Below, piece after piece: positions 1-64,000 of a stretch of 64,000 nt of DNA (the first letter of the stretch is position 1; every line of letters starts with the position of its first letter). The translations under genes were made by a program, and so were the position numbers. Source of the stretch: Bugula neritina. Taxonomy: Eukaryota > Animalia > Bryozoa. Below the pieces are notes generated by a model. It did not search any database. It was not told where the DNA came from and worked only from the letters and a program-made list of their open reading frames with translations. The stretch lies in assembly GCA_964035545.1 (NCBI GenBank), contig OZ037766.1, positions 4,392,722-4,456,721 on the forward strand. The letters run 5' to 3'.

Positions 1-71
1 AAATTTACTTTTCACAAGTATTTATATTATTTTAGCAACAGTATAATATAATGTGGTATGTGACTTTTCAG

Positions 72-706
72 TGGTGATATTCATCTTATATTTTGGAATA
101 TGCCTATGTATCAACGGCTCTATACCACTATACTATGAAGTGGGGTGTGAAATGGCATATCCAGCACATGAGGCAGTCGTCGGGGTATTTCTTCAAATTT
201 TGCAGCTCACAGTTATTGGCATCTACTTGCTGCTACTACTTAATGATTCTTTAGATACAAGTAAGTATAATTTCAGTGTTTATCTCATATGTACAAGTCT
301 TGCCTTAACTCCAGTAATTTATTCTGTACTTTACACTTATTTTGATGACAACTGGTAACCAAAAAATTATGTTTAGTTTCCTTGCATATTGAAGAGTATT
401 AGAAACGTTTCTTACCTTTCCCGCAAGAAACGTGTATTAATTCTGGTTCACATCCTTCGGCTACCGGAACATATATTTTTAAAAGCGAGTAAAGTAGTTC
501 TTTTTCGTTATATTATTTAAATTTGCTGTATACACAAAATCTACCATCAGTATGATTAACAAAATCATTATCAACTATAACCCACTGTTTCAGATACAGA
601 ATGGATGACATGGACGCTATTCGCTGGTACATTAGTTGCTATAGTATTATGGTTTGTCATGGATGACCGTTATCCCAGGCTGGATCTAGACAACTTCTAC
701 ACATAA
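72..706 (+). CDS. SLC49A4: SLC49A4/DIRC2-like (FLVCR family) MFS transporter, last two coding exons (72-260, 594-706); 5' part outside window
   Basis: Exon 72-260 encodes ...NGSIPLYYEVGCEMAYPAHE... (SLC49 'P.F/YE..E..YP..E' motif). GTAAGT donor at 261 and CAG acceptor at 591-593 join in phase 1 to TEWMTWTLFAGTLVAIVLWFVMDDRYPRLDLDNFYT*, matching the DIRC2-type C-terminus (W..W...Y.RL.LD). AATAAA at 716-721. Confidence 0.75.
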
Positions 707-894
707 TCAATTAGCAATAAAACTACTAAGACAGCCAGATGCCCTCCAGAAACAATATCATTGTAAGAACTCACAAACCAGTACCAAAACCTACTTCCAT
801 TAACAAAACTGTAAATATTGTCAATACTTGATTTGTGTTATAATTACAATATTTATTTTTACAAAATATTTCAATATCTTACAAATATACCAAA

Positions 895-3800
895 TCACAC
901 TTTATATTTGTGCAGTTTATTACATGTCAGTACATAAAGAGCATTGTTAGTAGCAGCCAAGCCATAGATTGTGTCACCACTATCCAATGAAATCACTTGT
1001 TGCATGGACACATGGGCTAGAGACTTGCCAGTCTTTCTGTTCCTCATATCTGTGCCGATTGTTTGCGGCTGTCTGTATATATAGACATGTTTTTCAGAAT
1101 CTGCTATGGCGACATAACTCTGACTTTCTGGACAGGAGATGAAACGTCTGTTCTGCTTTGATGCTTGAATATACCCAAGTGCATTGTGGGTAGCCGTATG
1201 AGTGGGTGGGTCATCAGCACCAGCAGACGGGCTCCAGACTATGCCGTCCACGTCGTGACGCGTACACAACTGTGCTGGTAGATTTAACACTGGAGGTCTA
1301 TTAAACAGCCAGCTGTACCCCGTCATGTTGGTCTACAAGTTAACACACACAATACCACACAATATCATACAACATGGCCTAAGCCAACACCTGGGGATAA
1401 TTTATTCAACTCATAGAGATCTTAAAAATTTTATAAACAACGACTAGAGATGGCCTAAGCCATAACTTGTAGGCAGCATGCTAAAGCTTAGGGTTGTTTA
1501 GATATTCAGCTTTCATGCAAGTCTTTTTCCAAATAAGGTAATGCAAATAGATTTTTTTATTAATGAGACTATTACCAAAAATTAGGTTTGAAGTAAACCT
1601 TAATATTGTTACTAATACTGACAATCTCTTTCACTTATGCAACTATCGATGTTTTTAAAAGAAGTTACATGCTAAATTTTTTTTATAAGTTTATTAAATT
1701 AAAAAATTATCGACGAACAACTAATACAAATAATTACATCTTTTATTAATATTTATTTTATATATATCTTTTGTTATTTATTAATCTTTAGAATCACTTT
1801 GTCTTTGGAAAAGAAGACAACATTGATCAAGTCCGAGAATACCAAATTATGAAATAGAATATTTACTGCTTCAACTGTTTGATAAAACAATATGGTTTTC
1901 TTTGTATTGCTGCGGATATTTGTATGTAAAAACTGTTGATTTTACTATTTTAAACCACCAGACTGAGACACTCTAAGTCCAAATGCTACTATACTGTATA
2001 CTTACTACACCTACTATACTGTATACATATACTTAATATTCCATATATATACTTACTAAAAATACTATACTGTACATATGTATACTTACCACACAAGAGG
2101 GTCTCTTAGACTTGGCTGGGATTTTACACAGGAATGTGGAGTCACCTTCTACGAGGTCGCACTCTTCCAAATCTTGTCCATTCACTGCGGACCTGCCACT
2201 TTGGTCACCGTTTTCCTAAAATATAGGAAGACCTGCAGTCACAGTGATGGTTACAATTCCTTGCTACATGTATATTATGAGTTGTATTTACGATACTTGA
2301 GCATATTCTATAGCTATAAGTTTAATAATCTCTAAGTTTATAACACAGTTCTGCATTTACGATTGAGAACAATGCTGTATATCACAGTGCACAGTACTAA
2401 CAAAAACATATTAAAGTGGCTCAAACCATCAATTAGCATTTGTAGTTTCATATAAAAACATTTAAGCTTGCTTTTCATTCTCCGAAGTCTTAGTTGTCAG
2501 AAAAATAGTTTTCAAATAAAAAACATTTTTGTATTTTTTCATATCTTCTCACATTATTTTTAAAGTAACTCAATAGATTGTTTACTAATGCTAATATATC
2601 TTAACAAATCAGGTATCTTGTTTGATTGACTGTAGATTTTATAAAATTGAAACCATGTTTCGTAATTTCTTTTTAAAACTGAAAACTCCAATAATTTTGG
2701 CAGATTACTAATACACTAACCATAGTATCAGTAGCAAGTACAACACACTAACCATAGTATCAGTAGCAAGTACAACACACTAACCATAGTATCAGTAGTA
2801 CATACAATACACTAACCATAGTATCAGTAGTACATACAATACACTAACCATAGTATCAGTGGTGAGATACGACAGGTTCTCATGTATCCTATCAGCCACA
2901 TCAGAATCGGTAATCATCTCCCCTCGACTATCACCTGACACGAGCTCAGACCACCAGTCGCCAGCTGATTTGGTCAAATACACTTCCAGTCTGAGAATGA
3001 AGATACAACACTGGTATGTCAACAGAGAATGTCAACACTCACAAATAATAATGATACTGTGTGTGTATAATAATTCCCATATTGTATGGTCAACATTAGA
3101 ATTGATGTATAACAATTATATAAAAGGATCCTATAAAAAGGTTTACATAAAAAGATTAGTTGTGCAAATGCAACTAGAGGTTAGGTGTAAACTTGACAAG
3201 AGTGGCAAAGAAATTCTCAGGAAATCTAGAAAAATGTAAAAAAAGTTAACACTGCTTAGTACAAACTGTAGGGTCAATTGTTTGTTGTTCAAATTACAAC
3301 CAGAAAGACAACTCCAAAAAGCACAACAAACAGCCATACAATTATTTACACCTAGCTAGTACAACATATCTGATCAATAGACTACCTCCTGTTTCCATCA
3401 GCTAGTGTCCACGTACACTCAGAGGCTGTTATAGGGCTGAATAAATCACCACATAAGAGTTGTCTTCCTTGTACAGAAACGGCAATAGAATTCCTTGAGA
3501 AAATTATGTTCACTTCCTTTTTATCCAAGTTCTGAAAGCCTTGCAAATTGAAGGTGACTGTGATATCCTCGTCAGTTTGTAGCCACACATAAGCTGGTCC
3601 ACTGTCGTTACCTTGCGATCAATATATATACATGTTATTAGTTGTTACAAAACGTAGAAAAACTTATAATATGTAACCAAAATTCATAGTATCACCAGAG
3701 TTGCATTGTCTGTATGACATGATGTAGAACATTGAAAATAAAAATGTGTGCAGAATATTTTGAGAAAGAAACATCGATTAAAAACATCTAAAAAGGTTAG

Positions 3801-6473
3801 TTATCAGTAAAAGCAAACTCAAATTTCAAATCTATAGGTTTGGGTACAGTATCTCAATGAGCACCAACATTCCACTAAACACAGTACAAACAACATTCTT
3901 TAAACTTCGTTAACTCAGTCAATTGTAAGAAATTACGGATCCTATACCTGATGATTGCTTTAAAGACACGTCACCGCCAGCAAGGCTGTCGTCTGCTGCA
4001 GAGGAGAAACTGTAAGTTTGGCTCGCTACAAATAGAGAGTCTGGAGCGCCCAGGGAGACATATTCTACGTTGTATGCAGGAAATTCTTCGGACGACTCCT
4101 CTCTCCACAAACCTTCACTTCCTGTAAGGTCAACTAATACATAACTTACTGTTTATATGTACTATTCACTAATATGTAACTTACTGTTTATATGTACTAT
4201 TCACTAATACACTACTTACTGGTTATTGTACTATTCACTAATACACTACTTACTGGTTATATGTACTACTCACTAACACACAACTTACTGGTTATGTGTA
4301 GGTACTACAATTGTCACTTACCGCACACAAGTGATATTCTAGTGATCACAGTGCGGAACCCTTTCTTCTCCCCCTCATTTTCCACAATATGTCCAGTAAC
4401 TAGGGCTATCCTCTTTTCAGAGTCCTCATTGCACTCAATACTCAGAGAATCATAAATACTGAAACCGTATTCTTTGGTCTCGCTGTGTAACACCTTCATA
4501 AATAAAATTACTTATTTATTTAAAATACTTTAGCAGATAACGAATAAATCTCATTAAGCTAATTATCAACTTGATAAAAGAAAAGAGTTAACTGATATTA
4601 TTTTTTATTTCAATCAATTAAGTAAATTGAAATTTAATTAATAATAAATTAAATCAATTAAATTGATAAAAAATAAATATCATAGGCCTAATGCTGTCAA
4701 GTAAACCTGCTATAGTAGGCATCAACCACTTGGAGCAGTATTACTTTTGTAGAGTAAAAAACTCCCATATGTAATGCCTACTGCTCATCATTTCTTATTA
4801 CAGCATCAGTAAACTTACACTCCATGTTTGCTGAAGGTTTCTGTCTCCAGTTTCCAGGATATAGAAGCCGCCACAACCGTCACATAGCAAAGCCAGAGAT
4901 TCAGAAGGGAAAGTTAAGGTAGGATTATATAGGTCAATCTCAACTCCTTCTCTAGTGATGGAGGAAGGTAAGTTGTCGCACAAACTGAACACATGGGCAG
5001 CACCTTTCAAACTATTTTCCTACAGGGTAAAAAAAACTTGAATTTGATTTAAAAACTAAAAACATGAAACTTAAAAACATGGAATTAGGGTGAAAGCCAG
5101 ATGAAACTACAACATAGTTTATTTCTTGCGGCAGGTTATTGATTTGCAGCATTCATACTTTCTACAAATCAATGTTATACGCAAAGCTCCTTAGGTAAAA
5201 TAATTTGAATTCAAGCAAATTTCTGACAATATTAAATTACTAATAATAAAGTCAACAGTAACTACCACAATAATGGTTTTAAATGCCATTGAATAGCCAT
5301 CAAACCTCTCTAATAGCATTGAAACCACAGTTCATTGCTAAAGATTTGATTTAACAGCTAACGGTCTAGTTTAAATTAGATAAAATAAACATAAGCTCAC
5401 AATTATTATTGAATTAAGTAACATTTTATTCTTACCTCAGGCAGATTACAGACTGAATATACTTTCATATCTTTGGATATAAAGTAGAGAATGTTTGAGT
5501 TCCATCTCTCTTGTATTAGATGGTTATGGGAGGCAAACAATTTGACATGTTGGAGAGAATATTGATGGGAAGGGATGTTAACTATTAGTAGCTCTACAAC
5601 AAAATATTCAATCACGTCATAAACATGAATAGCAAGCAATACAAATGAGGCAGGCACTACACAGTAATGCATTGAAAAGTCCAAATGCCACTTACAACAA
5701 AAATACAAGACTTTAATGTTGCCTGTGAAAGTACTAGTGTAAACTGTACCACCACCTGTGCGTGCCAAAAAGAATAATATTCACTAAGAGTCATTGTCAT
5801 CATGCAATATCTGAAAATCAAAATTGCACAACCAACTGCTGAATTTTGAGCTAGTAATTAGAGATTTACATTAAAGTGAATTAACAATCACTTGGACTTA
5901 GCAAGAGAGTTGGTTAGCGGAGTTGAAATATTAATTTTCTGATTGATCATTTAAAAATGATTTAAAATTAATGATTTATAAATTCAAATCCGAATCGTAA
6001 GCTTAGAAATAGAATTTAACATCAACTAAAACAATAAATATTAGCTTATTAGCTATAACAATTGGAGTCTCTATTATAATATTAATTATAAATATACATC
6101 ACACTTACCACAAGTAAGCTTAATACTTATTTTATACTAATACACTTACAGTAATAGTATTACTATTACTAAAAGTTATTGAAGTATTCAAGTAATACAA
6201 ATACTAATAGTAATACTTACAGCTATGGCCTATGAGTTATGACTATGAGTTAAACTTAATGTTATAGCTTAACTTTAAGTTATTAGTTATACTGATACTC
6301 ATACCGAGTATAAGTATTAACACTACCTTATTCAATGGTAACTTATTTTTATTTTATTTACCTTCTCGCAATGGTATATTATAACCAGCAATTTTATCTA
6401 GTGACAATCTGTAACCTTCAAAATCACTGTCAAGTAACTGCCTGTTTATTTTTAAATCAATCCATTTTTCCAT
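895..6473 (-). CDS. NUDCD1: NudC domain-containing protein 1; 9 exons (6473-6362, 5593-5436, 5019-4819, 4493-4322, 4121-3948, 3611-3386, 2990-2849, 2215-2090, 1332-895), 582 aa
   Basis: Starts MEKWIDLKINRQLLDSDFEGYRLSLD (NUDCD1 N-terminus LLDxxFEGYxLSL). CS/p23 domain YVWLQTDEDITVTF...CTWTL, then QDLEECD, and C-terminal LCTRHDVDGIVW...ALGYIQASKQNRRF. All phases consistent. Confidence 0.93.
1985..2088. repeat. Degenerate minisatellite (TACTATACTGTAYAY-like) in NUDCD1 intron
   Basis: About three copies of tactatactgta(t/c)a next to the exon donor. Confidence 0.55.
2713..2860. repeat. 32-bp tandem repeat (5 copies) containing the NUDCD1 exon-7 3' end and donor
   Basis: acactaaccatagtatcagt starts at 2713, 2745, 2777, 2809, 2841. 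Confidence 0.9.
4140..4305. repeat. ~32-bp degenerate tandem repeat in NUDCD1 intron
   Basis: Unit about tactattcactaatacactacttactggttatatg, about 5 copies. Confidence 0.85.
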
Positions 6474-7672
6474 GTTTTCAATTGACTATTTTTGTTTGTT
6501 ATTCGCCTATGTTGAATTAGTTAAATTTAATACTTATAGTTGTCGTACACCCCAACTTGCCATTAAGTTTAACTATGAGTAATTGGGTGACGGTTATAAT
6601 AAATAATTAATATACCAAAGACGAATCATTGAATGAGTGTAGACACAGTATCATGCCAAATTGATGTAACGCAGCAACAGCACTTCTATTGCGAATGCAG
6701 AGCACCAGTGCAACAAATTACTGAATAATAAGAAGACAACTCGTTACAAATCTGATGTACTTAATAGATGGATATATTAATACCAACTGAAATTTCATTG
6801 TTAAAAAGATTTTAAAGCATTATTACAATTTACAATGCAGTAAATCAGACTAGCACAACTGTTATGCAGTAAATCAGGCTAGGCAACCGTTATGAGGCAA
6901 AGAGATGATTAATTGGTTGCTAGTTCATATCAAACTGGCAAATTAAATAATGCCTGACAGTAGATTTCAAATATATACACAAAGAACTTAAAAGTACATT
7001 GAAAAGATATTGTGACTTCAAAATTTTAAAGATAAGACAATATATTTGAAACAAAAATATGTTATAAATAAATTAATCCTAAAGTTTTCAGGCTCAAAGT
7101 CATCAACTTAAAATATATATTCAGCAATAAATAAAAATTCACTCTCTAAATTCTAAAATCTAACTGCCAAAATTTATTAGCTAGAGGACGGAATTAAAAA
7201 TGTTACAGAAATACAATAATAGCTGGTTGAATGGGCTTACTAACTAAAAAATAGGCATAGAAGGCATCAATTTACCACTAATATTTTCCAAGTATAAGTG
7301 TGCCACCAAAAACCCAACTACTTGAATATATTAAAAAATGCACATCAAATTTTAATTTAAGGATAAGTTTTAACTTTTCAAACTTACAAGTGGCCTCGTT
7401 TACAGCTATAGTCCTTAATTATATTATCACTTTTGGTGTTTTATTTCAAATCTAATGCCTAATAAATGTAAATACCACTTCAATAACTACAGTAAAATGT
7501 TCAAATACGAATTCTACATAAGTTCACAATTACAGCTGAAATTCTCACAGCTTATAGAAAAATAAGGCCTTCGGCAGTCATGATTGACCTAAGTTTACTT
7601 GCCTACAAAATGTCTAAATCCATGTATGTAAGCAATATAATAGCAGCTGCTATGAAAGTATAAATATGCTGA

Positions 7673-10600
7673 CTAGGAGCTCGTAGTGGGCGAGACTTGT
7701 GTCTCTGTGAACTCTATGAGGTCTAGAGGTAAGGCCTGGTTGGTGTCGTATATGACATACTCTTTAAGGGAGGAATTGTCTTCCCCTGTAACAGCTAATC
7801 TTCCTGGACACTGTAACATTAAAAAGTATAATAATGACATATATAAGCTAATCAAAAGTTAGAGCTATTTAAATTCCAAGCCACATAATGACTTGTAGAT
7901 ATATATTCATATATAGAAATATATAAATAGCCTATATATATAGATATATACAAATTAAATTTCGGCACCGTTTTATTGTTATCTAATTTAAACATTATGT
8001 CTTATTAGATTTATCTTCTCTCTGCTGACTTTTAACAAATTCTGACAAAGAAAGAAACATAATAGCAGGATACATAAAAGGTAAACTGCAAAGACATGTT
8101 AGAACTCCAAAGTATAATACTACATGGACAGAAAGGTGTGTCCTATGCTTACCAATACAGAGCAGAAGCCTTTGTCACTTGAACTACGCTGTCTATCTTT
8201 AGAGAGAAGCCTCTGATACCGTCCCACAATTACTTCAGCCACTAGCACCTTGTTAGGCTACAACAAGCACGTATACGATTTGTAGAGCTCACTCTAACAT
8301 TGTGAGTGACAATAGCTACTGGGGTATACTGTATAGCAGGCTCATAAACATCTACCAATCAGATGTCAATAATTATAAATATTCTAAAAATTAGTATACT
8401 TTTACTTACTTTGCACTAAAAGCAGAAGAATTTAATAACATTGGGTTCAACAACTTTAATCATGCAAATATTGAGTAAAATAAGATTAGGAAAAGTGATT
8501 TATTTTACTAATTTATTTCTAGGTCACCCTAGTAATTGACTAATTGACTAATCGATATATTAATTAATTTATCAGATAATCTATTTAAATATATAATAAA
8601 AAACTGGAAGTAAAATAGTTTTGCTAAGGCATTGCAATAAACAAACATTTACCTTCACATTAAACTTACCACGGAGAAGTGCACAGCCGTGGAAGCAAAA
8701 GAGGAGAAATACAGGCCTTTTCCATAATCTCCTTCTGTCAAATCTAATAGAACACAAATAGATCGGTTACCCTTAGATACACTATAGCAATTTAACATTC
8801 TACAGTCTATTATTAGATAGTTGTACCTATGTTTCGTATACATTCAGTTTTTACAGGCTTTCTTATCATTAAAAGTTGACTATTTATATGTATTATACTG
8901 TAGTTTGTAATATTTAACTGTCTCTACATAAACCACAACAGGGATATATAGCTAAATTAAAAAGAAGGCAGCTAATTTTCATACAAGGCATAACAATAAA
9001 CCAAATAAATTAGCTTTTCAATCTTATTTTCAACTACCCACCCATTTCAGAAAAACCATTCTTCAGAATATCCTTCAGCCTTTCCGGGTTCCGTTGTGAA
9101 CCGCAGTAATACAGTTTCATGACTGTGGAGTTGTCTTTCCTAGACTCCTTGTACAACTTGGCATACCTGTCCACTACTGCCTGGCTGAGAAGTGCCTGAA
9201 TAAAACAGTGAATCTTTTAAACTGATTCAGGAGATTAACATTTAAAATGAAATACATCTATTTTTATATAATACTGAGAAAATGGTCAAAAAGTAAATGA
9301 AGAGCTATCAACTTTTCAGAAAAATAAAACTAGTATTTTAAATGCATTATCTGTTGAAGTGGGATCAGCACAGTTGGACATTTGCCAAGAATCATGTCAG
9401 AATAAAATCAATAAGCAGTGAGACTCAGTCATGGAGGTGACTGAGTAGTCATAACTTAGTATCTCTCAATTCATCAGAGAAAGAGTACAAAACGCTGATT
9501 AGTGTTGTGTATGGAGACTAATGGAGAGATAATTCAGTTATACTGGGGATCACTAAAAGCAGCACAACACTGAGGGTCATTGAGTGCAATGTTACTGTCA
9601 CAACTCGATACTATTTACCACTGCACTCAGTGACCACCAACTTTGTGCTGCTTCAAGTGACTTCCGCTATACTGATGCATAATACTAACCTTAGATACAG
9701 TTGTTACAGTGTAGTTTCTGTGCATCTTTGAGTCCTGCCTCATGCTATTTTTAAAGTCTTCACAAATTCTGTGAAACTCCGCAATATCCTTACCGTGATC
9801 ATACACCTCTACTGCCGACTGCGGTACCACTATGTACCTCTTCAACTCTGCATCACAATAAGACACTAGTTTACAGTATACCAAATATAATACTACATTC
9901 AGTATAGCAGATTGGGGTTCCTTATGAAATTTTTACTTTAATTCTTCTAACCTTAGTGTTCTGAAGACCATATTATAATGTGTAAAGACACATGACACAC
10001 AGTAACCCTACATTTTTCCATATTATAATTTGTTAAATATTGACAAAGTTCAACTAGAATCTAATTTTTCTTGTCACTTCTATTCCTGGCTTACAGTATA
10101 TTATAATATTACATAATATATTATAAGTATAATGTCTAAGATTTATATTCACCACGTATACCTGATACTACTAGTCATCTTTAGATACTCAGCTTTCAAC
10201 TAGTTATGCTCTAACTAGGAGATCTATTTCACTATGCAACTAAAAACTCACACAAGTTTATAGTCACTATCCCTGTGAGAAACCCCTGGTGGAAGGGTTT
10301 TTGTTAAAGCGGGCCAAGGATTTATTTAAATGAGGCACAAGAGCAATTGTGACTGGATGCTCTTCCTAACATCACCAATGGCCTTTTTCCGGGCTGGTAC
10401 CCATGACTTCGTGATTACTAGGCAAATGCTCTAACCCCTAGACCACGGCTGCTCCCTTTCACTATACAACTAAGCACAATATTAACTGTATGAATAGGTT
10501 CACTTGTCTATACTGACTATTGCCTATAGACAGACAGAATTTCAAGAAAAAACTTACTCCAGCAAAGCATTTAGAAGAAAAAGAATAAAGGTATTTAGTT

Positions 10601-13600
10601 GATGAGTAAATATGCAACTGACATCAGCATCATGAAAAACTTTGCCGATCAAGAAATGAACACAACTAAAGCAAAGGGATGGTGAAAGCCAGGATAGAAA
10701 AACACTAACAGAAAATGTTAAAAAGTACAACAGCTATTAAAAGTTAATGAGTTTATAAATTACTAATACACCTCAAGCACTGCACTTGAGTTAACAACAG
10801 TCTTTGGTCTGTAGCTAATCTAATCCATATCACTGATCAATATACGTCATGCATCTCAGAATTTCACTATTCAACTATGATTATATATATGCATATGTAT
10901 AACCAAATAGATAGATATTCAAACAGAAATAACTTAGCAATTGAGCAGAAAGTAAAACACTATCTAAAGAACAAGTTTGTAAATAAAATAAAATAAATTG
11001 GGGATGTTGAAAGTAGCTAGTAAGCTAGTACCACAACACTTGATAACAAAGCTCAACTACCTGAATGCTTGAAACAGTCTAAAACTAACAACAGTTTGAA
11101 TGTTACTGAAAATAATAGCTACACAGATAGAGCACCAGGTTTATGTCATCTGCCTGGTTATGTCTTTAAAGACAATAAAATATATGTTTGATGGTCTAAT
11201 AAATGAAGAATTGACTAGTCAAATGCTAATTTCTGATATTCCAATTTCACTGAAATATACTTAGAGTAGAGTTGAATCTCTCCAGAAATGAGGGCATAAA
11301 TAAACCAGCTTAGTTTAAGCTTTGAAATTGTTTCACAGCATGCATTTAAAGCAGGCCTACAGGCTGACACTGCAAAGTAGCATCTTCTAGCAAGTTTCCT
11401 CTTAAATATTGTATTACTAATGCTAAATAATAACACAGCAACTAAACTATGACACCCCTAATTGCCTTGGCCATCTCAGCATTTTTTAGGATAAGAATAT
11501 GTGTACAAGTGAGCTGCATGCTTCGTCAAAGCAGAATTTTAATCCAAACTAGTTGTACCTTGATCTGAGCTAGATTGAAGAGGTGCAGATTTAGCAGTAG
11601 GGAAAATATTCGGGCCATCTCCGTCAGTATCAGCTTGGAAGTTTGACAGTATCTGATATCTGCTTAGTAAAGTGTCAGATGATGTGAATGTGTCACTGTA
11701 TGCTTCCCCACAACCTGCAAGAACATTTCATGTTAATAAAGTGTCAGATGATGTGAATGTGTCACTGTACACTTTTCAGCAACCTGTAAGAACATGTCAT
11801 GTTATTAAAGGGAATGCTTGCATGGTAGTGTCATAAGTGAATGTGTCATCAGACAACTCACAGCTATCTATAAGCATAATCGGTAAGCACACCTGTTCAG
11901 CAGTGTCATAAATCTGATAATAAAAACAAGTCAACAAAACTAAGCACAGTGTATTAACAAGCTATATATAAGCATTTCAGCTGATCTTTGATATGTGATA
12001 TTTGTAACATAGTTACTTTGCACTCACCTCCATCTGTCTGTCTGTCTGTCTGCAGAGCCAGTAGCTCTATTTTATGCATCATCAGTTGGTTCTCAGTCTT
12101 AAGCTTCTCAGTTTCTAATTGGCTGACCTTAGCCTGCAAATCTCTGATTACATCATCCTGTGAACTCACCTGCAAGAGATGCCATGCTTGCTATAGTCTA
12201 CAGATGTACTACGGATGTACTACGGATATGCTATCCGAAAAACACAACCAGTTTATAATGTTACGGAGCTACCTGCTGAACTAACTTATGAAGTTAAGCA
12301 ACTGATTATGTCTATGAGAAAATTAATTGTAGCTTATAGAAATGCAGATGTTATTCTAGGTTAGCAATTATGTAAGAGGAGTAAAGTAGTCTAGACTTCT
12401 AGTAGAGCTTCTAAGACCTGTAGATAAATTGACTTTATTAGGTGGTGTAATTAATACATGGGCTGTTTCACGGCTTGAAGTTATTGATTTATACTCAACA
12501 AGTATAACACTATTTATCTACAAAGTAAAACTAGCTCCATGAAATTTAACAATGTAATAAATTAAGAAGTCATCTTGAATGATAAAAAGTGTACCCTAGT
12601 AAAAGCTAATTGTTCCATTCTAGAATGACAACTCCAACTTTTGCAAATTTAATATTAATTACTTGAATGAGTGAATGAGTCATTTAACATAAGATGGAAT
12701 TTTTTTAGAAACGCCAAAATTTGTAGCAAGATTGTTAAGAGCTGTTAGACAAACACACCTCTGAAGCAAACCCTGTAAGAATGTATTGTCAACTCACCAT
12801 CGACCTGAGCCGAATCATCTCTGATTTCATTCTCTCTATAATGGTCACCTGAGACTGGTACGCCTCCAAGCTGCTGTTCTTCCTGCAAGGAAATGAAGCA
12901 TTTGTTATGTTTATCATTTTATGTAATCAATAGTAAAACAAATTTATTTTAATTTACAATGTAGTTTAACTTATAACTATGGCCATCAGCGTGTTTGTTT
13001 ACATTCCTACATATTTTAGGAGTTATCTTATCACGTGAATTAAAAGTTCACCGCAGCACAATTAAGGAAGGATAATCATAAGTTTGAAAGAGGTCAAAAG
13101 GTTTTGTTTTATTTAAATACAATTTTCTATTATAAAAAACATCATAATGTTTATGGAAACAATTGACTATCCAAAATATCAGAAAATGCCTCGATATGCC
13201 AAAGTAATAATGTAAGTTGTACTGCTAAAACCATCATTACCATTTCCGTAAGTCTTTCTCAAGTGACAGAAGATCTAGGTCACTGACCTCATTGGTAACT
13301 GATTCACCTGTATAGGGCGGAATGTAGGTAAGGAGGAGACAATTTGTAAACTGCTCTGCTATTTCTCTGTAACAGATTAGATGAACTTTGTTCCCGTTCC
13401 CGTTATACTATAACAACTATGACAAATATATTACATGATGCGCTATTAGTTGTAGTGAGCGCAATGGAGTTGTGCCCACATTGCACATTCATTACTTAGT
13501 AGTTACTCAGTAATTACTCCGCCGTTAATTATTAATTAGTATGTAGCTACTTGATAGTTAGTCTGTAGCTACTTGATAATTATTTGTAATATACTCATAT

Positions 13601-16600
13601 AATACAATATTTTGTTTGATATTAAAGATGTGTAAGTGTATAATAAACCTAATACTGTCAACACCAGTACATTCTAATAACATAACATAATTAGTAATGA
13701 TGAATGTTGGACACATTGGTCACCCTTTGTATGGTTTATGAATGGCTAACAGGAAATCCTATATATTACATACTGCAAGCATTTTATATGTATGGTATAC
13801 ATGTTTATCATGAGATATATTGGGCTCACTTCCAACGACTGTTGAGGAGTAAGTCATCCGAGAATCCATATCTGGAAAAGAACGGAGCAGCTTCGGTCTC
13901 AGCGTGTACCACCACCGCCTCGTGCCGCCCAGAGATATTTACATCTTTCACTTTCTATAAATATTAAGAAATTTGTGTAACAGCAGCTACAGTACCACAA
14001 GCAAGTAGAAGGGATAAACATAATGCTGTACAGTTTAATATGTATACTATAAGTGCGAATGGCAGTGAATTAATTTATTCCACCCAGCTGTCAACTTTGT
14101 GAGTAAAAAAGACAACTCCTTTCATATTATGGGATGAAAATATACAGGATTGAAACCATCTGGAAGTCATCCAAAAACTAGTTGAAAACCAGAAACAAAA
14201 CATTTGGGTAAAAATCTGCATGAGACTAAACTTTTAAATGCAGAGTATAATAATAGAAGTGTATGTATTCCATGCATATACATGTATGCATATTACATGT
14301 TGTATAACCGCAGAGTAGAACATCCTAGTAGAAATCACTCACTTCTAAGAGATATTTTCCTAACCCAAGACGTCTGAACCTCTTCCTTATAGTAAGTAAT
14401 GTTAAATGGGTGATCTTTTCGCCAGTTTTTCTAAAGTACAACACAAAGTTGATACATTTTATACTTAAAATGTATTACCGTATAAATAGCCAACTAAACA
14501 CCAAATAGCAATATATGTGCTATACTACAGGGGTAGAAGGAAGGAGTTAACTACTACGCTTGCTGACCGTATAGCACATGACAGAGAGTATATTAATATG
14601 GATATTTTTATTTCCATTATATTTATTGTAGCATGAGAAACCACTTTTCAACATATCATGATAATTTAATAATTACGATAATAAAATTATCACTTTGATA
14701 AACTATAGATTGTGTGTTTTATAAGTGCCAACAAATTACATTATTCAGAATTGAGGAGTTGTCTTCTACTAGTGAATTGGAATATTAGGAGTTGTTTTAT
14801 TATGGCTAATAATATTAGTGGGAGTATTTACATAGATATTTGAGAAGAAATCAATGTTGTGACATTTAAGAAATACAATTGCCATTGACGAAAGTAATCT
14901 GTAAATTACTAATTTATTTTATGACGATATGTGTTACAGACGGAAGAGTATACAGCCTTTTAGAGAGGCTGATTGAACTAAGCCAATTCAAGTAGATAAA
15001 ATCAATTACTTTCCAATCAAAATACAATATGCATGCATTTTTCAATTCGGTGCCTGTTTATTTGCTCTACTTAGTCTAATACGGAAAGAGTAGGTGGAAA
15101 AATAAGTCTCATTGAAAAAGTCTATGACGAAAAACTGCAGAATTTATAAAACAACAAGCTCAAGCCTCAACAGGCACCTGAAAAATTAATGTTGAGATCG
15201 GTAAAATGTTTAGGCTAGGGCCACACGGCGCAGATTTACCACATGCGGGTCCAAATAATTGAAAATCTGTTGCGGGAACGACCTGCCACACACAATGCAT
15301 TGGTTGTGGGTGGAGAAATTTTTTAGCTAATTATCTTGGCATTTAAATCTACTGCTTGCCTACAGGTGTTTGTTTTTAAATCTACGTCATCGGCAAAGCC
15401 ACTTCAGATATTATAAAAGCGGAAATGCAAACTATATGAAACTGTTTTAGGTTAGTTCGATAAAAATTGAAAATTAAAAAAGTGTGCTCCCTAATGGAAA
15501 CTAGCCAATTAGATCATGCCCGCTCGAGCTTTCTGCACTCTCTGCTCGGCATGTTATCCGCATACAACAGCTCATTTTTGGGCTAGACAGGTTTCTCGCC
15601 CAAGTAATCCGAGCCGTGTGGCCCTACCCTAAGTATACTTGGCACATAATGTACAGACACACACATATTGAAAGTATTTACACAAGTAATTCCTTACATA
15701 TACTTCCTGTCAAAGGTGCACGCTGCTATAACTCTGTTCTCAGGTCCAACATGGTTGAGACTAAATGGACCTGAATGGCTCAAGCGCGACTTGCGACGTG
15801 CTGTAGCTTGCTGGAGGTAAGTGTTTATACCTTTAGAATAATCGTCATCGTCGTCGTCATCACTACAAGTAAACGTTAGACAACTGTTGAGAAAGATAAG
15901 GAGAGCACAACTTCTCACCTAAAGAAGTGCTTACAGGGAGGTGAAACTAATGCCTATTTGGAGAATAGAAAACTACAATAATAGTACACTTATATTTGTT
16001 ATATAAGGTATTTATACTCCTGCAATAAATGTGCTAGCTATATGTTATTGTGTTTAATATTTTTATTTTAAATGTACAGAAAAAGTAAACAACTCCACGC
16101 AATACATAACTTGGCTACTAATTAGCGTTTGCATTGACAGCAATAGTGTAACACTTGCAGACTGAAAGGGTATTGTTTTGCTATAAGAGAAGAGATCCCT
16201 GGTGAATTACTTTTGCTAAAGTAAGCTTACGCGTGCAATGGGCATGTGTAATGTTTTAGGTATATATTCTAAAGATTGCTTGAAGACAGCAAATAGAGTC
16301 ATTAAACGGCAGCAAGTATAGTCAAGGGACATATTTCCTGTGTAGTCTGGCACTCTTTGTTCCCTGAGGTACTAAATGTTATCTACTCAGACCGGATTTA
16401 TCTGTTAATATCCATTAAACTCCCAACAGCAAGGCAATGACACAACCTGCTAAAACGTTCAGCTTAAATGTCAAGAGACAAAAGCTTCCGTTAAAAAATC
16501 AATTACTTACAGTTGTAGAAGTGGTAGAAAAAATATTATAGTGTTAATTTCTAATACAGTGTAAATTCTAGACGTGCATAGAGCTGTGTTATAGTGTTAA

Positions 16601-19330
16601 CATATATGGCATACACTGCATATGCTACCAGCTTACAGTTGAGTTTATACAGCTAATGAGGCATTAGTCTTATAGTGCAAACAGAATACAGTGTATAGCA
16701 AATATGTCTGAATTATCCCACAATATTGGCTGAATAAACAGCGTGCATTGATAATTGGCATATACTATTTTATTAGAAACAGCATGAGTGTGTTATTTAT
16801 AAAAGTAGGATATACTAATGATGAAGATATATAAATCCATAATAATAATTGGATATAAGCGGGTAAATTGTAAGAGTAGTCTACTCAACGTGGGAAAGTC
16901 TAACTTGTTTTATTCCTTTTTGGTAAAATAATAAGTGTTAAAGTAGGATACTAAGTATTTTACATGCTAATAATGGTACACTAAACTCTAGTATGGAAGG
17001 AGAGTTACAATAAATTAGCCAGCCTTACAACATGACTATAATACTAGACATGCACCTTCAACCACCATGAAAACTTTACACTGGAAATTTTATAAACGAA
17101 GCCAAAGGTTGTAAATGCATGAAAGATTGCATTGGTTGATAGTCACCATCTCTAGAAGAACCCCTGATGGAAAAATTTGTTAAATCAGGCTAAAGACTTG
17201 CGTTCTACTCTTGCAAAGGAGCAATTATGATTGGATGCCTTTCCTAACATCACCAATGGCCTTTACTGGAATTCGAACCCCTGATCTTGTGTTTACTAAG
17301 CCAGTGCTCAAAACAATTAGACCATTAGACCACTGCCGCTCCCTTTTTTCAACAGAAGACTAGTGCAGTGTAACTAAACTATCACTGCGTCCCCATGCTT
17401 TGAGTTACGGATTTTTCATTCAATGCATGGGAACAGCGTCAACCGAATGAAAGCACAACCCTAGGTTAACGAAACCGCAAATTCCTCCACATGAGCATCC
17501 CAAACGGATCCATTTAAAGTATGGACATGTGGTATATGAGTAGATAGATTCGTCATTGCAATACCACTCATAGCCTACCTATCATCTTCCTCTTCAGTCT
17601 CTGAGTCACTGTAGCAAGGCGCAAACGTGGAGGGTGGGGGATCAGGAGCCCGATATTTGTCTTCTCCTGATAGGTGCACTCTCATGTCTGAGATATCAAT
17701 GTGACTATACTTCAGATCTACTTTACACAGACTGTGGTCATCTCTTCTCTTCTCAAACTCCAGAAAAACATCTGAGTATAAACATAAATTATTAGAGCGC
17801 ACAAGATATGTAAAATAATTTTGCTCCCACTGGGATTCGAACCGGAGACCTCCGGCTTGCAAGCAAGTGTGCTAACCATTACACCACGGGGACCACTGGG
17901 TAAACTCAACACTACAGATATAACAGCAGCATTTCTATGCAAAACATAAAATGTGACTAGATGTTATAAATGTATACATATTACAAAAACATTAATTCTT
18001 TTTCGAAAATGTTTAAAATTATACATAAAATTGAATTAAAATAAAAATTAAGATCCACACTAAACAGGCAGTTAAATAACATTATAGTGATCTTTTGAGT
18101 TCAAATCTATATTCTATCTGCTACATGATTTTTGTTATGCACAGCATTCATTGAAAATGTTATCAATAATTGTTAAAAGTAAATTCAATAATTTAGTCCT
18201 AAATTAAAATACTCAAATAAAAAAGTCAACATAGCTCTCATTTGGATCACCAGCAGACAGCTCACAAACTTTGTTAATGGTTTGAAAACTATAATTTAAA
18301 GATGTGACAGTTGACTATTTTACCTTTAACATCTCTGACTAGAATGATAGTTTTAGCCCATTTACTACAGACAGTAGAGTAGATGACATCTGGAGTGAGT
18401 TCAGTCAGACTCGTGTCATAAAGACCAACAACTGCATGAAGCAAGTCCCTGTTGCTTATCTACAGTAGCACACATGCAGTTAGACTGTGAGTAAAAGAGT
18501 GAGTGATGACTGGTTACTAGTCAATAGTGTTTCTGCTACTAGACAAAGCACTAACAGGAAATTCTAATAAAACTAAAGCTATCAAATAAATGTAACAAAA
18601 AATGTCAATTAACAAACAATATTTATATTTTTCTACATTTCTGTATATTGGGATATTTTCACCATAATAATATTTTAGCGAATTTGAATTTAAACTAAAC
18701 TTGAAAGATATAACTTCAACAACCAAATGTTGCAAATAAAAAACAAAACATTAACTGAAAGCAAAAATAATCATCTGGGACCTAGGTTAAAACTTTATTT
18801 ATAATTTCCTTTATATGCATAACATAACTATAGATGCAATTATAATGCCTTGTAAGTTGTTGAACTTAAACTCAAGTTTTTTTACACCAAAAGGTTATAA
18901 AGAAGTATTATGATAATGTAAGATATTACAATGTATTTTATATTCTTTTCATAAGGGGTCGTCTCCCTTTGTTACCTCAGTCTGATTTTGTTAGTTAGAA
19001 ATAGGCTAATATATAATTTTGCTGCAAAACAAAAGATAACCAAACGTTGAATAGCCTACTCACCCCAGAAACAACTGGATTGCTATCATTGCCGTGCTTT
19101 TCTTGCTGCATTAATCTGTAGAAATCTACCATTATCGGTGTCACACTTAAGTTGGTGTTGTTAGCTGTCAATGTTTCTAAATTTCTTTTAGGTTCTAATT
19201 TAAATCTGTTCATTGTAATGCTAGAAGCAAATTCTTTAATATTGTCTTCTTTAATTCCAACATTGACATCAGCCATTGGAGGTATATCATCATTTTCCGT
19301 TTCCATTTTTAATGAATCTACTTTTTTCAT
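7673..19330 (-). CDS. Uncharacterised GCN5-like GNAT acetyltransferase + coiled coil + PARP-like ADP-ribosyltransferase-fold protein; 15 exons (19330-19064, 18459-18324, 17771-17579, 15862-15698, 14430-14343, 13954-13830, 13366-13241, 12882-12798, 12169-12028, 11714-11559, 9865-9690, 9195-9042, 8743-8670, 8257-8153, 7810-7673), ~709 aa
   Basis: All 14 GT-AG introns join in frame with no stop. GNAT: LYDTSLTELTPDVIYSTVCSKWAKTIILVRD ... RVIAACTF ... ITHLTLLTIRKRFRRLGLGKYLL (motif A RxxGxG) ... VVHAETEAAPFFSRYGFS (motif B). Coiled coil: IIERMKSEMIRLRSMVSSQDDVIRDLQAKVSQLETEKLKTENQL. ART: KLYYCGS...ILKNGF...GDYGKGLYFS...VLVAEVIVG...EYVIYDTNQALPLDLIEF. Confidence 0.85.
10244..10456 (-). mobile_element. 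tRNA-derived SINE (family A) with 17-bp target-site duplication
   Basis: Minus strand starts GGGAGCAGCCGTGGTCTAGGGGTTAGAGC (tRNA head/A-box) and has core TTGGTGATGTTAGGAAGAGCATCCAG. Flanked by tttcactatRcaactaa at 10227-10243 and 10457-10473. Second copy at 17136-17343. Confidence 0.8.
11668..11810. repeat. 69-bp tandem duplication spanning the acceptor of exon 10 of the GNAT-ART gene
   Basis: taaagtgtcagatgatgtgaatgtgtcactgta at 11668 and 11737. Confidence 0.9.
15213..15629. mobile_element. MITE, PIF/Harbinger (Tourist)-like
   Basis: Terminal inverted repeats GGCTAGGGCCACACGG.../...CCGTGTGGCCCTACCC flanked by TTA/TAA; ~417 bp, non-coding. Confidence 0.72.
17136..17343 (-). mobile_element. 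tRNA-derived SINE (family A), second copy
   Basis: Aligns to 10256-10456 (tcctaacatcaccaatggccttt identical); B-box GGTTCGAATTCC on the minus strand. Confidence 0.78.
17823..17913 (-). mobile_element. tRNA-derived repeat (family B) / degenerate tRNA
   Basis: A-box TGGTGTAATGGT and B-box GGTTCGAATCC, but T-stem and anticodon stem are broken; homologous copy at 25908-26005. Confidence 0.65.
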
Positions 19331-20417
19331 TCAGTCGAGTGTATAACTATAAAAAAAACACAAGTAAAATGTACTTATAATGAATACAGCCTGTATTTTT
19401 ATAAGCTATACAGAAATAACAAACAAGCTGTATTTTGAGTTTGATAGTACAGAAATAAATACATTCTTTTTGCTTTTATAATAAAAAGCTCAAACCCAAA
19501 TAGCAAAGTTGAGGTCAGAGTGAAAGTATCAATGTAGAATTCAATCTCAAATTTAAACTGGCTACAAAGCAATATTTTATTTGTTTTGCCTGTTACATTT
19601 ACACTCATTAATCAGTGTTGGTTGTCATATTTTTGTTCATTGTCAATATAAATATGTATGGATGTAAATATCTCAACCTGCAAACTATGCAATATAGTAA
19701 ACCAGCATCTCATAAGTGGTGAATAATCAAATAAATTGTGAGTAAGTTTTTCTATTAAAATAACTATAAGAAATCTTATTTGAGTATGTTCATCCGTCAT
19801 TTTATCATTGTGATTATGTGCATAATTACTTTTAGTACTACTACTGTAATATTTTTAGTACTAGTAGTACTTACCAATGTTTATCAAACTTATTATTATA
19901 TCAATATTTGAATGCTCATAATTTTTACAGTTAGTAAAAATCATAATGTTGCAACTATGCCTATGTTCTAATTCTACTAACTTCTCCAAAAAATGTTAAA
20001 CTAAAACTCAATAACTTGTATTTACTCTAAATCACTAAAAGTAAAAGTAAATGATTAACTAATTTAGTAATTATTTAAAACGAAATGTTAAATAATTGCC
20101 TGCAATTTACTACTAACACTCGTACTAGCAAATTACTCAAACTCAAACTAAAAATCTAAAAGTAAAGGTGAATTAAACTTACACTTACAGGTTAAAATTT
20201 AGTTTTACTTTTAGTTTTACATGTACTTGTAGAGACAGTCACTGTCAGTGTCAGCGACTGTGAGTCACGAGTGAAGTCAAATTGACTCTAGTCATCGCTA
20301 GACTAGCCTAGAATAATTTATCGTTTGACTAGTTTAAACATTCATTTGACTCGCTTCAACTATGGATCAGCGGTGAAATTACAAGTAGCAGTTGAACACC
20401 AAACACAGGCAGTTGCA

Positions 20418-20624
20418 ACTTACTCACGGATCACCATCATGATTATGATGGTAATTATTCTGACTTAACTACCAGTTTAACAAAGCAGATCCGCAGTCAA
20501 TAGTTATCATCGGGTTATTGGGTGAATAAAGCTTAAACGTTGATGCCCAGCATACGCGAGAGCGAGAACTTTCTTTCTTTTCCGGTTTCCATCTAGAGAG
20601 TTGTTGAGCCGGTGTGCTGTGAGT
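20418..20624. promoter_or_regulatory. Bidirectional promoter between the GNAT-ART gene and EEF1D, with EEF1D 5'TOP tract
   Basis: Minus-strand donors GTGAGT/GTAAGT at 20418-20427. Plus-strand pyrimidine tract CTTTCTTTCTTTTCC at 20569-20583 followed by a GTGAGT donor at 20619. Local CpG enrichment. Confidence 0.6.
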
Positions 20625-22146
20625 AACTTTATTTTAATTAATTGCCACGTAAGACCTTGTCTGTGCAAACAAATGTCTTTTGTCTCTTAATAATTTTAAC
20701 TTTTGTATATACTGATTAATTTTCATAGGGAACTGTTATTTTTTAAATGTTGCACAAAATGTCACGGTCATAGTGATACTGATACTGATAGTACAAGTAT
20801 TAGTTGAACGTGATATTTTTATTAATTTAAACTTGAATTCTTATTCAATTCAAATTTGCTGGTCATGTAATATAAATATATATGATATATTGTATGGTAT
20901 TGAAATTGAATACTATAACTAATTGGACTTGGTATATAATTATAATATTTTATAATTATTACAAAATAATATTTATATTGATAGTAACCGTAAGTGTAAC
21001 TGTTAGTGTGACTGTGACTTCATTTTATTTTAAATTTATGTACTTAATCTTAAAGTTGATGTTATAATAATTATTACTCTTACTATTAGTGTCAGACATA
21101 GTATAAATAAGTATTTGACTAGCACTTACTCTAAGTTTATGTCGCAGAATCAGGCTAGCAATAGTATTAGTAGCAACTAACACAGACTCCAAATCAAAGT
21201 AATTTAGTATAAGTCTTGCTCTTTTAAACTTAAGAGTTATAGTTATACATATAACTATAAGTTAAAGGTTGCGTTTCATTCACTGCAACTGTTCGTTATG
21301 TTGATGTTAGTTTATGCTAAAGGTATTGCTATAGATTACTTGTACTCTTAGATTATTGCATTAATCATTGATTGTTTAATCGTGATGTACTTTTAATATG
21401 GAATTGGGTGACACTGATTCCTATAACCAAGACCAAGTGAATATAAACATCAGATTCAATGTCACCAGCTTTCACTTCATTTATTTTTTTTCATCATCTT
21501 GTTACACTATAGTTGTTGTAAATTAATAGTAGTGCTTTAGAATCTTGGTCTTCTAATTGTTTCAAATCTAATAGTCCAACAAAGCAATTTTTGCTCTAAT
21601 TGAATTGATATTCTCTAATAGTCACTGTTTCTTTAGGACAGTTCCTGTCACAATCACTGCGATTCATCGACATGTCTCTTTCTTTCACTCAGCTCTGTCC
21701 AAATCATCCTCTTTCTACCTCTAAGCCACAGCCATAGTAATTGGTATTGTATGAGTTAGGTTTCAGATTATTTCTGCATTTTCATGTTGTTTCCCAAGAA
21801 ATTCAGCCATAGCTATATATAAATCAACTGTTAGTGGTGATAATGAAAAGGCTAAGTCAAATTTAATTAGGTATTTAGAAGTGGATTGGTTAATCTGTTT
21901 TGGGAGTTGGATAGTTTGTGGTCACTTAATATCAATTCATAGGTGCTGCTTTTTATCCTTGGCATGATTTTTTGTGTGGTTGGAACAGTTGCTGGCACCT
22001 CACAAAATCAAAAGTTTGTTTCTGAGGCTACATATCTTGACAACAGCTCAAAATAGTTGAAAAATAACTTCCTTTTCAAAAATTTCTGGTGTCTTTTGTA
22101 GAAGTTGTCAGTGTAGCTTGCCAGCAAACTGTAATATCCAACCACC

Positions 22147-23870
22147 ATGGCTTGTCCTTTGGCTACTGAGAAAATCTGGTTTGATAGGGCAAGAGTTGAG
22201 GAAGCTGAGAGTAACTTCTATGCTCGAAAGTATAGTGGGGATAGTGCAGTCGCTCATGCTGTAAGACATATTTCTTTTTGTCAATAAGCTTGTCCGTCAT
22301 CTTGTAAACATAGCTAGTTGTGTTGATAGTGTTGCTGCACTTTTTGGTTGCCTTTTTTATCTACTGCCTCACACCTGTGGCTTGTCTTTTTTCCAGACTG
22401 CCGCAATTCTTGCTGAAATTAAAAACATAAAGGATCACATCCGGAATGCTCTAGTGAGTATATTCCACAGTGTTGTGCTGTTATATTTAGTTGCATGATA
22501 GACTCTCGTAGTTTCATCACTGTGATCTCAATCTGGGCAATCCAAAGCTCCTCTGTGTTTAATGAGCATATACTTTAGAGCTCACTCCATCTGCTGTCAT
22601 CAACTCCACACTCTCTTGTCTCTCATCTAATCTTTTGCTTCTGTAACAGTCAAAAACATCTCACACTATCAGAACCTGCAACCAGCTAATGTGCACTTGT
22701 ATACACACAGGGTGATTTATTCAACACAGAAGAAGAAGAAATCGACATGCAGCGGTTAGAAAAGCTCGAAAATGAAAACAATGCACTCCGTAAACTGATA
22801 GACTCTCTGGAGGCCAGGGTGGCAGCTCTAGAGTGTGGACCAGCAGCCCCTGCTGCCAAGGTAGTCACATGATACTGTAGTATACAAGCTAGTCACGTGA
22901 TAATATAGTAAACGTGGAGACGAAGTAGTCACGTGATACTATTATATAAAGCCGTGTGTTTGTAGCAAGAGACTAAACCAGCCCCAGCACCGGCAGCTAA
23001 AGAAGAGGATGAGGACAGCGACATTGATCTCTTCGGTTCAGATGACGAAGATGACGCCGAGGCAGAGAGGATCAGGCAAGAGAGGCTAGATGCTTATGCT
23101 GCCAAGAAGTCTAAGAAGCCTGGAGTCATCGCCAAAAGTAACATTATTTTAGATGTAAGTGTTGATTATTCCTGCCCTTTTCACTCCTGAGGGGGAAGTA
23201 AATACCCGGCCTCCAAATATAGGTAGGGTTGAACAGTAAAAAATATATCAGTAATAAAGGCTAGATGTTTCATCTACCTTCACTTAATTTGGGGCACTCA
23301 ATTAATAATTCCAGTGACCAGTCTCCTGTGTTTTGTCTTCAATATGAACCCCTTGTTTGGGCTGCAGATAGAATGCTATTTCAGGTTAAACCATGGGATG
23401 ATGAAACAGATCTGGCAGAGATGGAAAAAATGGTGCGTAGCGTCACTATGGACGGACTTCTGTGGGGAACAGCCAAACTGGTACCAGTTGGTTATGGTAT
23501 TAAAAAGTTACAGATCACCTGCGTAGTTGAAGACGATAAAGTTGGCACAGATGACCTTGAGGAGCACATTCTAGGCTTCGAAGATTTTGTAAGTTTTGCA
23601 GGAGTTGTCTCTCATTGCGCAGTGTACTACCACTTAAAGCTGAAAAACAATTATTGCAGCATGCACAAGTTGAATTCGTTTGATTCCCTCTAAAATGGTT
23701 TTGTCAAATAATTTCCAATCCTAAACTGATAGACTTGAAAACCTGTGTTGTTATTTTTCTATTACTGCATGTTATTACTGCCTATTTGTCCTCTAAACGC
23801 CTTTTTAAATGAATTCCCTGCATATTTTCAGGTACAAAGTATGGATGTGGTGGCATTCAACAAAATTTAA
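22147..23870 (+). CDS. EEF1D: Elongation factor 1-delta; exons 22147-22260, 22397-22453, 22711-22860, 22966-23154, 23385-23588, 23832-23870; 250 aa
   Basis: ACCACCATGG Kozak. [13 protein letters not shown] (delta-specific EKIWFD), leucine zipper [37 protein letters not shown], and GEF domain [17 protein letters not shown]...[12 protein letters not shown]. Confidence 0.96.
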
Positions 23871-25907
23871 ACATGGCTTCTGGTGGAAAGAATACGAAAA
23901 TGTGCAGGACTGAATACAATTCTATTGGCCAACACCTTCAGTGTGTCTCTTGTATCAAATAATGTGAATCTGTTCTATTTTGATGTCATTCTGTTAGAAT
24001 AAACCTGGTCTAAACAACAATCGCTTTTACCTTATCAGAGTTATAAATTTCTTGCTACCATTTACAATATAAATTATAATGCATTTTTAATTATAATTAC
24101 ATGTGGTTGTGCATAGCTGGGAAATGAGTTACTGCCTCACTCACTCTATGGTGACAGTGTTTTTCAATACATTCTATATAATATTATAGTGATGATAATA
24201 ACTAGGTCTGGAGATAGTTGAAGTCAGCAGGGCCTCTTATATAGATGGCTATCTGAATACTAAACAACTTTGCATGTATAATGTTTAGTGGTTGATGCTA
24301 TAGTAATTGTTGCAAGGAACATCTGAACATTGTTGTGGCTGGTAGATTTCATGTACCTACATCCCTTGTGTCTGAAGATATCACTAGATTAAATAATCCT
24401 TGAAGTTGATGTGCAGTTGCAACAAAACATGGTAATTGAACGGGGCCTGTAAGTGTTGCACCCACTGAACTGAAACTATAACCCTGGGGGTTATAGTTCA
24501 ATGGTTGCACCCCTCAAAGTCCTTTAGAATCTGCATAGATAAGGCCGTTGTTTCACTGCCTTTTCTACACAGCTGATGGGTTTTAACCAGTAGTATGCTT
24601 TCACAGGCTGAGTATGTAACCCTATCATGTATATACGAAAGCTCCACAATGTTTTGCTGATGGGCAAAACAAGTTGAATAATTCAAATTTGTATGCCATT
24701 AAATCAATGGTTCATAAAAGAAGGGGAGCAAAACTCCACTCTTTAGATTGGCAGTTGATAAAGTCTTCGAGTAAGACAAGCTGAAACAACTGCAATAAGT
24801 TGCGCAAGAGCCAGCTTCATTGATAAACTGCATGCCTGTAGTTTCAGGAATTAACTTCCCTTGTCACTTCATGCATTTAACTTTGAAGAGGATTTTTCGA
24901 GAAGTTCAGCAACACAATTAATTGGAACAGGTACAGGAAATTCCAAAAAAGCGCATATAATTATGTACATATTTTATTTATTAGAATGTATCTAATAACA
25001 TGAGCTTGTTGTTAACCATCACAAATCTGCACTTGAAATCATTTATTACAAATAATTTAACTATAATTTCTACATGGCAATTTCACAAGAAAAGCTCTAA
25101 GTTTTATAAAACTACATAGTTCAGATCATGCACAGGTTTTGTGTTATAACGCGCGTGAGGCAAGGAAACATAAAATATGTAGGAATTTTCATTGATTTAT
25201 TGTAATTTAATATAATCAATAGCAAGATATCTTCTGCTTTGACCTGGTTTTGCTGGAAGTATTGTTGTATAATTGACTAATTGTAGGTACCATTGTGTGC
25301 AACTAATTAATATCCAATAATATATATTGGTAAAAGCTCAGTTGTAACACTGCATATCCCACACATACTTCACAGTTGTGATTGCATCCAGAACACTTTG
25401 AAAAAGAGCTATAGGCATTATCTGTCAGTATTCATAACATGCAAATTTATTAAAATATTTTGAAGGTAGGTTTTACTGAGAAGTCTTGTACGTTGTTCAA
25501 CCTTTTGGTTTACTGATAGACTTCTTTACTGACACATTTTTGTTATTTGTGAAAAGAATACATGTTGATAATTTACATAATACTTTGTAATATTTTTAAG
25601 CAAACTGCACTAATAATTGGACAAGCTTCTTGACTTAGTTTACTATTTTCGAAAATACTGAATATAATATTTTTACTTTTTGACTTTTAATGTTCAGCAC
25701 ATAATCTTAAGCACTCACCATTGGCTGGTTTATTTTTATGGAATGAAATCTATGTTAATATTATAATTATTTATATGAGTTAATATTTTTCAGTACTGAA
25801 AAAAGCTTTTCTCAGCTTAAATTAATTGGGATAACATTCGGATTTAACAGACTATAGAATCTAATTTTTTGGTGTGGCACCACCCATGTTATCAGGCAAA
25901 TATTGCA

Positions 25908-26005
25908 GTGTTGAGTTCACCCAGTAGTCCCTGTGGTGTAATGGTTATTGCGACTGGCTAGCTTGCAAGCCAGAGGTCTTGGGTTTGAATCCCAGTTGGG
26001 GCAAA
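25908..26005 (+). mobile_element. tRNA-derived repeat (family B), second copy
   Basis: agtgttgagttcacccagtagtccctgtggtgtaatggtt...cttgcaagccagaggtcttgggtttgaatcccag matches the reverse complement of 17823-17913. Confidence 0.65.
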
Positions 26006-26940
26006 AAATTTAAAATCGGACTTGCCTAAATTTGGACTTTGGAGTCAAAAGTTTTTCTTTCATATTCAGTTTACCAGCCAACAAATAGCTAGTAACTAAC
26101 ACAGGCAAGTTAAGCAGCTGCAAATTTTTGCTTCGTTGACAATTTAGCTGCTTATTCCAGGAAATTTAATTAATTAAATATGCAAAAGTGTGATAAAATA
26201 GTGAGTCAACACTTGGTTTCTATCTAACATTTTGTTTGCTTTGGGGCTGATTGTTATCTGCACGGAATATATTGGCATACATTACATAGAGAGGTTTATA
26301 CTATAGAAGTACGTCTGTTTGTGTATCACTAGATAAAGTGATGCAGGACTCACAGCATGTATTGACGGATATCAATAAGCAGCAGGGAGTTGGCATCAAA
26401 CATCGACAGAAGTTGACAGTCATGCAGGTTCGTAGATAATATTGTAATGCAAGTAGGTCTTGCAAATACTTGACCTCATCATTGGATCATTTTAAAAGGT
26501 AGTATAACTAGTTTTATATGCATATATACAATACTTTATTAAAATTGAGTGACAGCTATACAAAATTTATTATCGTAATAAAACCGTGTCAAACCTTTTT
26601 CAGGGGAATTGCAATTAATTTTCTGATATAATTTATTTAAATTGAGTTTCGTAATTAGCTGCAGTTTTGTAGGATAGCTATGTGCAGTGCACACTTTGAT
26701 TATTGTAGCAGGGCTAATTTTGAAAAATAATATTTTCTAAATTTCTAATAATCATTGGCCTGCTGGTAAGGTCAATGCTTCACAATTAGGTCAAGCCCAT
26801 AGATCTTCAGTTGTCTTTATAAATTTTGTTATGAAAATAATCTCTCGGGCTATATTTCTTGTTCATAATGCAGTTTTTCTCAATTTTTTTATTACATGCA
26901 GCACCTACCTCATGCTTCATTAAAATACTGTGGATCTGTG

Positions 26941-27043
<103 letters not shown>

Positions 27044-27093
27044 CAGAGCAGAGTTTATAACATATAGAAAGAACTATAACATTTGATTAAAAC

Positions 27094-27194
27094 ATTTTAT
27101 TACCAGTAGTTTTATGTGTTCATGTCACAAACACCAGATAAAGTTTTTATCTAGGAATTGTGGTATGAACACATAAAACTACTGGTAATAAAAT
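27094..27194. repeat. Long inverted repeat (30-bp perfect arms)
   Basis: attttattaccagtagttttatgtgttcat (27094-27123) / atgaacacataaaactactggtaataaaat (27165-27194). Confidence 0.92.
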
Positions 27195-30100
27195 ATTTCA
27201 ACTTTTATGACACATTTGATAAAGGTTGTGATAAATAAAGTGCTAGCGTTTTGTATGGTATAAGTTTATCTTCGGGCCACTGCAGGGTAGCACAGAGTTG
27301 TTAGAGTAAACTAACAATCCTTCACCTTTATTAGGAAAAGATAAAAACTATAAACTTTTCTGTTGTATAAACTATGCCTTCAGTTTATAATTGTATATTA
27401 TATTATATAATTATATTATATTATATTATGAAGCTTATACTACAATACTTTAAAACTAAAGTTGCGAACATAATAATGTACAGATTACAAAAATCTTTAA
27501 AATTGGGGCAGATGTAGGCTATATTTTCATTTAACGATAAAAATATTACCCTTTTTTCATCTACTTGTGTGCTACTATAAAACTACACTTTTATATAAAT
27601 TCACTCTCAACACTGCACATTAATAGCATTATCATATATTAGTTGAAAATAAATATTTTCAATTTGTGTAGCAAATAATTTTCTTAGGCTTAAACACTTT
27701 AATTGGGTGGATTCTTGTCAGCATTACATAGACATGGCTGACAAGCCATTACATACTAAACATAGCATAGGTACAACTTAATAGTTCCACTATTTGCTGC
27801 CACTAAGGTTCCTATATCTCAAGCTCTGACAGTGAAACTGTCAGCGAACTTGAGTCTACAATATAAAAACATATTCCCTGATGAATTGTTGATGTCTATC
27901 ACAGACCAATTGGCTATAAACTGTACTTTGAGTAGATGTCATTGCACAATCAAGATGTGTTTTATCCTAGAGGGCTGAATTATAAACAAATATAGCATAT
28001 AACATCTGTTATGATGTATACAGTGCAATATTAGTATGTTTATAATTACTTTGTTCTATTATGTAGTTTAGATATAAAATAATATTAAGACTAGTTGGAC
28101 AAATGTACCTAAAACAGTCTCAAACATAAGTGTACGAATATAGAATATGTTTAAATAACAAAATTGCAAGTGAAACTTACATAGGTAAAAGATTTGCAAT
28201 TTTACAAGGGATAGCTAGCGTCGCATACAGCTGATCTAGTAAGATGGCAAAAACTAGGATCAGTGTCATGTGGTAGTAGTTTATTGTTATACTCAGCCAA
28301 TAAAGATGCTAGGTAAAGTCATGTGATGATTTTATTCTCTAGCTGTCTTGCTTGTTCACAAGTTTTGTAATATAAGTACAATTATTTTATACATGAAAAA
28401 CGGTACACACATTCACTCATTAATATAATAACTACAGTCAAAAAATAGTATAATACGTAGGGCCTAATTGGTGGGCCTTATTACATCATTTGTATTATGT
28501 TAACCCCTTACAACGTATTCGGTTATTATACACTTGGTACCAAGTATGAAGTTACTCACTAAATTTAAGTTCAACCCATTTTATAGTGTCTACATAGTGA
28601 AACATTCACAACGGTAATCTTGTATAAGGCTGCAGTGTAACTTTAATGTGCATATTAATAGCTTGTAATTTGTGTTACATATCTTTGATTATTACATCTG
28701 AAATCCCACATGGGTATTAGAATACCTGCAGGCACCTGAACTGTCTGGTTACCTCATTTAGTGATGATAATGCGTGGAACTTGATGTGTAGGCTTCATGA
28801 TATGCTTTACCTCCGGTCAACTGCGTTCTACCACATGTCAGCTTAAAAATTTAAAGAAGGAGCAAAAGAAAATTTATAATATCATTATCCCAAATAAGTT
28901 GATATTTTTTGCTAAGATTTACAAATTATATTCAAATAATTTTCAAATAAATTCAGTTGTATGAAAATATAATATTGCAATATAGTCTAGCAATTTGAGC
29001 AAAGCCGCACAAAATTTGGCATAATAAACTATCAGGAAAACCATTATTTTAGTGCATTGGTATTAAAACACTTTAATTGCCTCTCCCCCCACCCTTTCCC
29101 CTATACCCCCTACCCTCTACCCTCTACCCGCCACACCCCAACCCTTACCTTTTTCATTCTGTCATAATAAATCTAGCAAATAATTTATAGGCATTATAAA
29201 TAATTCAAACAACATGAGATAAAGCTGTTATAAATCATGCAAGTAGCACAACTGCAGTAATTATAAATCATTTCTCTCTCGAGATAATATCCAGTAGACA
29301 GAACTCTTTATATAAAATTTGTTCTACTCATAGATTGTGCTACAACTTTACTTTAACAAGAGCTCAGTGTATGACAATAAACCTTTCTTTCTCTCAAGCA
29401 TGTTAGAGCAGTAAAAACTTTATACACTACAAACTATCTGCCAACTCTTGAGTATAACAACAATCTTCATGTAGCCAACTGGTCCCTTGTGCTTTGTGCT
29501 GATTCTTGCTTGCCAACATATTTTCATTTTCCAGCATGGAAATAATTTGCTAATTGGCATAGTAAGAGTAATGCAAACACCACCAAAGTTTCACTTTTTT
29601 CAAATTTGAAATAACTGTTGTTGTAAGTATGCAATTAGATAGTTTGTAGCAGATGAATAAACTAGATAATTTGGTACTATTTATTATAACTCCATTTCTC
29701 TAACATCCCCTCCCATATGTTTATATTGATGTCTATGGATTTTATGTTCTTTGTAGGAATATGTGTTTACCTTAGCATCTATGTTTATATAATCATGTGT
29801 AGTCTACTTGAAATAATTTGATTGCAAGATATAGCTTTTGCTTACAATTACAAGGGCGAGTGATAACTTGTATGAATCAGTTCTAACCTGGCGTGATTTT
29901 CAACCTGTTGCCAAAGCAAAACCGTTTTCAATTGCCTGATTCAACTTATTCTAATACAAATTTTTGATTGTCAAAATCAACACAGACTACTCTTAATACA
30001 AACCATGAAACAAAATTTCTTGTGAGAAATAACCCAATACTAAAGCTACCAAATTTGCTTAAATTAGACAAAATAGTTACTTGAGTTGTCCTGACATTTA

Positions 30101-30238
30101 ATATAAGGTTTAATAACCTTTAAAAGTAGAGCATGTGTGAAATGCATGATTTTAGGGACATAATGCTACCCCGCATATCTAACAATTATAATTTGTTTGT
30201 ACAAGAAGGTCTTGATAAATTATAAGAAAATGTAATGC

Positions 30239-30465
30239 ATGTAGTGTAAGTGTGTAGTGTAAGTATGTAGTGTAAGTGTGTAGTGTAAGTGTGTAGTGTA
30301 AGTATGTAGTGTAAGTATGTAGTGTAAGTATGTAGTGTGAGTATGTAGTGTAAGTATGTAGTGTAAGTATGTAGTGTAAGTATGTAGTGTAAGTATGTAG
30401 TGTAAGTATGTAGTGTAAGTATGTAGTGTAAGTATGTAGTGTAAGTATGTAGTGTAAGTATGTAT
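30239..30465. repeat. 13-bp minisatellite (GTATGTAGTGTAA)n, ~17 copies
   Basis: Direct reading. Confidence 0.95.
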
Positions 30466-31372
30466 TAGCTATTTCAACATGTTAAATAGTATCTGGTTGA
30501 AAATCGTTGTCTTTAAAGAACATTTCCCAGCTTGAATTTATAGAATACTTCAGGTTATCAAAGCAATAACCTGAAGTATTATGAAAGCAGACGGGAATAT
30601 TGATGTTTATTACGCTGCTTCAAGAAATACTATTAAATTGGTTTCTCATCTTTAGTTGTATTATTCAGAAAATATAGACCCTTACAAATATCTTAAATGA
30701 TATTCTATGCACTCAATAGTTCAATGATGCAGACTAATCACAAGCTTAATTAAATATTAACTTACCTTGCTGAAAATATAATGTCACCGTGATCAATACA
30801 TCAGACTTTCTCTCTCTATGCGTATAAAACATGTAATTTTAATCTTACATTTACAATCTAAAGTTGAACTTCATAATTTCTATTTTAATCGATTCGATAA
30901 AACTTATATGCCGAGGCAGCTACAGTCACACAGGAGAATGTAAAGACATCCGCCATCTTGCCATGCAATAAGCTTATGCTCTGCTTGTTCTGATATTTAT
31001 TAGCTAATTATCACATCTCTATATTAAACTGGCCTGAGAATGGCTTTTCGCTCACACAGACTTAGGACGGCAGCTACTGTCAGCATGGCGGACAAGGTAA
31101 GGCTTCATAAAATACAGTTTTTGAATGCAAATTTTTCTTGTTCTCAATATTAAGGTATTTTTTCAATAAGTCAGTGTAGTTAGAGATTTCTCTAAATTAA
31201 GCTTCTTAAGAAAAGTTTGAAATTATCAATTTTTATTGGCTGAAGGTTATTGGGATGTATGTGATAAATTTACAAACTTTGTTAAAGACACTGAAGCAAA
31301 TTTTCTTCTCTCCCCCTTCTATAAGAAATTACATGAAATTTGTTGTACTATACACTTAAAATAAGTCATACT

Positions 31373-31605
31373 TGTAGAATAAAGAAGATTGTAGAATAGA
31401 GTATATTGTAGAATAAAGAAGATTGTAGAATAGAGTATTTTGTAAAATAGAGTAGATTAAGTAGAACAGAGTATATTGTAGAATAGAGTATTTTGCAGAA
31501 TAGAGTATTTTGTAGAATAGAGTATTTTGCAGAATAGAGTATTTTGTAGAATAGAGTAGATTGTATAGAATAGAGTTTATTGTAGAATTGAGAGCGTTGT
31601 AGAAT
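31373..31605. repeat. ~18-bp minisatellite (TTGTAGAATAGAGTATT-like)
   Basis: Direct reading; produces the spurious ORF 31356-31634. Confidence 0.9.
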
Positions 31606-33715
31606 TCATGGAGAACATTAGAAAAGTGAACCATATTACCATTATATTATACTGATTTTGCTAGTTTTTCACTGTAGAAACCATTTTATAAGGTAAAACA
31701 GTATAATTGATACTAAATAATTTGTAAATAGCTTATCTAATTGGGAGTTATTGTTCCTGTTTAAAAATCAATATTCGGCTCATAGTTTCTTAGCATGTAA
31801 AAATATTGTACAGTTCAGTGAAAATTTGTAGTCGATTCTACATAATATCAACATATTGTTATTTTACGATGTAGTTTTATTTTAACGTGCCCTACATTTC
31901 GATTTGGTTGCGGTTTTGTTTTGGTTGACAACAGGAAATAAAAATAACTTGATAATCCGTTTTGTAGAAAGAAATTAAAAACAGAAAAATATTGCAAATA
32001 TTTCAAGTCATTCAGCATATAAATAACAGCTTTTTAGTTCCGATCTGATAGGTCATCACAAATTTGTTTATAACGCCACTGAAACTTTTAAAGCATGTCC
32101 ATTATGTATTTGCCCATTTGGCACTTCATGCATTATGGCTGCCATGTTTGATTTGATGATGTCAGAAAACATAATGTATGGTTAAACACACATTGTATCC
32201 CATCAGCTTCATGGGGTATTATTTACTCTACATAATTTATTATTGATAAGATCTCTCACATTATATATTCATATTAGTTTATAATAATTATAAAGGTATT
32301 GTGTTACATGCTTGGTGTTTATACACAGTAAATGCACATAAAGTTTTAAATCTATATTTCTAATCTGTAGCCGAGGAAACGTCTAGCCTTGTTTTCACTG
32401 ATTATTTCCTCTAAATTAAAAGTGCTAAAAGCATCAAAGTGACTACTAAGTAAAATACTAAAATATATATAAGAAGAAGAAAAGTTAGTAAAGCTACAAG
32501 TCTAGGCCAGCAATACATCTCTTTCTAGAAGACTTGGAAATATATTGATTTTAATTTTATTTCTTTAATTTAAAATATATAAAAAGGAATTTATATTTTT
32601 TTGTAATGTTACTAGTTTATGGATTTAGTGCATGCAGAAAGACTAACAGCACAGGCTTCTCTGTGTTTGTCATTTATTATCACAATTCATAAAATCAGCA
32701 TTAAAAAAACTTTGACACCAATTTGACTGCTAGAAAAAAACTTTGTAAAAATATGCTTAATAAGTCATGGACCAGCTTCCCAAAATGCAGTGCAATATAG
32801 GTATAATACTACACTCATAATGTAGACTGTATAGGAGACCCAATGCAGTAGTTTGTCTTACTATAAAGACTTAGGAGAAGATTTAAAGTTTATTGGAGGT
32901 CAAATCTTCAGCTCATATATTGTTTTACTATAAACTTCTTTCAAGGCTATAGCTTAATAGCCAGGTGACTGTAATATGCAGTAGGGCGTTTCAACTCTAT
33001 CTAACATTTCTCCTAACAATCTCTGTTATAATATAATGGATAATAGCTAGGAAACAAATGCATAGTAAAACCATGTATGGGTTGAAGATTTCTATCCCTT
33101 CAAACTTCACAATTTTAGAGAATTTTAGGGTAGAGCCTAAAGCTCACATTTCTGTGGTGCCAAAAATATGTCACGTTTCAAGCTTACTGTATCTTTCTAA
33201 TATAAATTTATAATTTTATTCAACAATAGACTGAACGGTTAATTCTAATCTTCTTTTTACATATTATGTTAGGTGTAGTAGAGAATTTTGGTTTGCTTTA
33301 AATATTGTAATTCTTGGTACTAGGCAATGGTTATGCCATTATTACAACTTACAATACTGTCTACAGATTGCTATTTAATATCAATGATGTATGCTGTCAG
33401 CAGCACTAGTAAGATGCTAATTAGTTAGAGCATCAACTTTGTGGATTATGTTGTTGCTAGACCTCTACTGCTAATCCTCTACAGTAGTATGTTGAATTCA
33501 CTCTAGACTCCTTGTGGTGTAGATATACTAATTTTCAGTTGTACTTACATTGCCTTTACTTCTAAACTGCCTCCAGGTTTACTCACTGTAACCTAACTTA
33601 CTTAAAATAATCATCTCAATGACAAGCATAAACATTATGAGTTTCGGTTACAATTTTCAAATTGCACAGACCAATGTTAGCTACTAGGTTAAAGCATGAA
33701 GTTAGAATAATCACA

Positions 33716-34013
33716 TAGTATAGCATAACATAGCACAGTATGATATAGCACTCTATAGCACAGTATAGCACAGTATAGTATTGCATAGTATAGCATAGCA
33801 TAGTATAGAATAATATAGCATAACAAAGCATAATTATAGCACAGCATAGTATAGCATGACATACGCTACCCGGACAGGACAAAGCGGAGATAGGTGAGAA
33901 TAGTATAGCATGACATAGCATAGTATAGTATAGTATAGTATAGCATGACATAGCATAGTATAGTATAGTATAGTATAGCATGACATAGTATAGCATAGCA
34001 TAGTATAGTATAG
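33716..34013. repeat. Degenerate pentanucleotide (TAGTA/TAGCA)n
   Basis: Direct reading; produces the spurious ORF 33616-33996. Confidence 0.9.
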
Positions 34014-35739
34014 TTTGCAGTACTAGCTATATGTAGTCTTCAACAAAATATATTGTTGTAAAGAAACTTGCTTACTATATTATGTAAAAATATATTTTAA
34101 AAATACTTTTACTGCTAATGGAGCAAGTTGTTAACAAAAACATGCATCACTCAAAATAAACTAAAAGAGTATATATTTTATAAAATATGTTTTAATAGCA
34201 ATATAATAACTAATAATAATTATTTTTCTAAGCTAAAAACTTGAATACGTTGTCTAGCACAACAATTCACAGCTGTACTCAAAATTTTATTTCATTTTCA
34301 TAAATTTTCAACAGTTTAACATAAGCAATACAGGTCTATGCACAAGGGTGCTAATGTCCTAAGGATATAAACATTTCTTTCATTTAGCATTATTATCTAC
34401 TGTATTTATTACAGATCAGATGTGTTTTATACACAACAATTTAAAAATGCGTACATATGTGTTGCATGTATAGCAATTTATTTGGCAGCGTATTTGTTTA
34501 GTATAAAGTAAAACTTACTCAAATTGATGCTGTTTAAACAGACCACCCACTTAGTGCTTCAAAAATTACTGGCTTTAAAACAGTATCTATTCACTATTAG
34601 ACATATAATATTTGCTCTAGAAATATGCTTGCTAATCAATACACACTTTCAAGGCTGACAAAAAAATAATGACTTGAAGCATGAAATTTAATTTTAATAC
34701 CAATAAATTGCTGCTTATGAACATTTTTGAGCTAGGTAATAGCTCTAATCGATGTGCAATTACTTTATACAGAACTGTTACACCTTTGGATGCACGCATT
34801 AGGAGTTATATTATTAAAATTACCATAAAGTGATTGCTGCACTAAAATGTTACTCAACTAATGAATTTTTACAATAGACCAATCACTATCATAGACATAT
34901 CCATAGACCAAATCTTTCAACAAAATGCTTTGAACAATGTTTAGGGTTACAATCTTTCAATGTGCCTATCACGAATCACATATATTTGCATTAGGTACTC
35001 ACTTACACAGTATTGTAACAGACTCATGAGGTATTTAGGTTATATGCTCCATGTATATAAAGTGTCATTGTAATAGTGTGTTGACGCAAACCTTTTATTG
35101 CATATGTAAACAATTAAAGAATACTAAATAAATATTTCTAATGCATGAAAGCAAATTTCCTTTTTTGTTTTATATAATATATCAATAGAGCGGCTTTATT
35201 TTTCTCGCCTTCAGAAAGTCAATTTAAACTCAATTACAGTGTTCGTCTAGGGTTTTGCCTGTAGTCACGTATGTCATGGTTTGCTAATGGACACCTCCTT
35301 TAGCCATGATATCTTTGCTTTTCTAATGAGTAACATTTACAAATAACTAAACGATTGACATGCTACGTAAGGAGCGATACCTGCCACCTTTACCCAGCTA
35401 CGAGTATAAGTTTGCGGTAAGTTTTCTAACACTTAGAGAGGCTTGACTTGCTCTCCTTTTTCTTGCAAACTTTTAAAACAATGTTATAGATTATTTCAGC
35501 ATTTGTTCTGTAAATAAATGGTGATCTGTAGCTGTATTTTCTGTACTAAATGCAACATTTTGTCTTGCCAATGTTGACCAAGCAACCAGTACCAGTTTTA
35601 TTAAAGTGAAAAGAAATTTCTGAAAGTAATTATTGCACTGCTTATATTCGCCTCCTTTTTTAATTCTACATTGGCTGGCTGAGTGAAATAGGTTTTGCAA
35701 TATAACAATATGTCCTATAGGCTTGTATTGCACAATCAA

Positions 35740-35940
35740 CACTATATATATTATATTTTATAGCTTTATATTACACACCCAATACTGTATATTACACCAT
35801 ATAACTTTATATTACACACCCAATACTGTATATTATACCGTATAACCTTATATTACAAAGTCCACACTATATATTATAACCTATAGCTTTATATTACATA
35901 CTCTACACTGTATATTCTATACCATATAATTCTGTAATAT
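35740..35940. repeat. Degenerate ~20/42-bp tandem repeat (TATATTACAC...)
   Basis: tatattacacacccaatactgtatatta repeated. Confidence 0.75.
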
Positions 35941-37221
35941 ACAAACTGCTGCTTTACTCACTTCACACTCTCAAGTATTAGATGGTGTCTTATTTCTTAA
36001 TGGCTGCCATGTATGAACCGGCATCTCTTTCAACTTGATCTACCGCTTGAGTGCTGCCTACATATTGGGTTCTTTTCTATTGAAATCATAATAAGACAAT
36101 GACTTTCATTACAAGCTTCAACATTCAATAGCACTTTTCAGCTCTTCATATCGTATATATGTGTGTCTAGTGTCTGGCATTATTATACTATATACGTGTG
36201 TTCTGATACGTATGTGTGCGTGTAGTATATCTGCATATATAATCAATAAAATCAGTGTATATAAAATTATAGGTTCGCCTTAACATTGGTACAAGTAATT
36301 TGGTGAATGCAGTGGAAATTAGTCTAGCACTTGATGCGTAGCTGCGAAGCAAGGGTTATGTACATGGAGTTATAACAGTGGTTTACTGACGTACTTGCTA
36401 CTGGTGTATACTCTATACATACTATAATATAACGTGTATAAACTATATATAGCATATAAACTATATAGAGAAGATACTATATGTTATGTATATATAATAT
36501 ATAACATAGACGAACCACTTATTGTACTGCTAAGACCGCGTATCTTAAACTAATTCTTACAAATGGATTTGGCAGCAAAATATGGCTAAATATAAGCTGT
36601 CGACAATGTCCGTGCTGCCTCCACTCAAAGTAGGTGTCACTCTTCTGTTTAGTTTGAATTTCCTGTACTCCACTGATGATAGTTCATAGTTTTTCGTAAC
36701 AGTTATAGTTTTCAAAATTTTAAAGGCATAAAGTAGCAGTAAGTATTAAATTGTAGCTTTGAGAACCATTAAGGTATGAATACATCATATAGCTTAGTAT
36801 ATATACTCTTTTGTTTTGTATTATTCCATATATTATGTGAATTTGTTTAGTGCAGCAGTGAAACAATGCATACAGTTTGAGTTTTAATATTCTTTTCAAA
36901 ACTACGAGTTCAGGATACAGAACTTTATCTGTCTGATCGGCTCAACATGCATTATTAGTCTCATAATCAAGTTTGGGTGGTCATACTTACACTTCACTAC
37001 ATTAGTGGATAACTAAGGCTAAAAACAGGCACTAGCCACTGTCTCTCTATCCTATCTTTTCTTCTTTCTAGAACATTTAGATCACATGTAGGCTCTTCCT
37101 AGTTTGCCCGTTACTGCACCGATCCGAGGAGTTTACATTAGACTGTGGTTCACTCAGTTCCCCCCCCCCCCACCTGGCAAGAACAATTAACCTTGGCTGA
37201 CAATCTTATGTTATGTTGCAG

Positions 37222-40200
37222 AGTCCACAAACTAATACAATCAACAGATCCCACAGATTAGGGGACGGGTTGAGTAGGTACCCCACTCAGATATCAATAG
37301 CCAACCCTAAAGGGAAGAGTAAAAGTCATCACCATCACAGCACAGAGGTTAGTATCTCTCATGGGTGTGAAGACATTTCATATAGCCATAATTTCTCATC
37401 ACGTGGAGAGGGGAGGTTTGAGCACGTCTCGAATGGTCATTTACATTAACCGATATTTTATGTAGACATGAATTTTTAATTCTCCTGAAAATATATCCTA
37501 AACTCAATTGTATTATATTTTATTGACGTACAGTTTGTTAAGGGCACAAAATCAATAGCAATTTAAATTGAAATATTAACTACAGCTTGTGACATTTGCA
37601 GATATTGTATTCTTATATAATGAAGATTTACCTCAACAGGTAATACCTGTACATACTTGTGCCTTGTTACAAGCTGTTTAGCTTCTCTTTACGACAATTT
37701 CTCATATTGCAAACCATGAAACTTGTATTAAAAATTTGAACTGGCTGCCCAGGAAATAAAGTAAAAATTGATTTATTGGAGTCTAGCCGGAGTTTGTAAT
37801 CTATTCATCACACAAAAAGTTGAATCTTTAATATATTTTCCCAGCATCTCACTACTTTCAGCAGCTTGTTATAAAATTGATATTACATTCTGTTTGCTTT
37901 CTTATAACAACCAATCATTTATTTATTGAAGAGCAATTTTATGAAAATGTTTTGTAAAGTTTTGTAAAGAGAAATCTTTGAAGGCTGCTTTTAAGTAAAA
38001 CAACGTATAGCAACTTATTGCTTTACTTGGACGTTACATGGCAAAGAATATTAAATTTTTTGAAATCAATAAATGTAAGCTATCAACTGGTAATATTATA
38101 TTTTTTTATACAGCCACGAAATATCAAATGGCATTTATCCATGCTTAACTCACCTTAAATTAAACACTAATAAAAATATTGCATGTATTTGTTTTGCACC
38201 TGTCACAGTATTGACAAAGCTATTTCAGGCTGTCTTTAATACCTAGCAAACTGTCTGGAAGTCTCATGTCACTATCTAAAGCTGACCCAGCGTTGTATAC
38301 TCATTACATTTCGGCAGCAAATGATAGCGTCTCTCATTATTTTGTCGACAGCTTGAAAATAAGACCAAGTCATTACAACTACCAACTAGTAGTCACCTGA
38401 TTGCTGTCTATTATTAATTATCTTTTGCAGAAATTAGTTACAGTCTTACCATCGCTAGCAGCAGAGTCTTCTAGCAAGCCTGCCAGGCCATATCACAGCA
38501 CAAGTCACTTGCCAAGCACCAACAGTCACCTGTCAGTGTCAGTCGACCATCTTCCACAACTCAAACAAGGCACTGACAGTAACCTACTTACTCAGAACTC
38601 CATAGACAATAATGTTCGAAAGGACCCGTACGGCAACCGCTTGCCACTCACACCCCAAGGTGAAGAATTTTGCTGATGTAAAACTTTTGGGCAGTTTCTT
38701 ACTTATCAAGGTTATTAAATGAAAATGTTGTAAAAATAACTCTAATAATCAGAAAACAATGCAATCAAAATGTGCAACTATAGCTTTTAAAACATCCAGT
38801 CCTTGTGACTGTGCATTTGAATTTACTTGCTAGTTAGCTCATCATTTTACAGCTCTTGCTATGCGTTATATTACTGACTATATGTTTATATTACTGACTA
38901 TATGCTTATATTACTGGATATATGTTTATATTACTGAATATATGTTTATATTGCTGAATATATGTTTATATTACTGACACTACATTTATATATGTGAATA
39001 TGCATTTATATTACTAGTTGCTATACATGTATATAAAGTAAATTAGCACTAACTTCCTTTAATGTTGTATTGCAGATGCGTTAAGACTTTACCGGAACAA
39101 GCTGACAGAGTTTGAACAAACTGAAATATTAGATTACCCTGAAATCTGGTATCTGGGTTTAGACGCTACCAAAGTTCAAGGTCGCCTTGGCTCAGCGCAA
39201 AATAATGGTTTCGATGATGACAATGGTTCATATATAAAGGTACATAAGTTAGACATATTATCTGCTTGAAGAGGATAGCAACACAAGATGCGATATAAAA
39301 GCTTTAGAAACCATACTATAATTTATATTCCCAAAGTTTTCAAAAGTTTAAATATAAAGTATTCTAATCTAGATAAAATATGTTTAAGAGGGGGAGACAA
39401 AACCAATTTCATGTTTTATCAGCCATAGAATGCCATGTAAACCATTGCTTACCACAATTTTCAAGTATTTAAGTAGCAAGATGCCAGGAACATGTGAATC
39501 TTAGGTCATTGACAGCAGAAACCTGTGGGAACAACCTTTGCAACATTCTAGAGCCATTATATTAAACAATTGAATTATCTTTCAGTGTTTACTGTTCTTG
39601 AAGATGATATTATATAAGCTCAGGAAGCTGCCAATAATATTGAAGTATTGGACATTCATTATAGTCATTAAGTTATCGGTATTTACATGTACACACAGCG
39701 TTACCAACAAGGTAGAGCAATTCACTATTTAACCACATTCTATTGTTACACCTAGACTATTGTCTTAAACTTTTCGTGCCTTGACTTGAAAATGACTAAC
39801 CACCCCGAAATCCTTTGGATGACTTAGGGTAAAGGCAGCAAAATTTAATTACATTAATATTAAAGACAGGATTTCACGATCAATTCATTATGTTCTTATA
39901 TTAGGAATGCGATTATCAATTAGCTCAGGCATTACATGACTGCCTCCATAATAGTGTCTTTATTCTCGAGTCCTTTGTTTGTGATTTTGCACCAACTGAA
40001 CTCGTGTGCTGCCTACAGCAGCCTTTGTTTGTTACTTCAAAGCAGTATAAGAAATTATTTTGTAAGAAAATCTATAAATCTATTAGGCTTATACAATTTG
40101 CAGCAACTGATTAGCACGTGCTCCTAAATCTTAGCTAAGATTTAGCTTCATGAAGAAAATCTCAATTACCTAGCTTAGCTGAGCTCCAAGAAATGTACAG

Positions 40201-43200
40201 AGTAATAAACTTAAATTTTGATGAATGGTAATAAATGCAAATGCAATAAATTGTCAAAGTTTATTATAATATTTTATTATTGAATGCTTGCAATAACTTC
40301 CTAAATTAAAATGATGCTATAAATATACTCAAATTACAACACCATAATCAGCAGTGCCTAAAACTGCATATGGTATAAAATTATTTCACAAGTATAGCTT
40401 CAAATGCTATAGATTACTGAAACTTGTTGACACTGTAGGCCGTAGGTGATCACATGGTATACAGATATGAGATTAAGGAGGTGCTAGGTAAAGGATCGTT
40501 TGGTCAGGTGGTGAAAGCTCATGATCACAAAACTGACCAAGTGGTTGCCTTGAAAATTATTCGAAACAAGAAAAGGTAAGTGACAAATGTCAAATGAGGG
40601 ATATTTAAAAAAAACATTACCTGTATATTTCTACATTCCATGCATTTTATACATTCAACCCTTCTTATTGCCTCTTCCTCTCTGCAGTGCAACTAGTTTA
40701 TCTTTGAGGCAATGTGATTGGCCAGTTGTATAGTGCTTGACCTCTTCTGCAGGTTTCACAGACAAGCTCTGGAAGAGGTAAAAATCTTGGATGCTCTACG
40801 AAGGAAAGACAAGGACAACTCCATGAACATCATTCATATGTTGGAATACTTTTGCTTTCGAAACCACCTCTGCATTACCTTTGAAATCATGGGGTAAGTT
40901 AGATAACTTTTCAGCGAATTTCCTACTCAGTGATCTTATATAATGAGCTATATGTTAACACTACAAGCTGTCACACTATACTATAGGTAACCTGTCACAC
41001 TGTACTATAGGTAACCTGTCACATTGTACTATAGCCTGTCACACTGTACTATAACCTGTTACACTGTACTATAACCTGTCACATGGTACTATAGCCTGTC
41101 ACACTGTTCTATAGCCTGTCACACATACTATAAACTGTCACACTGTACTATAAGCTGTCACACTGTACCATAATTAAAGATGTGTTGAATTGCCTGCTAA
41201 ATAGACTGGCTCATACATAAACTATTGACTATTCTAAGGCAGTGCTTATGGTTTTTAAAATGTTTGCTGTCTGATGAATGCAATACTCTGAGACCAATTT
41301 ATCCATAATATAGGCCACAAAACGAAAGTATGTTTATAGACCCAAGCGTATAATTATTATATTGTTCTTAGCTGATGCATACAATTAATGGTATTGGAAA
41401 AGATACCATATTATTGGTGCTAAAAACTGTTTACCCATCAACAGAGTAGAAATTCTAAACGGCAACTGCAGTTGCTGAGCAAATATTTGTCATATCATGT
41501 TTTATAGAATATATGATAATGACAGTCAATTTATGAACATTCAAGTTATAATTTAATCAAACAGTAATGGGCAGCTTGAACTATAAAAAATAGAACTAAC
41601 AAAAAAACTTAGTGCACGTCATTGAATTCTTTGCCTAAACAAAATAGCTTTTAGTGATCGACAACTGAGTTTATTATGCAGCAAAAATTCCTCACTATTT
41701 CAAGCAAATTGAAATAAAATCTGAATGTAAAATCTCAAACTTTACAAAATCAATTATAAGATATTAAAAAACTCAAACGAATTTGCTGTAGGTATTCTAA
41801 AAGTTTCCACTATAAACTTGCTATAGGCACCTCATCTGTATGAATAGTGAATATGTTCGAGCTCAAACTTAGAATTAAACTAAAATTTACAGGTCTATAT
41901 TAAAATTTTCTCAGTACAGGTATTTAAAAACACCATTGTTGAGATGCATAAGCAATGTTCAGCACCTTGCATAACCCTATTGCAGAGATTATAACATAGC
42001 ACACTCAATGATCCTAAATGTTTGTGTTTCAAGCTTCAGAATTCTTTGGTGAATCATCCTAAAACAGCTCTTGCCTGTTTAATTGTTATATTTTTAGAAA
42101 GTAAATTCAATAAGCTCAAATTAATTCACAAAGCAAAAATTAGCGTCTTAGAAATGTGGTTTTAATTCGGCTATATTTAGAACAGGGAGTGTGAGATGTT
42201 ACAAATTAGAAGTACCCAGTCCATGAGTTTATAACAATGCACTTAAAATTTCTATATTAATTCATATTGCTCTTTACATTTCTAATGCAAATTGTTTAAA
42301 AGAAATCACAAACTTGTGGTTTAATCAAAAATGAATGGAGGTGTAGCGATAAAACAAAAGGTTTGCTCATGAATAAGAGCTGTTGATTGAGATCTCATTT
42401 CTGTTATGTCTTTCAGGATGAACTTGTATGAGTTAATCAAGAAGAATAATTTCCAAGGGTTTAGTATACCACTAATACGTAGATTTGCATTCTCAATATT
42501 GCAATGCCTAAAGGTGCTCCAAAAAGATAGGATAATTCACTGTGACTTAAAACCAGTAAGTATTCCGCTCACAGCTATAATTACTCGGTTAGCATTATTT
42601 TCTAATAGCTTTTATCAATCACCATATTGTATTTAATTTTTTATGCTTTATATTGTTTAATAGCTATAGAGTATTTATATACTCAAGTTGGAAAACAACT
42701 TTCAAAGTAGTTTAGTAAAAATGCCCTGAGGTGCATACAATTATTTACTGTTTACAGGAAAACATACTTCTAAGACAGAAAGGACAAAGCTCAATAAAAG
42801 TTATTGATTTTGGATCAAGTTGTTATGAACCTGAGAGGGGTAAGTCTGCATACATCTACATAGTATTATACTTCTCAATAGTAATTATCTCCCCTATTCT
42901 ATTATAAACTTCAACCCAAACATAAAAAAACAAAATGAAATTATATTTGTGATTTGTTTGCTAAAAATATATAAGCCCATTTAGGTAGAGAATAAAGAAA
43001 GATTCTTTGAAATAAATCCGACAAATAAATTGTAATAAAATTAAAAATTATGTCACTCGGAAAGAAGGAGCCAACAATGTTTTGAGCTTAATAAAAAGTA
43101 CTCAATTTGTTTATAATATTATCTATTAAGTTTTGAATTTACCCACATAAGTACAACGACAGAAAATTTGTTAAACACATTTTTTAATCTTCAAATTAAC

Positions 43201-46200
43201 AAATATTACTTTGGAGCTTCAACAAATTATTGCTTAAAAACTAAAGTGACAAAAAATATTATATCTTCTATTATATCGTAACACAAATAAAAATTCTTTC
43301 ATCAAACATAGACTTAGGCTGATGATAAACTACACACTGTTAAACTAGCAACTGTCACAAGCTTTCAGATCTACAACAAGACACCAAAGCTATTTGACTG
43401 CTGTTTGCACAGTTCACAAAAAGTTCTCACCATCAAAATTATTAGAATTAGATCCCCGCAAAGTATAATAAAAAGAGCTTGAAAAAATTTTGTTTTTCAA
43501 ATATTTGATAAAGTCAAATCAACATGGCAGCATATTACAGACATCTGACTTTTATTCAAGAGTGAGAGTGTGAGAGTCGTGTAGTATACTTGAAAAACCA
43601 AAAGGTCCTCAGTTTACCAGTGTACAAGTGTTTCAAAGTAGGTACTAGATCACGCATTGTTTAGACTGCATGACAAGTATAAGATTCTTGAAGTCCGTGA
43701 GAGCTATAGGTCTAGCTGTGCATACAGGAGCAAAGTAAACAAATGTAGCAGGTCTTACTGGCTTCAGCAAAAGTTTATTGCATGCCGTGAAGTCATTTTA
43801 TAAAATGTATCATTTTAGTTTTTCATTTAAGTGCTACAATAGAAAGCAATCTATGTCCCTTCTTCCTCAATTTCAGAATTATCCTGCTGTTGATAATACA
43901 ACTATATACAAATTAATTTTATGAAATTTATGAAGACTAAGTTCATGTTTGCTATTTTATTTTAAACCTATAATAATTATCTCTTTCAACGTGCAGCAGA
44001 TTTGCTTATAGTTGAACAATATGGCTACTGCATTCTCTCAAAATTAACGTCTTTGTATCTCTCAAAGCTCCGACGCAAATCATTAAATCAACTAACTGTA
44101 GCACTCAATATCCAGGCATAAACATAGCTCTAGAGAAAATTACCTGCTAAATAGACAATAAACTTACATTACATATTACTCACATCGGTTGCGTAGCTGA
44201 TATTGGTTGTGTTTCTATCATAAAGAACTTTGTTTGTAGTCTACACATACATACAGAGCAGATTCTACAGATCTCCAGAAGTGATTCTTGGGTTAGACTA
44301 CTCTATGGCCATAGACATGTTTAGCTTGGGATGTATACTGGCTGAGCTCTACACGGGCTACCCTCTATTCCCCGGTGAAAATGAAGTTGAACAGTTGGCC
44401 TGCATTATGGAAATTATGGGGCTTCCCTCTCAGAGTATTCTAGACAAAGCTAAGCGAAAGAAAGTTTTCTTTGGTAGGCAAACATTTTACTTTATCATTT
44501 TTTACCAAATCTGTTTTGTCCTTTGAAATTTTATGCGTGATATGTTCTTATTACCATTAGCTTTTTGGGAAAATTAATTACCATTAGATTACCTACATCA
44601 GACTGAAATATTGAATATATTTTGCCAATTAAAGGATTTATCAAAGTAACTAAAATAGTGGCATCTAAACTTATATCCTCATTTTAAAAGAATTGTCTAG
44701 AAAATTATTCTATTGGGCATTTATTTGTATCATAGCAATGAAATTTAATATTTATTTGATAAATACCTAGTAAACTGTAACAAGAAAAAAATGTCATTTC
44801 ATATCTTCTGTAGAAAGTAAGCAATATAAATGACTGTATATTTTATAATAGCATATTAATGTTGTTTACTGCTAATATATTTGATCAAGATATATAACAT
44901 TTGGAAAAGAATTTTGTAATAAATATCTTTACAAGAAAGAATTAGCTTTAGGAATATCAACATTATCTGCTACACATTGCACTGAAGTGATTCGTCCGCA
45001 TTTGTTGAATATTTACAGATAAATCTAATGTGCCTAAAGTGCTAACAAACAGCAAGGGAAAGAAAAGAACACCGGGTAGTCGAGATTTGAGTCAAGCAGT
45101 GAAAACTAGCGATGAAAAGTTTCTGGACTTTATAAAGAGATGTTTAGAGTAAGTACCATCTCATTATTACTTCCAAACTGCATTTAATTATATTTTAGTC
45201 TTTTTCTTAATGCAACTGTTAACCAAAGATATGTAGCAGTTTTTGTTGTTTACAGTTGGCATCCTGAAACAAGAATGAAGCCAGAAGAGGCCTTGAACCA
45301 CGAGTGGATCAAAGAAGGAATGATTTCTGTCAAAAGTCGTCAGCTTCGTCACAAAGCCGCTGCCAGTGAGCGTAAAAGGGGTGAGTTGCACATTATAGAA
45401 TATCATTTGCAGAGCCGAAAATTAGTCTTTTAACGGCATACAATATGTAGACACCAATACGAAATATATTTTTGTCATGAGTGCCAGTAAATAAATTTCA
45501 AACTCAATTTTAACCAAAGAATGAATGCAATATCTCAACGTTTTGCTGTCTTTATAACAACTTGCTTATGAAGTTAATCATATTTCAGAGTTTCCGTATA
45601 TCAATCTACATAGACTTAGATTGCGTAAAGGTAAACAGTGGTTTGCACACAGTGGTGAATGTATTGTAGTTAGCAGTTAGTTAGCTAGCTTGTAGAAACA
45701 TGTATTTTATGAGTTTTATTTGGATTCCAACCATTTAAATGAATTTACTTAAATACATGTATAAGACAAATTGTGGTTTGGATTTTAAACTAAAATATAT
45801 GGCGTAGAGTAGTTGTTTAGGTGTGAGTAGCTTTTAGTTGTCACACCAAAATGAGTGCATGCATCGCAACTCCGTAGAGTGTAGATAATAACTGCTCTAG
45901 TCCAACCTCACAGTAAGAGTGATATTTGTAACTGGTATACATCCATTTATTGACTGCTACAGCACAGTTTGTTGAGAAGCTAATGTTATAGCGCACAGTA
46001 CCTTTATCAAGTACCTATAGAATATAAATAACGATGACAATAACTGATTACAGAAAAAGCCAAGCAAGCCGCCGAAGCTAACGCTATACTAGAAAACCCA
46101 AACGCTCAAAAAGTATTTGCTAGCAGCAATATCCAAGATACTGGAGAGGAAAGGCTTCAGCCAATCGGTGCCTCAGATCCTAAAAATTACCATGACCAAG

Positions 46201-47116
46201 AGCCAGCAGGCAAGGGAAAAAGTAAGTAGATGTTCTTAAGTTCAAGGGCTACAACTTATAATATTTTGCATATAAATCTGTTCAAACCACATAGTTTCTT
46301 CCTACATCAACCTTCACAGACTAAATCACATGTGTTGCTGCTTCAAATTTCAATAAAATAAATTATAACAGCAAGATTGGTTTAAACAATGCAATTTATA
46401 TGTTTCTAGTGAGCCAAAACAGTATTGATATATATCTAAAATAACATTACTGATCATCAGGAACAATAAATAAAAACATTTCCAGATTTAGTTATGCTTG
46501 TTCATCAGCACAGATAATGAGATCAAACATATGTATGTTGATTTCTATGAATAGTAACTGAATAGATTATAGTTGTGTCTTGTGGATCAATACTATTACA
46601 CTAGAAATCTCAGACGGGTCACTCAAGCCTAAAGATCAATGTGCATGCAATGACCCCCCAGACATTGGATTAAGCAATAAATGAAATCCAATTCCAATTT
46701 TCAATTGTGAAAACTTACACTTGCAAAAGGAATATAGTAAGCAGTTGATAGAAACGATACAAAATTGAATATACAGTTTGATGTATTTTTAAGGCAAGAA
46801 ATTGTAAGTTGCATGTCATTATTTGTGTACATTTGCATGGCTAAACTTTCTAGCTCCTAATACATTATTAGTCTTCTTCAAATTATTATTTCTTAAATCT
46901 GAATAACATGTGCAGTCTAGATTATATTTTAAAAATGGTTGTGTGATGTTCATCTAATTTCTTCACATATTTTTAGTAATTAAAGGTAAAGAGAAGCCGA
47001 GTGACTTTCCACAGGAGCCTTTAGACAATTCTCAGAAACCAAAGTCTAGTTCAAACACAAATACTGGGGAAACAGACACATCGAGTACATTTCTCCCACC
47101 CATAACTGGAAAATAG
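37222..47116 (+). CDS. DYRK4: Class 2 DYRK kinase (DYRK4-like), common exons 37222-37347, 38431-38659, 39076-39239, 40439-40575, 40753-40893, 42417-42555, 42758-42839, 44240-44473, 45019-45148, 45256-45380, 46054-46221, 46977-47116; first coding exon alternative (see findings)
   Basis: NAPA region ([19 protein letters not shown]), DH box [70 protein letters not shown] (DYRK4-type) and C-terminal LPPI. Confidence 0.9.
38862..39015. repeat. 20-bp minisatellite (TATGTTTATATTACTGACTA-like)
   Basis: About 7 copies, direct reading. Confidence 0.88.
40965..41170. repeat. ~20-bp minisatellite (CCTGTCACACTGTACTATA)
   Basis: About 10 copies, direct reading. Confidence 0.9.
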
Positions 47117-48610
47117 AAATTTTAGTCCCAGGGATTGCCCAGTAGCAGCGACAACTCAGTGTTTGACTATAACTATCAGTATTACGTAGTGTAGTGAGGA
47201 GCATGCATATTAATGGACAAAAAAATCGTTCAACTTCGATCTTGACTCACAATTGTGACTATTTGATAGTCCAACTAGTTGCTACTAGTAGCCTACTACT
47301 AAATATATTTTTATTCTGTATTATTTTTGTACCTATTCTGACTGTAAATTATTTACCTTTACAATTCTTCCATATTTCATTGATTTGTATTATGTGTACA
47401 TTCATAAGGCTGTCACGAATGTGTGGATAGCCGTAGGCAATTCGGACTCTCTCCATAAAGCAATTGCATGATTAATTATATCTACAAGTAAAATTAGGAT
47501 CTACCAATTATGTATTTGAAAAACTACCTGCCAAAATTAGGGTTAAATTATCTGTTGCATGTTTTAGGAGTTATTTTGCAACTTCAATAATTAGAATTAG
47601 TTATCAATATTAATTTAGCCTACAATAGTGTATTTTTATATTCATAGTTATAGTATTTTAAACAGTGTGATGATGAAAATGCTAAAGTATCAGCACTCGC
47701 ACTTTACAGCAGTAAAGACTTGCTAGCTGAGAGCTGCGTTGTGCTGATGCCGAAGCAGCCTAGGCCTGAACCATTTGCTCAAAGGCCCCTAGATGTAAGT
47801 TGATTGCAATCGGCGCATCATTAGGTGGCGAATCACATTGTTTATGTTGCAGTGTTGACACAAGCTTTCCGTCCGAGTTTTGTGTGGTTTACTTTTGTAG
47901 AGACATACCATATTTTTGCAGGTGTTTTGTGAGCGATTTTACTGTGTAATGTGATTTATAAATTTGCTATTTTTGTTAGAGACTTCTTTTCATATGTCTT
48001 TACCGTCCATTGCACTATTTATACAATCTTTTTTCTTTATGTCTTGTATTTTTCTAATGTCTCGTTTTTCTTCCTCCCCCAAAGTGTTTTTAAAAATTTA
48101 TAACAATTTCTTCTATTTTCGTCCATACTATATTTTATGATACAATAATGATTATGTTACGTAACTCTATAATTATTAAATTTGTATTCTAGTACCTAAC
48201 TATAATAATAAATTTGAAAAACAGTTGAATGAGCTAGCACTACAAGATGACTATATAGTAAAGGTTATCCATACGGTTACTGAATAACTGACTACACTAG
48301 AATTCTTTCCAATAAAGTGATATTTGAGTCTAAACAACCAATTTCAAGTTTCAAAAGAATTACGACTGAAAGTCCACTGCCTCATCCACATTGTTTGGCT
48401 CAAAAATAGTTTATGCAAGGCAGCATAAAATATTTTGTTACAAAAATGCGTTTAAAAAACAGAAAATTAGAGAAAAATGTTACAATTCAAATTGAGCATA
48501 AAAATTATTCAATTCAAACATTAAATAATTCAAAATTCTATAAATATGCACAAGAAGAACAAGAGTGTTCGAAAACCTTTGTTAATAATGTGTAAAGATA
48601 GAGAGATAGT

Positions 48611-50521
48611 TTAGGACCTACTGAAGAACCAGCTAAGTAGCCTATATGATACATACAGTACAACGGCTGGGTAAATCATCAGCTCCCTAGTCTGTCTCTG
48701 CTGCTCCAGACGTTCCAAATTGAGTAGTCTAGACTCTAGGGAATTGGTATTCGATGGTGCATACTCTTGTATGGAATCATCAAATTGTTTGGCAGGAGAT
48801 AAACCCTGTTCTAGAGCCCTAGAACACAGTATATATATCCATCACTAGCCATAACATTATTATACATTCGTAACATTTGTTACCAATCTTCTTAGAAATT
48901 AAAACAATTAGCATAATTTATACTAATAAATACAAACTGTAGCCCATAAGTTTAACGGATAATTTTCAGTTGGCAAAATACTGAGCCTTCAACTGAAAAT
49001 AGCTATATTTTTGTGCTTGATAGTATTAGATATATAAATTCTTCATGGCCTGAATAACTGCTACATTATAAGCTGATAGTACAAATATATGAACAATCTG
49101 GAGTTGTCATATCTTATAGAAATCCTATGCTCGATTTCGAGAGTTTCATTGCGAACAATTTATGGAATAACATTATAGCATTGAATAAAATTCTATGTTA
49201 TATTGTTGCTAATTCAGCTTCATCCATTCAAAGACTTTGGAACTATAAACCGAGCATTAATCTTTTATATTGCATTTAAACGCTAATATGTCAGACAAAT
49301 ATAACACAAATCAGCCTAATCTACCATCTCTTCCGGACAGCTACTTCTCAGAAGTTCACTGATAGCTCGAGTTCCTTACAAAATAAATAGCCTACCCAAG
49401 TTGATTTAGAAGTACCAACCTCATCTGGCTACTCATTTCCTGTCCCGTAGTGTCTAGAGGCTCATCCTGTACCACCGGAAACCTTTCTTCTACTGTCAGC
49501 ACCCTAGGTGGGGTGGTGATATTAACATAGCTTGAGTTCTCTTGGCTAATGGTATTCATAAAACCATACGGTTCCTCTAATATATCCCTTTGACTAGGTC
49601 CTGTGGGCAAACAAACGCACGAGCCTCACAACACCATCACAAAGTATAACACCAGGAGAACATATAATGATTTACAGAAAAGCACTAATTCTTACACTGT
49701 GTCCAAAGATACTTGAATCCTAATTTCAAGTATAGCAACGTGTTCACTAGAATGGCACTTTCACTATACTATTATTATTTCCCTGATTATTAGGAGTTGT
49801 CTTTACAACAGTACTATCCAATTGAGAGAATACAACTTCACAGAAAAACAATTTTTTAGTATGAAGAGCTTGAAAATATCTGCATGCCAATATAATAAAT
49901 TTGCTCGAAGACACATTCTAACAGTGCATATAGTTGTATGTTGGACATGTTGATTAAGTTCCACACCTGCCAGTGAAATAAAACTATGTTGTGTTTCAGA
50001 ACCCTCTAGAAAAGGCTTTATAAGATCACAAGTATGAGAATATTCTACCTGCTAAAGTGATCTTATCTGGTACAGCCATACCAGCAGAAGCTGTGAGCTG
50101 AGACGATGAAGAATTTGCTCTCATGTTCTCCACCTCCAAGTCGTGTAGAGTCTTTCCATCTACGGACAACCGATTGGGCATCTACAAACACCGGGAATTG
50201 AGATATCTTGTACCAGTAGCAAGCTATGTAATTTGCATAATGTTTTTCTTACAGTAAGTTTGTCCCAACACTTCAATGATAAAATGAACTTAGAAAAAAC
50301 AGTTATAAGATTGTATAGAAGATTTTAGTACACAAAGAAATAGCTGTACAACTAGTAGAAACTAGTGTAGCGTATACCTTCATCCTCTTATTAATGTCAT
50401 GCGAGAAATCACGCTGAGTGGTGTATGAACCTTGCTGTAAATACAGATCGTCATATTCTGCTGGAATTTGAGGTACAGGATTAGGACTGCTTTGAGCACT
50501 AGTATTAGAATCACCGTCCAT
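48611..50521 (-). CDS. MFF: Mitochondrial fission factor; exons 50521-50378, 50181-50049, 49600-49420, 48818-48611; 221 aa
   Basis: Drp1-recruiting repeats DINKRMKMPNRLSV and MAVPDKITLAG, then TTPPRVLTV, coiled coil RLLNLERLEQQRQTRE and tail anchor LMIYPAVVLYVSYRLLSWFFSRS*. Confidence 0.88.
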
Positions 50522-53001
50522 CTTATTCTAAAAGATTACTTCAATACAAATATGTTCAATGTTGACAGTGATCAGAAAACACGTGTGACAGTCAAATCAG
50601 TATGTGGGTGGACTAAATAAAAAGAAATAATTCAGACCATAAGGCAGTTCCTAACAATTATCAAGAAACTTTTTTAATTTTTTTCCTATTTACTACATCT
50701 AAAGTTTAATATTAATTTCAGTAACTTTTCTAAATAAGCCATTTATTTACATATATCCTTCTTTGATGCTTTTGCTTTATGCATTAATTTCTATAATATA
50801 TGAGTCGAAGTAACATTAGGCCTTTGCCACATAGTTTTAAAATGCATTGATTCATCAACAGCAAATAAGCAACTAAAATATATATCATTTTAGTAAATTT
50901 CTTAGTTTTCATCATCAATCATTTCATTCAAATTCAAAGTTATATTTCTCTGACGTATAATTTTGTAAAAATCGCTGACATCTATATTGATATTTTCAGT
51001 CGCATTACATGTCAAAAAGCTCTAAACTGACAATTGACAATAAATTTAAGGTAAAAATACTTATTTTTATATTCATATCAAAAGTTTGATTTTAATTTAT
51101 ATTAGCATTAAAGTTACTAAGAGATTATAACATTCAAAAACTGATTATTCTAATTACTATCATCAATATTATAAAATTGATTGATGATTGTTTAGTGTTC
51201 AGGCTTCAGCTGTTCATTTAATTGATTATTATAACTTAAATTATCATTATGATTACGGCAATCACAATAAATATAATCAAACTCAATCACAATGATCATC
51301 ATTATGATGCATCAGCATGATTATTATAATCATAATGATAACAATCACAAATACAATCATTATAATTAGTATTGCATTAACTACAACTACAAGAGTGTTG
51401 TCATCATAATTATGATAATAATAATAATATTAACAATAATAACAGTTTTAATTTAAGATAATCTTCATCAGTTATCATAATGATAACCATAATCATAATG
51501 ATATTGATAATCATAATGACTAATAGTATTACTGTCAATAATAATAGTAGTATCATTATTATTATTAATGCTATAATTCATTTACAAAATGAAATTGCAC
51601 CAAATCGAAAATTGTTTTCCAACAACAAATAAAATAGCCAATATTAACATAATATTCTTTAATAGTTCAATATTAATATAGATATCAATATAAAAATAAA
51701 AATCAAATTTAATGACAAACTCACATTTAGCAAAACTGGTGAATTTCATTTAGTTTTACCCCACTAAAACTAGTATTACTATTACTAATAGTAAATAAGT
51801 AATAGTCTAATATCAATAGTAATACTATCAGTATCACTATCAGTATGTGTACTCATACTGTACTCTAAGTCTAACAGTAACAGCAACTCGGACAGTAACT
51901 CTATCATTATCATTATGACTATGAGTATGACTCATAGTCATAGTGATAGCCATACTCATAGTAATACTCATAGTGATAGAGTTGGACCTATACTTATACT
52001 TATAGTACACTGTTACTGTACAGTACTGGTACACATACTAATACTAATAGTAATAGTAATACTGTGATAGTCATAGTGATACTCATACTGATAGTGAAAG
52101 TATTAGACTATTAATCATTTACTCGCAATATGAGTATCAGTGTGACTGACTATGCTTATGTTAACTTAAAGTTAAACTTAATTAGTTATTATATTTACCA
52201 TTAGTTAAACTTGGTGACTTAAACTTAAACTTGGTTAATCATTAAATGATTAATGATTAATCATTTATTTTTAATAGAATATTTATTATTTTATTATAAC
52301 AATCATAAAATGGAGAAAAGGAGAATATACAAAATGATAGTGGTATGATTAGTTGAAATAAAGTCAAACAAGTCAGAGGGTTAAAGGAATAAAAATATAT
52401 CGCCCTGTTAAGAGTTAACTCTAGAGAAAAATTATAAAAATATTAATTACTTTTCACAGTTTGTACGTTCAGCTGGTAGAAAATGAGAAAGTGGACTCAA
52501 GAGTTGTCGGTCGGTAGTTAAGAGAAGATAACTGCTATTGTACACAGTAATTCGTCATCATAATGTTATTTGTTATCTACATATGGCTATGATTATAAAT
52601 ATTTATAAATACATATCAACCCCATAGCACCTTTCATTTCTCACAGCTAATTTATTAAAGCTTATACACCTTTTCACTTATTTTTAGTTCAATTTCGCAA
52701 TTCATTGTACTTGGAAAATTGCTGTATATTATTAGTTGATTTATCACAATTTAATTTATAAACTATAAGTCATTAAATATTTTAGTATTTGTAACAATAT
52801 AGTTTTTCTAACAATCAAATGCCAATTAAATATATATACGAGGCTACTCAAATTTTTTAAGCCATTATGCATACAATTGTTCACTTTGTTCAATTAAACA
52901 GCATCCATTTTAAGTGAAAGTAGTGGCTTTGAGGGTTGATTTCATTCTTTTCTAATTACCGCATTCTTCACAGATTACAGTCAACACAAAATTGTCGAAA
53001 G

Positions 53002-55211
53002 ATGGCATACTACAACTCATATAAACCTAAATCTGACAAGCCTGTGTTCTACGATGATGACATGTTTGCTTCAAAACAGATTAGAAATTTCGATGATAGA
53101 AATATGGTGGCAGGAAACTCTTTGGTCCCATATGCTTACAACTCTTCACCACCGGCAAAGAAGAGCATGAGCTTTTTAACTACACAAGAGCTATTTAGTT
53201 ACAGGGCAATACCAGCAATTGGAGTTGTCGCCTATATTGGTAGTGCAATTGGAGCTATTGCTCATCATGATACCTTTGAATCGTAAGTTTGCTTTCAGCT
53301 CTTAGAATTGAAGGAAAAGTTATGTTAGCAACTATACAACAATATTTCCATTATATTAGCTACTTTATACCATACACATTCAAACGATTGCCAATAATTC
53401 TTGCATTAGCACTATAGACAACTCAAATGAATGTGAGCTTGGCAATTATTTAAAATATGTAATAAATAATTGTGATTTTCATAAAACATGCAATTTATAA
53501 TTTAAATAATAGTTTATATATTATATCTCAGCTTGTATTATCCTACACTGTTGAATGCCTTAAAATTCAACACACACAGCTGCTTATTGTAAACATTAGT
53601 GAACTGTTTTTGACTTTCACAGCTGGTTTGGATCAGAATACACGGCAATTAATGTGTTGAACACATTGACAGCTACATCCATATTTGGAACTGCCTGTTA
53701 TATTTATGGAAGAAGACATGTTCGCCATTCCGGAGCTTTCCAAAGAGTTGTCTACCCTGTTTATGGATCTATCATCTTCAACTGTGCCTCCCACTTTAAC
53801 TGGGCACTCATCAAGGTAGCCAAGGAATTTCTACTGTATAATGTGTTATTTTTACGGCTTACATTCCCAACCCCCATTAGAAACTCAATGCCTAGTGAGA
53901 GGGTGGTTTAGGCTAAGAGTTGCTGCTATCACCATGGTTGAATATAGTTTGAGGTTTTGTGGTACTCAGAAGTTATTATCACCAATGACAGTGTCATATC
54001 AAACCAGTGACTTGTCCGGCATAGTTTCCTTTTAAAGATCAAACACTGTCAGGTCAGATTGCTGCATGCCTGATTATCTATAGCATATCCCACAGCTAAA
54101 TATTTTATAAATCCTATAATGTTGATGGAAATAGACAATGTTGCAAATGCTACTACACCATTGGGTATTTAAGATTTGAAGAAATATATGACTATTCGTT
54201 AGCATGTCACTGGAGATAGGAAAGTTGGTGTGAAGGAAATTGATCATAGTAGTTTATATAATTCAGTTTTCACTTTTATATTGCTGCAAGTTGCTTAAAA
54301 GTGAAACATTTTACGAAATCAATTAAAGCTATTTTCCTTTTGTCTCAATCAACAAATTCTTCAATAATAACAACCGCAGAGTTTAATTATTCATCATAAA
54401 TTGAAAGACATGCTGAAAAAATATTGATTGCATATAAGAAAGTTTGTATTTCGTAATTGCTCCTTGGTGATTTTTTTTATAATTATTCATGAGAATTGAT
54501 TATATAAATTTCTATATTTGATTACAATCTTAAGCAAAATATACTGCACACATATGCTTTGATAATATGTTATTACTTAATATACTGTGCAATAACATAG
54601 ATACATGGAAGAGTTATGCATAATAGACCGAAACACTGCTGCTACCTTGTTGTGCACCATTATATTATTATAAGCCAGTTGCTGCACTTTAATTTACAAT
54701 AATATATTATATGTTATAGAATATGAGTTGCCACTTTATATAAAAGGTCTGTTTGGTGGAACAATTGGTTACATAGCCTAGATATGCGCTGAGATAGCTA
54801 TTTACTTGCATTTAATATAATTTATTAGCAACTTGAATATGAGGTCAATAGTGTACTGACTATATAGCAGAATTCACCTCTTTGACAGTGATTTGTTATT
54901 TTATTCAAGTTTTTGTACTGCAAATTGAATATTCTACAATGTCTTTCAATTAAATTTCCTAATTTGATAATGCTTTACCATAAATTATATATACTTTCCC
55001 TTGTATGTTTCTTTTTTAGTTCGTTGTTTACGATATAAATTGAGAATGAAGCTGTTTAATTTGTTACATATTCACTGGACTAAATTTGCAGGAACTATTA
55101 AAAGACCAGAAGGTGTTCGACAACCACTGGAAATGCATTGCTGGAATACTGAGTGGATTGACATTCATGTATGTTGGCAGAAGTTACCTCAAGTTTGTAG
55201 ACCAATGGTAA
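53002..55211 (+). CDS. Uncharacterised ~4-TM membrane protein; exons 53002-53282, 53623-53815, 55092-55211; 197 aa
   Basis: Phase-consistent splicing. Hydrophobic segments IPAIGVVAYIGSAIGAIA, VLNTLTATSIFGTACYIY, VVYPVYGSIIFNCASHFNWALI, CIAGILSGLTFMYVG; ends RSYLKFVDQW*. Confidence 0.75.
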
Positions 55212-56461
55212 TAGAAATTTCAACCTCAGATTTTATTCGAAAATTTTCTTCTGCTTTCGTAGCCATTAAAGTAATTTTAACTTATATGTATGTTTGTCTC
55301 TCAATAAACTTTTCGTAATTTAAACAGTCATATTTATTCTTGTCAAGTCAGTTTTAGAAGACAGGCATTGCAGGTGCTATCAGCCCTGGTAATGACCCCA
55401 AAACATGATAGTTTGGAAGCATTACATATACCATTTTTTTTATTATATTGATAACATTTTAACTCATGCTTAATATAATTAACAGATGCTAATTGCATCA
55501 AGATAATAATATTATGTTGATAACAGAGTTAGCTGGACATGTAATATATTTTTTCATTTCAAAAGAGGAATAAAGGAGTTAAGATTACTATAATAAACAG
55601 ATACAGTTATTTATATTCTATCAATCTCACTGTCAGCTAACCAAAATAAAAATTCATGAATCAATAGTCATGCTCAATAATGGAGGAAATGGATTTGGAA
55701 ATAAACAATACATTATAATTTTTTCAGTTTAGTTTGTTATCAGCTTATGTAGCTACAGAGTTTATGAATACAGCATTAGTCAATCTCTTCATGTCCCAAG
55801 TACCAATAAAACAATGATGAAAGAATAGCTATTGTATTATAGGTTGCTATAACATATACCTTAATGTATGGATACATCCTGTTAATAGTTTATATTGCTG
55901 GAAGAAATTACAGTTTACACAGCTTGTATGAATACAAGGAAAGCACATAATATATGAGGTAAAGTGACTTTTTAAGCGAAAAATATAATAAAATACTACA
56001 CAGAAAATATTTTTAGCACAACAAAGTTTAGTCCATTTTCCACTACAAAGTATGATTCATTACAAAGAAATGTCATTATGGTGTGCTGTAATGATTCTGG
56101 TTTAAACTTTAAGAAAAATTATCAGAGTTTGTTTTTTAATAGTTGTTCAACTATGTTAAAACATAATATTAAATAAAAAGAATCATGTAATAAAATTTCT
56201 ATAAAGTGCTCTTTGATAATAAGTGGTTCGTGTCAACACTTGGTTAGCATCAGGGAGACAAAACTAAATTTTATATACCCTCACTTTTAAAATAACATTT
56301 TGTTTTTGTTTTCAGCCTTTTAAATTGCATTTAAACTTTTATTTTACTTACAAGTCAAACTACACTTGAGCATGGCATATCTCGTAAGCTATAGTTTAAT
56401 ATTGATCATCTTAAAAGAAGTAGAAAACATTACTTTAATCTTGTATTTTTTGAAGTAAATG

Positions 56462-57238
56462 CTACATAGTGACTAAAGCGTAGTCATTTTTCCGAGAGTT
56501 GCTAGCTGATCTAGGTCTTCTCGGAGAACTTCTCAGTCTCAGTCTGCCAGCTGTCATTGGCTGTGCGGTGGAGGCCCTAACTAGGGCCTGCTCTTTCACA
56601 CCATCAACTATCAGTTTATACTCTTTGCCATCACAAGCAAAGAATCGCAAGATGGCCACTCTCCACCCCAGAGCAGGCATTGGTAATGATAGTCGCTTCT
56701 TTTCAATCTCATTGAACATGGCATATGTTTCAGGCCGAGAATCTGTTCGAGATATGCATCTTATCTCCAAATCATTTAAGGAGGTTATAAATGTATTCCT
56801 ACAATTAGAAGAAAAAGGTTTGTATTAAGGTTCACCATAAAACTCAAAGTGTATCAATTTCTTACAAATTAAAAAGTTGTGCATCGATAAAATGTAAATA
56901 GTTTCAGTATCAATAAACGTTCACCTTTTTTCTTGCCATAAGCATCTGCCAATGATTGGTTCAATACCTCTACCTTGGTCATCACATACAGTGAGCACTC
57001 GCTTGCCCATGTATTTAAACCTAAAGTCAGCCAGCGTTAAACCATTCGATGGAATGTATACATCGTGCCAAGATAGCAAGTTCTCGTCTTTTGACAGAAT
57101 ATGCATTGTCAGCTTAAAATCGTAACCAGGCATCCGGGTAACAACCGAGCTTTTCATTATTAATCCGACAATAATTTGTTTAATAGCTAACCCAGACCGA
57201 GATATGAGATCTGATATAGTTGTAGACATGATTGTCAT
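56462..57238 (-). CDS. Hypothetical protein, two coding exons (57238-56925, 56798-56462), ~216 aa
   Basis: Two long ORFs joined in phase 2 by a 126-nt GT-AG intron; pyrimidine-rich acceptor just upstream (~57255); coding-like GC. No family recognised. Confidence 0.65.
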
Positions 57239-58638
57239 GTCTTCATTCAACTACTGACAACAAAACAAACGTGCAGATAACATGAGCAGAATAATGTGTC
57301 AGTCAAAACTATTAATACACTGAATGGATATAAGAAAATACTATAACATGTACAAATAAGATGATTGATTTTTATACTTTATTGATCACCTCCGTGCAGC
57401 TGTTATTATAGAATCAACGTAATAATGCATAATGAATTCATTGTAAGCTGAGAGCATTGTTCGATTGTTTACCATAAATTTACTGTGAATAATGAAAGAA
57501 GCATGTGATGTCATTGGTGAGAAGTTAAATGAAATCACAGAGCCTCCTACAACTACAACTCAGTCCCCAAATTCTGATAAAAACGAAAAACATCCGGATG
57601 ACTTTTTAAAGAAATTTATTATTAATAATAATCATTGTTTCAGTTACAAAAACGCTACATTATTTTCTACTCAGTAGAAGATGATACTAAAAAATTGACA
57701 ATTATAACATACTGAAAAGCTGAGAAAACTTGACTACTGTAATTAAAAGGGTGAAGCCCCTAGTTCAGATAACATTTACAGAATAACTGGTGACTTTATA
57801 ATATAAAATTAAGAAAACATTTACTATAAAATAATACAAAGAAATATAATCTATTTGATAATGACTGCCACCAGAAAAAAAATTGTTGAGCATTATTTTC
57901 TCATCTAGTATGCAAAAAACCTTAATAATTGAATAGGCTTTGATTAAATATCTGCTCAGTAAATATAAAAGTACACTAAACAAGAGAGTAGGCGGAGACT
58001 ACAAGCCTAGTAAGCATTGGTAAGCTTGAAGGCAGTGAATAATAGAGCTGGTTGATAACTGCTGACAAGTAAAACACCAGAAGCAGATTTAACCACTAAA
58101 ATACAACTAAAACTGATATGGAGTAAAATTTCAACAGTAAAAGCTGACTGGCTGCACTAACCGTGACCAGCCTGCATGGAACCATCTTATATAAAATTAC
58201 AAATCTGGGATGGGTGCTGGAAATGTATCCAGTTGGAGAAACAAAGATAGAATGAGAATACGATGACTACCATAAATATAATATCTCCTAAGCTAGATAG
58301 CCGAAAGTTCACCAGGTGATTCCCCATAGAAGTCAATAAAATGGTACACTGATATAAAACACTAGTGACAAAACAGAACAATAATAAAGAGAAGAAAAGT
58401 TCACAATATTCTTAGCTGACAAGCTATATGGATTATTATTGCATTAGGAATTTACTTACAAACCTATTGTTGTTTACAATCAAAAGAAGATACTTGGAGA
58501 TGCAGTAGTAGCAAACCTATGTACATACACAACTAAGTGTCCCTCAGCAATACTAACCTATCACTCAAAATCCAAGATAATTCTTTAGACTTACAGTAAA
58601 ACAATAAAATAAGGCTGCTGTACAGTGAGTTAGAGAGT

Positions 58639-61600
58639 TTAGACATCTGCTTGGTGACGAGACGGTTGACCACCTTGGCCGTACTGACCAATGAAAGAGC
58701 CATCTTCATTGTACCTTCCTGGGTCCACATCGCCGTATTCGTCTAGACTGCCAGTGTCCGACTCCATGGGTTTGTCACTAAAGTTCATAGAAGCTCGGCT
58801 GCCTTTGATAGGGTTTTGGTCACTGAAATACAAAGAACAACACTTTAGCATAGGGTGGGAATGTCTTAGATACTTTAGCACAGGGTGGGTGGAAATACTT
58901 AGGATGTTTTAGCACAGGGTGGGTGGACATACTAAGGATACTTTAGCACATCGTAACCCATGCACTCATAAAAGTAGAAATGGTGGAAAACCGGCATCAC
59001 AACAATTAAAATATAATCTGTTGAAACACCAAATCTCCCCCAGCAAGTAAGATGTTGCAACATAATTGAATTTACAATTGAAAACTGGCTCTAGTATAAT
59101 GAATGAGATGCCAGCCAATTTCCATCAAATGAAAATACAGTGACCACAAGTTACCTCATAGCATATTATGTTCGACTTTCCAATGCAACACCCTTTAGCA
59201 TGGTTAAAATGAGTCAATGAAAAAACAATCAATAGTATGTTTTATAAATTTTCAACAAATGAAAATGTTTGTTCTCATTTGGCAAGCATGTTCTACATAA
59301 AATAAATAACTCAATTTACATTCTAAGCAAAGGCTAATAGAAATCTTCAAAAAAGAAGCCAATTCTGATTTTTTTTCATATTAAATATATATTATCTACT
59401 CTATTAAATCAGGATTTAGCTCAAATTATAAACTATTACTAATGATTGAATATTTTTAGCAAAAACCTCAAAAACACCTCCAGGGGTTTGTGAAGCGATT
59501 TCTGTTTTAAAGGTCCACATTACACCTAATTCAACATCACTTTGTAGCAAGTTACTAAAACCACTAGGGAAAAGATATTTCAATCAATCATTTTGACTTA
59601 ATTAACTAGAAGAAAAAAATTTCCCTTTCACCAACTAACCAGCTACATCTACTACGTCTACTGAACCACCAGACATTTAGACATGACGGTTATTTCTATG
59701 ATTATCAGACAATTACAAAGGAACATGAAGCAGTATGACTGGAGTAAGCAAGGATGTCTAGAAGCATGCAGCCTGGAGATATAAACAGAAGACATGACAG
59801 CTTAGGGAGGATGTTGAGTCATTCCAAAAAAGAAGGCAACTGCTAAATGAACAGATGCGGAGCAGTAACTCAGCAATGAACTGTTACTATGCATTGGATG
59901 ACTTGCCACCAGCCATGCTTGGATATTTCAAACAAAATCAGAAGCATTTCTCAGAAGCCAGAGTGAGGCAATCAGAAAAGAAACCCATCACAGGAGTTCA
60001 AAACATTTCATTAGTTTATACCAAATCTTAATATTCAGTTTTATGTTAATTTTTTGTTCAACCCAATGACATTTGTTGGCTTGCATTCCCTATAACTGAA
60101 GATAATAAACAAGAGTACCTATTTACTAAGGAAAGATAACTCTTAAGCATCTATGTTAATGTTTTTACACACTTTTATTAGAAATAGTTTTCAATCAATC
60201 GAATAGATATTGGAGCTTTGATATTCGAATTTCTCACTTATGACTATAATCAGACTATACAAATACCAAATTAATACAGTCATAATAAAGAGCAGTGGTG
60301 AAGAATAGTACCTATACTTTATATATCAACATTCAAACAGGGAAAATCAATTTAACATAACATCCAAATAGTACTTCCGCTAACTAGACAGGGAAGGTAA
60401 AGTTACAGCTAGTCAGTCTGAGATTAACTGTATAGAGGAATGGCGAATAGAGGGATAGTGTTCAAGGAATGCGGCAAGATAATAAGCCCATTGGCAGTCT
60501 TATTCATTCTAAAGTAATCAAATCAATTTGATGATCAGCAAGCAATAGCCAAACCAATGATGAAGAACATAAGATTACAGCAGTGGAATGATATAGTGTC
60601 AACACTAAACTCATAAAATAAAGAGATTGGAGAGTTGAAATTTAAGAAAGGTGTGAGCAGTAAAAGGTAACCAGAGAGCTCACACGGTGTAGCGTGTAGA
60701 AATGGGACACCGGGTGAGGCCCCGATGTACAGCTTGTAGGTTAACATAGAAACCAGGTTGATGATGAGAAGTAAATAAGTTGGTGAGCTGCGTTGGTGCT
60801 GAGTGCCTGATAGCAGGCGGGTAGCTACGTTACGCCATGCTACTGCAGTGGTGCCCCTTTGCATATACTTACAGGTATATATGAAGAGAGAGCAGGTTGC
60901 AGGCGTGTTTACATGTAGCCTAGCTGCGTTTGAGAGTTTATATAGTCTGGAGATCTATGAGAAACAATTGATACAGTTGTTGAGTAATTTCCTGGTTACA
61001 AAATATTCCCTAACCTAGTCTAGGCTAATCACTGGCCTATCAGATCACAGCACTGCTACCAGTAGGTTGTCTACTCACTAAATACTATGCTGTTGACTGG
61101 CACATAACTTCGCTACTTATTATGCGTGTATTATTAGTCATCTATAATCAGGTGTAAGTGGAGGGTTGAGGCAGTTCTAACTAGGTCACTGATCTAATTA
61201 TATAGGTGACCTATTATTATTTCAGTACAGATATGAGAGGTAAAGGTGCTTTCGGTGACATCATACTAATAATAACTAGAGATACAAATCTGAGAACCAA
61301 TAGAAATGCCAAAGTTGCTAGAATTGAAATCATGCTAATAACCGAGTAGCACACTAAACCCAGTGAAATGCCATCTGCTCAAATGTTTTTTGACAACTCA
61401 CTGCAAGTTCTGGCATTTGTCAAAATGTCACCCACTAATGACTAACTGAAAGCAAAGCATAGTTCCCTGCTCAAACCTATCTCTTTACCGGAAGCACCCG
61501 TAATATTACCGCTGTACTAACATAAGGTGTATAATCAGGGTAGAAGTTTGAGATGAAAAAGAAATGAGATGATTGGTTATTTCAAGGAGACAAGTGACTG

Positions 61601-63566
61601 AAGGATGATCGCTGACCTACATATGTGACCTTAAAACACTTACGGTCGAGTGTAGTCTGAGAATCCGTACGCTTCCATTTCTTCCTGGGGGTTGTGACCA
61701 GCCTTCCTCTCATTTTCATCAACTGCATAAGACAAGGAAGATATGTTTTTCAGACTATGATGAAGTGCACATGACTCAGTATATTACATGAAAAGATATG
61801 CTTGATTTGAAAAGCAGTCTTGCATCAAGTCAAAGCAAACTGTAATAAGCGCTGTTATCAAAGGATTCAAGTGCATTGTATGTATTTTCAAACACAAATT
61901 CCTAGTTTAACACATAAACCATGTTATCAGAAAGATGTGAACTGGTCATTGCGACAGTGACACTATCCCATGTATCTCTGTGTCAATATAAAACATGCAT
62001 TGGGAAACCCTTTCTACTGGTTCAACACACAGTTCCTTCCAACAGTTTCAACTTGGTGAGTTTAGACCAGTCATGCTTCACATGGATGGTACAGGGAAAT
62101 GTTACCAACTAGAGGGTGCTGATTTAAGTCAATGAGATGAACAAACACATGGCTGACACATAAAACTAAATGCATTCCACAATAAAAGATGAGGAAGCAA
62201 CATGCTGTGCCTAGCCAATAAACCAGGCAGTTGAAAGATACACAAATACGACATGTAGATGCAGAGAGACAGACTTTTGCTTAGCTTAGGTTTACAATGT
62301 CCAGTTTACCAGTGCTTATCATGAAACTTATACCTACTGGAACTAAAGCTATCCCCACCCATCATAAACAACATTAGTCTAAAACTGCAGCTAATAACCA
62401 ACTATGTTGTGAGGTTACAGTTTAACATCAAAAGAGTTATAATCTTGTAACATTACTCAGAGTTCTTATTGAGAACTAGCTTTAGGCAAACATTAAAACC
62501 TGAAAGATTTCTACAACACCGCATACAGGGTTACTGGGGTTAATTTCATTAATAAACTTTTGGCCTTCATTTAATAGCTGATGAAACATCGGCCTAGCAA
62601 AGGAGCCTAAAGAAAGAAATATACATGCACCATAAAGGGTAACAGGGAAACTGCTGCTTTACAATGGTTAGTGAGGGCATTAAAGTAAAAGCATATAGAG
62701 AGGGACTGAAAGGAGAACAACAGAGACAAGGTGTGAGAGGCACCCTAGTTATTCGTGTGAGTGGAGAGCAAGGAGCAATTACTCTACCGTAGTACTGTTC
62801 GCCCTGCATCTTCCTCATATAACAGTGTATCAACACTATTAGCAAGATGAGGAAAAGAACTCCCCCAGCAATACCAATGATGAGTGCATACGGCACTGGG
62901 GGCGGCGGAGGAGGGGGAGCAGGCGGAGCTACAAATAGCAACGAGAATATTACAGCTAGAAGACAATCTATATCTTACCATAGTACTGCTCGCCCTTGTT
63001 TTTCTGCACATAACAATTTATCAACACAATGAGCAGAATTAGAAAGAGGAGACCGCCAATTGCTCCAAAAATCAGGGGGTAGTGAGCAAATCCAGCCGTG
63101 GTCGGTGCAGCGGCTGGCTCTACAAGACATACAATGATCTACATACTTGTACGGACAATGCAATGGTTACAGTGTAGTGTCTCACAATATTACAGAGAAA
63201 AGACGCATGAGCTGACAGGCTGTTGAAGTGTTAGAAACCTGCTATAAAATCCATGTGAAGGCAATAAGCTGAGCCTCAAGAACAAATGAAGCTAAAATGT
63301 ATATTTTTGTCATGACAGGTAAAACAAACAGTAGTCTCAGGTCCCTGGTTGAGGGATGGGGGTAGCAAGACACCCTACTTACTATCAGCGAGATCAAAGA
63401 GCACGGGATCACTTTGAATTGTCTTAGTAAAATCCCCAAAAAGAGAATAGGTAACCACGCAGTGCCACTTGCTCGCCCTCAGGTTACGGGCGTTATCACT
63501 GCCATCAGGATCAAGAGAGAGTGACATCCTTATTACTCCATTATTATTTGGAGATATATCTACGGC
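58639..63566 (-). CDS. Nrg: L1CAM/neuroglian-family cell adhesion molecule, 3' exons: 63566-63383, TM exon A 63119-62979 or TM exon B 62928-62788, 61722-61644, 58822-58639; 5' part outside window
   Basis: TM followed by KGEQYYVDENE (cf. L1 KGGKYSV), then GFSDY and SLDEYGD...YNEDGSFIGQY (L1-family ankyrin-binding FIGQY). Confidence 0.9.
58842..58950. repeat. ~33-bp tandem repeat (TTTAGCACAGGGTGGG...) next to the last L1CAM acceptor
   Basis: About 3.5 copies, each with GGGTGGG. Confidence 0.8.
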
Positions 63567-63695
63567 CTAAAACAAATATAATTCTATAATCACTACGACC
63601 ACAGCCTCAATTTACAACTGCTCAGCATAGTTTCCACATGGCTATTTGTAGATGCTCTTGTTATGATTGGCTCAGGGCTAAAATTTGAAAGTTTA

Positions 63696-63735
63696 GGGAC
63701 ACATGTGGCCCTGGGGTCTTCAGTTTGACAACCTG
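63696..63735 (-). mobile_element. Possible relic end of a hAT-type non-autonomous DNA transposon
   Basis: Minus strand CAGGTTGTCAAACTGAAGACCCCAGGGCCACATGTGTCCC resembles hAT termini (CAGGGGTGTCAAAC...GGGCCACATGCGGCCC); partner end not found. Confidence 0.3.
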
Positions 63736-64000
63736 GGCCCAATTTTCTCAGCAAAATGTGCTGTTAATGGCTGTGGCATAGTCAAAGGTTGGTATTTGCT
63801 ACTTTTTGGAGAAAAAATTAGATAGAGATGAAAAAAGTTTTAATTTATGTTTGAAACCACTTGATGTAATTGGTTTAATCAGTTCACCAAACAGACTGTA
63901 CCGCTCAGAAGTGTGAATACATGGAAACAGTCGGTTCAAGAAAACAACCTCAAGTATTACAGCCTTCACAAATGTTGATGAACTTCACTGACGATGAGTT

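Follow-up and report, generated by a model that had tools for sequence, protein, structure and literature searches.

The described systems closest to the gene analyzed here are the acetyltransferases GCN5/PCAF (KAT2A/KAT2B), the PARPs tankyrase, PARP10 and PARP1 (PF00644, the ARTDs with a His-Tyr-Glu, or H-Y-E, triad), and the pseudo-PARPs PARP13/ZAP, plant RCD1/SRO and TASOR, which have a PARP fold without the NAD+-binding His. None of these pseudo-PARPs is fused to an acetyltransferase, and a term look-up in PARP-family surveys, which list many partner domains, found no mention of an acetyltransferase partner. To our knowledge, the human PARPs that lack the NAD+-binding His (PARP9 and PARP13) have no intrinsic activity. 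Full-text literature searches, together with the PARP-family surveys and a fungal PARP preprint, returned no description of an animal GNAT-PARP fusion; within the literature searched, the architecture appears uncharacterized, as the original prediction had it.

The window (the whole 64-kb stretch of DNA that was analyzed) encodes such a fusion on its minus strand, from 19330 to 7673. There are 14 exons, all open, separated by 13 GT-AG introns whose phases are compatible throughout, each acceptor being an AG with a pyrimidine tract and each donor a GT. The start ATG lies at 19330 with an in-frame TGA directly upstream, the stop codon ends at 7673, an AATAAA is found 3′ of the stop at 7445, and the product is ~657 aa long (656/657). 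Window searches were made one exon at a time; the full-length Pfam searches, PDB-profile searches and structure predictions were made with natural orthologues, and searches of solved structures with single window exons gave chance matches only. The family HMM, a profile of 20 full-length orthologues, run against all stop-to-stop pieces on both strands of the window, matched the 14 exon pieces, in collinear order, and nothing else. These pieces cover positions 23-683 of the 685 in the HMM with E-values of 7e-24 to 0.011 each, and the best match anywhere else in the window has an E-value of 5.7. Collinear, in-phase GT-AG exons that match the family HMM in order bear out the claim of a single gene. 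No paralogue of either half was found in the animal's own genome, in which the HAT half and the PARP half are each present once. By sequence this is one gene of 14 exons, possibly with a 15th, and we consider it probable that its product couples a HAT domain to a PARP-like module that is non-canonical yet under constraint.

The same combination is found in other animals. Approximately 25 proteins of 570-695 aa with precomputed Pfam matches to both GNAT and PARP come from gastropods, bivalves, Lottia, Paralvinella, Tubulanus and Ciona (~20 molluscs, one annelid, one nemertean and Ciona), and Atlas clusters with both domains are most frequent in Rotifera and Chordata. The conservation of GNAT+ART in other invertebrates, which the original prediction had put forward as a check, is therefore confirmed: a GCN5-type HAT and a PARP fold are kept in one polypeptide in molluscs, annelids, nemerteans, rotifers and tunicates. 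With hmmscan, both domains exceed their curated cut-offs in the same protein (PARP 39.0 and GNAT 27.1 bits in P0045; 35.3 and 40.0 bits in P0041). Logan contig L003, which is 2140 nt long and of transcript type, carries a single 667-aa ORF that spans HMM positions 30-683 with both domains, uninterrupted, in contrast to the genomic loci of the family with their at least 13 introns. The uncharacterized orthologues in RefSeq and UniProt, among them Ciona intestinalis LOC100181199, Crassostrea virginica LOC111120953, Aplysia LOC101854343 and Lottia LOTGIDRAFT_233022, have the same architecture and motifs; they are ~40-50% identical to the window exons, collinear with them, and differ in nothing notable. 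Their entries are named "uncharacterized protein" or "N-acetyltransferase domain-containing protein", without a functional name. P0001 and P0002, two matches in the representative-sequence search, were discarded as spurious, the former being a bacterial surface-repeat protein and the latter of low complexity. Because the 14 in-phase exons match the family HMM in order and full-length orthologues carry both domains, the fusion is, judged from sequence, real, and the window gene is a single-copy member of a conserved, unstudied animal family.

The HAT fold begins in exon 1 (19064-19330; family HMM 22.1 bits, positions 23-84), in which the start ATG and a variable N-terminus are followed by the PIMVDFYRL strand, and which ends at a gtgagt donor. 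Exon 2 (18324-18459) is the most conserved exon; it encodes helices a1-a2 and strand b2 (SNRDLLHAVVGLYD...KTIILVRD), scores 81.9 bits (E 7e-24), shares 65-77% identity with orthologues by tblastn, and occurs once in the genome. Exon 3 (17579-17771; 15.3 bits, positions 161-194), with in-phase GT-AG boundaries, holds a helix and an acidic disordered insert inside the HAT fold (...FAPCYSDSETEEEDD), the insert having low pLDDT in the orthologue model. Exon 4 (15698-15862; 57.0 bits) continues with poly-Asp, the conserved DYSKGINTYL helix and HAT strand b3 (ENRVIAACTFDRKY), which aligns to KVIGGICF of GCN5. A shorter splice from 18324 to 15731, which would make b2-b3 contiguous as in GCN5, was rejected since orthologues conserve the acidic insert and the DYSKGINTYL helix of exons 3-4. 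Strand b4 (EKITHLTL) and the acetyl-CoA loop RRLGLG lie in exon 5 (14343-14430; 35.9 bits), in alignment with tGCN5, and b5-a4 (AVVVHAETEAAPFFSRYGFSDD) in exon 6 (13830-13954; 58.4 bits). Taken singly, these two exons reach 16.5 and 13.9 bits against the GNAT Pfam profiles, below the cut-off, at collinear profile positions (exon 5, 15-16.5 bits with Acetyltransf_10/1/7; exon 6, 13.9 bits with Acetyltransf_10). Exon 7 (13241-13366; 42.0 bits) contains the GCN5-type C-terminal strand (AEQFTNCLLLTYIPP), aligned to the TLMECYIHPY segment of GCN5, and the start of a helical spacer.

When profiles of the HAT half are compared with the PDB, the best match is Tetrahymena GCN5 (1.4e-5), followed by GNA1 and KAT2A. 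The best Foldseek matches to the HAT half of the orthologue AF2 model are the human GCN5 HAT and PCAF (5trm, 1cm0), with the whole domain covered and target-normalised TM-scores of 0.68-0.73, the pLDDT of 69 for the GNAT model indicating moderate confidence. The margin of GCN5 over GNA1 and NAA50 is modest. Full-length orthologues pass the cut-offs of the GNAT families PF13673, PF00583 and PF13508 (P0047, 48.0 bits; P0040, 43.7 bits; P0041, 40.0 bits). The alignment of the N-terminal half with GCN5/PCAF HAT motifs is thus upheld by profile alignments to solved structures and by Foldseek. Shared with GCN5/PCAF are the entire HAT fold, including the N-terminal b1-a1-a2-b2 and the GCN5-specific C-terminal strand, and the R/Q-x-x-G-x-G acetyl-CoA loop, in which the R is present in 19 orthologues and the last G in 20 of 20. 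GCN5/PCAF is therefore the closest of the solved GNATs, but the general base differs: the position of the Glu in strand b4 of tGCN5 is His in the window (EKITHLTL) and His in 19 and Gln in one of the 20 orthologues. The fusion protein differs further in its ~100-aa acidic insert after b2 and in lacking, by Pfam analysis of the orthologues, both PCAF_N and a bromodomain; the genome also contains, on another contig (C4:16430083-16431459), a true KAT2 gene that does have PCAF_N. We suggest that the HAT half would bind acetyl-CoA and, with the His as base, probably transfer the acetyl group to a protein substrate.

Exons 8 (12798-12882; SLEAYQSQVTIIERMKSEMIRLRSM; 27.2 bits) and 9 (12028-12169; 14.0 bits, positions 395-441) encode parts 1 and 2 of the spacer between the halves, a proline-free, helical stretch of ~75 aa that is followed by a variable linker. 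The equivalent stretch in orthologues is 58-75 aa long, with few or no Pro or Gly, and has the same best heptad register in 20 of 20 (p 0.004-0.33); in a crude heptad test the window spacer exons, taken singly, give p-values of 0.64 and 0.16 (exon 9, 0.16), which are not significant. The coiled coil that had been proposed is plausible, yet weakly supported. The spacer would probably oligomerize the protein. Downstream, the original prediction had placed a 15th exon of 52 aa (11559-11714, minus strand), giving a product of 709 aa. This candidate cassette exon is in phase and has a good acceptor (ttcttgcag), and a 69-nt tandem duplication (11664-11801) contains its 5′ end. It was rejected as unsupported, without family similarity, as its 17.3 bits against the family fall below the shuffle mean of 18.6; the 14 exons and ~657 aa are those backed by homology.

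The halves are separated by a 2.1-kb gap, which could also be read as the space between two adjacent genes, one encoding the HAT and spacer and ending at ~12028 and the other, PARP-like and with its own promoter, starting from ~9865. The Candidula annotation, in which the locus is divided into two gene models, would agree with this, as would a metatranscriptome contig from another species (L001) that contains the spacer and PARP part only, preceded by stop-rich sequence, and lacks the HAT part. However, exon 9 ends in a strong phase 1 donor (gtgagt), exon 10 has the matching phase and does not open with its own start codon, and ~25 species, as well as one transcript-type contig, have full-length single ORFs. 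The Candidula exons themselves lie in order on a single strand, and the upstream model stops at the spacer exon. The sequence upstream in L001 could be a retained intron or contain an internal start; the textbook acceptor at its end is consistent with the former. We therefore consider two separate genes very unlikely at this locus and retain the single fused gene.

The PARP-fold half starts in exon 10 (9690-9865; 28.3 bits, positions 490-543) with the end of the linker and the first helix and strand of the fold (VYDHGKDIAEFHRICEDFKNSM...YTVTTVSK). Exon 11 (9042-9195; 45.8 bits; single copy) encodes the strand KLYYCGS, with a Cys at the catalytic-His position, and the ILKNGF helix; the motif LY[YF]CG[ST] was found again in many species, in fragments of exon size. 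Exon 12 (8670-8743, with the donor at 8670 or 8673; 26.1 bits) carries the PARP signature YGKGLYFSSFASTAVHF, aligned to tankyrase GAGIYFAENSSKSNQY, in which the Tyr is kept, the Ser is replaced by Ala and the second Tyr by Phe; alone it reaches 15.4 bits against PF00644, below the cut-off, and it is through the family HMM that the window exons are linked to the orthologues. The central strands (KVLVAEVIVGRY...GFCSVL) are in exon 13 (8153-8257; 11.8 bits, positions 611-645), the boundaries of which are those found in snail locus L002, and exon 14 (7673-7810; 21.3 bits, positions 645-683) holds PGRL, the catalytic-Glu strand LKEYVIYD, with its Glu aligned to tankyrase AEYVIY, the last strand and the stop codon. 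The low score of exon 13 and the change of some family-conserved residues, such as Cys for Asp in its DSII motif, might be expected of a decaying or non-functional family copy. We find a pseudogene scarcely credible, since 14 of 14 exons are open, the splice sites, start and stop are intact, the key motif residues all match the family, and this is the sole copy in the genome.

The assignment of the C-terminal half to the PARP-type fold is confirmed by several comparisons. Its profile matches tankyrase-1 in the PDB at 1.9e-7, then PARP10 and PARP1; the orthologue AF2 model of this half (pLDDT 88.6) retrieves tankyrase, PARP1, PARP3, PARP4 and PARP10 by Foldseek at E ~1e-10 and TM ~0.7; and VIA gives Z-scores of 18.9 for TNKS2, 17.4 for RCD1 (rmsd 2.6 Å), 16.7 for PARP13 and 13.6 for TASOR. 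The PF00644 cut-off of 26.7 bits is exceeded by orthologues P0046 (40.1 bits), P0045 (39.0), P0041 (35.3), P0049 (34.5) and P0009 (34.1). The fold (VIA Z 15.7-18.9 for tankyrase, PARP10 and PARP1), the equivalent strands, the signature Tyr and the catalytic Glu are all shared with the H-Y-E enzymes, whereas the NAD+ pocket is not. The triad is Cys-Tyr-Glu instead of His-Tyr-Glu: the Cys of LYYCGS in the window aligns to the tankyrase His, so the correspondence drawn earlier between this motif and LWHGS holds as an alignment, yet the catalytic His has been replaced. Across the 20 orthologues, the column of the NAD+-binding His contains Cys (17), Ala (2) or Ser (1) and never His, the nicotinamide-anchoring Ser (equivalent to S904 of PARP1) is Ala in all 20, and the stacking Tyr (Y907 of PARP1) is Phe in 19 and Tyr in one (...ASTAVHF in the window). 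The Gly after the His position is kept in 19 of 20, the signature Tyr is Tyr in 18 and His in two, and the catalytic Glu is present in 19 of 19. The active-site residues of the window are those of the orthologue columns, so the protein lacks the NAD+-binding His, the nicotinamide Ser and the stacking Tyr of an H-Y-E ARTD. It also lacks the helical regulatory, WGR, macro, WWE, SAM and ankyrin domains of these PARPs and has a GNAT partner instead.

With the pseudo-PARPs, the fusion protein shares a PARP fold without the NAD+-binding His and a similar structural rank, but unlike theirs, its signature Tyr and catalytic Glu are retained. In the 20 orthologues the PARP signature has a mean major-residue frequency of 0.75, compared with 0.71 in the HAT core, and in these alignments the remodelled signature is the best conserved segment of the whole protein, a further difference from the pseudo-PARPs. 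A rebuilt NAD+ pocket that has since been conserved more tightly than the remaining protein suggests that the domain has a genuine ligand or chemistry of its own.

Since the NAD+ pocket lacks two key residues, the PARP-fold half is probably not an ordinary PARP enzyme. The predicted protein consists of a HAT fold split after b2 by the acidic insert of ~100 aa, the helical spacer, the variable linker and a C-terminal PARP-fold domain without PARP accessory domains. This last domain would not be a canonical NAD+-dependent PARP; it may be a selectively kept module for binding a ligand or partner, or an atypical catalytic one, which could target or regulate the acetyltransferase. The original prediction had gone further and proposed a bifunctional writer. 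On this reading, an active (mono-)ADP-ribosyltransferase with a Cys-Tyr-Glu triad and an active HAT would consume NAD+ and acetyl-CoA in one polypeptide. The retained Glu, signature Tyr and Gly after the His position, the conservation of the signature segment above all others, and a fold rank indistinguishable from that of active tankyrase or PARP10 argue for this, and an invariant Glu with so conserved a signature is not what one usually sees in a dead PARP and would agree with a still-active enzyme. Nevertheless, the NAD+-binding His is absent from all 20 orthologues and not even fixed as Cys, the nicotinamide-anchoring Ser is lost as consistently, PARP9 and PARP13 are inactive without the His, the model is equally near the pseudo-PARPs RCD1 (Z 17.4) and PARP13 (Z 16.7), and the HAT base Glu is itself a His; we regard such a writer as doubtful, and favor a HAT coupled to a non-canonical PARP-like module. 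It is rather improbable that the PARP fold is a working catalytic or sensing site built around a new Cys-Tyr-Glu/Ala pocket, which uses NAD+ in an unusual way or binds another ADP-containing ligand; CoA, acetyl-CoA or (O-acetyl-)ADP-ribose might be candidates. If this were true, a conserved animal protein would directly link the chemistry of acetyl-CoA with that of ADP-ribose or NAD+, acting as dual writer or two-metabolite sensor, a mechanism that is not present in the human, fly or nematode models.

A physical link between acetylation and ADP-ribosylation signalling is possible, and could be tested in Ciona and oysters. The orthologue search covered proteins of 218-695 aa. Its matches include none from human, fly or nematode, which is probably why the family has been overlooked, although an orthologue in these animals may have escaped the search. 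Among the family members that were retrieved, Tubulanus has an isoform in which the PARP domain is truncated.

When the stop-to-stop open pieces and splice sites of the window (AT-rich animal DNA, GC about 0.33) are listed and boundaries are set by comparison with orthologues, a gene of 14 exons with compatible phases throughout is apparent on the minus strand: 19330-19064, 18459-18324, 17771-17579, 15862-15698, 14430-14343, 13954-13830, 13366-13241, 12882-12798, 12169-12028, 9865-9690, 9195-9042, 8743-8670 (end alternatively 8673), 8257-8153 and 7810-7673. An in-frame TGA precedes the ATG at 19330, the introns all open with GT and close with AG behind a pyrimidine-rich tract, and the codons split at exon joins are those for D, S, I, K, W, V and D. 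Without the stop the coding sequence has 656 or 657 codons. The original prediction had 15 exons and 709 residues; 14 exons and 657 residues of this stand, but the extra 52 residues (11714-11559) have no similarity to the orthologues, scoring 17.3 bits where shuffled sequences average 18.6. This piece is in phase, has a good acceptor and falls within the variable linker of the family, and we regard it as a candidate cassette exon. A 69-nt tandem duplication in the same long intron (11664-11801, 87% identical) overlaps its acceptor and 5′ end. A short interspersed repeat, which may be a SINE, has two copies in different introns (10335-10434 and 17213-17312; 76% identical over 100 nt).

The locus is a single gene, as had been claimed, and it is conserved. 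Twenty full-length orthologues (alignment A2) were made into a profile HMM, which was run on all 3619 open pieces from both strands of the window; it matched exactly the 14 exon pieces, in perfect order over HMM positions 23-683 of 685, and none of the others. With tblastn the orthologues align to the exons in that order too, each exon being about 40-77% identical. Both domains lie in one 667-aa ORF on the 2140-nt Logan contig L003, which is a spliced mRNA because the genomic loci have at least 13 introns. In a search of the 216-Mb genome of this species both halves of the gene are single copy. The deposited annotation of the Candidula unifasciata locus (CAJHNH020001193.1, 1-17470) has two models, a 418-aa upstream protein and a 173-aa PARP; its exons lie on one strand, collinear with the family profile, and the upstream model stops in the spacer exon, which makes the division into two look like an artefact of gene modelling. 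A mollusc-like metatranscriptome contig, L001, holds the spacer and PARP part only, behind a stop-rich stretch (positions 1-280, ending ...ttttgtag). An internal alternative start in that other species is a possible reading of this stretch; since it ends in a textbook acceptor immediately ahead of the spacer exon, it would most simply be a retained intron.

Our word-indexed protein search covers proteins 0.55-1.75 times the query length, and homologues were therefore reached stepwise. An exhaustive representative search with the PARP exon (9043-9180) found, in many species, fragments the size of an exon that share the conserved motif LY[YF]CG[ST]..P.R...ILKNGF; another match was P0009, a 152-aa metatranscriptome fragment that passed Pfam PARP at 34.1 bits. 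P0009 led to P0019 (264 aa) and a Candidula protein, and P0019 to P0022 and P0024, the latter a 397-aa Elysia marginata model with GNAT and the C-terminal part of the PARP domain. Searching with the alignment of these homologues (A1) gave about 25 proteins of 570-695 aa with precomputed Pfam GNAT and PARP, the search having covered proteins up to 695 aa, a length at which several matches are labelled 'isoform X2'. Gastropods, bivalves, Lottia, the annelid Paralvinella, the nemertean Tubulanus and Ciona intestinalis are represented among them; conservation of the pairing elsewhere had been left to be checked in the original prediction. Two further GNAT+PARP clusters, with Rotifera and Chordata as the commonest phyla, were found among ESM-Atlas look-alikes. 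Fresh hmmscan of seven orthologues placed both domains above curated cut-offs in six; P0047 (Tubulanus isoform X2) has a truncated PARP domain at 22.0 bits, below the cut-off. This RefSeq isoform stops soon after the PARP signature (residues about 680-695), losing the Glu-bearing strands. X2 or X3 isoforms are listed for several species, so the linker or PARP part may commonly be subject to alternative splicing.

The N-terminal half is a GCN5-type HAT fold. A profile of orthologue N-halves (A4) searched against PDB sequences found Tetrahymena GCN5 first (1.4e-5), then GNA1, human KAT2A, NAA30 and PCAF; the alignment takes in the core, the GCN5-specific C-terminal strand and, weakly, the N-terminal helices. 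With an AF2 model of an orthologue N-half (pLDDT 69, acidic insert disordered), the best Foldseek matches were the human GCN5 HAT, tGCN5, yeast GCN5 and PCAF over the whole domain (target-normalised TM-scores 0.68-0.73). Because both approaches point to GCN5/PCAF, the motif pairings originally drawn with GCN5 are right. The acetyl-CoA loop is retained (RRLGLG in the window; R in 19 and the last G in all 20 of 20 orthologues), and the acetyltransferase half probably still binds acetyl-CoA. Unlike GCN5, the family has a roughly 100-aa acidic insert (exons 3-4) between the 'KTIILVRD' and 'RVIAACTF' strands and His in place of the general-base Glu (19/20 orthologues and the window), and it lacks the PCAF_N domain and bromodomain of GCN5/PCAF. 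The true KAT2 (GCN5/PCAF) gene of this genome lies on another contig (G000:C4:16430083-16431459 (+)), with five exons above the PCAF_N cut-off. The window gene is therefore ruled out as the species' own GCN5 and belongs to an extra GCN5-like family.

The predicted PARP fold of the C-terminal half is likewise borne out; for the window itself the domain calls of both halves come from matches of single exons together with those of the orthologues. A profile of orthologue C-halves (A3) matches tankyrase-1 (1.9e-7), PARP10, PARP1, PARP4 and PARP3, and a confident AF2 model (pLDDT 88.6) retrieves PARP catalytic domains in Foldseek (E about 1e-10, TM about 0.7), with VIA-align Z scores of 18.9 for TNKS2, 17.4 for Arabidopsis RCD1, 16.9 for PARP10, 16.7 for PARP13 and 13.6 for TASOR. 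Against tankyrase, 'GIYF' corresponds to 'GLYF' of the family and 'AEYVIY' to 'QEYVVF', and the catalytic His is aligned with Cys. Across the 20 orthologues this NAD+-binding position is Cys in 17, Ala in two and Ser in one, followed by Gly in 19; the signature Tyr is Tyr in 18 and His in two, the nicotinamide-anchoring Ser is Ala in all 20, the stacking Tyr is Phe in 19 and Tyr in one, and the catalytic Glu is present in 19 of 19. The window agrees with these columns (LYYCGS, YGKGLYFSSFASTAVHF, KEYVIYD). No other part of the protein is as well conserved as this altered signature (mean major-residue frequency 0.75, versus 0.71 for the HAT core): the NAD+ site is remodelled yet strongly constrained.

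Canonical NAD+-dependent PARP activity seems unlikely, since PARP enzymes use the His to contact the NAD+ ribose and the Ser to anchor the nicotinamide, and two members without the His, PARP9 and PARP13, are intrinsically inactive. The gene had been proposed to encode a bifunctional writer using acetyl-CoA and NAD+, and of this the two folds and the acetyl-CoA loop stand, while the NAD+-binding His and nicotinamide-anchoring Ser are replaced in all 20 orthologues. The bifunctional reading is less likely, but has in its favour the retained catalytic Glu and the tight conservation. More likely, the PARP-fold domain joined to the acetyltransferase has been maintained for a binding or regulatory role, or for catalysis of an atypical kind. 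The spacer between them is proline-poor and helix-type, with one shared best heptad register in 20/20 orthologues, although the statistics are weak and the heptad test on the window's own spacer exons was not significant; oligomerisation through it is plausible.

RefSeq and UniProt label members of the family solely 'uncharacterized protein LOC...' or 'N-acetyltransferase domain-containing protein', and the passages returned by full-text literature searches, by term from PARP-family surveys and from a fungal PARP preprint hold no description of an animal acetyltransferase-PARP fusion. Within this GNAT-PARP family the gene in the window is unremarkable; the family as a whole is a variant, so far undescribed, of the PARP kind and of the GCN5 kind.

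The next gene downstream on the same strand has a CS domain at 3382-3588 (-) (Pfam PF04969, 47.6 bits), with more open pieces over 895-5010 (-), and may encode a NUDCD1-like protein. Upstream, on the opposite strand, 23265-23693 (+) is an elongation factor 1-beta/delta type exon (Pfam EF1_GNE, 101.6 bits), and 26859-27086 (+) is a long dinucleotide-type microsatellite translating as IYIYIY...
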